From positions 1 to 53,629 of the forward strand of contig PDIP01000133.1 of assembly GCA_002811645.1 (NCBI GenBank): DNA of 53,629 nucleotides. Reading direction: 5' to 3'. This stretch comes from Corallochytrium limacisporum Hawaii. Lineage: Eukaryota; Protista; Pluriformea. The notes under the pieces are model-generated. The model was not told the origin of the DNA. It searched no databases and was given only the letters and a program-made list of their open reading frames with translations. Each line of letters opens with the position of its first letter. The stretch's first letter is position 1. Shown here piece after piece: positions 1 to 53,629 of the stretch. A program made the position numbers and the translations under genes.

Positions 1-22
1 CCCAAGCGACGGCAGAGCTAAA

Positions 23-358
23 TCAAAAAGAGTAGATTTGATACAATATTCTCAGACAGAGGGTGGTAACCAGAGGATAGTCAAGACTCGATGGTAAACC
101 GTTCGAATTTTGTACTGAAAGTTGACCGGAAAAATTAGTCCAGTAGTCGTTATTCGCTTGAGTAAATTCCCCGAAGGTGCAAACAATTTCGTTGATTACA
201 TACTTCTGGTATTGAACTGTACTCGAAGTGGCCAAGGTGATGTTACTGTTACTACCGTTGGCCACAGTCACCGTTGGCGACGCACCCCCAACCGCCGTGG
301 CCAATGCTGTTCCCGCAAGAGCCAGAGACAGCATCATTGTATCAGTGCTACGGACCAT
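23..358 (-). CDS. Small secreted protein of unknown family, possibly truncated; paralog of the ORF at 1824-2286
   Basis: ATG start and signal-peptide-like MMLSLALAGTALATAVG, with several N-x-S/T sequons. QKYVINEIVCTF...G.L...DYPL aligns by eye with QLYHVKAIACDF...G.L...TYPM in the divergent neighbour. Confidence 0.55.
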   Translation of the reverse strand: MVRSTDTMMLSLALAGTALATAVGGASPTVTVANGSNSNITLATSSTVQYQKYVINEIVCTFGEFTQANNDYWTNFSGQLSVQNSNGLPSSLDYPLVTTLCLRILYQIYSF

Positions 359-1823
359 GTTTTATTTATAAACGATCTCTGCTACGTTCTTCCAGAATGT
401 TTTGAACCTCTGCTTTGGTGTGATGCAAACGAAATGCCAGCGATCTTATTTTATACCTGATCAAGAGATCTCACACTGCTGGCTTTCCGCGCACTGCTTT
501 ACATCGAAGGATATGAATTGAATCCCCAAGAGTGAGTCACCTAAGGATTATGAGTGTGACTTCCGCGCAGACCGGTGTTTGTCGCTATCTTCCTCTTCCC
601 CCGAGACCCTCAGATTCACACAGAAATTATACGGCTTTCCCCCCCCCCCCCGCTTCGACTCACGTCACCATCTTCCCCTTCCCTCATACTCTTAGGCTCA
701 CTCAGACATTGCACACACACCCCCCTTGGGGAACTGGGCCGATCCCTTCAGATGGAAGTTTGTTTTTTTTCCTTTTTTTCTCGATTGATCACGAGGAAGG
801 TATTTCTGTGCAGTGATGTATACCACCGTACGCCTTACACAAAATATACTCTGAAAAATGTGGAGAAGTAAACTCTCGCGCTCTTACCAACAGTTCGATG
901 GAAAATCAGTCAGTAAACCCTCTGTGCCAACTGGGCAGCTGAACACACACTTTGACTCCAAATTCTTTGACTCTGGGAACTCAGGCTTTTTCAGAGGTAC
1001 GACAGTACGACCACCGTGCGCACGCTTCAGTCCCATCAGTCATTGAAATACCCAAATGAATAGCATTTGCGGCACATCGTGTTTGATCTTGGTGATACGG
1101 TGCACTTGTACAATGAGGCAGGCAAGCCGGTGCCAAAGAGCCTGCACAATTCTGTGTGTCGCCAGCTACAGCCAGAGTTTTCATAGTGAACCGGCTCAGC
1201 GCAACACATATACTCCATTCACCAAACCAAGCGCGCGAGATACAGGGCACAGGCTTACCAATACGTTGGTACTCAGTAACCGAGATGTTTCGGTTTGTTC
1301 GAGCAGTTTTTTTTCAAGATCCACTCCCAGGGGAACGGTGGGTGGTGGGGTCCTTAGGTGCAGACTTGCCAGTGGGAGTGCAGATTGTGTTTGACAATAT
1401 GGACACAATTGCGAAGACACGCATCCCTCGTGTGAATATAGGACACATCTTTCGCTAAGGCGCCACAAGTCAGCCATAGATTGAGTACATCAATTCTAAT
1501 TTATATTGGGCAGAACGTCCTCTGTGATCCAGGCCAGTCTGCACGATTTTGAAACGCGAACGAAGCCGGCAATCAAGACATAGTCAACTAAGAGTTTGTC
1601 CATCTCAATTCTCACATGCGGGGCACACCATGCTTCTAGGGAAACTTATCACCGCCGCGCATAGAAGCTATCATTGAGTGTAGTGTTGGGTGCGCGAATA
1701 CCAAACTTCGGTCGTTAGTTTCCCGCAACACGGGTGCTGCATTCCGTATCATATGGCCACGAAAAGCATACGGTACTACAAACGATCTCGGAAAGAAGTT
1801 ACGAACAAACTCTTCCAAACAAA

Positions 1824-2444
1824 ATGACCCTTAAAATTTCTGATCTTCTTGCTTTTGGCACTTCAGGAAACCTTGGCAGCGGCAATCTATGAAGGTGCTA
1901 TGACGGACAGCAAACCTCCACAGCTCTATCATGTCAAGGCAATCGCTTGCGATTTCGCCAGGATTGCTGCTGCTTCAACGACCAATCACTCTCTGCTTGA
2001 AGGAAATCTACATATGAAACATGCCGAGACTTGGGCAAATGTTACCTATCCCATGTCCCCTCAACTGATCACGCCGAACGGCTTCCCATATACCAACCCC
2101 GATCAGAGCAACAAATGGACCACTCCTGGGATGTACATCGTGACCCCTGCAGATTCAGAGGGACCCTTGCTGTACTACAACATTTTATGCCTCGCTTGCA
2201 ATAGATCGTCTGTCGGCGAGGGTATCGGTTTCACGGCACTGGGTTCAGTCCAACATCCGCGAGAGTCTCTACTGCATACATTCTGATCAAACGATATTTA
2301 GTTGGTAGTGTGGAAGGGGGGAACAACTCTGCTTTCATACAGGCTGCGATTTCAAAGTGGAACCCCGCTGCTGGGTTAGTCTATTCGCCCAAGACGGGCA
2401 GTCGCATCATCCGCCCCAAAATTGAATCGCTCACAACCAAGTAA
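1824..2444 (+). pseudogene. Frameshifted secreted-protein gene (pseudogene or homopolymer assembly error)
   Basis: ATG at 1824 is out of frame with the ORF 1849-2286. Removing one base at 1827-1836 (the run ttaaaattt) gives the signal peptide MTLKFLIFLLLALQETLAAAIY. A second frame appears to continue to TAA near 2444 (STAYILIKRYLVGSVEGGNNSAF...). Confidence 0.5.
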
Positions 2445-2642
2445 CAACGGTTTTCCCAAGCGTAGTGGTACACAGACACACTACTACAAAATGCCAAATC
2501 TTGTCTACCTCAAGAGAGTATGTAGTATGTGGCTGACGATTTCTCGAAATGGGTTGTCCATTGTACCTCCATAATTTGTAACCCGGCCGGGCACCCAGGT
2601 TTCGCGGGGCATTTACCAACCCACGGGTCTCAGATCAAGCTG

Positions 2643-3240
2643 TCTTAGTGGACGTGCAAATGAATGTTTGGACTTTTGTCCCACAAGGGCGGCAAAGGCC
2701 TTTTACCCCAATAGTCTTTACCTCGCGTGCAGTTGGACAAACGAGCCCGTGGAGGGGTTTTTGTGGTCAATGCCAGGAATGTTTGGATTCGACCATTAGA
2801 GGACGTACAATGAATACTTGGGCTTTGTCCCACAAGGGCGGCAATTGTCTTTACCCCAATGGTCTTTACTTTGAGTACTATTGGACAAACGAAGGGGGTT
2901 TGTGGTCAAACCCGAGAGTCCAAACATCGGTAGAGGTTGCGATCTTAGTGGACGTACAATGAATATTTGGGCTTTGTCCCACAAGGGCAGCAACAGCCTT
3001 TAACCCCAATAGTCTTTTACCTCGAGTACAGTTGGACAAACGAGCCCGTGGAGGGATTTTTGTGGTCAATCCCAGGAGCCCAAACAAGAGGGGCGGGGGG
3101 AAGGTTTCGATCTTAGTGGACGTTACCTGAATATTTTGACTATGTCCCACAAGGGCGGCGATAGTCTTTACCTCGAGTACAGTTGGACAAACGAGCCCGT
3201 GGAGGGGTTTTGTGGCCAAGGGTCCAAACACTGGGAAAAC
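2643..3240. repeat. Four-copy degenerate tandem repeat, unit ~150-170 bp
   Basis: Units begin at about 2643, 2794, 2943 and 3111 with (tc)ttagtggacgt. They share tgtcccacaagggc, gtctttac, ttggacaaacga and tgtggtcaa/tgtggccaa blocks. Confidence 0.92.
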
Positions 3241-3859
3241 TGAACTTTCCATGATTAGCGTTGGTCCAACGGTACCAGTGGTACACAAAATGAGTAACTT
3301 GCTAAGAATACTCCGCAAAAAGGGCGGTCGGGTCAGCCCCCCCCTCCCCCCGGGGGGGACGGGCCGGGGCGGAAAAAAAAGAAGAAAGGAAAAATACACA
3401 CCAAACAAGGAGAGAGGGAAAAAAAATAAGGAGGAAATCCCAGCTCCCATAGTACGGCAATGTTTCCCCGTCGGCAGCCAGTCAAATTAGTACGTATCGG
3501 AAACACTGGGGAATGAAAATCCCCCGGTACACTGATAATGCCCAGCCAAAGCACTGCCCGTTTTCCGAGAAACCTCGGCAAACCCAGATAAGCGACTGAA
3601 TGGAATGCTGGTTAGGGAACACTCTGCAAGCCAAATGGTCTCGGTATCGCGGGGGAGAGTATGAGGAAATGAACCAATGGAGAGATGCAGGGCAACCGGG
3701 AACCGGGAACCGGTGCCAGGGGCACCGCGAAGGGCTGAATTAATGCTGTCGAATACGGTTGACCCGGACACGCGATCGCGTGCCGGCCAGTCCAAGTGGA
3801 GGACATGCTCGACAAGGCAAACGACGAGCCAACACCTCCCAGATTTGTGCGGGTCGGAG

Positions 3860-4625
3860 AGAAAAATGCACACAAACACCTTTTCCATCGCGGATGCGGG
3901 TTGGGGCCTTCATCGTTCTACATTTCATCGATGCGATGCCCAAAAGTTTCATTCCAGTCCAATTTCCCGTATGCCCCAATCTGGAATATGTCACATAGAT
4001 AGGTTCCTTCAATACTGTCAAGCTTTTTTCATTCTTCAAAGAAATGAGTGGCACAGTTCGGAGCTGTGCAGTAGAGAGCTATAGGGGTTTGTGACATGGC
4101 AAGAGGGGAAATTGTTTCCGTGTGCTGGATTGCGACTTGGGTTTATCATACCGGAATCCGAGGTAATGAGCTACGTCAGAAGCAGTCGGTCTGAGCTGTT
4201 CGAATCAAATCAAATGACAGGTGAAGTTCGGTCTGTCGCATTATGGGCTTTCAATCCCTTAGTGAGTAAAATTTCTTTGCGCAGAACCTCATTGTCCGCT
4301 CGGTAATAGTACCACCGTACTTAGCATGCGCACGCCAATGCTTTCCCCTCGCAGTTCCAGGACACTAAGGGGTTCCCCTCCCTCCCGGCTCCCCCTTTCC
4401 CCCTCGCCCCCAGCGCAATCCTTCTATTCTGCGCAATGTCGAGTCGGGACCTCTCTACTCGCAAGTTATGACGGTCAATTCCGTCGCCCACCTCCTGGAT
4501 GTTCTGGATGTTTGCTATTGTATTCATGCCCTTGAAGCTGTAAAGCTCAGGCTTGCTTGTCTTTCCAGCTGCTCCCTTTCTGAGGTAGTATCTCATCTGA
4601 AGAACTGTACTTTGCTTGCGCACAA
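3860..4625 (+). mobile_element. Degenerate 3' remnant of an RNase H-containing non-LTR retrotransposon (LINE)
   Basis: EIVSVCWIATWVYHTGIRGNEL (4108-4173) resembles the RNase H W..H.GI.GNE motif. Downstream, in broken frames, AQCRVGTSLL...PPPGCSGC and SEVVSHLKNC resemble the R.G.S/H...CxxC...HxxxC C-terminal zinc knuckle of LINE ORF2. Multiple stops and frameshifts; boundaries approximate. Confidence 0.45.
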
Positions 4626-4933
4626 CGGTTCCGATGTGCAAAGGGTTTCTGTGGACTCTACACACCACTGCGGTCTGTCCTGGGGTTACAAAAGGCAAAC
4701 TGAAGGTTTCACAAAGAGTTGTGATGTATAGTTGCAACCTTGCAACTCTTGTGCCACGTTAACTTCGTCCGTAGGGCGCCTTTTCGGGAAATGCAGAGAA
4801 ATGGAAGAGGTATTTAAGATCCCTGATCATCAACCAAAAGACGATTGCCAACTCATATCATCAACCATTCTCATTCGCTAAGAAAACTAAACAGCTAAGA
4901 AAACCAAGCACGGTTTAAAAGAAAGTCATTACC

Positions 4934-5494
4934 ATGTCTCCCATTCCCGACCTTGCTACGACTACTCTTACTCCCGTTATGGACCAGATCTTCCCCCGCA
5001 GGAATGATTGGGGCACCTACATCAAGATTGTCAACTTCACTCACCAGAACTGGACCCTTCATACTGATGATACAGGAATGTTCATGCCGAATAGCTTCTC
5101 TGACCCCGATGACACGTTTCAGCTTAACTCTATCAACTACGCATGGCTCACTGTTAAAAATGATCTGAAGCCGAAGGAGTGTCGCGGTAAAGAGAACTTT
5201 CTGTACATTAAAACCGAGGAAGACACCCCCGAGGACAAGTACTTGCTGAAGTACGACTGGGACCACTTCCACAAGGTTTGCGTTGCCTCCTTCACCCAGG
5301 CCTACCCTTACCACCCAGAATCATACGCGACCGTCTTCAGTGAAGTAGTCGTCGACAGGAGGAGAGACCACCAGCCCACCAAGCACACCACTGTTTCCGT
5401 CTGCACTCCAAGCACCTTTGCCAAGTATGGCAACACATGCCCTTACGTGGATAGCAAGGACATCGCGTTCTACTACGTCCCTGAAAGTGAGTAA
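4934..5494 (+). CDS. Hypothetical 186-aa protein, beta-rich, no family recognised
   Basis: Intact ORF with ACC-ATG context, strong C/G-ending codon bias and an A-rich upstream region typical of the other genes here. Confidence 0.8.
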   Translation: MSPIPDLATTTLTPVMDQIFPRRNDWGTYIKIVNFTHQNWTLHTDDTGMFMPNSFSDPDDTFQLNSINYAWLTVKNDLKPKECRGKENFLYIKTEEDTPEDKYLLKYDWDHFHKVCVASFTQAYPYHPESYATVFSEVVVDRRRDHQPTKHTTVSVCTPSTFAKYGNTCPYVDSKDIAFYYVPESE

Positions 5495-6856
5495 GTCTAC
5501 TTGCTGATTCGAACTGGTCATGTTCAGACGAGGGTATTACGGGTACTACAATGCTGACCTGTCTTGTCTGGCACTTCCGTGCATGGTAGAAGTTATATGC
5601 TTAGCTGAGTTGGAACGCCTATCAGGTTGGTTTGTGTTTAGCACCCATCCGGTGGTGGTCAACAGGTCCGTTAGCATATGACGCGAGCGTAACAGCTGGC
5701 GTCAACTGCTGAAGAATCAGGACCACCGTTTTACTGTTTGAATAGATCATATTTGTTTCGAAAACGCTTGGATTGCCAATTGGTGAGGAACTGAAATCTT
5801 AATTAAGCCTGATACAGAGCTTCTTCTCGTGCGCGTACGACATGCTGGGAGTTTGGACAGCAATGTCCTTGACTATGGCTGCGCCGCGTAGCCATTTGTC
5901 ATCAGTAGCTTTGCTCCATACCCCATTCAATGTTCACCCTTCGTTCACGTGGTGGATCAAGAGAATACAGTACCTGCTCCAGCAGGCCACGCAGAATCCG
6001 ACTCGGTCGGGACCCTTGGAGTGTTTTCCGCGAAATGGCAGGCTCACTCGACCAGGTGCGAAGTTGAACCATTTTTCTTTCACTAATTTTGGTAGTTTTC
6101 TGTTTTGCGGTGATACGGAGTCCGTAACGCAGCACCTTCCAGTCAGGCACAGGGACGCCACACTTGGCCCTAACATAATTCGTCTTCGTTTGGTCTAATT
6201 TTCTGCAGCAGAGGCTCATAATCGTGGAATCCTGCTTCATCCTTCCACAGAGCGTACAGTTAGGCGCCATTAGCAGGGTAGCGGGTCTTCATGGAGCTGT
6301 AAATACCCTGGAAAGTGGCATCGAAAAGGTTACGGTGACACGGCACCGTGACATCGCTCTGCAGCAGTCTTGTCGCGGGTTGCCTACTGGAAACGACAAT
6401 CCCCCGCATACAAGAAAATTACCTACCAGCTGGTAAGTAGTGTCACTTTCCGAGAATTGTGCGGTGGAACATAGTGCCCCATCCCCCCCGGGGGGCCATT
6501 CTGGAGTTTCTCGAAGGGTAGTTAACTGCTACGCAAGTAGTGGCGCAGCTTCCCCAGCCGAGTAAATAATATCGTTTGCAATGGGTGTGGAATGAAGTAC
6601 GGTGGTACATTTTCGTGAGCCGGCGCAAATTGCCACCGACTGTATGATACAGTAGGGATTGGCAGAAGCCGTGGTGTCTTGGTCTATGAACATCGAGTCG
6701 AGGACTAAGAATGGCCCAGATCTTCTTAAACCTGAATTTTTGTTTATTACTATGGGTATTTAGTCGCAGGCGTAGGTAACCCTCTCTTTCCTTTGGCTCT
6801 CTTTAAGGTCCAACCGATTCCCATCACAGGCCCGTCACGGCCGCAGTTTATCATTA

Positions 6857-9724
6857 TCAGAAGGGGATGCGAGTATTCCAGTAGTACTCCAAGAAGCGTG
6901 GCATGTGGCTGCTCATAACCTTGCCAACCTGACCAATGCGTGACGAATGTACATCACGAAAGCCTGTGGCAAACACACTGAGGCAGTCTTCAACAGCCTT
7001 ATCCACTGTGAGGATTTCGACACCCGTCCATGGCCTACTGAAGCCTTCCACAGTATCAGAAACCATATCGGTTTCTACGAGTGGCAAGTATATGTCGGAT
7101 ACCATCACATTGTCAACGCTGGCCTCTGCAGACACTGAGGAAGACAGAGTGCCCAGAGCGCTCTTACTGGCTGCGTAACATCCGAACCATTTGGCGCCGG
7201 TGTTTACGACCTCGGAATTAACGTTGATAATAGCACCAAACCTCTGCGCCCGCATAATGGGTACAATCTTTAGCATGAGGCTGGCGGGACCAAGGTAGTT
7301 AACCGCTACCACTCGAGAGAAGTCGTGCACTCGTTTCTCTTGATCAGCGAATGGGCGAAAGATGCTACGGCCTGCATTGTTGAAGAGCACGTGAATCGTG
7401 CCAAACTGCTCCATCGTCTGTTTGATGAGAGAGTCACAGTCCTCCTCCACGGTCACATCGCAACGCATCAAAAGCACACGATCTCGTCGGCTGCCATTGA
7501 TCTGCAAAATCTCAGCCTTGAGAGTCTCCAGTTTCTCGACACTGCGTGCGCAGATAACAACCTTAGCTTTGGCACGTGCCAGAGCCAAAGCCAGCGCGCG
7601 GCCTATACCACAGCTCGCACCGGTAACGATACAGACGCGGTCACTGACGTACTGCGGGAGAGTGGCCAAGACATTACCATTAGGCACGGATGCAGACGCC
7701 CGGAAAGACGCCCACAGGGTTGGTGCCAACGAAGCCAGATCGACTGCGTTTACTTCCTGCGTGGCACCAATGGCATGGAGAATTCCTTTGGTGTGGGCGG
7801 ATCGAACCTGTACCTCGCTCACGGGACCAGCATACATAACGCCAGCATCGCGGGGAATGCCGAAAATGCCGTTCAACAATCCTCGAGGATCACCCAGCTT
7901 GATCATTTGGTGAATCGGTTCAAAATGAGCTGCTTGGTTAACGCCCATTCTCAGCTCTAGCGCCGCGCTGTCTTCGTCGCTTGGCATGAACTTTGGACCC
8001 AGGCCATTTGCGTCAGCGACCAAATTGAGAAACTGAGAAATTTTCATCTCACAAGATCCGCTGATGTGAAATATTTGAGTGTCCAGGTTGCTCGTGTGAC
8101 TGAGCAAGCTCATTTGCTCCACGGCATCCTCAACCATCATTGGATACATTTTGCCGTCAGCAAGCAACGGCAGCAGTCCGTTCGCGCCAAGCTGTTGTCG
8201 GTGATGATCCGCAAAGTGAAGAAGTCGCAAAGCGGACGTTGCCGGGTACAGTTGACCCTCTCGGTTGCAGAGGATCAGACCGAGACGATACACTCGATAC
8301 CGAAGATCACAGGATTTTCTCAATGCGAGCAACATTTGCTCGGCCAAACAAGACTTGGCGCCAAGCCCAAGGCTGTAGTGAGTCTCTCGCTCCTCGAGAT
8401 CCACATTGGTTTCTGTCAGCTTTTCGAAATGGTCGGTGGTCTCCAGTACACCTAACCCCTGCTGACCAACAGCAAGATGGAAAGTGCACTTCGCTTTGGC
8501 ACAGGCCTTGGCGAGCATAGCAAGCGCATCCAGATCGGTTCGCTCTGTCACGAAATAGTAGACTGCGCAGCCAACTTGAAACTTCTGCGTCATTTTTCTC
8601 CTCATTTTGTTGTTACCTTTGCTCGGTGTGCCGATGTCTGTGATGATGCTGGTCGCCTCACCATTTTCTGTCAGGGTCTGGGCCAGAGCCTTGCTAAGAA
8701 AATCATCGGCTCCATCGTCGAGCACGACGTAGTTCATGGGATACTGAATCATGCTCACATGGGAAGAAAATTCTTCGTCTATGAAATTTGCAGACGCGTG
8801 CTGTGCGCCGCCTGCTTGCTTGTCGAAGTGAGTCCGCTGCACAAACTTGATGTACTCAACCTTCGCAGTCTCTTCAGGCATGCCACGCATTTTGGCCCAA
8901 TAAGGCAGAATATGCTGGTCTATCATGTTCAGATCTTCGGCAGTCATATCATCCGGTACATCACCTTCTGTAGCCTGCTTGAACAGAGCAAAAGTATGCA
9001 TGAAATGGAAACGGCCGTTACGCATGGCATGATACGAGATGCCATGTTCGGCAACTACCTCAGCAACTGCTTCAAATCGTTCTTGCAAGTTAACATCGGT
9101 TTCTCTTGGTTCTGCCTGAATGGTGCCGTCCGCCAGTGTGACTCCAGACCATGGTTCTTGGAAATTTAGCTCCTCAGTTTGTGCCAGGGTAGCCTCGGGG
9201 TTGTCGGGATCGGCCGACACTTTCTTTTGTTTGATATCATTAGATGTCTTTGTGCCAGTTTCCCCTAACATCATTTTGATGTGGTCAATGTAGGCCCGTT
9301 TCGCGGCCGCTTTGCTCATGTCACCCAGCTCTATCCAAGCGTCTCTCATCTTGCGGTCTCGGCCCTTGAGTTTGCTCAAGTCAGCATCGCAAGGGGCTGG
9401 ACCTTCGGTGGCTTGCTTATAGAATGCATATGCTTTTAGCAATTTTGCCACTCCTCCCTTTTTGGCTGCGATCTTGGCGATCTTGGCGCCTGAGGTGGCG
9501 GCTTTTCCCTTCTTTACGTATTCATTAAACTCAGCCTCACTGGTTTCTCCAATTGAACCGGTGGAAGTGCTCCTCTGACCCGATGAAGAGGAGCTGCTCT
9601 TAGTGACACTCATTGCCGATCCGTCAAGACTGTTGCCTTCTGATGCACACTTTCTGACGGTTCGTTTTGGGCTTGCGTCCCCATTGGCCCCCCTAATCTT
9701 TAGCAGAGATCTTACTCTCCTCAT
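6857..9724 (-). CDS. Two acyl-CoA-binding (ACBP) domains fused to a two-domain fatty acyl-CoA reductase (degenerate extended SDR plus Acr1-like SDR)
   Basis: ACBP motifs LKAYAFYKQATEG...DAW...MSKAAAKRAYI and FALFKQATEGD...WAKMRGMPEETAKVEYI. C-terminal SDR has TGASCGIG, NNAGRSIFR...HDFSRVVAVNYLG (Acr1/Maqu_2507/Rv3391-type signature) and catalytic YAASK. Middle domain has YRVYRLGLI and IFHIS, typical of extended SDRs. Confidence 0.85.
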   Translation of the reverse strand: MRRVRSLLKIRGANGDASPKRTVRKCASEGNSLDGSAMSVTKSSSSSSGQRSTSTGSIGETSEAEFNEYVKKGKAATSGAKIAKIAAKKGGVAKLLKAYAFYKQATEGPAPCDADLSKLKGRDRKMRDAWIELGDMSKAAAKRAYIDHIKMMLGETGTKTSNDIKQKKVSADPDNPEATLAQTEELNFQEPWSGVTLADGTIQAEPRETDVNLQERFEAVAEVVAEHGISYHAMRNGRFHFMHTFALFKQATEGDVPDDMTAEDLNMIDQHILPYWAKMRGMPEETAKVEYIKFVQRTHFDKQAGGAQHASANFIDEEFSSHVSMIQYPMNYVVLDDGADDFLSKALAQTLTENGEATSIITDIGTPSKGNNKMRRKMTQKFQVGCAVYYFVTERTDLDALAMLAKACAKAKCTFHLAVGQQGLGVLETTDHFEKLTETNVDLEERETHYSLGLGAKSCLAEQMLLALRKSCDLRYRVYRLGLILCNREGQLYPATSALRLLHFADHHRQQLGANGLLPLLADGKMYPMMVEDAVEQMSLLSHTSNLDTQIFHISGSCEMKISQFLNLVADANGLGPKFMPSDEDSAALELRMGVNQAAHFEPIHQMIKLGDPRGLLNGIFGIPRDAGVMYAGPVSEVQVRSAHTKGILHAIGATQEVNAVDLASLAPTLWASFRASASVPNGNVLATLPQYVSDRVCIVTGASCGIGRALALALARAKAKVVICARSVEKLETLKAEILQINGSRRDRVLLMRCDVTVEEDCDSLIKQTMEQFGTIHVLFNNAGRSIFRPFADQEKRVHDFSRVVAVNYLGPASLMLKIVPIMRAQRFGAIINVNSEVVNTGAKWFGCYAASKSALGTLSSSVSAEASVDNVMVSDIYLPLVETDMVSDTVEGFSRPWTGVEILTVDKAVEDCLSVFATGFRDVHSSRIGQVGKVMSSHMPRFLEYYWNTRIPF

Positions 9725-11025
9725 GGCTTCAGGTTTGTCTTCGTGGATATGTTTGCTCCGTATCTAGGATGAAAGTCAACGTTAAGATGCTCCTGAACTT
9801 CGTGATCTCAAGTAAAATAGACATAAAATACCTTTATGAGTCATTACCGAACGTAACGTGCTACAACATGAACACAAACGTGAATGAATTAGTCGTCCCA
9901 GACACAGTCGTCCTGGCTTTCCCCCCTTTTCCCTGCCTCAGCCACCTACGCCGAACTCCTTCCTTTTGGGGGAGAGTTCCTTCTACTTGGGCAACTCAAG
10001 GTACGAAAGATGGAACAGTCCGAGCAAGGAGGGAGATTGGTCGTCCGTATGTTCTTAGGGCGCACGCCCATTAGATTAATGTCTGAGTCACGGAACATTA
10101 ACTATTACCCCCGTACCAATTTTGTTTCGTCGCAAGAACGCGAAAACGTGCGATGTCTCGATATCGATAGCAGAATAGTGACACATCCTTCACATTCTCT
10201 CGTGATCGAAACACAGTCAAGACACGTATTACCAACCAAGTTGTGTACGCAAAATCCATTACACGGGGCACTAACCTCAATATCGTTTTGTGTTTTCCTC
10301 ACCCTTGCTCCAATCAATGGTATACCCTGCGGCCGAATACGTGGCCAAGGAGTGGCGTCACAGATGGTTGAACGCTGAACGGGGAGGAAGAATTGGGGAG
10401 GTGCCTTACGGCCCGAGGAGGAAAGGGGCCCCCGGGGGGGGGGGGGGCCTACGATGTGCTGCGCCTGAGGATACTCCAGAAAGCGCTCGCTTTCGCGAGA
10501 AAGACGTTTTCTTCTACGACCCGGACAGATTCAGGTGGCCACGCCGCTTGGTTTTCTACTTCGGACTTGCCAGGTTTAGAATGGCGAACAAAATCGCGCT
10601 TAAAAAAAATATTTCCGCGGAGTACGGTACGCGGACTATCCAAGTACGAGACCTTACCTAACGTAAGGAGAACTTTGTGACGGTCGGACAGGAACAAGTG
10701 ATTGCTGAAGAAAGATCGTCTTCTTGCCCCGAAAGTCTTACATCTCGGAATTCGCAATCTGGAACGTCTACACGCGTTACCATTAACTATGGGAGCGAGA
10801 ACGTCGGGTTGGCTGCCTTCACTCTTGCAACATGCGATTACTTCATGGAAATCTTCAGGGTGCCCCCATTTTAGGATCAATGCTACCACCACCGTGCTAC
10901 CATCAACAGGCAACCTCCAGTGCTACCAAAGTCGCCCCGGCAGATGGCAAGCCCTTGGTATTCCCTGCATGGGCACGGGCCGTGGGGCCCCTAAGTAGCT
11001 TCTCGCCCGGCCCCCCCCCCCCCCC

Positions 11026-11236
11026 NNNNNNNNNNNNNNNNNNNNNNNNNNNNNNNNNNNNNNNNNNNNNNNNNNNNNNNNNNNNNNNNNNNNNNNNNNN
11101 NNNNNNNNNNNNNNNNNNNNNNNNNNNNNNNNNNNNNNNNNNNNNNNNNNNNNNNNNNNNNNNNNNNNNNNNNNNNNNNNNNNNNNNNNNNNNNNNNNNN
11201 NNNNNNNNNNNNNNNNNNNNNNNNNNNNNNNNNNNN
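11026..11236. other. Assembly gap flanked by poly-C
   Basis: Run of N. Confidence 0.99.
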
Positions 11237-11605
11237 CCCCCCCCACCATTTAGTAGCTTCTGTCCTCCCGCCCCCGGGTTGCCTTTGGGGGGAGGGGGGG
11301 AACCCCTTCCGCCCACAACCCAACCCGCGGCCTGGGTGTCGTTGCCACAACACATTGCAGACGACTTGGATACAAGCTGGATTTGTCGTGGTAGCAATCT
11401 CAATCTGGAGACAAATTCAAAGACAAACATTGCTCTGCCACTAGTAAGTAGTAATTCAAATATATACTGTTTCTTGTATTTATGGATATGGATCATTGTC
11501 AGTGACGACAAGGGGGCCGACAAAGCAGGCGAGTTCAAAATGATCTGTCTCGTAATACTCGACATGTAATGGCTTGATAAATCGTTATTCACAAAATTGG
11601 AGACA

Positions 11606-14600
11606 ATGGATAGCTCTACAAGAAATAGAACACTATTTTCTTTCAAGAAACTGAAGGTGTATGCTGGAAGTCGTCAGATTCTGCACGGTGTTTCTGGTCA
11701 TGTTGGCGAAGGGGAACTCATGGCAATTATGGGCCCCAGTGGGGCGGGCAAGAGCACACTACTGAGTACTTTAGTAGGTGCAGCAAACGCAAATCTTGAA
11801 TATTCGGGTACCATTGAGGCCATTTCTGGTAGAGACAAGCAAATTGTGTTAGACTACGAGAAAAGAACAGACAGATTGTTGGGAGCACGGAAACTACGAG
11901 ACTGCGTTGGGTTCGTGCCTCAGGAAGATATCCTGGTCGGGTCATTGACGGTGGAAGAAACCATCCAATTCAGGGAATGGTTGTATAAGATTGAACCTTC
12001 TCAAGACGAGGTTAACAATTTGATCAACTCTGTGGGCCTCTCCCATGCCAAAGACACCATTATCGGTACCGTGTTAAGGAAAGGCGTCAGTGGAGGAGAG
12101 AAGCGCCGCGTTAGTGTGGCTGCAGAGATGGCAAGTTGTGCCAAGACCCTGATCTTGGACGAGCCTACTTCAGGTCTCGATGCTGCGACCTCATACAGTC
12201 TGCTTTTGGAGCTAAGAAGCCTGGCACAACAAAAAGGGCTGGCTGTAATCGTGACCATCCATCAGCCATCCTATGACCTTTTCAGACTCTTTGACAAGCT
12301 GTTGCTGCTCACCAGTGGACATGTGGCCTTCTGCGGGCCCCTTGACGAATGTGCGGAGTGGATGCATGATACTCTGGACATTACACCACCCAAAGGTATC
12401 ACGCTGCCAGAGTTCTACCTTGATCTCGTTGATCCTACCCTGCGTCAGGAAAAAGATAGCACACAGAAGCAGACGGACCCCGACACCGAATACCTCGACA
12501 TTGACAGTTTTCATGACCAGTATCCAACACCACGTACTGTTATTGACGCATTTAACCGAAGTCCTTACCGCGAGATCAACGATACAATCTCATTGTTGCA
12601 GCAGAGCGACGATGACAGTGACTACAGCGGGCGTGATAGCTTACCTACCACAAGCCTTAGTATCACCAGTGCAGGTTGTGAACCCGTATCATGGTTCCGT
12701 AGATTCCAAATCTTGCTATGGCGCCAAAGCGTACAGGCTACGAGAGATGTGGTTAAATTTGGGCTGGTGATTTGCGCGTACGTCGTGTTCCTCTTCATCG
12801 TTGGCCTGCTTTACCACAACGTCGAAGTTGCAATGTCACAAACGTTTGCCTACGACGGCTCCATTGCCTGGCCTGTCCTCCTCATATACGGCGCAATGCT
12901 TTTCCGTGCCCCAGAGATTCAGGAGCTGCGCATTCAAACCGATAGCGAGCGCCGTAAGGGATTGTATGGACCGCTGGCCTGGTTTCTACCATGGCTTGTG
13001 ATCACCATTGTGCTAGTGGTTGTTATGGTCACAAGCGGCTTGGCGATTACGTTCTGGCTTTTGCCATCAAAAAATACTGCAAGCGGTTTCTTTGCGACTC
13101 TACTGGGCAACATCCTTGTTGGCATTTACAGCAGTGCCCTTGTGTTCTTCTGCAGCGGCCTAACGAGGAATGCATCATTTGCGCTGGTCTTTGCTGTAAC
13201 CTTCCTGGTCTTCAGCGTGTCCATCAATAGCTTCCTGCATTTGCCCGTAAACACCAGTGAGGTCTGGCAACACATAGACAAGATTACGGTTCTGGGCCAG
13301 GCAATGCCTATGATTCGTCAGGTGTCGTTTTCAGAGCAACAATTTCTGTGCGACACGCAGATTCTCCCTGATCCCACGGCACCGCAAGGACAGACACAGT
13401 ATCTCTGTCTCAGTGAATTTGGCGGTCATTTTCTGGAAGCCTTTGTCGGAGAGGACGGCCAGGTGTACGTGGAAGGTGATGAGGTTCTGAGCGTTCTGTA
13501 TCTGGATGATTCAAGTGAAATAGGCCTCCAGACTGTCTACATATTGTTAATGTCAGCGGGACTGCTGCTTGGGGGGCTCGTTTTGAATGATTTGTTCTTG
13601 AGGAATCAGCTTCTTGAGGTTCTTCCGACCCTCAGCGGCTGCCGTCCGCGGAAGAGGTTGCCATCGCTGAAGAAACAGTCACAACAGTCAGAAACCAGAC
13701 AGCTGACAGGTCTTGCCACCACGAACAATGACGACGTTACCGATATGCAAAGCGGTGACGTAGAGGCTAGTCAACCACCGGGATCGGTGAACGAACTGAA
13801 AGCATGGTCTGACGGGTGCCCGTCAAAAAATCTCGATGTGATCAACCCTCTGGAAGCGATTGAGGAGATCACTTGCATTGGTTGTAAATATTGCCAGGTC
13901 CCACGTCGTGAACTCGTTAGAGTTTCTGTGCTTGACTTCCCATTGAAGAACCACTTCCGGTTTGAGGACATCTCAGTCAGCGTGACGATAAAAACTAAGG
14001 ATGGTCCGGAGGGCTCCCGAAAAAAGAAGCACGAGAAGAAGATCCTTAAGGCTGTTAGTGGAGAACTCTTCGCCGGAGAAGTCATGGCTATTCTTGGCGC
14101 GTCCGGTGCTGGCAAATCTACACTTTTCAATGTCCTGAGCGGTCGGAAGAACGGTGCCAGTTACCATAATATGGATGGCAGCATCTTGCTCAATGGTAGA
14201 GCTGTGTCGTCTGAGGATCTTGTGTACGTCGAGCAGTTCAACCTTTTCTATGACATCCTCACCATTGCGGAAACATTGGAGCAAACCTTTGCTCTTAACA
14301 AACTAAAAACAGACAAACTTCTGCGAGGTTTCTCTAGTGTCAAGGAGCTACTCATGGACCTGAAACTCCTGAACGCTCACAACCTACGGGTTGGTCGCGA
14401 GGCAAGTGGAGGTCAGCGTAAGAGGGTGGCCGTTGGCAAGTTCTTGAATCCGGGTCGGAAACCGGTCCTCTTCCTGGACGAGCCTACCACCGGCCTCGAT
14501 TCCACAACGGCTTACCGGCTTACATCCTTCATCCAGCGGTTGGCTAAGGAGTACGGTCTTTGCGTGATCATGACTGTCCACCAACCTGGCTCACGTGTCA

Positions 14601-15688
14601 TGGGAAATTTCGACCGGGTAGCTTTTCTGCGGAAGGGCGAAATGGAGTTCTGTGGCCAACTGGAGGATTTACCGACGTGGATGAAGGACAACGGGTTGCA
14701 ACCGGCAGGGCACCAAAGTGATGAGGACTACATTTTGTCCGTGTTGGAGAACCCCGACCGCCAATTGATCCGTCAAGTGCACTTGATAAATCAACCACCC
14801 TCACCTGTGGCAAGCTCTCCTGCTGCTACTGGATGTTGTTGGTGGCTGCCCGACCGCCGGGCAGTGCTTATTCTGCTGAAACGACAGGTGATATCTGACT
14901 TCCGCGACCCCGGGGTCTTCATGGCGCGGTTTGTCTTCTTTGTAATGACGGCCATTCTCGTGGGTCTGGTTGACTTTGGCCATGGTAGTGATTCCGGTGC
15001 TCAAGGTATCAGCTCGTTTGTGTCCGTCAGTGCTATTTGGATGTTCCTGCTTGCTTTCTCCAATATTCTCAGTGTTCCGGCACAGAGCAAGTTGCGCCGC
15101 ATCATCGGTAGCGAGATTCTCAACAATCTCTACACACCCCTGGAACTTTGGGTGGCGCGACTGGTATCTTCGGTGTTTCAGAACGTTTTGTTATCAGCTG
15201 TTTTTACGCTGATCGCTTTGCCTATGGTTGGCTATAACTGGGCAACGTATGGGGAGATTTTCCTCCTGTCACTGTTACATGCATGTGTTACCGCTGCCTT
15301 CGTAGACGCCTTCAGTGCCATTATCCCCTGGGATATCGTTGTCATGTTGGTAGGTGTCTTGTATGCCGGTTTGCTTGGTGCGGTCACTCCTTGGTGTCTG
15401 CCCACGGCCATCCTACCAGGTTGGTTGGTGTGGATCCAGTATGCATTGCCAAGCAGATACTTTGTTGAAGGGTTCCTCCTTGTTGTCAGTTCAGGGCGTA
15501 CTTTCACCATGGCAATCCCCGGTGGGGGCGTCATGACCGTCTCGGACACCTATGTTCAGGAAGATATCTTCTCAGCACGTTCATTGACGGTACCAGAGAA
15601 TATGCTAGTATTGTTTGGCATGTTTGTGGCCGGACAATTGATTGTTCTTGTTGCCGACACTCTCAAGATCCAACGCCAGAGGCTATAG
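11606..15688 (+). CDS. Full-size ABCG-family transporter (NBD-TMD-NBD-TMD)
   Basis: Walker A GPSGAGKS and GASGAGKS; signatures VSGGEKRRVS and ASGGQRKRVA; Walker B LILDEPTSGLD and LFLDEPTTGLD; H-loops TIHQP and TVHQP. Each NBD is followed by a multi-helix TMD. First in-frame ATG is at 11606. Confidence 0.96.
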   Translation: MDSSTRNRTLFSFKKLKVYAGSRQILHGVSGHVGEGELMAIMGPSGAGKSTLLSTLVGAANANLEYSGTIEAISGRDKQIVLDYEKRTDRLLGARKLRDCVGFVPQEDILVGSLTVEETIQFREWLYKIEPSQDEVNNLINSVGLSHAKDTIIGTVLRKGVSGGEKRRVSVAAEMASCAKTLILDEPTSGLDAATSYSLLLELRSLAQQKGLAVIVTIHQPSYDLFRLFDKLLLLTSGHVAFCGPLDECAEWMHDTLDITPPKGITLPEFYLDLVDPTLRQEKDSTQKQTDPDTEYLDIDSFHDQYPTPRTVIDAFNRSPYREINDTISLLQQSDDDSDYSGRDSLPTTSLSITSAGCEPVSWFRRFQILLWRQSVQATRDVVKFGLVICAYVVFLFIVGLLYHNVEVAMSQTFAYDGSIAWPVLLIYGAMLFRAPEIQELRIQTDSERRKGLYGPLAWFLPWLVITIVLVVVMVTSGLAITFWLLPSKNTASGFFATLLGNILVGIYSSALVFFCSGLTRNASFALVFAVTFLVFSVSINSFLHLPVNTSEVWQHIDKITVLGQAMPMIRQVSFSEQQFLCDTQILPDPTAPQGQTQYLCLSEFGGHFLEAFVGEDGQVYVEGDEVLSVLYLDDSSEIGLQTVYILLMSAGLLLGGLVLNDLFLRNQLLEVLPTLSGCRPRKRLPSLKKQSQQSETRQLTGLATTNNDDVTDMQSGDVEASQPPGSVNELKAWSDGCPSKNLDVINPLEAIEEITCIGCKYCQVPRRELVRVSVLDFPLKNHFRFEDISVSVTIKTKDGPEGSRKKKHEKKILKAVSGELFAGEVMAILGASGAGKSTLFNVLSGRKNGASYHNMDGSILLNGRAVSSEDLVYVEQFNLFYDILTIAETLEQTFALNKLKTDKLLRGFSSVKELLMDLKLLNAHNLRVGREASGGQRKRVAVGKFLNPGRKPVLFLDEPTTGLDSTTAYRLTSFIQRLAKEYGLCVIMTVHQPGSRVMGNFDRVAFLRKGEMEFCGQLEDLPTWMKDNGLQPAGHQSDEDYILSVLENPDRQLIRQVHLINQPPSPVASSPAATGCCWWLPDRRAVLILLKRQVISDFRDPGVFMARFVFFVMTAILVGLVDFGHGSDSGAQGISSFVSVSAIWMFLLAFSNILSVPAQSKLRRIIGSEILNNLYTPLELWVARLVSSVFQNVLLSAVFTLIALPMVGYNWATYGEIFLLSLLHACVTAAFVDAFSAIIPWDIVVMLVGVLYAGLLGAVTPWCLPTAILPGWLVWIQYALPSRYFVEGFLLVVSSGRTFTMAIPGGGVMTVSDTYVQEDIFSARSLTVPENMLVLFGMFVAGQLIVLVADTLKIQRQRL

Positions 15689-16347
15689 AATGGAAAGACC
15701 AGTAGGGCATTTTTCCTATTAAATTACAATGTATACTAAGATTAGTTATGTCCCTATCGAGTACTCAGCAGTGTTCTTGCAATAAGATATTGTCTGCCCG
15801 CAAGATTGTGTTCGTAGTCCTGCTGTTTGTGTGATGAATGGCCGATCTCTTAGTAAATTCTCCTTGGGGCCCGACATACGCGCACTTACCCATCCCCAAG
15901 GCCCCCCCCCCGGGGGGGGCAAAGTGATCGCCTTTGATTCGTATTCATATTTGAGTCCCTTCCTGGAAAACGGCCCGGGCGGGGAGCCTACGAGGCAGGC
16001 CGTAAACGGCGATTTCGCTTGGCCCCCCCCCCAGAGGGGGCGGCTTAACCAAACTGACCGCCGCCTCCTTCCCCCCTCCTCCCTTCTTCTTCGGGGCGTA
16101 CGGGGCCTATTTTTAAAAAGAGCTTGCTCTCCACGGAGTCCGCGGGTGGAAATTGATTAGTAGTGAATGAGATTTGTATTTCGTGTTTGTTGGTGAAGTA
16201 TGTTGACAGTGAAATGTGATGGTGTTTTGGGTAGTGAACAAATGCTGAAGGGAACCAAAACCACTGAGAGAGGATTTTGGGACGGCCTTACGTAAATGTG
16301 ACGAGGATGTCCAGTTGACAAATTGCATGGAGGACTTCTCCGCTCTA

Positions 16348-17595
16348 TTACCATTGACCGTACTCTGCCATGGCGGACCGCCATTCACAGTTACTCTTCA
16401 GGGAATGTGAAATCTTCCCTGGACGCATCTGTTTCTTGCTCACAATCCAGTACGGGTAGGCGGCGGAATACAAATCCGTCATGGTGTGTCCCTTGTTGTA
16501 AAAGTCGCCGACCTTTTTCATGGTCTTGAAGTTCAAGTGGTCAAAAGCATGCCGGCCAGAGATGGCGCAGCCGGGACTTACTCGATCTTCCCATCCCATG
16601 AGGCGAGAGAAGTCCTTGCCAGCTCCGCACCATACGAAGTCAATCGACCATGAGGACCCAGTGTACTCGTGGGCCTGGAGCATCATGACATTCCGTACAA
16701 TCCAGTCCATGTACTTTGAGTTGACCAAAAAGGTTTGAATTTCTACAAAGTTAGCCTCGTAGACTAGCGGCTTCTTATCCAAGCTCAGTTCGTGGCCATC
16801 GTCATCGGTCCAATAGTTGTGGTTGACAATCTCGTGGTACTGAGTGTTGGCTTTGACGCTGGGCTGCATGATCAGTGGGGGTCCAGATGGAAGACCGCAG
16901 GCAAACGCACTTAAGTATCCGTCCAGATCAAAGTCCACAAAGCTAATGTCCTCATCCAGAACCCAAAATGCATTGTACTCGGTTGCAAACTCAGCCAAAC
17001 GCTTCCAATTGAGGACCTTGACCCTTGGCAGGTCACTGTTGGGGTCGTATTCATCTGTTGGCAATCCGTTGCGGACATAACTGTAGTTCTCAATGGAGCG
17101 GAACTTGACATCGGCCAGGGCGGGATCACTGTCCACCTTCCTGCGCCATACCTCCGACTCCATCTTGTAGTCGATCAGCAGCCAATCACAGACATCTTTC
17201 ATTGCCACAAAGTTTTTGGACATGTTGTCCCAAACCCGGTCCTCCATATGTACTACCGCAAAGCAGAGTATGTCATGTTTTTTACCTCCACTTTCGCTCT
17301 GTGCATTTCCGTATTGAATATGGCTGTCATGGGCACTTGGGCTGTCGAGTACAGGACCGAACTGGCCCCCTTGGTAGTCCTGTTGGTGGCCCTGCTGCCG
17401 GCGCAGACCCCTTTCCGGCGCTCCATAGGCGTCGAACCGTGTAAAGCTCGAGGCGTTGGATGTGTAGAGTTGGAAGGCGAACAAAAAACTCACTGCAAGT
17501 GAGATGATAACCGCAAGGACACCAAATCGCTTGTTTCTCTTTACTTTGCTGTTTGGCGAATACATGATCCCTGAATATCGTTTCTTCCCTGCCAT
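16348..17595 (-). CDS. Type II membrane DUF707-like protein (putative GT-A glycosyltransferase)
   Basis: Basic N-terminus and a single TM helix (FGVLAVIISLAVSFLFAF). Motifs YNAFWVLDEDISF, IMQPS, FVEIQTFLV and WSIDFVWC match the DUF707 pattern (DED, QP, FVE, WGLD). First ATG is at 17595. Confidence 0.7.
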   Translation of the reverse strand: MAGKKRYSGIMYSPNSKVKRNKRFGVLAVIISLAVSFLFAFQLYTSNASSFTRFDAYGAPERGLRRQQGHQQDYQGGQFGPVLDSPSAHDSHIQYGNAQSESGGKKHDILCFAVVHMEDRVWDNMSKNFVAMKDVCDWLLIDYKMESEVWRRKVDSDPALADVKFRSIENYSYVRNGLPTDEYDPNSDLPRVKVLNWKRLAEFATEYNAFWVLDEDISFVDFDLDGYLSAFACGLPSGPPLIMQPSVKANTQYHEIVNHNYWTDDDGHELSLDKKPLVYEANFVEIQTFLVNSKYMDWIVRNVMMLQAHEYTGSSWSIDFVWCGAGKDFSRLMGWEDRVSPGCAISGRHAFDHLNFKTMKKVGDFYNKGHTMTDLYSAAYPYWIVSKKQMRPGKISHSLKSNCEWRSAMAEYGQW

Positions 17596-17997
17596 AGAAC
17601 TAAATTTATCTCGTCTAAAGCTGATACACCGCCTCTGAATCCAAAATAGCTGACCGGTGGACCCAGGGTCTTTCACGCACCTGAGGCCACTTGCAAACAG
17701 AACTCTTTCGTGCAAAAGGTTCCTAAAGCCTTACGAAGCAAGACTCTTGAGCATCCGAACTGGGTTATCAGCCCCCGATCCCCATACCGAGCAATGCACT
17801 GGCATCGGGTATTAGGACCGGTAACCCGTTCGTTCCAGTGTGGATCTGGTTCCGAACCCTGACCCTTGCACTCACCCCGAAGTGGTTGTAGTTACGAATA
17901 GAAAGGTGCAAGCAATGCCCAGGGCCAACTAAACTATCATTTTCTAAAAACGAAAATCACAGTGTATAGAATATTGGTTTCCGGGTCGTGAACGCGG

Positions 17998-18022
17998 GTG
18001 TGTGTGTGTGTGTGTGTGTGTG
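17998..18022. repeat. (TG)n microsatellite
   Basis: Direct inspection. Confidence 0.9.
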
Positions 18023-21000
18023 AATCTTCTTTTCCCTTCTTCCATGTGGGCAGTGTATCTCTGATGCACACCGGTGCAACCTTCCCACCGATCGCAAGGT
18101 TATCAAACTATGGCCAAAAAATGGAGGAACTATTTCTATGCCCAACCAAAAAAAAAAAAAGAAGAAGAGGATCCTTCAACAGATCTCGAAGCGGGCGAGT
18201 GATATGCCCCGAAGATTTTCTGGGCTGGTCCGTTTGCCCTACTGCTTGTATCACGCGGCTCGCCCAACAAGAATCACGCGGCCGGCCCCAAGGCATTGCC
18301 GTGCTTCCTATACGCAGTGGCTTGCCTTGGCTTTCTGGTGAGAAAGTTTATTAATCTCATATGTGACAGAGCGGTGGCAAGTTTTATTTTTTTGTTTTTA
18401 CGTGTTTTTGTGAAAGAATCTCTGGCTTTGGTGGCGTTCACAGTGTTCCGTGTTCCAGGCGATGGAACCCACACACAGCTCTCAGTTCTCGGCGTGCGGC
18501 CGCTGTGTGTGCCGCTACTGGGTCTACTGCTGCTGCCTGTCAGGATGTGAGTCATGGAGGTTGGCGCTCGGGAGTTCGTCCGATGGGAATGAAGCGAACG
18601 AGTAGGGATGCATAAGACCCCACGCATCATTCACTGTCTTCAACGTCAGAGAAAGGTCAATCACTGCACTCTACAGACGCGATGTTGGATCATCGTCACC
18701 AAGAGCAAGAGTGGTGCCTTCCGTCATTGTGGCATCCAAAACAATAAGGAAACGGATAGCTCATCGTCTTTTCTTTTTCTTATTTTTGTCTGTGCGTGGG
18801 TGCGACAAACCCGCACGGCCCGAATGAGAGCATGCTACGCAGGTGACCACTGATACGTACGATACGCGTAATTGGACGAGGCGGAAAACCCAAAAAGAAG
18901 AGGAATATAAAATCACACAGGGAGAAAGAAAAATAAGGAAACCAGAAAAGAAAACACTTGAATTCCAAAGCAATCGACACCGCCACAAAAGAAAAAGTAA
19001 AAAAAAAAGAGAGAGAAGAGACAAAGAAAACCATTTTTTGTGTGTTCATCCCCGCTGCTTCCCGGCCCCCCTCTCCTCCTCCGTTGGCACACCCACCGGG
19101 CGGGAAAAGGGGGCCCCAACCAAAAGAAAAAGTAAAAAAATTAAAACGAAACAAAGAAAAAGAAATAGTAAAAGGCCCCAAGGCCCCCCCTCTCTCTTTC
19201 CCACCTTCCTTTCCTTTGCTTTCCTTTCCTTCCCTCCTTCTCTTCTCACCGCTTTGCTTCTCTGAGTCCCCCTCCCCCCTTTTATCCCACTTTTCGCGCC
19301 GGGGTCTAGTTCTAATTTTCTCAAAATGTTTCAAAATCTTATCAGCGGTAGATTCCTACAGGAGAGGCCATACGACCGCTGTGTTTCACTATGCGGTTAG
19401 ATGGTTCTTTTACCAAACGTAAATGGTTTTTTCCACATTTCATTTCGCTTGGTTTCCCAATCCAAAATACAATTATCCCTCCGTGGCAGTGACAACTCTT
19501 CTGCATAAACAATAAAAAAAAAGAAAAAGAAAAAAGGAGGAGGCTAGCGAAGCGAAGCGAAACACTTTGCTTTTTCTCCCGTTGTCGGTCATTGCCTGCA
19601 CGGACCGGGGAAGGAACAACAGAAAGAAAGAAAAAAAGAAACAAATGACCATTCGTTCTTGCCTTAATTTGGGAAACTAAAAAAAAGCAAAGGAGGAGGG
19701 AGGAGTAAAAAAAAAAAGGAAACCAGCCTTGGCCGGCAGCCCTGGGGAGGGGAAAGTAAAAAATGCAAAGGTTTTGGCCGGACGGACTATCGTTCCGCCG
19801 CTTTCGGGGTGAGCACACGGTGTACGAGAGAAGCCAGAGGAATGCAGGGAATGACAGGAACCCCCCGGAGCAAAAGGAAGAAAGGACTGGCGGGCATTGA
19901 GCGACGACGTCCAGAAACGGCGGAACATTGGCAGATTTTCAACCAAAAATCCCCTTGGTCCGAGCTCCGGGCCCCTGCCCCGGGGGGGAGCGAGGGGGGG
20001 GAGGTTTGGGAGGAGGAAGAGGATGAAACTGAATGTGCAAAGCCTGTGAATCGCCCTCTGCAGTATGACCCCGATTGGGGATCCTGCCTGGGCCATCTTG
20101 GTTCTATTTCCTAGAGAAGCCTACCATTCGTGGATGTTGTGATTTGAGCTTACAACATTGCATCACTTAAGACGAACAAATGCGCGCACAATCCCCACAC
20201 CGTAGGAGGTCGGGTCGTTTCATCGCCAACTGCGGTCGGACAAGAAGGCAGTCAATCACACTGCAGCCACAGCCAATTTGTTTATCCTATTGGAGCCTCG
20301 ATGGAAGTCGGTCTTGCATTGCTGCATCTGGAATATAGGTCCATACATGGTTCCCTCCCTTCCCCCCCCTCCGCGGGGCACTCCACAATTTGTGTGGTCC
20401 ATAGTCATCAAATCTTAAGACCCGAAAAAAAAAACAAAATTCCCAAAGATTGCCTACAAACCTGTGATAACGTTTTCATTGTTTCCGTCATTTACTTGAT
20501 GACTATCGAGAACACCTACGCACGCGGCAGAATGCATACAAATCGGCTGAGAAGAATCCACAGGGCCATAGAGAAGGGGGAGTGGGGGGAACATTCCCAG
20601 CTTCGTATTCTGTGCGGGCCTGCCGTAGTTGCTGTGGACAGCTTTGACAGTTGTGAGCACAGCTGGAGGAACACGAGGGCAAGCCGCCCTGTATGTTTCT
20701 CGACCAATGGTTGCGCACCCGTATCCAGAGATATGCTCTTCACTCCTCCTCTGCCCAAATGAGCATGCAAGTGCGTACATCTACAAAGTGGCGATTTCTG
20801 GAGATTGTCCGAGCGGTCACACAGCGAAGCTGGATGTCAATTTGAAAGAAAGGACAACCAATGGCTATTCTGTGTTCTTCATTCCTGAGTCTCTGCGGCT
20901 GTATGGTCCACGGTATGCACGGACGAATTGAAAAAGAAACGGCATTAGGACCCGAAATGGAAAAAGAAGGAATTCCATTTGGATCGTCGGACGAAGTCAT

Positions 21001-23404
21001 TACCGGCAGATTCATGAAACAGCTGCTAGCACGGTATGCGATTTCTGTCGCCTGATGGGCCTTCCCTCGCACATAGTGCAAACGGGGCCGCAAATACAAG
21101 AAAACATGCAATTGACTGCTCCACAGCCTGCCACAAAACTTGCTGAGCCTAGGGCAGCGATGATGCTCTCGCCTTTTTAGATCCTGCACTTCTCCACTCC
21201 AGGCCGACAGAAAAAGCGGGACCAAAGTTAAACTCGCAAACACAGAAAATCAAAGTTCTTCGGTTGAAGCACGCAAGCCCGGGTCTGTTCTCCGTTCATC
21301 CATCTTCTCCTCTGCTACGGCCCACCCTCCAACCAACCAACTAACCCCCCAACCCCCCAACCCCTACCCTCCGCCTCAGCCCCTCCACCCCCATCACTAC
21401 CAATATGGTAGCAAACTGTCCCAGTCCGGGAACACCTGGAGTACTCGCTTTGGCAGGTATCAACGGTGCAGACGCAAAAACTTTTTAATAGCCAATACAT
21501 ATACTTCTATTCCTTTCCCAGTCAGGAACACGCCCGTGCATTTCCTACTCTTGGGGAAGAGGGAGCCTGTCCATACAAACACTATGGGAAAGTCGTGGTA
21601 TCGGATATGGCTTTCAGGGAGATCGATGATTTCAATACATGGACAGACGCGGGTTCGGGTGCCAGCGGGTGTGGGTGGGGCAACGGCGATCGGCAAAGCA
21701 CGGACGGGTAACAGGACCTCAAGCGGAGTGGCATGCTACGAGTACGGCATAGAAAAGCAGTTTATCGGACCAGAGCAAGATGATCTCTGGATGGCTGTAT
21801 CGCTGCATTACATGGCTGTGGGTTTAGTGTGGAGGTTTTATGGGACGCGTGCAATCCTGGCGTTCCCGTACTTTCTCTGCTGTTTGATCCTTGACGCATA
21901 TCCTTCCCCCGAGGTTCCACCCAAGTGAAATGTCTGCCCATCGCGCCTTCACTTCACACTATCTTCGAAAAATCAGCCAATTACTGTACAATTCACATTA
22001 ACTACTATATGAGATCATCGTCATGATAGCCATGAGCTCTCCTGCTTATTGGAGCCACTCCATCATCACCTACGTATCAACAAGCTAATTGCCCTCAAAA
22101 CAGAAACGGATCTAACAATGGACACACGTACATGTACCCACCATGTTGTCTCAAGTTCACGGTCATCTGTTACAGTCTTGCACGCATTCACACCGCTACT
22201 GACCTCGATTTCTTGAAGCGCGTCGATGAGCCGATACCCAATATATTAACAATATTGGAACCGCCTCTCGGTCACACTGGAAAAACTCTGTCTAGAGAAA
22301 ACCTCTTGGCCGGCAAGGAGAGCCGCCCCCCCCCCCTTCCCTTCCCTTCCCTTTCGTCTGACACCGGAAAGGGGGTTTCAAAAACACTTTCCGGCCGGCA
22401 CTTGCGCTGTTGCAAAAAAACATATTAACTGTGCTCTCATCGGCCAATGGCGCGGGAACTTTAGAACACCGACAATACCACCACCAGGGAACTCATCTGA
22501 GCAGGACTCGGGCAGGACACGTAAGCCGGCCCGAGAACCGGGGAAGAGAGAGACGGCCTATGCCGTCACACCAAGTGTTTTGAAGGCCCTCGCCCCCATG
22601 TGGGCAGCAGTCGGCGATGCCCGTCTCTCCGCAAGATGTGATCTTTGGTTGATTTTGCCATCAGGAATGAGCGCCCCCTGTTCGGAACACACACACACAC
22701 ACGCAGAGACATGACATACCAGGGTCCTGAGAGAACAATTCCCGTCCGTTGCAGGCTCGGCACTTTAACGTCTTGCACCCCGGCGTTTTCGCTTTCATTC
22801 TTATTTTAGTCGTCTTTCTCTGCCTCCAAACGGAGAACACGCACGGGCATTGTTCCCCGGGCCAGCCCGGCGGACCGACCGAAGAAGGAAGAGAGAGAGA
22901 GAGAGAGACATGAGAGCGAAAAGTCAGCAATTAAACCCTACCCCCTCCCCCCCCCTTCTTCTTGCTCTCCGCTCTACTCTTTCGCCACACACACTTGTCC
23001 GTAAGGCCCAAAGGAAAGGAAAGCTTTACCACCAAAAAAAAGCTTGGTGCCTTTTGGGAGAATACGGGGGCTCTTTGGATGGAACAATCGATACGGTGGT
23101 GGGTTTCTACTTCTCGTCACCTGTTGCAAACTTCCGGGTCATGTCCCCAGTACTCTGCGTACTCTCTTGAATACTGAAAAGTGAGTGATTTATTCTCTTG
23201 CACAGGCCGGTCACCGGGTGTTCTTCGGCGGGATCTACAGCCAAGCTCTCGTAGAGAACCCAAACAAATCGGTCTTGTGTCCATCGTTTTCTAGATTCTT
23301 AAGTAGTTTCAGTATGCGAGCGTTCATTCCCTACATTCCGGAAGGGGGGAAAATCTGGTGAGACGGTTCCTTGGGATCACCGGGCGGGGCCCCAACCGAC
23401 CGCG

Positions 23405-23523
23405 CTCTCTCTGTCTCTGTGTCTGTCTCTCTGTGTCTGTCTGTGTGTGTGTGTGTCACTGTGTGTCGGGCTCTGTGTCTGTGTGTCTGTGCGCCCGTGT
23501 GTGTGTGTGTGTGTGTGTGTGTG
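23405..23523. repeat. Compound (CT)n/(TG)n microsatellite tract
   Basis: Direct inspection. Confidence 0.9.
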
Positions 23524-24058
23524 CTCTCCCCCTTCTCTCGCTCACTCGCTCTCACTGCACAAAAACCCACACCACCCGCGCTGGCTTCGTTGCATTCTCA
23601 AGCGGGAGAGAAACATTCCACACTGGCCCACTACAAAACTCTACAAAAAAAAACACAAAAAACCGCGACTGTTTTCTCTCCCGTCTCCCGTCTCCCCCTC
23701 TCCGCGGGGCCCGGAGCATCGGTTTCTGACGCATTAGAAAAAGAAACCAAGGAAGAAAGGAGTTTGACTTTTTTTTGATTTTTGACTTTTTTGTTTTTCT
23801 TTCACCGAAACCACGGGAGCTACAGGCCTCTCTCCCACTCTCTCTCTCTCTCTCCCCTCCCCGTCCTCCCCCGGGAACTGCGACGGACGCGTGGCTGCCC
23901 GGGGCCGTTCAGTGTCGGGGGGAGACCAGATTCCCCCGTTTTCCCTTCCGTTGTTTGCAAAATTTAAAACAAATCCCAGACACAGTGTGTGTTGCTCTCT
24001 TCTCCTGTCGCGCGCTTCTTCGGGGGAGTGTGCCGGTGGGGGGGGGGGGCTCTTTCTT

Positions 24059-24126
24059 NNNNNNNNNNNNNNNNNNNNNNNNNNNNNNNNNNNNNNNNNN
24101 NNNNNNNNNNNNNNNNNNNNNNNNNN
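24059..24126. other. Assembly gap; the same G-run+ctctttctt sequence lies on both sides (probable overlapping contig ends)
   Basis: Run of N with duplicated flanks. Confidence 0.95.
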
Positions 24127-24289
24127 GGGGGGGGGGGGGCTCTTTCTTGTCACATCGCCGATATGTGAAATCGGTCCATATGGGCACAATACCTGTCCGA
24201 CTTATACGCCCATTGGTCGCGCTGTATGGGGGGAGTGCGCCGTTTAGTCCTCTGCTGTCTCTCCTGCCAAGTTGCTGCTTCGCTTCATA

Positions 24290-24525
24290 TTCCCTGCCAC
24301 CGGGGTTCCTATTGCTAGATCGAACCTGTGGTTCACCATCTTGCAACAAATGATGGTCCGCAGTCGCCCGGCGATAAACCCTTGACGATATTGGCTCCTT
24401 GCCGTGTGACCGTGGTGGAATGGTACACAAGGTAGGCAAGAAATCAATTCCGAGATACAGGTGCTCATCCGCATAGAGCAATAGGGGCATCGAACCCAAC
24501 CCAGCGATCGGGTCCACCACAGTCC
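24290..24525 (-). pseudogene. Relic of a class I SAM-dependent amino-methyltransferase (N6-adenine/NPP[YFW]-like)
   Basis: In order across shifting frames: VVDPIAGLGSMPL (motif I-like), YLGIDF (motif II-like), NIVKG...GD, and RFDLAIG followed by a degenerate GNPPW-like sequence (motif IV-like). Confidence 0.35.
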
Positions 24526-24746
24526 GTACACACGAACATAGTGTCTATATAGCAACCCCATAGAAAGGCCTTTCTCTAAACTGTGAATCGCGTGTCCTGT
24601 CTCATAGACTAGACGCCCGTTTTCCTCGGAGACAGCAAATAAGGAATGACAAGTCGTGCAATTTAGAATAGTCTGGGATCTAGAGGTGGATAGCTCATCT
24701 CCTCCATACCTCCAACAACTGAATCCGAACGACTAGCAAGCCAAAC

Positions 24747-26939
24747 ATGGGAGCGCGGATCTACGCCAAGAAGGCCAGGAGGCGCATTGGCTCGCGACGC
24801 ATGGTCTTCAGTGCCGATCCCGTTTTGGTACTGATCGGTGCGTGTGGGTTGATGGGACTGTTCATCATTATAGTTTCCCTGAACTGGGAAGCGTTCTCGG
24901 ACATGCTCTGCGGGATCAACTGCTACGAGTCGCAGGAGTATGAGTATCATACCAATTGGAGCCATAACCACGGACCTGACAAACCGTTCAGTGATCCTCG
25001 TCCGGAGCTCAGGAAGACCACCATCAGCCTCGGCGTCAAAGCGTATCCGTATGGTACTGAGGGCATGTCGGTGCCTGAGCAGATCTGTAACCATGGGGCA
25101 AACTTTTGCGAAGTGTCCGCCCTCACCTCCCCGGAAACATGGCGCAAGAAAGTCAGTGCCCCTGACTGTCCGAAGTACCGCGTGTTCATTGACCTACCCG
25201 GTCTGAACCAGGATCTTTGGGAGGTATTGTATCAGAGTAAGAAGCTGCGCTGCTGTCGGGACGTGTACGTGCTCTGGGACGACTCTGACACCATGAAGCC
25301 TTGGATGCGGCTGCTGGACCGCCGGACTTGGAGCGTTAAGCGTCACCACTGGCACGTCGTCAGCTACAATGCCGACGAGTACAAGCATGATCGCCTCCCC
25401 TTGGTGCACAAGATTTTGCAAGATAATCCCACTGATTATGCTGTGATTGTGAACGACTTTCCCCAGGATATGGGGTTCATATACCACATGATGATGAAAA
25501 ATCATGAGCTCATCGCTAGGCATGGACGCAACATGGAGGCTGGTATGATGACCACGCAGCGCAATGCCTTCATGAAAAACGAGAAGTTGGATGTCAAGGA
25601 CATGGCCGAGGGAGAAATTGTGAAGCTTCCCGTTTCCCTGATCGGCTTCAGCTACGGTGGTAATGGTGTCACTGCCATTCACGCCAAATATCTCAAAGAG
25701 TACATGAAAGAGAAGAACATGGATCGCCGTGAAAGGGTTCGTCAGATTCCTGAGTGCAACTTTATGCTCATGACTAGCGTGATCCACGAGGTAGAACGCC
25801 GCCTCTCTGATTCTATGAACCCCGCCCCTGGCCGGGACCCGTTCCGCAATGTTCACAGGTGTGTGGTGGGTGCCCATGAAGAGTGTGGAGCATTCGACCT
25901 GACGAATCTCCAACACTGTTACCATGAACTCTCGGACACAGACCGTGGCCTGCATTTGCCCAAGTACCTTCCCTTCAAGGACAATGGTTCCTGGGCTCGC
26001 AATTCCGTCAAGGTCCTCATCGGCAATGCTGAAGACATGCCTCCGATCAGGAAGGATGTCAACATCCCCGCCAAAGTTCAGGCCATCGTCAACGAGTCCC
26101 CTGAGGAGAAACAGAATCACTACTGGTGCGCCATCATTGGTGTGCGTGGCGTGGCGGAGGATGATCCACACCTGGAGAACTTCTTCAAATACTGGGGTAA
26201 GCTCTGGAATGAACTGCCAACACCGGTCACGGCTATCGTAGTAGATCACCTTGAGGACAATCACCACTACAACAGGGGTGGAGTGTTCAATCTCGGTGCC
26301 ATTGTGGCCGATCGCATCGGCTGTGATCATATATCCACCCATGATATTGACATTTTGCCGCGCGGTAATCTTATGGACTGGAACCGTTTCCCTTACGTCC
26401 ACCAGCACTTCACCGGCAAGGAGGTCGTCTTTAATTCCGCTAAACGCTCCGAAACACTGTTTGGTGGTATTCACAAGATGAGCATGGACGAATTCAAGGA
26501 CATTCACGGCTTCATCTCCGTTTTCTGGGGCTGGGGCTACGAGGACGACAATTTCCTGCGACGCACGCGGAAGAAAAAGTACGGCGTTGAGAACCCGAAT
26601 GTGGCCCCTGTGTCTGATCCTCTGTCAGATTATTCGGAATATTGGATCCACGACCACGACGATGACGAACGCCCGCGGTTCAAGGAAAACCACCGCAAGC
26701 ATGCCCAATTCGAAGACCAGTTTGGCTACGGATGGAAGACACTGCGCTGGACGCAGTTGGATATTAAGAAACAGTCTGCTTCTGGTTACGAATTTGTGGT
26801 CGCGAGCGCCAAGTTCTACTGCGACATTGAAGTCAGCCCTTGGTGTCGACTGGACACAAGCATTGCTGAGGGCCAGCCGATGAAGAACAAGCTTCCGAAT
26901 CTCAATTTCCAGGTGCCCATTGTCAATGCTCGCGGCTGA
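24747..26939 (+). CDS. Type II membrane glycosyltransferase: degenerate GT64-like domain plus C-terminal GT7 (beta-1,4-galactosyltransferase-like) domain
   Basis: N-terminal TM helix. GT7 motifs YNRGGVFNLG, HDIDILP, LFGGI and GFISVFWGWGYEDDNF. Upstream VYVLWDD, TDYAVIVND, AIHAKYLKEY and RVRQIPECNFMLM resemble the GT64 fold. Confidence 0.85.
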   Translation: MGARIYAKKARRRIGSRRMVFSADPVLVLIGACGLMGLFIIIVSLNWEAFSDMLCGINCYESQEYEYHTNWSHNHGPDKPFSDPRPELRKTTISLGVKAYPYGTEGMSVPEQICNHGANFCEVSALTSPETWRKKVSAPDCPKYRVFIDLPGLNQDLWEVLYQSKKLRCCRDVYVLWDDSDTMKPWMRLLDRRTWSVKRHHWHVVSYNADEYKHDRLPLVHKILQDNPTDYAVIVNDFPQDMGFIYHMMMKNHELIARHGRNMEAGMMTTQRNAFMKNEKLDVKDMAEGEIVKLPVSLIGFSYGGNGVTAIHAKYLKEYMKEKNMDRRERVRQIPECNFMLMTSVIHEVERRLSDSMNPAPGRDPFRNVHRCVVGAHEECGAFDLTNLQHCYHELSDTDRGLHLPKYLPFKDNGSWARNSVKVLIGNAEDMPPIRKDVNIPAKVQAIVNESPEEKQNHYWCAIIGVRGVAEDDPHLENFFKYWGKLWNELPTPVTAIVVDHLEDNHHYNRGGVFNLGAIVADRIGCDHISTHDIDILPRGNLMDWNRFPYVHQHFTGKEVVFNSAKRSETLFGGIHKMSMDEFKDIHGFISVFWGWGYEDDNFLRRTRKKKYGVENPNVAPVSDPLSDYSEYWIHDHDDDERPRFKENHRKHAQFEDQFGYGWKTLRWTQLDIKKQSASGYEFVVASAKFYCDIEVSPWCRLDTSIAEGQPMKNKLPNLNFQVPIVNARG

Positions 26940-27576
26940 AGAATGGTGAACGAATGCCAAAATATCGGTTCAAACACATAGTACACAAAGTGGCGCTGCC
27001 CGGATGTGCCACGACACCATTTTCGTTCGCCCAATATATGTACCATAGTGTCATTAGTATAGAGAAGTTGGCCTACCCCACCACACCGTCATAGTGCCAT
27101 TTAGTACACAGAGAAACTTCGACACCCGCCACCCCCGTCAAGTGTCCATTGTGGACAGAAACTGAACCACACTCCACACCACCAACTGTAAAGGGCTGGG
27201 TGGTTGGTTGCCACAAAAATCCCGTGGGGCGCCGGGACTTCTCACATCGGGTTGTGTCGTGGTCGACAGCACGCACCTGCTCGCAAAAGCTGCCGAGGGA
27301 CCGACCACCACCGAAAAAAACACTTCCCCGCATGACTTCTTACAGTCTCTGAGAGGCTCGGCTATTGGTTCAGGGCATGTCATTTGGATCAATACTTTGA
27401 CACTCCCCGTTTCCCTCGCAAAATGCATGCGCTAAGGGGGACAGATGAAATAAGGATGCAAAATTTATTCACATCCGGGCAGAGAGGACGTCGCAAAGAA
27501 GCAATGGTGTTCCATACTTTCTCATAGTAATATAGCTCCACGGCTACGTGAGCCCACGGCGCCACTTTGGGGGGGG

Positions 27577-27781
27577 NNNNNNNNNNNNNNNNNNNNNNNN
27601 NNNNNNNNNNNNNNNNNNNNNNNNNNNNNNNNNNNNNNNNNNNNNNNNNNNNNNNNNNNNNNNNNNNNNNNNNNNNNNNNNNNNNNNNNNNNNNNNNNNN
27701 NNNNNNNNNNNNNNNNNNNNNNNNNNNNNNNNNNNNNNNNNNNNNNNNNNNNNNNNNNNNNNNNNNNNNNNNNNNNNNNNN
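27577..27781. other. Assembly gap flanked by poly-G
   Basis: Run of N. Confidence 0.99.
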
Positions 27782-28753
27782 GGGAGTGGGTGGGCCGGTC
27801 GTCGGCGGAACACCCCTTCTCTGGAGTGTGGTGGAGACGCATCAGTGTGGAGAAATTCAAGGGGGGGACGCTGGATCTCGTGGTGAAATCTGCCCAGTGC
27901 GCTAGGAACACATCTGATAGGATTTGTTTTTATACATTTTGTGTTACTGGAAAGCAACAGATGGAACGTCAGCACACGAATGATGATACGATTGTAAGCA
28001 CCTTACCCCATCCCACCGGCGGCCTTGGTAGCACCTCATACATCACACACATACCATTTTTTTCTCGTAGCACAGCATTCGGTCATCCGTTCTCTCCCTA
28101 CCCCACCTTTACCCGCTTCCCTTCTCCCTTTTCCCCCCCAACCCCGCGGGGGAAATCCCCGACTAGAAGGAAAGGGGGGGGGGGAGGAGGAGGAGGTCTA
28201 TCTCTTCGTCACCGGAAAAACCATTTCTCGTCACAGCGTGCTACCAGGCATTTTTTGTCTCTCAATTTCTGTACACGAAGAAACGCATTGGTTTAATAAG
28301 CAGTCTTTGGAGATGGGCACGGAGAGCAACAGGGTGATGAAAGTAGGGGAGGGGGCCCAGTGTCGGTTTGACGTGCTTGGTCAGCGCGGGACACGTTCTA
28401 TGGGGTCTGGTTGTGTATCTCCTCGTTGACTACGTGGGTGTGCCTTTTGGGGATCAGAGACGGTTGTCCAGGTTCTTCAAGGTGTACTTGTCTGCCTTGA
28501 AATATAACTCTGACTCATTGAATGTCAAGAAGTGTAGCTCTAGATTCCGGGTGGGTACGTGTTGTGAGAAAGTAGGTGACGCACCGTTCCATAGTCTATG
28601 TGATGTGAAAGAGAATAGAGATACAAAAGCTAGAAGTTATCCGCATACACAACTTTAAGTGGTTATACTAGGCAGGTGGCTTAGTTGTTGTACAGACGGC
28701 GCCGTTTAGACGTAACTAGGGCACAATACAAAGCGAGAACCAGCCGTCAAAGA

Positions 28754-29860
28754 ATGGTGGCCCAGTCGAATCACTACCATCTGTGGCCTATGGTCTACAC
28801 GGCTATCGTACTTTTAGGAATGGCTGGGTACGTGCTCTACCGGAACCAAAAGGCGGTTGGCCGGTTCATGCAGTACCAGGTGCGTATCCGGGACGTTCTC
28901 ATTGGGGCCGGTATCGTCGTCTTTGCCTACTCAGTACACATCCTCTTCGCCTTCCTCGTGGATTCCGCTCCGTTTGTACCCCAGGCTCGTTACGACGTAG
29001 TCATCAACAGCTTTAGCCGGATAGATCGCATCCAGAACCTTGTGGATCACTACTTGACATGTGATGGCATGGCGCGGGTCGTTGTGGTATGGGGCCAGGG
29101 CGACAATGAGACGCCGGAGGACTACCTGAATGCGGATACCCGCTCCGATCCACGGGTCATGATCTTTCACCCTGAGAACCCTAAAAGTTTGAATTCGCGA
29201 TTTGGGCCAAATCTTCCTTTGCTCTCCGAGGCGGTCGTTACCGTGGACGATGACATCATTCCGCCGTGTAGCAGCCTGCTGCGTATGTACCAGGTCTGGG
29301 AGCAATTTCCGGACCGCCTCAATGGCCCCTTCGCCCGCGCTCACTCGGCCTGGAACGAAGTCGGGTGCTTTGAGAGTGGTGGAAAAGTCACAGACTTGGA
29401 AAGCGCTGGTATCACAGCCGATGCTGCACGAAATGGCTCTGGGATACGGACGGAAATTGAACAATCTGCGGACTACGACCCCAACCAGGGTTGCCACTAC
29501 CACTACTCCTATCCTTGGGTGGACGGCACGTACTCGATTGTGCTAACCAAGTTCAGCATGCAATCTGCTGGCTATCTAGACTTGTTCTTTGACCATCCCT
29601 CCGCAAATTGTTGGTTAGATTTTGTGGACCGGCACCGGAACTGCGAGGACATTGCCATGGCACTCATGGTAGGATCCATCACAAACAAGGCCCCCGTCTA
29701 CAACCACGCGTCTCCCGCCTATGACCTCGGGTGGTCAGGGATCAGCGGCGATTCCGGGCACATGAACGTTAGGGACTACTGTTTGGACTACTTTGTGAGC
29801 CAGTGCTTTAGCAACCGAATGCATCTGCCGCAGAGCCAAGTTGTGCTAGACTTTGTGTGA
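28754..29860 (+). CDS. GT64-family glycosyltransferase (EXTL2 / plant EPC1-GMT1-like)
   Basis: YDVVINSFSR, VVVVWG, SLNSRF, AVVTVDDDI (DxD), WEQFPDRLNG, YSIVLTK, RNCEDIAM and RDYCLDYF, with N-terminal TM segments. First ATG is at 28754. Confidence 0.93.
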   Translation: MVAQSNHYHLWPMVYTAIVLLGMAGYVLYRNQKAVGRFMQYQVRIRDVLIGAGIVVFAYSVHILFAFLVDSAPFVPQARYDVVINSFSRIDRIQNLVDHYLTCDGMARVVVVWGQGDNETPEDYLNADTRSDPRVMIFHPENPKSLNSRFGPNLPLLSEAVVTVDDDIIPPCSSLLRMYQVWEQFPDRLNGPFARAHSAWNEVGCFESGGKVTDLESAGITADAARNGSGIRTEIEQSADYDPNQGCHYHYSYPWVDGTYSIVLTKFSMQSAGYLDLFFDHPSANCWLDFVDRHRNCEDIAMALMVGSITNKAPVYNHASPAYDLGWSGISGDSGHMNVRDYCLDYFVSQCFSNRMHLPQSQVVLDFV

Positions 29861-30175
29861 TATGTATGAATGATTTTTGTGGGAGAATGGAATGGTTTGG
29901 AGTTGAAATGAATTGGGTATGACGAAGCTCGTGATTTTGGTCAGCTGTTCAAAGTAGTTGTTCAATCTAGGGACATGACATCGGAGCAACGTCAACTTGC
30001 AATGACATTCCCTACCAACGCACAAAAGCTATAGTGTATACAAAAACGAAACTACTAGTTATTTATGTTGATTTAAGATGATACTATACAAAACTCATGA
30101 TGGATGATGGATGGAAGGTATATGTTGTGGTGGTGGTTGACGGTTCTGTAACGTTTGGTCATGGTTGGGTCTAAT

Positions 30176-31513
30176 CTACATGCCAAGAGCTTGGTACACA
30201 AATCCCAGACCAATTCCACCGGCAAACATGGCCGGTGTGGCCACCAAAGAGTTCATGGCAAAGAATGACATGCCAGAGATGCCATGGCCCGAAGTGCAAC
30301 CTCCGGCCATGCGTGCACCGAAGAGCAAAAGGAAGCCACCGATGAAGCTGCGGGTCAAGGGCAACCCCGGAGGCGCACCGAGCACACCGCTCGCGTTCGC
30401 GGCGAGGAAGGCGCCGCAAATGGAGCCTGCTGCGTACAACAGTTGCCACCAGGCACGCAGGTCAGAACTAGTGGCTGCTCGAATGGCGGGGTGTTTTGCT
30501 GCGTAGTCGGGGGCGAGGTTCTTAATGGCTGCACCCGAAACGGTGGCGTAGGCCCCAGAACTACCAGCAGTGTCACCGACGGCGAAGAGCAACGGCACTT
30601 GGAGCAGTCCAACTAGGACTCCAGCCATGTATGGAGGCCATGCAGCGTCAGTCCAGGCCGGAAGCGCGAAGGCAGAACCACTGCCGGTCCCAGTGACGTT
30701 TACCTCCGACTGCCATGGTACTGCGTACTCGAGCCCAGCCACGACCAGAAAACAGGCTAGGGTCGCGGGCAGAGCCATTGAGACATATGAACGACTTGGA
30801 AGGTAGCTCTTGGCAAACGTGTGTTCCGTTGTAGCGACTGGAGAGATAAACTGGCGGACGATCGGTTCTGCCACAAAGTATGCAGCACATCCAAACAGTC
30901 CCCCGAGAAACGTGACCCCTGAATGCTGGACCAAGGCTCCAAGCTGCAGGAGCACATTGCCAGGGCAAGATCCAGCGGTGACCATACCCATGCCTAAGAG
31001 TGCTCCACCGAGGCTGGCTTGGAGCAACCCACGTCTGCAGCAGGTAGCGTACTCACGCATGGCGGCGTCGTAGTATGGCCGAGTGAAAGGGATCAGGGAC
31101 ATGGCACTGAGCATGGTCATGGAGGTCCCCAGGGCACTTATGAACATCTTCATCATGATAAACTTTTCAAAGGTAAATTGTGCAGCAATGTTCATTGGGT
31201 CACTGACCCGACCCTTTTGCAGTGCAATCCCAAAGAGCAGACCAGCACCAGTAACCAGAGGGATACTCAAGACATTGTGTCTTGTGTTGCTTGTACTACT
31301 GTTGCTGACGCTGGAATGTTGCCCTCCGTTAATGTTGTGTATGTTGTAGATGTTGTACCTACCATTGGTGGTTTGCCTGCTGTTTACGTTCTTCATACCG
31401 TTGGCGTTGCGCATGCCGTTGAAGCTGTGCCTACCGTTGACGTTGTGCAAGAGCGGCTGAGTCTCTCCAGCTGCCGATGCTATAGCACTTTTCCTCATGG
31501 TCTCGCTTAGCAT
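30176..31513 (-). CDS. YeeE/YedE-family (DUF395) sulfur-compound/thiosulfate transporter
   Basis: Multi-TM, Gly-rich protein with LGGALLGMGMVTAGSCPG and FGARMAGGCTSGHGISG conserved Cys motifs. Confidence 0.92.
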   Translation of the reverse strand: MLSETMRKSAIASAAGETQPLLHNVNGRHSFNGMRNANGMKNVNSRQTTNGRYNIYNIHNINGGQHSSVSNSSTSNTRHNVLSIPLVTGAGLLFGIALQKGRVSDPMNIAAQFTFEKFIMMKMFISALGTSMTMLSAMSLIPFTRPYYDAAMREYATCCRRGLLQASLGGALLGMGMVTAGSCPGNVLLQLGALVQHSGVTFLGGLFGCAAYFVAEPIVRQFISPVATTEHTFAKSYLPSRSYVSMALPATLACFLVVAGLEYAVPWQSEVNVTGTGSGSAFALPAWTDAAWPPYMAGVLVGLLQVPLLFAVGDTAGSSGAYATVSGAAIKNLAPDYAAKHPAIRAATSSDLRAWWQLLYAAGSICGAFLAANASGVLGAPPGLPLTRSFIGGFLLLFGARMAGGCTSGHGISGMSFFAMNSLVATPAMFAGGIGLGFVYQALGM

Positions 31514-32283
31514 TGGTCACTTATGGGTCTGATATGAAACGCTGGTAACAGTGCTGAGCGTTCTCCGTTAATCGACTAACTACTGGGAACTCTTTGTTCC
31601 GCTATCTCCCGTTTATAGTTCGTTGAACCCTATCGTATTCTTTCTTTACGCAGTGTGCGGTTCGGGAACAAACTCGCAAAGCATACGTATACATACAGCG
31701 ATGCGAACTCTATGCGCTGATTATGTTTCAATGCTAAGTCTGTAATCCCATTGCCATGCCATCATTCCGTCCTAAATAGCTGCAGCACTGATCCACTTAC
31801 CTACACAGTCCGTGATTCACAGTCGCGTTTAGCACCCATTCCCCCCTCCCGAAAAAAGGGGAAGTGTTGCTGTGCGCCACTGACGAGGAGGTGGAGAAGG
31901 AGGGGGAGGGTGAAGAAAGAAAAAGGGGGGGGAAGGGACTGAAGAGAGAGATCTTACAAGTACGCCTCTCATCACATTCCCGCCCACGGACGTCCCTCAA
32001 GGACGGAAAGTTTCTATAGGGAAAGAGCAGCAAAAGATAGAAAAATCCTCCGTCGAGAGCCCCCCCCCGGGGGCGGGGTTTTCTGTCAAGAAAAGGGCAC
32101 ACCTTCAACAGAGACCGGCAGCTGCGCAGCGAGATTTTTCTCGCGACTGGGGGCAGTATAGCTTTTTGCCTGCATTTCTACTGTACGGCCCCTTCTCACG
32201 AGCCTATGCGGCACAAATCGCGGACTTTCAGTTCTCCTGCCTGCGACCAAGGTAAGTAAGGGGGGGGGGGGGGGGGGAGGGGG

Positions 32284-32376
32284 NNNNNNNNNNNNNNNNN
32301 NNNNNNNNNNNNNNNNNNNNNNNNNNNNNNNNNNNNNNNNNNNNNNNNNNNNNNNNNNNNNNNNNNNNNNNNNNNN
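32284..32376. other. Assembly gap flanked by poly-G
   Basis: Run of N. Confidence 0.99.
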
Positions 32377-33076
32377 GGGGGGGGGGGGGGGCGGAAGGGG
32401 GACCGGAACTTATACCTGTGACGCACCACCGTCCATGTTGCGTGGGGTTGGACAGACATTTCTTTTCTACGCAGGGTGCGTGTCCTTGAGGGGCCTAGAC
32501 AGGTACTTTTGAATTCATCGCCTCCGCGTACAGTCAAATGGTTACGAAGCGTGCCCTTAAAGCATGTAGCACGACGACATCACAACGTCGCCATCACCAT
32601 GCTCACATCATGTTGGCTGCCCACCGGTGTTTATATGGTGAGAGTTAGTGGCAAATGATGGTTGGCGGAATAGCACAGACAGGGGGCAACCAGAAATCCC
32701 CGAGCCTCTCTTCGCACCCACCGGCAGTGGCACCGCGGTCCTGTGTGTGATAAATAGTATGGCTCTGATCAGCTACGTGCTTGAGTGATTTTGGAGCAGT
32801 GTGAGTGGCGGGCCGTCAAACCTTGCGTGCTGGACGATAGGGATCAGTCACTGAGCTTATCGACTCGACCCAAGACTTTTTATCTCGTTTTTCCCGTTGT
32901 ACCCGTTTGTTCTTCTTGGTGTGGCCCGCCGCTACACAGGCACAGTCGTACATACACATACTCGCACACACAGACACGGTCATTGCAGTTATCGCAATGA
33001 CGACTTTTTCTTCACACTGGAGGGGGCCCGCGCTGGGCTTTTTTTATCCTAGTGAAGTGGGGCGTTTTGAAAAGCG

Positions 33077-33106
33077 CCCCCCCCCCGCCCCGGGGCGGGG
33101 GGGGGG
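33077..33106. repeat. Perfect 30-bp GC-only palindrome C10-G-C4-G4-C-G10
   Basis: Direct inspection. Confidence 0.85.
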
Positions 33107-34938
33107 GCCAAAAAGCTTGGATAATTTGATTTGGTTTGCACGTTCGCTAGGGTGATGACGCTGTGGATGGCGGGGGAGAAACAACGGGGTGGGAGAGTAC
33201 AACTCTCGGAGGAATACTGGTGGCAGTGGGAACGGGTAAAGTCTGTGAATTGAGGCGATGTTGCGTGAATGTGTGCGAAAAACATTGAAGTATTACGGAA
33301 GGGCAGCAGGAGAGGGAGATTTAAGCGGAATTAAAATGAGTCGCAGGCGCGCAGATGACCTAGCGAAATAAATACCGAAGATAGACTCGCCTGTCACCGT
33401 GATAAATCAGGAAAATAAATCATAAGACTGATTAACGTTTGCAGCACTGAACGGCTCGAAACCACATGGACAGTAAAATTTTCTTACTCTCTTCATACGA
33501 AAAGTGTTTACAGGGAAGACTCAATCAGGGAAATTGATTTGATTAGTTTCTATTCATTCCCGGGATTTAAAGTGAACATTGTTGGACACGTAGAAGGGTT
33601 GGTTGGTGCGACACGCTTTGCCTATCACGGCGCCTGCGCGCCGCCTTCCCTCCCTCATGAGCCAAAAGGGCACAATAACGCTGTACTCAACACCCTGTGT
33701 ATATTTATTTATGTGAGTCACACCCCCAAGGTCCAATCTCAACAAAAAGTGGTACCATTAGCTCGATCATCACCGAACATGATCTCTATCAGCAGCAGCA
33801 GTATTCCCTCCCTTTGTTCACATATAAACAAGACCCTGGACAGAATGACGAAATGAAGCGGACGAAGAACAAGCCAAGGCACAAGCGTGTGGACACACAA
33901 AAAATAAACAGAGGCCCCAACTCCGGTATCCGTTCAAAAGGTAAGGCCCGCTCGCTCTCGCCCCTCTTCTGAGGTCTGTCTGCGCACGCTTGCCTTGATG
34001 CCTGCGCATGCAAACAACTGCACACGTTACGTTTGCTCACCGTTCCATTCCCTAGCCCAAGAAAGCAAGACCCTAAAGTAGCCATGGTAAACATAGAAGC
34101 CTGGAACTTTTGGGGCACGGGTTTTTTTTGGTCTGTCACGGACACGCACCGAGGGTCGATTAGCTGTGAACATTTCGGAAGAGACTGGGCGGGGACAACT
34201 GTTTGGGTGACGTGGAGAGCTGATATTGTTGGTGTTTGCGCACTCCTCACCCCCATTGACACGGGAATATGACTTCAATTGCGGTGGAAACAATGCTGCT
34301 CATGTGATCAAACATCAACACGTTCGCTTTGTCGGGAATCGCTGACCGCATCTGGACATTGTGCAGCATGGACATGAGGTCTGAGTTATTAGCTGTAGTG
34401 TGCTTCTCAATATAACCTCCGACTTGTACATGTTCACCATGCAGACAGTGTCGGCGTTAGTGGCGTTTTCACTAAGCTCTCCATGAGAATTGTGGAGACA
34501 AGCTGACAGGGTTTATGTTGATTGTGCAGGACTGGTCAAGGCTTTCCCTGAGCTTTCTGCCCCGAGCAGTGCGGTGACAATTGTTCGACACAGTTGATCT
34601 TCTTCATCGTTAGTGACATGCTTTCTTCGTGATAGGCGACCGACACGAGAACTCATGGGCCGAGATTTCTCAATCGGAAGGAAGACAATAGTGGCCATAG
34701 CAGAGCCAGGGTAGAGGACAGCGACCAACACCCGTTGGGCAACCGTATACCACAGAGCACACTGGCAATCGCTCGCTGCAATGGTCAAACTCATAGTGAG
34801 CAGTGATCCCGGTACGGTTGAACGCATCACATATCCTTCTCCGACAGAATTAAGTATTCCATCTGGTCACATGCAGGGTCACAGTATGGAGGGACACAAC
34901 AGGAATGCAGAAATTTGAGTGTATGAATGGCTTGCAGC

Positions 34939-35000
<62 letters not shown>
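34939..35000. repeat. (ATG)~20 trinucleotide microsatellite just 3' of the Tpt1 gene
   Basis: Direct inspection. Confidence 0.97.
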
Positions 35001-35085
35001 AATTATGTGTTCAAATGAATATGCATAGGGATAAAGGAATGCGTGTTGATATACCGCGCTGAGCTGTGGCAACGGCAACTCTCCT

Positions 35086-35811
35086 TTACACATCGTGTAG
35101 GAGTAGATCCTCTTCGAGGAGTTCGTTGGTGCTTGGATTGCGTTTCTTGACCATTAAGAAGAAATCCGGAGGAATGTAGCCTTCAGCGTTGCCACCACTA
35201 AGGATAACGTTGTTCGCAGATCGGAAGAACGTTATGCCCGCATCCATGGCCTTGGCGACGTCGATATAGATGACAAGATTGCAGTTGGACCGCATGCCAC
35301 TGACAACATCAGTACCTTCTCCCGGCGGCAAACCTACGGCCATATGAATGTGCTGCCGCCTCATGCGACTGAGCCCAGTCTTCTTTATCGCTTCCCAAAT
35401 TCGTTGGTAGGTGCCATGCACTACCACGGGCACATCTCCAGCGTCCGTGACTTGTTCCATGTCTACTGCGACAGTCACTCTGGCTGAGTGACCCTGATTG
35501 GCGCGAATGTACCATTCATCGGTTCCATCCTCTTTCAAAGAGAAACGTTGCTTATCGTTGGTCTCGACGGCTTCACGGATTGCAGCGAAGTCAACAAATC
35601 GCTTCAGCCGGAGCTGTAAATACCCCTGCAGATTTTCTACTTTGACCCAGCCATCTTCAGAAATGGGAATACCTTCCTTCGCAGCTCCATGTCGCAGAAT
35701 GTAACTCATGGTCTTGCTTAATTGGACCTCCGGGGGATCGTTACCCGGCTTTCCACCGCGACCACGTGCCCTGTATCCTCGTCCGCGGTTGTTTCCTCTT
35801 GAGCTAGCCAT
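35086..35811 (-). CDS. TPT1: tRNA 2'-phosphotransferase (Tpt1/KptA/TRPT1)
   Basis: LSKTMSYILRHGA, NDKQRF, IRANQGHS, VVHGT, GLSRMRRQHIH, SGMRSNC and SANNVIL, with an RG-rich N-terminus. First ATG is at 35811. Confidence 0.97.
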   Translation of the reverse strand: MASSRGNNRGRGYRARGRGGKPGNDPPEVQLSKTMSYILRHGAAKEGIPISEDGWVKVENLQGYLQLRLKRFVDFAAIREAVETNDKQRFSLKEDGTDEWYIRANQGHSARVTVAVDMEQVTDAGDVPVVVHGTYQRIWEAIKKTGLSRMRRQHIHMAVGLPPGEGTDVVSGMRSNCNLVIYIDVAKAMDAGITFFRSANNVILSGGNAEGYIPPDFFLMVKKRNPSTNELLEEDLLLHDV

Positions 35812-36145
35812 GATCTGAAACTTGTCAGTGGAACAGGATGCCGGATTCAACCAACGGCAGACCACGTACACCCGTTGTTGTGATTGTGATGTTTGTAATG
35901 TGAGACTCTAGGACCAGCACGGCTTCGTCTCATTTCTCTGTGCCGCGAGATAAATCGTTTCTCTGTTCCCTTGGTGATTCAACAGTGGCCGCCAAGAGAA
36001 TAACACGGGTCTTGGCGCTCTTTTCGTTTCGTCCGCCACCTGCAACCCCATTTGGGAACATTTTCCCCACTTTGTCTTCTTTTAGAAGAGCCACTACTGC
36101 AGGAAAGGGACATTTCAAGAGAACGTACGCGCTTCTATTACACTG

Positions 36146-37252
36146 TTACTGGTTCGATGCGAACAGTTGCTTGCTAGCAAAGTCCAGAGCATTTTGTTGC
36201 TCCGGGACCATGGACACGGTCAGGAATCCGTGCACAGTGTCCTTGATGTCTAGGAAATGCACGGGTACCCCTTGCAACCGCAGCCACTCTGCGTAGGCTA
36301 TGCCGTCATCGTTAAGCGGATCTAATTCAGCGGTGATGATTACTGCCTCCGGCAATTCATCGTACGGCTTTGTCACCCCGGTGGACCCGTAGTATCCAAG
36401 AGGATTTGCATATGGTTGCTTAGCCGCCCGTGCCGATGCTTGCCGGTAAGCCTCCCTTGCTGGCATCACGGACTGAGGGACTCCAAAGTACCCAGCGTAG
36501 AAGAAATATCCCGTCCATTCCGGGCGCACAAGGGCGTTCTCGTGTTTGACCCTAGATTCCGTGGCGGAAAGGAAAAATCCAGGATACACAAGGATCTGTC
36601 CCTTTGGCAAAATGACTTGCGGCATAGCACTCCGGTTGTCCAGGACTTTGAGGCAGATTACCGCGGCTAGATTGCCGCCCGCGCTGTCACCCATCGTGTA
36701 GACTTTGCTACGGTCAGCACCACGCAAAAACTCTTGCTCAGCTGCACTAACGGGCCCACGGGCACCACCACCACCGGCACCGATAACCGGTGCCGAGGGT
36801 AGGGCAGCAGAGAGCCAGAGCAAGACACTGAAGCAATCTTCGATACCAGCAGGGAAACGATGCTCCGGTGCCAAACGGTATTCCGGGCTGATCACAAGCG
36901 CATCGTATGACATGGCAATTTTTTTGCAGAGGGCATCATAGCTATGCTCCTTGGCGCTACCAATCGTAAAGCCGCCACCATGGATGTAGAAGATTACCCT
37001 ACCGCTGCGATAGTTGGCTGGTCGGAACAGGCGGAACAGTACCCGATTGTCCGGAATGGGGTCATCTTTCCATAAACTAGCAGCATCAGCATCTATTGTA
37101 TTGACTTTGTCACTTCCACTGACGGTAGGTACGGCACGGTTGATGTACTCTTTCCATGCGCGGCGATTTAACTTACTGCCCTGGTATGCGCCCGTGTACC
37201 AGAAAACAAGCCTTACAAGGACGTCTAAGACGTAGAATATAACGTGTGGCAT
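36146..37252 (-). CDS. GDXG/HSL-family alpha/beta hydrolase (arylacetamide deacetylase-like esterase/lipase)
   Basis: YIHGGGF, EYRLAPEHRFPAGIED, GDSAGGNLA, AELDPL and HGF catalytic-triad motifs, with a hydrophobic N-terminus. Confidence 0.95.
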   Translation of the reverse strand: MPHVIFYVLDVLVRLVFWYTGAYQGSKLNRRAWKEYINRAVPTVSGSDKVNTIDADAASLWKDDPIPDNRVLFRLFRPANYRSGRVIFYIHGGGFTIGSAKEHSYDALCKKIAMSYDALVISPEYRLAPEHRFPAGIEDCFSVLLWLSAALPSAPVIGAGGGGARGPVSAAEQEFLRGADRSKVYTMGDSAGGNLAAVICLKVLDNRSAMPQVILPKGQILVYPGFFLSATESRVKHENALVRPEWTGYFFYAGYFGVPQSVMPAREAYRQASARAAKQPYANPLGYYGSTGVTKPYDELPEAVIITAELDPLNDDGIAYAEWLRLQGVPVHFLDIKDTVHGFLTVSMVPEQQNALDFASKQLFASNQ

Positions 37253-38956
37253 AGCTAAACTATGTGATACTTTGATTAGCTACTTGTTATCGCGGTCACT
37301 CACGCGCAACGCAGCGCCAGATGAGAACCCCCAGAGTACTGTTCTTGAATAGCTTTGGGTCTGCCGGCGTAGGGTGTCTCCACCGGATCGGTTTCGTACT
37401 ACTACTCTCTGAGTATGGCGTTTCGTGTCAGAGGTGGGCAATTGAGGTTTACCTGATTTGTGGTGGTGGGGGGGGGGGGGGGGGAGTGGGTGTTTGCGGT
37501 GGGGCGAAACAAAGACGGACAGACTTAGGGATCGTACAGCTTTAGTTCGCGGTGTTCTTGCGCAGGCTGTGTCTCCGCACAAGTGATGTGTGTTAGGTAG
37601 AGTTGGGCACAAAAAATTACCACTTGCGCTCCATGGAAGAAACAAAGGTGGGTGGGTCACAGGAGGAAAAATTCAGGGGAACGCAACACCACAACCAGAG
37701 GACATATTGTTTCTGTATCTTGCTTTGTGATACCACAGACACGTAAACATTCAGGTAGGGTACATTCAGTATTGTTTGTACGGAACGAGGGTCTTCTTCC
37801 CACCGCCGTCAGTATGTTCCGTCCGAATGTGCCCAGTTTTCGTTACTCTGCTTTTGCGAGCACGGGACACCAAATGAACGGTCAGGTAGGAGACGGAGAG
37901 GAGGGGGGGGGGCCTGGGGAAGGGGAGAGAGAGGACGAGGCCCCCGTTTCAGGGAAAATCCCTGGGGAAGCGGACAAGCGAGCGGACCGGACCAGGGACA
38001 TGGACTTCAGTTTAGCCCGCAATTGTCCACCCCAGAGAATCCCAACGCGAGAATATAATTGTGACAGTGGTGCTATATGAGATGCAATAAAAACGCAATG
38101 CATATTATTGTAACACTATTGAACTAGTTTGTATGTTGGCGGTCAGTTTTGAGTCCGCTCCAATGACACTTTATTGTTGATTAGTAGCCTCCACCTGCGG
38201 TTTTCATGGACTCCGGACATAAACGTGTAAGTGTTTATTCATGATGTTAAATATAAGTTAACTATTACAATGGAGCAAGTATACATTAACCGTTCTGGCA
38301 AGATAATGCGAAGGTTTTGGATGCTTTATCTCTCTTGGTTACATATTCTCAAATGGTGTTCCTGCCATGTCAATGGGTAGAAATGATTGAATTTGAATTC
38401 ACAGCCGCCCAAAGGATTGAATTCTATTTTAATTATAATAGCATATAGTACACGCAATCAAATTTGAACACACCCGATCTTCTTGTCAATGGTTGTGGGG
38501 AACGATTCTCCATTCATCTTGCATTCCATGCGCTAACTCGAAGACATTACGTAGAAGAAAATGACAATCTGTCAACAGATACTCTTGAGCGTCATATGAG
38601 GAATTTCAACACTGTATTGGATGTGCGCGTAAATACTCAAAAGAGTATTATATACACAATTATTTCCTCTCTAAATAGCTCTCGAAAGTTAAGTATATAT
38701 TCCCATCTTTTGTGGGATGTAGGAGAAGACCCTATGGGTATTAACAACCCATCAAATTTTCAGCTTAATTCAACGAAAACACAAGAATCTGCCACACAGG
38801 TTCGAAGATCGATACAGGCTTGTCGTCGGCAACCCGCCAGGAACAGCAACCAGCGGAGGACAGAGTTCACACACTTCCAAAGGGTAGGAGGTATTGATCC
38901 GTAATGCTGAGTGAGGAAGATTTAGGAGCCACAAAGCTGATAACATTAAAGTGAGG

Positions 38957-41449
38957 ATGGCCCCCCGCCCCGGGGGGGGGGGTCGCCCCAGAGTTGCGGC
39001 GCTTACGTATTCAAAACATTCCGGGTCTGCCTGGCAGATGGGGGGTACCTTCGTACCAGTACGGATGGGCTTGGATGCAGCACCACCGGACACAGTAACG
39101 ATGAGAGATGGCGACGGTCAAACATGGTGCGGATGTCCATTACTGTACACAATCGGCATCGATGTCGGGACATCAGCTGTGAAGATAGTCCTCGTCGCGG
39201 CACGATCTATGGAGATCAAACCTTTAACCATCGACCAGAGACCAGTGGATAATCATTCCAAGACAATCAGGGTTCAGGCAGCAGCAGGGTCATGCCATTG
39301 TGAATGTCATATCAAGGTGGGCGCAGGCCTATGTGGCGTTGGCGACATCGTCGCATACCAGAGCTATGCAGTTGCCCCGCCGACGAGCACTCGAAAGGGA
39401 GAATCAGTGCAAGATCCAAAGTCTTGGACTCTGGGGTGGACTGACGTGAACGGGATCTTTCGCTATGATAGATGGATCTATGCGGAAAGAACGGAGCGGT
39501 GGAATAAGCACTGTGATGAACTTGCTGATTTTTATTCAAGACACGGACTGCTCCGATCCGAGAGTCGCGTTGGCCAACCATATGACTTGCTAAAGGATAG
39601 ACTTAGTGCCGTCAAATTCAACAGCGACGACTGTGTGATTGACTTACAACCCACCCATATGTGCGATTGGTGTCCGCAACGAGTGGTCTACGGCCTTGCA
39701 GGTGTCAGTCTCTCAGGACAGATGCATTCTGCGGTGCTGCTTCGTCCTGATGAAAGTCACCATCAAACAGATTCGAAACTACCAATCCGTTGGAAAGCTG
39801 ATCCGTACTGTATGCTGTGGAATGACAGTCAAGCACATCATCACGCCGCGGCCATGAACGAGACACCGGAACTACTTAGGGCTCTGGCCAACCTCATCAT
39901 GCCCGGTTTTACTGCGCCTAAGTTGCGATATTTGTGCGAGGACTTGAACAAGCGTGAGTTTACGACGTGCGTCATGCCCAAGGATTGGGTGCGTTGTCGA
40001 CTTCTCGAAGCGCAGGGGTTTCTTGCGGAGCCATCTGAAGGGGCAACCAGGTCGTTATATAGTCCAATCAAAGGCTGGGACCCCGTTACGGACTACAGCG
40101 ACGCAAGCGGGACTATGCATTTACGGCTAGCTGGGACTGGCGCACATAGTCCAGAAAGGGGTGGTAGGGGCAACTGGCTGCATCAGTTCAGGCAAGATTG
40201 CTTCCGTCTTCCGGACTGTTTCTCCTGGCCGGCGCTATCCGAATCGACAGAACCAGACACGGGCAATTGCGTCCTTGCGGTCGTTGATAACGACAATGAC
40301 AGTCCTGGTTACTGCATTCGCGTGTACATGGGCGCAGCCGACAATGCTGCGGCCGCTGTGGGTATGGGTGTCGTTGCCAACGCTCTACAGCGTCGTCAAT
40401 CAAAAGGACGCAATCAGGAGAACGACATGGGAGATAGAGGGACATCTCGTTGGCTGATGTCCCTAGGCACGTCAGGGACGACAGTTATACCGCCGGCTTG
40501 CGAGAGTGTGTACCCAGACGCAGCCGAGGCCGGTGTGCACACCTTCTACGGCGCTCTCCCTTATGAACATTACTTTATGGCCGTGCACCTCTCGGCCGCG
40601 AGTGCCATGAGCTGGTGGACATCCATCTGTCGTGGTCCGACATCAGCATCGACTGAAAATTTACACGTCACAGAATCGTCGTTAATTGCGGAACTGTTCA
40701 CAGACACTGGCATGGCGGACAGTATAAGTTCGAGAGAGGAGAACGCAAATGCCTATGACGATGCACTTCACTGCGTCGCCTACGGGCCCACGGACGCTAA
40801 CAGGAATGGTTATGAATTATTCTTTATTCCATACCTGAGCGGTGAGCGCACACCTTTCGACATCACTGCTGGCCACGGAACCTTCCTCGGGCTCTCGCCT
40901 ACAACCACTCGAATGGACATGACCCGTGCGGTTCTTCAAGGTGTGGCATTTGCCTTCCGGCTGGGAGTAACAGCGGTTACTGATTCGGTGGGTGGGAAAT
41001 GCAGCTGTCCACGCACGGCGTCCAAACATGTAGCAGATGAAGACAACACCGAAGTACTGCTAGTCGGAGGCGGTGCGCGATCTTGGATCTGGCGCGCAAT
41101 ATTTGCGGCGGTGATGCAGAAGCCCATGGTTGCACCGGTTGGGCACAACACCGCGGCCGCGGTTGGTGCCGCACGCTTGGCAGTACTGGGCGTGAAACGC
41201 GAACGCAGACGTCTACTGCGCTCTGGTACAGACAGCCATGCCACGGCTGACCAACTTTGTCCCTACGGCCCAGAGGAAGCTATCGACATCGCGCAAGACT
41301 GCTGGACACCGAAACAAACGGAGGCCCCAACAATGGTAGTGCCCGAACGGTACGCGGCGGATTGGAATGCAAAGTATAACCGCTGGTGCAAGACCGTGCA
41401 TGTCATGCACCAGGCTGGACTATTTCGTCATACTAATGGGGAGGAGTAG
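38957..41449 (+). CDS. xylB: FGGY-family carbohydrate kinase, bacterial XylB-type xylulokinase with large insertions (start uncertain: ATG at 38957, 39038, 39065 or 39101)
   Basis: IGIDVGTSAVK, SGQMH, LWND, NLIMPGFTAPKL, MPKDWVR, DYSDASGT, DNAAAAVGMG, SLGTSGT, PYLSGERTP, GGGARS and GAARLA. Confidence 0.88.
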   Translation: MAPRPGGGGRPRVAALTYSKHSGSAWQMGGTFVPVRMGLDAAPPDTVTMRDGDGQTWCGCPLLYTIGIDVGTSAVKIVLVAARSMEIKPLTIDQRPVDNHSKTIRVQAAAGSCHCECHIKVGAGLCGVGDIVAYQSYAVAPPTSTRKGESVQDPKSWTLGWTDVNGIFRYDRWIYAERTERWNKHCDELADFYSRHGLLRSESRVGQPYDLLKDRLSAVKFNSDDCVIDLQPTHMCDWCPQRVVYGLAGVSLSGQMHSAVLLRPDESHHQTDSKLPIRWKADPYCMLWNDSQAHHHAAAMNETPELLRALANLIMPGFTAPKLRYLCEDLNKREFTTCVMPKDWVRCRLLEAQGFLAEPSEGATRSLYSPIKGWDPVTDYSDASGTMHLRLAGTGAHSPERGGRGNWLHQFRQDCFRLPDCFSWPALSESTEPDTGNCVLAVVDNDNDSPGYCIRVYMGAADNAAAAVGMGVVANALQRRQSKGRNQENDMGDRGTSRWLMSLGTSGTTVIPPACESVYPDAAEAGVHTFYGALPYEHYFMAVHLSAASAMSWWTSICRGPTSASTENLHVTESSLIAELFTDTGMADSISSREENANAYDDALHCVAYGPTDANRNGYELFFIPYLSGERTPFDITAGHGTFLGLSPTTTRMDMTRAVLQGVAFAFRLGVTAVTDSVGGKCSCPRTASKHVADEDNTEVLLVGGGARSWIWRAIFAAVMQKPMVAPVGHNTAAAVGAARLAVLGVKRERRRLLRSGTDSHATADQLCPYGPEEAIDIAQDCWTPKQTEAPTMVVPERYAADWNAKYNRWCKTVHVMHQAGLFRHTNGEE

Positions 41450-41679
41450 AGCGAATAAATTTTCGTCATACTTCCTCAACGTTTACGTGGTGCTGGCCCC
41501 AGATTCGCGGTTTATATATACCACAGTACTTTCAACACTTGAGCGGTGACTCAAACGTTGCCATTTCTAACCAAATTGTATTATCTTCGCCTAAACAGCG
41601 TTCGTATTATTGAAGCAAGTAGTGTTTTCTATGCAACAAAACCACACAATTTCCAACCTTGAGTTCATAATTCCTTCGC

Positions 41680-44600
41680 TCATCCACGACGTCGCAAACT
41701 GCGCAAGTGGTTAGTCATTTGAATGATTCGGGTGAGCAATTCCGTTAAGGTGATAGTCTTATCCGAGTATTGGAACACGCCCGGATAGCCCCCGAGCAGG
41801 AGTGTTAAATTGCCCAGAAGACGGCTGATCCGTCCATTGCCATCCTCGAAGGGATGAATGTAGTGGACGAGAGCGCTGTAGACATAGAATGCCATCACGG
41901 GGGCTGGCCAGGAGCCGTCTGCTGTCTTGCGGGCCACCACGCGCCCGACGTAGTCGACCATTGCCGGCACCTCTTCGTATGGAGCAAACACGCGGTAAAA
42001 GTGAAGGAACATGTAACTGCCAACGACCCAATTCGTCCGGAAGGCCCCTTTGGTCTTGTCTTCCTGCAGATTCATGGCACGGTGTAGGCTCAAGAGACGG
42101 TCGACACTGACCAACAGCGCTGCCGCGGCTGTGCCTGACGGCGCACTGCGTGTGGGAGTTTTAGGGCCCATTGTGGTATCTGTCTCGTTGCTGCCACTGC
42201 TGCCGTTCTCTTCACTGTCCTCCTGTGTGGCCTGTTGAATGTCCTGGATGATAGCATTGAGCTGTTCCATACAGCCCAAGCATTCTGCTTCCTCGGCATT
42301 GACGCCACCCGAGTTTATTTGCGTCGCTTGACGACTGCCCAACGTCTTGTAGACAAGTGACGTCGTAAATTGCGCTTTGCTGGCGTTCTCCGGATCCGCA
42401 CAAGAAAGGACCTCATCACGACGCTTAAAGTCCTGCCATTCTTTCCAGATGGTTGTTTCCATCTGTCGCAAATGACGCCAGATTGGTGATTCGGGCATAC
42501 CAGGGCCGTAGAATGGGCCGAGATTCTCATCCCTTTCGGCCAGCTCTCGTTCCGATGGTACAATCGCGTTGGGATCGCCGGCACTGTTTAGGTAGAGAAG
42601 ATCCTTGCTGCCGCTTCCCAAGTTTTCAAATTCAGCGTCGTCCATCATCATGTCGTTAGCGTTGTCGACGCCATCAGCCCCTACCAGGTTAATACTCGCA
42701 GAGCTTCCCTTGCCCGAGTCTCGGTGTACGGACGTTTTTGCCAAGGCCTCCACAAGCAGTTCCCGCGGGTATTGGTGTCGCGCATCGCGTCGGGTCTTAA
42801 GTCGAGGCCAAAGGCCGTATTCCTTTAAACGCCAGACCATCCGTGTAGCCTGCTCGCGGACCGGAGTGCGAGACGTCTGCTGCGGGCTCACAGTGAGCAT
42901 GAATCGCAGCGCAGCAGCAATCGAGTCCACGACCATAGGCCACTCCTCCATATCACGCAAGCTCGGCGCGGCCTCCACAAGAGGTTCAAGCACAGCCATA
43001 CCGGCTTTGTGCTCATCACTGTTCATAGCTTCGAGCCAGAAGTTAACCAGACAGAGCGCCTGCGTGTCTAGCAGAATTTTTAGGCCGCATCCCAGCCCGA
43101 GGCGCAGAACGCCCGGTCCAGCGCCCGGGAAGTGGACGTCCGGATGCCTCGGCGGCGCGTTGTGGTAGTATTCACCCGGGGTCGTGCTTCGCAGTGGATT
43201 CAGGTCGTACCGATCCTGTTTTCCACCGGCACCTGCCATCGAGTGGCGAGACCTGCTGTCTATACCACCTTGGTTGCAGACCGAGATTTTGGCAAACACT
43301 CCCTTGACTACTTCAGCAAATTCGTGACGAGACACGTCCTCCGTTGGGAGACGAACGCAGGCACTCATCATGTGCGCAACCAGGTGCGCGACTTCCATGA
43401 AGTACGCGATCATCTCGTGGAATTCCTTTCGCTCGTCCTTAGCGAAAAAGACAAAGACGCCCAATTCTTCCTCTTCCTGGTCAATCATTATGGGCATAGC
43501 AAAGCTGGATTTCAGCTCTGCGGCCCGGGCCATTGGCGCACGCAAAAAGTTAGCTTGATGCATTTTGAGTGCGTCCTCGCGCCAAACGTGGCGTCGTCCG
43601 TTAATGGGGACGCCACCGAAAAACACATTCGGGTCAATAGCCAAGCGCTCGGACACTTCCCGGAAGAGCACTACCTGCGGATCCTCCGAATACTGGCGGT
43701 CGAGGTAGCTTACATGGCGGCAGCACTCGAGTGTGACGAGCTTTGGATTCACGGTCCACATTTCACCGTACGTCCACACGCCCAAGCGTCCCAGGAAAAG
43801 GAGCAGCGCAGTCATGGCCTTGTGTACAATGTCCCGGTGTTTGCCAAACCGACGGCAGCACTTACCCGGCACCATCGTGCCAAGGTTCACGTCTGGGTCA
43901 TCAAGCGTTAGTCCACGCTTGACCACAATCTTAACGCTCATGTTGATAAAATCGGCGAGCGATTGGTGGCCATTGCGGAGCGCATCGCTGAACGGCGTGT
44001 TCCCCCAACGATCCATGCAGTCGCTCTGAGCCCCCTTTTCAAGAAGGTACTTGACTACTTCAAAATGTCCCTCCGCGCTAGCTAAATGCAACGCGGTCCG
44101 CTTGTCATAGTCGGATGCATTGACATCTGCGTGCTTGTCCTCGACAAGGAACCGCACGTAGTCCAAGTCACCCCGGTGCGCAGCCAAGCATAGGTCACTG
44201 GACGCCGGATACTCAGCTGCATTGCTCGGGGTGGCGCCGTGGGTGAGCAAGATGTTCTCAATTTCGTGACGATTGTACTGCAATGCGGTCCGCACCGGTG
44301 TGGTACCGTATCGATCAGTAGCATTCACGTCCGCGCCTTTGGCAATCAAATATTCAACCACATCCACGTGACCTGCTGCAACGGCCAGATGGAGCGCGGT
44401 GCGGCCATCGAAGTCGCGGCACGCGTGCCCGTTAACATCCATTTTCCCATTTTCCACCAACTTGCGCAGCTCACGAAGCTGTCCCAGACTGGCTAACGCG
44501 CAAATCTTGGCGCCCAGACCATGCGCACGTTCACCATCTGTTACGGCGCCCTGGCTCTTCAGAAACTCAGCCACCTTAAGGTGACCGTTCGCGACCGCGT

Positions 44601-47600
44601 CCTCCAGAGGGGTACCACCCCAGCGATCTGTAGCGTTGACATTCGCACCGGCCGCGACTAGAAACTCAACAACTCGCATTCGACCCTCGGCAGCCGCCAA
44701 ATGAAGCGGTGTGCGTCTATCGTAGTCGGCCACGGCGCTCAGGTTCGCGACCTGAAAGCTCAGGCGCTGTAGCAGGACAAGATCACCTTCAGCTGCAGCA
44801 TTGCACAGAGCCATAGCAATGTTTTGTTCAAAAGTGATTTGCCCACTTAGGTCAGCCGTCGCCCGGTCGCCTCCACTCTTGCCAGCCCCAGTGGCGGTTG
44901 GGGCTGTGGTAAACTCCACACTCTGACGCATGGCCGGCGTCGCGTAGCCAGAGAAGGAGATTGGGGTTGAGCTTGGATTGCTGTCCAGGCCAAACCCTCC
45001 GCCACCTGGACCCGGAACCCCAATGGTTGCCATGCCTCCAGCCACGAACCCGCTCGCGCTCGTGGCGCTCGTATCGCGAGACAGTCCCGGGCTGGTGCCT
45101 GCTGTGGTATTGCCAGGGGCTTCCAAGCTAGTGTCACGGTGCATTGACACGCTCACCGGATCATCCACCATACCCGCATCGGTCAGCAGATCGCTGACGC
45201 CGTCTTTGAACTTAACCGAGCCGCGTCGTTTCATCTCCAGTCCACCGGTGTCGTCATCCTCCTCCATGTCATCATCGACTACCATGGTGCTGGAGCCGCC
45301 TTGGTGCTGTTGCTTGTTACCAACCGAGTCAAGCATGACATCTGTTCGTGAGGGGCCCGGGCTGTTCGACATGTTCCGCTTCCCGGCTCCTGCGTTCCCG
45401 CCCCTCGCGTCCTCTTCGCTGCTCTCCGTGAACGGTGCATCTGATCCAGCACCCATGGAGAAAGCCACCTGACTGCCAGCGGGCCCTGGCGATGTCAGCG
45501 GTGGCGGGGCGTGACTGTACTGACTCAAAAAGTCCCGCATTCTTCCAGTGGATGCGACGCGAATGATCTTGCCCAGGCCCTGGTCGTAGTATTCCCCCGG
45601 CCGGGTTGAGTGGTGTTGAGGGTGGTGAGTGTGCGGCGCTTGACGTCCGCTAGAAGCACCCGGTCCACCGCGCTCTGTTATGCTGCCACTACCGTATGTT
45701 TCCATTCGTACGGAACTGCGTGGTGATTCCGGACGGCTCGACGTCCGGCTCGGGGGCGTGCGTTGGCCGCTATGATGCTCCGCAGCGCCTGTGCTCGATG
45801 TTGAAGCATAGCGTGCCCGTCTTTCCTGGCTTGCGGTTGCCACTGATGAACGCGGAGAGTATCGGTTAGATCCAGTTCCTGATGATGATGCCTGTGGTGA
45901 CGGTCCCACCGTCTGCACCATGGGGACAGTGCTAGCCCCCATTTCTCGCAGGGATGGCAACGACGGCTGTTTGGACAGCCCCGCACCAGAGTGCTGTCTC
46001 TGCCCAGCACCTCCGCTGCTCCCACCTGCAGCACCATGAGATGGGCCCGTCTGCTCCCCAAACATTTCTTTGAACGACTTCGGACGATAGTCCTCCAAGA
46101 CGGGCTTCTCATCCACAGCAGATTTTGTCGCCTTCGGTCTGGCACCCAGGTCCATGTACTCGTCGTCTTCGAATTTAATGTTTGCGCTCGTCTGCCTCGG
46201 CATGCGACCACGCAGCTGTGACGGATCGCTGCCACCGTCCACGCCTGTCGCTGATCCGGGTGTGGTACGTTGATCTCTGCCACTATCCTTCGAACTCGAC
46301 CCTGCAGTCGCCGCAGAGACAGCCGCAGCGGTCGACGTTGACGGGCCCGACGGTGGCATGTCCCGCGGAGTCACATGTCCACCTGACGACGCCACTGCAG
46401 ACCCACCACCGCCAATTGACATCTCACTTACCATCTGCTGTACGCCAATGCTACCGAGCGAAGTTAGGCTCGTCCGAGGCGAATTGCCAGCCGGAGAAAT
46501 ACCGGGTGAAAGGCAAGAATTGGCAGAGCGTTGACGATACCCATAGTCTGGCACAGACAAGACACCAGAGCCATCTGCTGTTACCGTATCCTGTGTCGAG
46601 GCTGTCTGGGCAGGCTGCTGCTGTGATTGCTCCTGTTGTGATTGTTGCTGCTGCGATTGCTGTTGCTGCTGCCCAGGCTGTTGTTGCTCCTGAACAGTTG
46701 GCGCGGAAAAAGCGTACGGCTCCATAGTCGCAGCACTGCCACAGTAGCCACCAATCATCGCCGGGCGGTACGCCCGGGTTGATCCAGACATCATTCCGTA
46801 CGAGCTCGTGTAGCCCGATCCAGCTACGGCTTGCTTTTTTTGTGCGTGGTAGTACGCACCTGACGATCCCATCATGGGACGGTAGTAGCGCTGATTCGGC
46901 GGCACGTAGCGCGGCCCTCCACTGGGAGGAAAGCCCGGATTATTGCCACCGCTAACGCTTCCACCGCTGGTACTGCTGCCCGTCCGAGGAGCGTACGAAT
47001 ACTCCGCAAAAGACGGAACGTGGCTTTGTTGCACGCTTGCTGGCGCCGGGGCTCCCGATGATGACACATTCGATGCCTGTCCTATCGAAGTCTGCGATAA
47101 GACACGCTGCATATCATTGTCCTCTCTACCAGTTGTGCCTCCGAAGGGATTAGTGTTGCTGGGCTGTGATTGGGATGATGTTTGCGGCCGCGGTGACTGT
47201 TCCGCAGTTTTTGCCGCAGTGGTGTGTTGCTGCTGCTGCTGCTGCTGTTGATAGCGTGCTTCACCAACCGCCGAGCTACCAGTGCTAGAAGCCAAAGCAC
47301 TGTCCCGTTCACTCCAAGTATTAACGGCCTGGCCTCCTGTCGCTGGGGCCTTCGCACCACCCTCGAGCGTGGCCCGCGACAACTGTTCTGTAGTGGCATG
47401 TAGCGAAGGACTGTCCAATTTGCCGGGGTCCTTGGAAGACACACTACTACTTGCCCCATAGTCTGACTCCCGTGCTGAGTTTGGATGCTGGAACTGGTCA
47501 CCTGAACGCAAGTTGGACTGCATAATCTGTTCCCACGAGACCTCCTGCTTTGCCCCTTGCTGCTGCGGAGAAGGCACTTGCGCGACCAATCGCTCTTCCA

Positions 47601-47727
47601 ATTCCGCGTCCTCGATGTGCGAGTTGCTGCGCTTGCGACTGGCAGAACCGACGCTGTCCCGGCGCTTTTTATAGTCCTCCTCAGAGTAGTTTCCTCCTGG
47701 AGCCATGCCGCCCAAGTGCGTACTCAT
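41680..47727 (-). CDS. 2015-aa multidomain protein: ~970-aa disordered S/G/Q-rich region, ankyrin repeats, GAF-like domain, C-terminal Fic domain
   Basis: Ankyrin triplets DYDRRTPLHLAAAEG / DFDGRTALHLAVAAG / DYDKRTALHLASAEG and DRWG.TP. GAF-like WTYGEMW...FLRAPMARAAELKSSFAMPI...GVFVFF. Canonical Fic motif HPFEDGNGRISR at 41821-41856. Confidence 0.92.
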   Translation of the reverse strand: MSTHLGGMAPGGNYSEEDYKKRRDSVGSASRKRSNSHIEDAELEERLVAQVPSPQQQGAKQEVSWEQIMQSNLRSGDQFQHPNSARESDYGASSSVSSKDPGKLDSPSLHATTEQLSRATLEGGAKAPATGGQAVNTWSERDSALASSTGSSAVGEARYQQQQQQQQHTTAAKTAEQSPRPQTSSQSQPSNTNPFGGTTGREDNDMQRVLSQTSIGQASNVSSSGAPAPASVQQSHVPSFAEYSYAPRTGSSTSGGSVSGGNNPGFPPSGGPRYVPPNQRYYRPMMGSSGAYYHAQKKQAVAGSGYTSSYGMMSGSTRAYRPAMIGGYCGSAATMEPYAFSAPTVQEQQQPGQQQQQSQQQQSQQEQSQQQPAQTASTQDTVTADGSGVLSVPDYGYRQRSANSCLSPGISPAGNSPRTSLTSLGSIGVQQMVSEMSIGGGGSAVASSGGHVTPRDMPPSGPSTSTAAAVSAATAGSSSKDSGRDQRTTPGSATGVDGGSDPSQLRGRMPRQTSANIKFEDDEYMDLGARPKATKSAVDEKPVLEDYRPKSFKEMFGEQTGPSHGAAGGSSGGAGQRQHSGAGLSKQPSLPSLREMGASTVPMVQTVGPSPQASSSGTGSNRYSPRSSVATASQERRARYASTSSTGAAEHHSGQRTPPSRTSSRPESPRSSVRMETYGSGSITERGGPGASSGRQAPHTHHPQHHSTRPGEYYDQGLGKIIRVASTGRMRDFLSQYSHAPPPLTSPGPAGSQVAFSMGAGSDAPFTESSEEDARGGNAGAGKRNMSNSPGPSRTDVMLDSVGNKQQHQGGSSTMVVDDDMEEDDDTGGLEMKRRGSVKFKDGVSDLLTDAGMVDDPVSVSMHRDTSLEAPGNTTAGTSPGLSRDTSATSASGFVAGGMATIGVPGPGGGGFGLDSNPSSTPISFSGYATPAMRQSVEFTTAPTATGAGKSGGDRATADLSGQITFEQNIAMALCNAAAEGDLVLLQRLSFQVANLSAVADYDRRTPLHLAAAEGRMRVVEFLVAAGANVNATDRWGGTPLEDAVANGHLKVAEFLKSQGAVTDGERAHGLGAKICALASLGQLRELRKLVENGKMDVNGHACRDFDGRTALHLAVAAGHVDVVEYLIAKGADVNATDRYGTTPVRTALQYNRHEIENILLTHGATPSNAAEYPASSDLCLAAHRGDLDYVRFLVEDKHADVNASDYDKRTALHLASAEGHFEVVKYLLEKGAQSDCMDRWGNTPFSDALRNGHQSLADFINMSVKIVVKRGLTLDDPDVNLGTMVPGKCCRRFGKHRDIVHKAMTALLLFLGRLGVWTYGEMWTVNPKLVTLECCRHVSYLDRQYSEDPQVVLFREVSERLAIDPNVFFGGVPINGRRHVWREDALKMHQANFLRAPMARAAELKSSFAMPIMIDQEEEELGVFVFFAKDERKEFHEMIAYFMEVAHLVAHMMSACVRLPTEDVSRHEFAEVVKGVFAKISVCNQGGIDSRSRHSMAGAGGKQDRYDLNPLRSTTPGEYYHNAPPRHPDVHFPGAGPGVLRLGLGCGLKILLDTQALCLVNFWLEAMNSDEHKAGMAVLEPLVEAAPSLRDMEEWPMVVDSIAAALRFMLTVSPQQTSRTPVREQATRMVWRLKEYGLWPRLKTRRDARHQYPRELLVEALAKTSVHRDSGKGSSASINLVGADGVDNANDMMMDDAEFENLGSGSKDLLYLNSAGDPNAIVPSERELAERDENLGPFYGPGMPESPIWRHLRQMETTIWKEWQDFKRRDEVLSCADPENASKAQFTTSLVYKTLGSRQATQINSGGVNAEEAECLGCMEQLNAIIQDIQQATQEDSEENGSSGSNETDTTMGPKTPTRSAPSGTAAAALLVSVDRLLSLHRAMNLQEDKTKGAFRTNWVVGSYMFLHFYRVFAPYEEVPAMVDYVGRVVARKTADGSWPAPVMAFYVYSALVHYIHPFEDGNGRISRLLGNLTLLLGGYPGVFQYSDKTITLTELLTRIIQMTNHLRSLRRRG

Positions 47728-50700
47728 TTCTACGGCTATGGAAAGTAGTAGCGGTTCAAATTCTCAACAACAATTTACATTCTTCAGTGATCTACAGGTC
47801 TACGATAGACCCACTATGTTGTTCTTATATTTAAGTCATTTTCGTACGATGTATACTCCGAACAAGGATGAAGTAATACACACTTCCCGATCGGACTCCC
47901 GAGACAAAACTAAGTCGTTTAGTTAAAATTCTCTGGTCGTCCCGGAGCAAGGAATGCAGTGACAAACCTTTACTCTTCTCACTACAGATGCATATGATCC
48001 TCATATAGCACCCCATGGCCAACACCGTCGTCCTGTCCTTTAGCATTTTGAAAAAACCGCAGGCCCAGCCAAGTCTGTCCATCCACTCCTGTCCGCTCAC
48101 TTACCAAATGGTCTCAGTCTGCAACAAGCACCGGTGACGTAGGGGGGACCCCTGCTAATACTGCACTCAGGGCATCGAGAACCCCAACCACCTCCACCCA
48201 TTCCACACACACACACACACCAAACCGGGAGAGCAAATCAAGCAGAGGTAGGACCGGGAAGCTCCGGTATTTTAGACAAAACCGGCGGGTACCCCCCTTC
48301 CCCGCGGGGCGGGTAGTTAGAACACTGGCTCCTGTTTCTCTCTTTTCCTTCCGTTCGGGTTGGCCACCACTCTGGCCCCCCCCCCCAACGCTCGCGATGA
48401 CTCTCGCTCTCCCGCTCACACACACACACACTCTCTCGTCTTCCGAGTTTTGGTGGCCCTTTGGCTCGCGCTCGTAAGAACTGCACTGGTCCGCCTGCAG
48501 TGGGAAAACACTCGGAGTTTCGGCGACTTCAGTGGGGCGGTCGGCCCGGAAGGGAGGAAAAGAGAGAGAGAAGGAAGAGGGGGTTTGGAAGAAGGGGGGG
48601 GGAGGGGAGGGGAGGGAAAGTTTGGAGGGGAGAGAGCGCGGGGGCTAGCAAGAGCCCGGAGGGCGCCACACCGGTACCACATCATTAAAGAAAGGCGAAG
48701 AGAGACTTCAGCCAGTCGCGCGGGCAGAAGGAAATGGGAAACAAATGCCTCCGGGCCCAGTGTTTAGCCCCGGGGAATGGGGGTGGTGGCAAGTAGCCCG
48801 ATTATACGTTCCGAGGAGGAAGCCAGCCAACAGAGAAAGGCGAGAAAGCCACCGACGAAGGCCCTGCAGACACACACACTCTCCCTTCCGTCTCGCCCAA
48901 AAATGGCGAAGGTGCGACACCTGCAAACGAAATCCAGAACTGTGGAAGGAGCGACCTCACCAGCGAGCGAAGGGACCAAGGTAGGGCCAGCGAAAAAAAG
49001 GTAACGCTATTCTGTTGCATTTATTGAAACTCGCCGTTGGACACGTCCCAAGCCCCCGACGGTGCGGCGAAAAAATGGTGGGAGGCATCTCAAGGGAGCT
49101 GTCCAGCAATGGCCGACGTTTCGGACATAGAGACACACGGACATCTTGTACATGCAACGTACTGCCTCCGCTGACTCCAGTACGTTCAGTCAGTTCCTCC
49201 ACGATCATCCTAAAGAGGGGAAGACAGACTTCTCCTCGTGAAGTTGCCCTGGTGTAAGCAACGATGCCGAATAGTAGACAGAGACCATAGAATCACAATG
49301 ACTTCACTGCCCCACTTACAGAGAGCACACAACGCAGCAACCTAGTATGGTGGTGAAGGCCTCGATAGGCAGAAAGTGTCCGCAGATTATCATACCGGAG
49401 TTGTGACCAAAGCACAGTGCACAATTTTGTTTTACATCCCGCACACTACGGTCAACTAAAACACCGCAAAACACAGTGTCGGCAGTTGGCCGTACTGTCC
49501 ACATCACCGCTACCTGGTTTCATTCTGTAATTCAAAGCGATTCATTAGGTGCTCCCTGCTGTCCCCCTAGGGGATAGTTCGTACATTCAACCAGGGGCTC
49601 TATACCACACACCCTATCCCTGGGCTTGCAAAAAAAAAAACCTTACATTATCTAGCCCTCCCCGCACCGCTTGCGGGTGTGATTAGGCCGGGGAGAGGAT
49701 TTCAGACGGGCAAGGCAAAATCATCAACAAAGTTCTCTCCTTCTGCCCTTTTTCCCCAAATTGTATAGTTTTTTCTAACTTTTTCCTGTTCCTCCTTTCT
49801 CTCTTCAGGTTTTCCCATTTTTGTTTTTTTCTCTTGGGGTTTCTTATCAGTCTTCCCTCCGGTTCTTGTTCTCTGTTACGCCAGTCTCTTGGACCCCTTT
49901 TCTTTCTTGCCAACTCACTCCTCCTTGCTTCCTTTTATTTCTTGCCTGGTCCAGGCAAGGCCTTGGACGAAGGGGGGGGGTTGTAGACGCCGGGATGTTT
50001 GGATTCCGGCATCTCCGGGGTACTGTACTTGGTGCGCCCTGTGGCGGCGGCCTAGAGGAGAGGATCAAACAGTCACCGAGGAGAAAGTGTATTCAGGGCG
50101 CGCTATCATCCACTGTGCTTCTCTTGAGCGAGTTTTTTTTTCGACGACTTGGAATCTTGCGAACACCCTTGGTTGTGCGACAAACCCAAGGGGAAGTGCT
50201 GAGCAAGGCACAGTACAGAAAGCGGGCAGTCGCGGTACCCCGGTTTCGCGCATAAACTCAAAGTGTCCCGTGGCTCGGGGGAAGATAGTGGATTCAAATG
50301 ATTAAATAGTGAATCAGATGATAAGAAAAGGATTTGCGACTGAAGACAAATCAAAACATACAAATTACAAATCACGATAACTTTTTTGTAGTTTTTTAAA
50401 TCTAAAGCACAGTATTCTGAATCACAAAGGAAAGCAAGTGGTGGCCAAAAACTGCTGGCTCATGGGGGAAGAGAGAGGCCCAGCAGCGCCTTCTCCTCGC
50501 TCCCTCCTCCCCCTCCTCTCCCAATTCCTTCTCATGTTCTCTGCTCACCTTTCTTCTTTCGTCGCTCTCGCGCTCCTGCGCTCTACACAACCCCCGTTTG
50601 AATTTTCGTCGGGGGTTGTGGCCACCTCAGCCAGCTGTAAAATAGACCCCCGCCCAAGGAGGTTTGGCTGACCTGATTCACTCGGGAGTCTGTTTAACTT

Positions 50701-51395
50701 CTGGCGCCCCCTTCCTTCTTGCTAAGGGCATCGGCGGGAGTTGGTTCGGAGGGCGGTTGGGTTCTCCAGGACAAAGAGAACACGCACTTAGCAGTCGCCC
50801 AACGGCTCCAGTTTAGCGGTCAGGTCTTTATGCATCACTCAGCTCAGTTGTCCGTATCGAAACTGGCCATATCACTTGCATCAGAAACCAATTACTGGAA
50901 AAAGCCCACATAGCGACGTGTGTGACATGGATCCGCGGACCCAGATGAAAGCAAACTGCGGATTGACTACCACTTTCAAGCGTTTCTCATTCGGTCATTC
51001 CCTTATTGATGAAAAACCATGTCATGTTAGGCAACAATGCGTGTGTGGTGTGGGGTGGGCTCTATTGATCAGAGTGCTGAGAATCACTTCCGCAGCCTAA
51101 AGAAAGAGGCATACGTATGAGGTTCCCTCGTGTATTGCTCTACATTTGCTGCGGTGGTGAGAAGGCGGTCAAGCGGGACGCTCTGCCCCCAAAGATTAAA
51201 CAGAGCCACCAGAATCTACTGGCTTCCCGCACCGATGTTGAGCAGTCCTAGCAGTGGATCCGATGAGATGGCGGAAACGAGAACTTCCAGCTAGGCCAAC
51301 CACACAAAAAACACAACAAAAATATAAAACCGAAAATACAATAAAGGACAAATTTCTTGATATCACTTGTGATCAATTGGAGCACTGCATGATTT

Positions 51396-53147
51396 TCAGG
51401 CTGAGAGGAGAACCGGGTTAGCCCAGAAGCCCAGGCTCTCGATACCGCACTCATCCGTGCCACGACGGATCTTGAAATAGCCATGATCACCCCACTTCTC
51501 ACCCCAGGAGTTCTTTACCGTCCAGTAGCGTTCTCCCGTCTGCTTCTCAATGCCATAGCCGACAATTGTTACGGCGTGGTTCATGGTCTCCTTCGGATTG
51601 AAGATCGGGCGGTCGTACAGGGCTTTCAAGCCGTTGCCATTAGCCTTCGCGTCAGGAAGGATGCCGGTGTGGTGGTACAAACCCGAGGAGTAGAGCCGCA
51701 GATCGGCGTGCACTTCGAATCCAACAGTGATCGGTCCGTGGTGATAGAGCTCGTACATCATCAGGACTTCGTTGGAGCCGCCGAAGAAGTCACCGACGTA
51801 ACCAAACTCATCTGTGCGCCAGCGCGGACAATCCGGAGATGCGTACGCGGCCTGGGCGTCACGACCCTCTTTGCTCAGATCCTTCCAAGCACAAGTACCG
51901 TCCGTGGCGGTGTAGGGCGCGCAGTGCTCTTCAACGATGCCAAAGTCATGTGCGTACCGTCCCGCAACCTCGAATGGATAACCTCCTGCACAGCCCTGAC
52001 CAAACGTGTTGCAGTCCATTGCCTCCTGCGCGCTGAATACGGGGGTGAGCCGGTTCTCGCTCTGGATGCGGACGCGAGATTCGAGCATGGCCATAGATGC
52101 AAATGTGTAGCAACTGCCACACTGACCCTGGTCACGGACTGGACTGACGTAGTTGGTGCCGTCCACATCACGCCAGTCAAAGTTCTTGGGCAAGCCGGCT
52201 CCTGCTGCGTCCATATTGTCATCGCCATGGAGATCTTGCTCGGATTTGCTCTTCTTGGGGGTCCAGGGCCATTGGAAGTCCTTGATCATGGCCATGAGGC
52301 CGCGTTCCGCGGTCTGCTCATCGGTGACCCGGCCGTGTTTGCTGGCATTCCTGACATTGCCCTGCGTCAGAAAGGCGGTGAAGCTCGAAATGGGCTGGTT
52401 TTCAAATTCTTCATAGGCGACCGCTTGCCAAGAGTTCTGTGCGGCATTGATCTTGGCAACAAAGTCGTGGTCTGGGACGTAAATCTGTTCCTCATCCACA
52501 GTTCGGAGTTTCTGGATCTCCTGATTTGCCATGATCTTGGCACTGACCACCTTGTGGCCGCGAATGTAGACGTCACTGTCCACAACGTTGGCATGAATAT
52601 CCCGTTTGTGCTCTTTCACAGTGGCACTGAAGCACGCCCAGTCAGCAGCCGGCTGCTGGGTATCGATCATTGGCTTATCTTTGGATACGATAGATTGGGC
52701 AAAGTTCACAGCACTACTCGGGTTGGATTTCGTTATGACCCAACCGGAGCGCGTCTGGTTGCAGAGTGACTTAGAGCCAAGGATTCCGTCCTTCCAATCG
52801 TTCAACGCAAAGTAGGACTTGTCGCCAATTTCTACCTCAAAGCCCTGGTTGTAGATCATGGTCCAGTGACCACGCTCTCCCTTGGAGTTGAGCGCAATGT
52901 CCGGGAAAAGGAGTGTGACTAGCTCCTCCTCAATCTGATCCCGGCTGTAGGCGGCTTCGAAGGCGCTCGGAGTCATGGACGCGCATGCATCCCTGGCCTG
53001 GAACGCAGTTATCCCGGTCTTGGCCACCCGGAAGGTCCATTCTCCGAGGATATCATCGTAGTTGCAGTCAGCCGGAGTGTCTGCCTGGACCACAGCGATT
53101 GTTGCACCGAGGAGGGCGGTGGTGAGGCTGAGGGATGCGAGCTGCAT
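51396..53147 (-). CDS. CTSC: Cathepsin C (dipeptidyl peptidase I), papain family C1A
   Basis: Signal peptide, exclusion domain DTPADC...WTMIYNQGFEV, LPKNFDWR, QGQCGSCYTFAS, NHAV and KNSWG. First ATG is at 53147. Confidence 0.97.
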   Translation of the reverse strand: MQLASLSLTTALLGATIAVVQADTPADCNYDDILGEWTFRVAKTGITAFQARDACASMTPSAFEAAYSRDQIEEELVTLLFPDIALNSKGERGHWTMIYNQGFEVEIGDKSYFALNDWKDGILGSKSLCNQTRSGWVITKSNPSSAVNFAQSIVSKDKPMIDTQQPAADWACFSATVKEHKRDIHANVVDSDVYIRGHKVVSAKIMANQEIQKLRTVDEEQIYVPDHDFVAKINAAQNSWQAVAYEEFENQPISSFTAFLTQGNVRNASKHGRVTDEQTAERGLMAMIKDFQWPWTPKKSKSEQDLHGDDNMDAAGAGLPKNFDWRDVDGTNYVSPVRDQGQCGSCYTFASMAMLESRVRIQSENRLTPVFSAQEAMDCNTFGQGCAGGYPFEVAGRYAHDFGIVEEHCAPYTATDGTCAWKDLSKEGRDAQAAYASPDCPRWRTDEFGYVGDFFGGSNEVLMMYELYHHGPITVGFEVHADLRLYSSGLYHHTGILPDAKANGNGLKALYDRPIFNPKETMNHAVTIVGYGIEKQTGERYWTVKNSWGEKWGDHGYFKIRRGTDECGIESLGFWANPVLLSA

Positions 53148-53629
53148 GGTTGATTTCTCTTGGTGAGCCTGCTGCTGGGTGCTGGAATATGCCACTGCTT
53201 TCCGTTCTCACGTCTATGTCACTAACGGTGTCACACTGTTGTCAACTGCGTCTTCAAGCAACGATCAGTTGAAACGAGAGCTAAGTAAAAACTCCTATGC
53301 AACACTATTATGTCCAAAAATCTTCTATCTAGTCACTTCCCGACTGTTCCTGTCTGTCAAGTACCCCGACGTCAGGTTCATTCTCTTGCGCAGCAACTAC
53401 TCCCTGCTCCGGTTTGTCAACTTCTTCTTTTCTCCGTCTCGCTTTTGTTTGCATTTTTGAAACCAATTAAACATTAACCACCAAAAACGTTTGAACCAGA
53501 AAACAAACACCAACGTCTTCACTTTTGGATGGCTTCCCCGCGTACAAATCCCCCCAAAAATGGTTCTCCGGCGGGTGAGCTCGCTGCCCAACCTCCCCCC
53601 TTTTTCGGTGAAACCTTCCCTCCCACCCG

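Follow-up and report, generated by a model that had tools for sequence, protein, structure and literature searches.

The window analysed here is a 53,629-nucleotide stretch of DNA from Corallochytrium limacisporum Hawaii (contig PDIP01000133.1). Its minus strand, on which all parts of the gene described below lie, carries a single-exon ORF (41680-47727) that encodes a protein of 2015 amino acids and contains no internal stops. The limits of the gene (41680..47727) were set by ORF analysis and by a contig from a probable RNA run. Separate transcripts, a possibility raised in a preliminary description of the locus, were checked for with the same contig, which spans 41745-47735 as a single joint-free piece and covers nearly all of the ORF; the other of the two runs leaves a 68-base hole within the GAF domain. 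Contigs from two probable RNA runs start at about 47945-47946 and place a probable 5′ UTR at 47728..47946, a leader with two minimal upstream ORFs and no others. The neighbouring genes are eukaryotic and of housekeeping type. A search of the host genome gave a single Fic match.

Within this uninterrupted frame we found the order proposed in the preliminary description, in which a disordered arm is followed by ankyrin repeats, a GAF domain and a Fic domain. The arm (aa 1-964, 44836..47727) is lineage-specific, of low complexity, rich in S, G, A, Q and P and without a Pfam match; it differs from that of a second isolate by 5 non-synonymous and 4 synonymous changes. In the folded part the isolates differ by 8 synonymous versus 1 non-synonymous changes. 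Judged from these differences, the gene is under purifying selection. The ankyrins (aa 968-1268, 43924..44826; Pfam Ank_2, E 2e-43) form nine repeats arranged as three similar triplets. The 2015-aa protein has no hydrophobic N-terminus and no transmembrane segment (maximum 19-residue hydropathy in the first 60 aa, -0.49), in agreement with the cytosolic location suggested earlier. A secreted effector was also considered and was dropped, since the N-terminus lacks signal-like features here and in the Plasmodiophora and oomycete members.

GAF domain and helical module

The GAF domain (aa 1296-1462, 43342..43842) was assigned by profile comparison and predicted fold; Pfam gave no direct GAF match on the 2015-aa protein. 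Profile-profile comparison (hhalign) against a set with 51 of 52 members matching GAF_2 gave a probability of 99.9 and an E-value of 5e-32, and a profile of related GAF domains run on the genome scored E 3e-24 at 43402-43824. The family GAF profile matches GAF-fold structures only. Relatives P0005 and P0007 exceed the Pfam cut-offs for GAF_NLP and GAF_2, and some members match PF22922 and PF14215. The predicted fold has a pLDDT >89 across the domain and matches many GAF structures at Z 11-15; since the folding alignment consists partly of bacterial GAF domains, this evidence overlaps to some extent with the profile comparison. A single-sequence fold of the block, with a pLDDT of 34, was set aside. 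The profile-profile comparison, the genome profile and the predicted fold all agree with the earlier recognition of a GAF domain, which is of bacterial/NLP-MYC type.

By fold, the domain is closest to the N-terminal domain of EGL3/MYC3 (Z 15.3, rmsd 2.1, 138 residues), and EGL3 and MYC3 also head the profile matches; classic ligand-binding GAF domains are nearly as good (Z 13-13.6; NreA 12.9). The bHLH-MYC_N and NLP GAF-like domains belong to plant transcription factors, and the N-terminal domain of plant MYC/EGL3 factors binds peptides (JAZ/MYB). In contrast to these nearest folds (bHLH-MYC_N and NLP), the domain described here is fused to an enzyme and has an extra Cys/His cap. The NLP transcription factor domains RWP-RK and PB1 gave no Pfam match in the 2015-aa protein. 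The nearest sequence relatives are bacterial sensor kinases and cyclases, and W1318, W1324, F1355, R1356, W1382, D1385, R1396 and P1412 are among the many bacterial-conserved residues kept. The GAF domain of the 2015-aa protein is one of the least drifted in the family; across the eukaryotic family, residues near-invariant in bacterial GAF domains vary freely and the GAF branches are long. The cap, a family-specific CCxRFG motif seen in the alignment immediately before the domain (43843..43860), is missing from oomycete members. With H1302 and C1336 it may form a Cys/His metal or redox site.

A conserved helical module with a disordered insert (aa 1466-1640, 42808..43332), delimited by alignment and predicted fold, lies between the GAF and Fic domains; the preliminary description had missed it. 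No convincing match to it was found in Pfam, PDB sequences or the Atlas, and it may be a known fold such as HEAT/ARM. The family alignment contains two invariant motifs in the module, W..xMxS[ED]xH at 43009-43038 and TVSP at 42883-42894, which give the family signature S-[ED]-x-H/SP. Residues of the segment [SA]-M-x-S-[ED]-[DE] are spaced as in (S/T)xxxE, and the acid is kept in 21 of 21 rows; at that site the 2015-aa protein has Asp (D1571), not Glu. In a structural alignment with SoFic, read from end points only, the matched range starts at the S-[ED] segment, which hints that this segment lies close to the Fic core. The AlphaFold model of aa 1280-2012 has a pLDDT of 81. Its pTM of 0.80, reached despite the inclusion of ~185 low-confidence residues, points to a defined mutual arrangement of the GAF domain, helical module and Fic domain.

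Fic domain and loss of the inhibitory motif

Pfam, profile and fold analyses all identified a Fic domain with its N-terminal helices at aa 1738-2012 (41692..42516). PF02661 matched aa 1874-1976 with 35.8 bits, against a cut-off of 24 bits. Among solved structures, FICD is matched best by the family Fic profile (71 bits, E 7e-19), and 80 sampled prokaryotic Fic proteins scored no more than 59 bits. FICD also shares first place among the fold matches (Z 15.3, rmsd 3.4, 197 residues), and BtFic and IbpA reached 14.8. The catalytic motif HPFEDGNGRISR, beginning with His1958 (aa 1958-1969, 41821..41856), is complete and fits the form HPFEDGNGRxxR. The claim of an intact motif therefore stands, and across the family alignment (37-38 of 37-38 rows) the H, D, G, N, G and second R of the motif never vary. 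From this motif the 2015-aa protein is predicted to be an AMPylase: HxFx(D/E)GN(G/K)RxxR is the motif of AMPylating Fic proteins (PMC8097203), and GNG with both arginines is the canonical AMPylator form (PMC2686095, PMC8097203).

The inhibitory (S/T)xxxE(G/N) motif of FICD and class II proteins has no counterpart here. Alignments place its site at 42358..42405, where the sequence is shortened, variable and motif-free; the profile alignment has a deletion and no conserved residues at this point. The motif occurs in none of 35 family members versus 70 of the 77 nearest prokaryotic Fic proteins. A C-terminal helix of this type, as in class III, is also absent: E1996 is present in 23 of 36 rows, but the fourth residue before it is not S/T and the next residue is not G/N. 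Two further features emerged from the family alignment. One is an extended, family-specific flap, the target dock, of the form VGSxxFxxFYRxFxPxEE (41971..42024); its V, G, Y, F, P and E are invariant, which suggests that the target is conserved. The other is a DK after the catalytic motif (41758..41763), with the Lys invariant, where 66 of 80 prokaryotic relatives have a YY-type motif. Neither the family flap nor DK was found in the 80 sampled prokaryotic proteins.

A eukaryotic family and its relation to known systems

A full HMMER scan uncovered a family of related proteins; word-based searches gave only the protein itself or nothing. At least nine further eukaryotic proteins have an identical domain order. 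Plasmodiophora, oomycetes, CRuMs and environmental eukaryotes with compact genomes have the collinear ankyrin-GAF-Fic architecture, and Rhodelphis and Syssomonas have closely similar variants of it. The family has members in five or more major lineages (holozoans, CRuMs, Rhizaria, oomycetes and Rhodelphis). Viral contigs, plasmids and sampled prokaryotic genomes yielded no family member among the matches listed. In a tree with 77 prokaryotic Fic proteins, from which FICD is absent, the family Fic domains form one clade (100/99); one subclade mixes supergroups, and the distribution is patchy. Kelch or LRR domains replace the low-complexity arm in some relatives. Members P0010 and P0012 have the helical module and Fic domain but neither GAF domain nor ankyrins, and the enzyme can thus work without the GAF domain. 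By sequence comparison, the conserved core of the family is the helical module plus Fic, with ankyrins and GAF dispensable in some members. Because of this, the ankyrins, earlier proposed to recruit the target, are probably not its main selector. The architecture had been thought unfamiliar, and no characterised protein with it was found; it is, however, a widespread eukaryotic family rather than a unique fusion. The family of ankyrin-GAF-Fic enzymes is apparently undescribed, no description having been found in the literature searched, with most subscription journals outside it.

FICD/HYPE is the animal ER AMPylase/de-AMPylase with a transmembrane anchor, TPR and Glu234 motif. Its catalytic motif is identical to that of the family. 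In contrast to FICD, the family lacks the Glu234 inhibitory motif, has a longer flap and carries DK after the motif, and the 2015-aa protein adds ankyrins, a GAF domain and a new helical module and is predicted to be cytosolic. Neither the 2015-aa protein nor its helical module gave a TPR match, and the alignment with the FICD fold begins at FICD residue 187. The class II proteins SoFic, BtFic and CbFic2 share the Fic fold with collinear N-terminal helices, but the region of their inhibitory motif is deleted in the family. Legionella AnkX, a phosphocholine transferase and secreted bacterial effector without a GAF domain, also has ankyrins and Fic in a single chain. Its Fic domain lies N-terminal to the ankyrins (PMC2686095), the reverse of the order in the 2015-aa protein, and AnkX carries a CMP-binding domain (PMC4454073). 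Khater and Mohanty described groups E1-E4 (basidiomycete; Dictyostelium/plant/fungal; metazoan; fungal Doc-like), which are likewise eukaryotic Fic domains that probably came from bacteria; the listed groups name none of the family's taxa or domains (PMC4454073).

Proposed function and alternatives

We tentatively favour, at somewhat less than an even chance, a cytosolic protein AMPylase that is write-only, is gated by its GAF domain and belongs to an old, patchily kept eukaryotic family. His1958 would move AMP from ATP onto Ser, Thr or Tyr of a conserved eukaryotic protein docked on the invariant flap and the helical module. With the usual inhibitory-glutamate brake lost, the off state may be kept by the helical module. 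The GAF domain, through its C-terminal helix, would loosen or tighten this module upon binding of a small ligand or upon a metal or redox change. The ankyrins and disordered arm, or Kelch or LRR in relatives, may position the enzyme or bring partners. Small-molecule sensing by the GAF domain is unproven, since this domain drifts fast, its best fold match binds peptides and some relatives lack it.

A rival reading is an AMPylase whose GAF domain is instead a protein-docking or structural unit, with a partner protein switching or aiming the enzyme. We regard this as rather unlikely: EGL3 and MYC3 lead both profile and fold matches, the bacterial-conserved residues are not kept across the family and some members lack the domain, but ligand-binding GAF domains score nearly equally, the sequence relatives are bacterial sensors and the GAF domain of the 2015-aa protein has drifted little. 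A different or two-way chemistry is improbable. GMP, UMP, phosphocholine or phosphate might be transferred, as DK in place of the YY-type motif may alter the nucleotide pocket; against this stands the canonical AMPylator motif. Alternatively, the acid of S-[ED]-x-H would be a relocated regulatory glutamate serving autoinhibition and de-AMPylation, a view consistent with its spacing, conservation and apparent closeness to the Fic core; the Asp in the 2015-aa protein, and a SoFic range given by end points only, argue against it.

More improbable still is a class-I-like toxin, active by default and held by a separate inhibitor protein, that acts in defence or cell death with the repeats as infection sensors. 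The missing cis inhibitory helix, the exchangeable repeat modules and the patchy, supergroup-mixing distribution would fit, but one match per genome here, purifying selection, housekeeping neighbours and a conserved architecture are unlike an arms-race family, and viral contigs and plasmids gave no match. Fusion of genes by assembly or prediction, or bacterial contamination, has a negligible chance and is largely refuted. The 68-base hole in one run could suggest it, but the second run covers the uninterrupted ORF by a single contig, the domain order recurs in other eukaryotes and the neighbours are eukaryotic.

A current review builds its account of eukaryotic AMPylation on FICD, the metazoan ER enzyme, and on non-Fic enzymes (PMC8097203), and the signals that directly control Fic enzymes were an open question (10.1101/323253). 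From this family one would expect an AMPylation target in the cytosol and a new off-switch; an enzyme that has lost the inhibitory glutamate motif must be switched off otherwise. We know of no Fic enzyme controlled by a dedicated sensor domain. Since the gene is apparently single-copy and stable transfection exists for Corallochytrium (10.1101/2020.11.12.379420), the proposal is directly testable in this host. A broader reading, which we consider possible but doubtful, is an ancient, possibly pre-supergroup, cytosolic one-component system, a ligand- or redox-gated AMPylase in which the GAF domain and helical module replace the glutamate helix. If true, FICD and SelO would be joined by another lineage of eukaryotic AMPylases.

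Structure and transcription of the gene

A single minus-strand open frame (41680-47727, 2015 codons) encodes the ankyrin-GAF-Fic protein; no second Fic match turned up in the 24.1 Mb genome. Residues 1-964 form a low-complexity arm (S 16%, G 13%, A 9%, Q 8%, P 8%) that gave no match in a Pfam search. Nine ankyrin repeats, identified by Pfam and by repeat comparison, occupy residues 968-1268 (43924-44826, minus strand); they form three triplets resembling each other, a pattern suggesting that a unit of three repeats was triplicated. The Pfam Fic match scored 35.8 bits against a cut-off of 24 bits, and the catalytic motif HPFEDGNGRISR begins at residue 1958.

Two public runs, taken as RNA by the tool's guess, span 41745-47735 with no joints, one of them as a single contig. 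The open frame and the spanning contig agree with a single gene, but the contig continues into the convergent neighbour and is thus alone no proof of one transcript for the Fic gene. This neighbour is an FGGY-family sugar kinase with long insertions (38951-41449, plus strand), separated from the Fic gene by 230 bases. Since contigs of both probable RNA runs extend through into it, overlapping 3′ ends are suggested. Contigs of both runs start at about 47945, which, if the runs are indeed RNA, looks like the transcript start. The probable 5′ leader contains two minimal out-of-frame upstream ORFs, at 47837-47839 and 47778-47780 on the minus strand, which read Met-Thr-stop and Met-stop. Among 18 differences in the second run, the folded part had 8 synonymous and 1 non-synonymous and the arm 4 and 5; these small counts are consistent with selection acting on the folded part. 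Elsewhere in the window, a 955-aa ORF (6857-9724, minus strand) combines acyl-CoA-binding domains and a short-chain dehydrogenase in one frame.

The GAF domain and the protein family

Pfam made no GAF call in the middle block, which had been described as GAF-like. Language-model features placed it in GAF clusters (0.94), the best ten all from one family or clan. A profile built from family members alone matched only GAF-fold structures (EGL3, PDE2A, PtsP, PDE6C and Cph2) and, against 52 domains of which 51 match GAF_2, reached a probability of 99.9 (E 5e-32). Two relatives reach the Pfam cut-offs for GAF directly. The predicted model of residues 1280-2012 (pLDDT 81, pTM 0.80) matched EGL3 best (Z 15.3, rmsd 2.1 over 138 residues) and many further GAF structures at Z 11-14, a result not fully independent of the profiles because the alignment used for folding held bacterial GAF rows. 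Judged by profile, features and predicted fold, the middle block is a GAF domain.

A full HMMER scan, queried with the region C-terminal to the ankyrins, found 191 proteins, the top ones matching in several collinear stretches. The ankyrin-GAF-Fic order is shared by members from Plasmodiophora brassicae, Aphanomyces stellatus and Pythium oligandrum as well as by several environmental proteins. Those from Diphylleia rotans and Rigifila ramosa read Kelch-ankyrin-GAF-Fic, that from Rhodelphis marinus reads Kelch-GAF-Fic, and Syssomonas multiformis has a partial member. Where environmental members have informative neighbours, eukaryotic genes adjoin (e.g. ATG7, chitin synthase, Vps23, PSME4). That the protein is one member of a family is solid. 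Database labels read hypothetical or 'Fido domain-containing', and our literature search, with most subscription journals outside its reach, found no description of the family; two surveys of Fic evolution mention, in the passages covered, neither GAF fusions nor these taxa. Within that literature, the architecture is, as first proposed, without characterised precedent.

Every part of the protein is a known domain except the helical module between GAF and Fic, for which Pfam, PDB sequences and the Atlas gave no convincing match. Conserved in it are S1570 (21/21), an acid at 1571 (21/21), H1573 (22/22) and SP at 1614-1615 (22/23 and 23/23). Three short members (P0010, P0012 and P0033, at loci L170-L174) have a moderately hydrophobic N-terminus followed by basic residues, and are possibly membrane-anchored forms. 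P0010 and P0012 keep the module and Fic without GAF or ankyrins, so that module plus Fic forms, by sequence, the family core. In another protein, P0109, an anoctamin, EF-hand, ankyrins and an oomycete-type family Fic lie in one predicted chain, which may be a gene-prediction fusion. At L168:8001-10692 the Fic end of a member is called as a small gene just downstream, probably split by an intron.

The Fic domain and its missing inhibitory motif

In a tree, 30 family Fic domains lay on one side of a branch (support 100/99) and 77 prokaryotic Fics on the other; FICD was absent. Within the family the two CRuMs grouped together, as did the oomycetes, and the protein studied here grouped with Rhodelphis, Syssomonas and Plasmodiophora (100/99). 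As this grouping mixes supergroups, the tree is compatible both with ancient paralogues that were partly lost and with gene transfer among eukaryotes. FICD was the top solved structure for the family Fic profile (71 bits, versus ≤59 bits for 80 sampled prokaryotic Fics), which hints at kinship.

The protein differs from FICD in lacking the membrane anchor, the TPR motifs and the inhibitory motif, and identity with FICD was rejected on these grounds. Assignment to class II or class III was also rejected, as was an AnkX-like assignment, since the order of ankyrins and Fic is reversed. The strict inhibitory pattern, (S/T)xxxE(G/N), was present in 70/77 of the nearest prokaryotic Fics versus 0/35 family members, and a looser pattern gave four scattered matches. 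Profile alignment placed a deletion and a variable loop at this site, where the model has only short helices. By alignment and model, the family has lost the motif. Its glutamate represses AMPylation and is required for de-AMPylation (PMC8097203; 10.1101/323253). On this basis, family members are predicted to write AMP without removing it and to need another brake. The predicted mode of action is that of FICD or of class II Fic proteins minus the brake.

The Fic flap holds the target in position (PMC8097203). In the extended flap V, G, Y, F, P and E are invariant in 38/38 family rows, and this type was found in 0/80 prokaryotic relatives. [DH]K follows the catalytic motif in 35/36 family rows; a YY-type motif is there in 66/80 prokaryotic relatives.

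Proposed control of the enzyme and its predicted target

Our working hypothesis, held tentatively, is that the enzyme is gated by its GAF domain in response to a small ligand, a metal or a redox change. Its sequence relatives sit in bacterial sensor kinases and cyclases, this copy retains many residues conserved among them, and a Cys-Cys/His/Cys set is retained in most non-oomycete members. However, residues near-invariant in bacterial GAFs differ across the family, the GAF branches are long, and the top fold match is a peptide-binding domain. That GAF instead serves as a protein-docking domain is somewhat less likely. A relocated regulatory acid in the helical module, or the use of another nucleotide, is more doubtful. 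The least probable of these readings is a toxin-like enzyme whose inhibitor is a separate protein. Summed over all of these readings, we consider it probable that the enzyme transfers AMP to a conserved cytosolic protein, which would be selected by the flap and helical module more than by the ankyrins.
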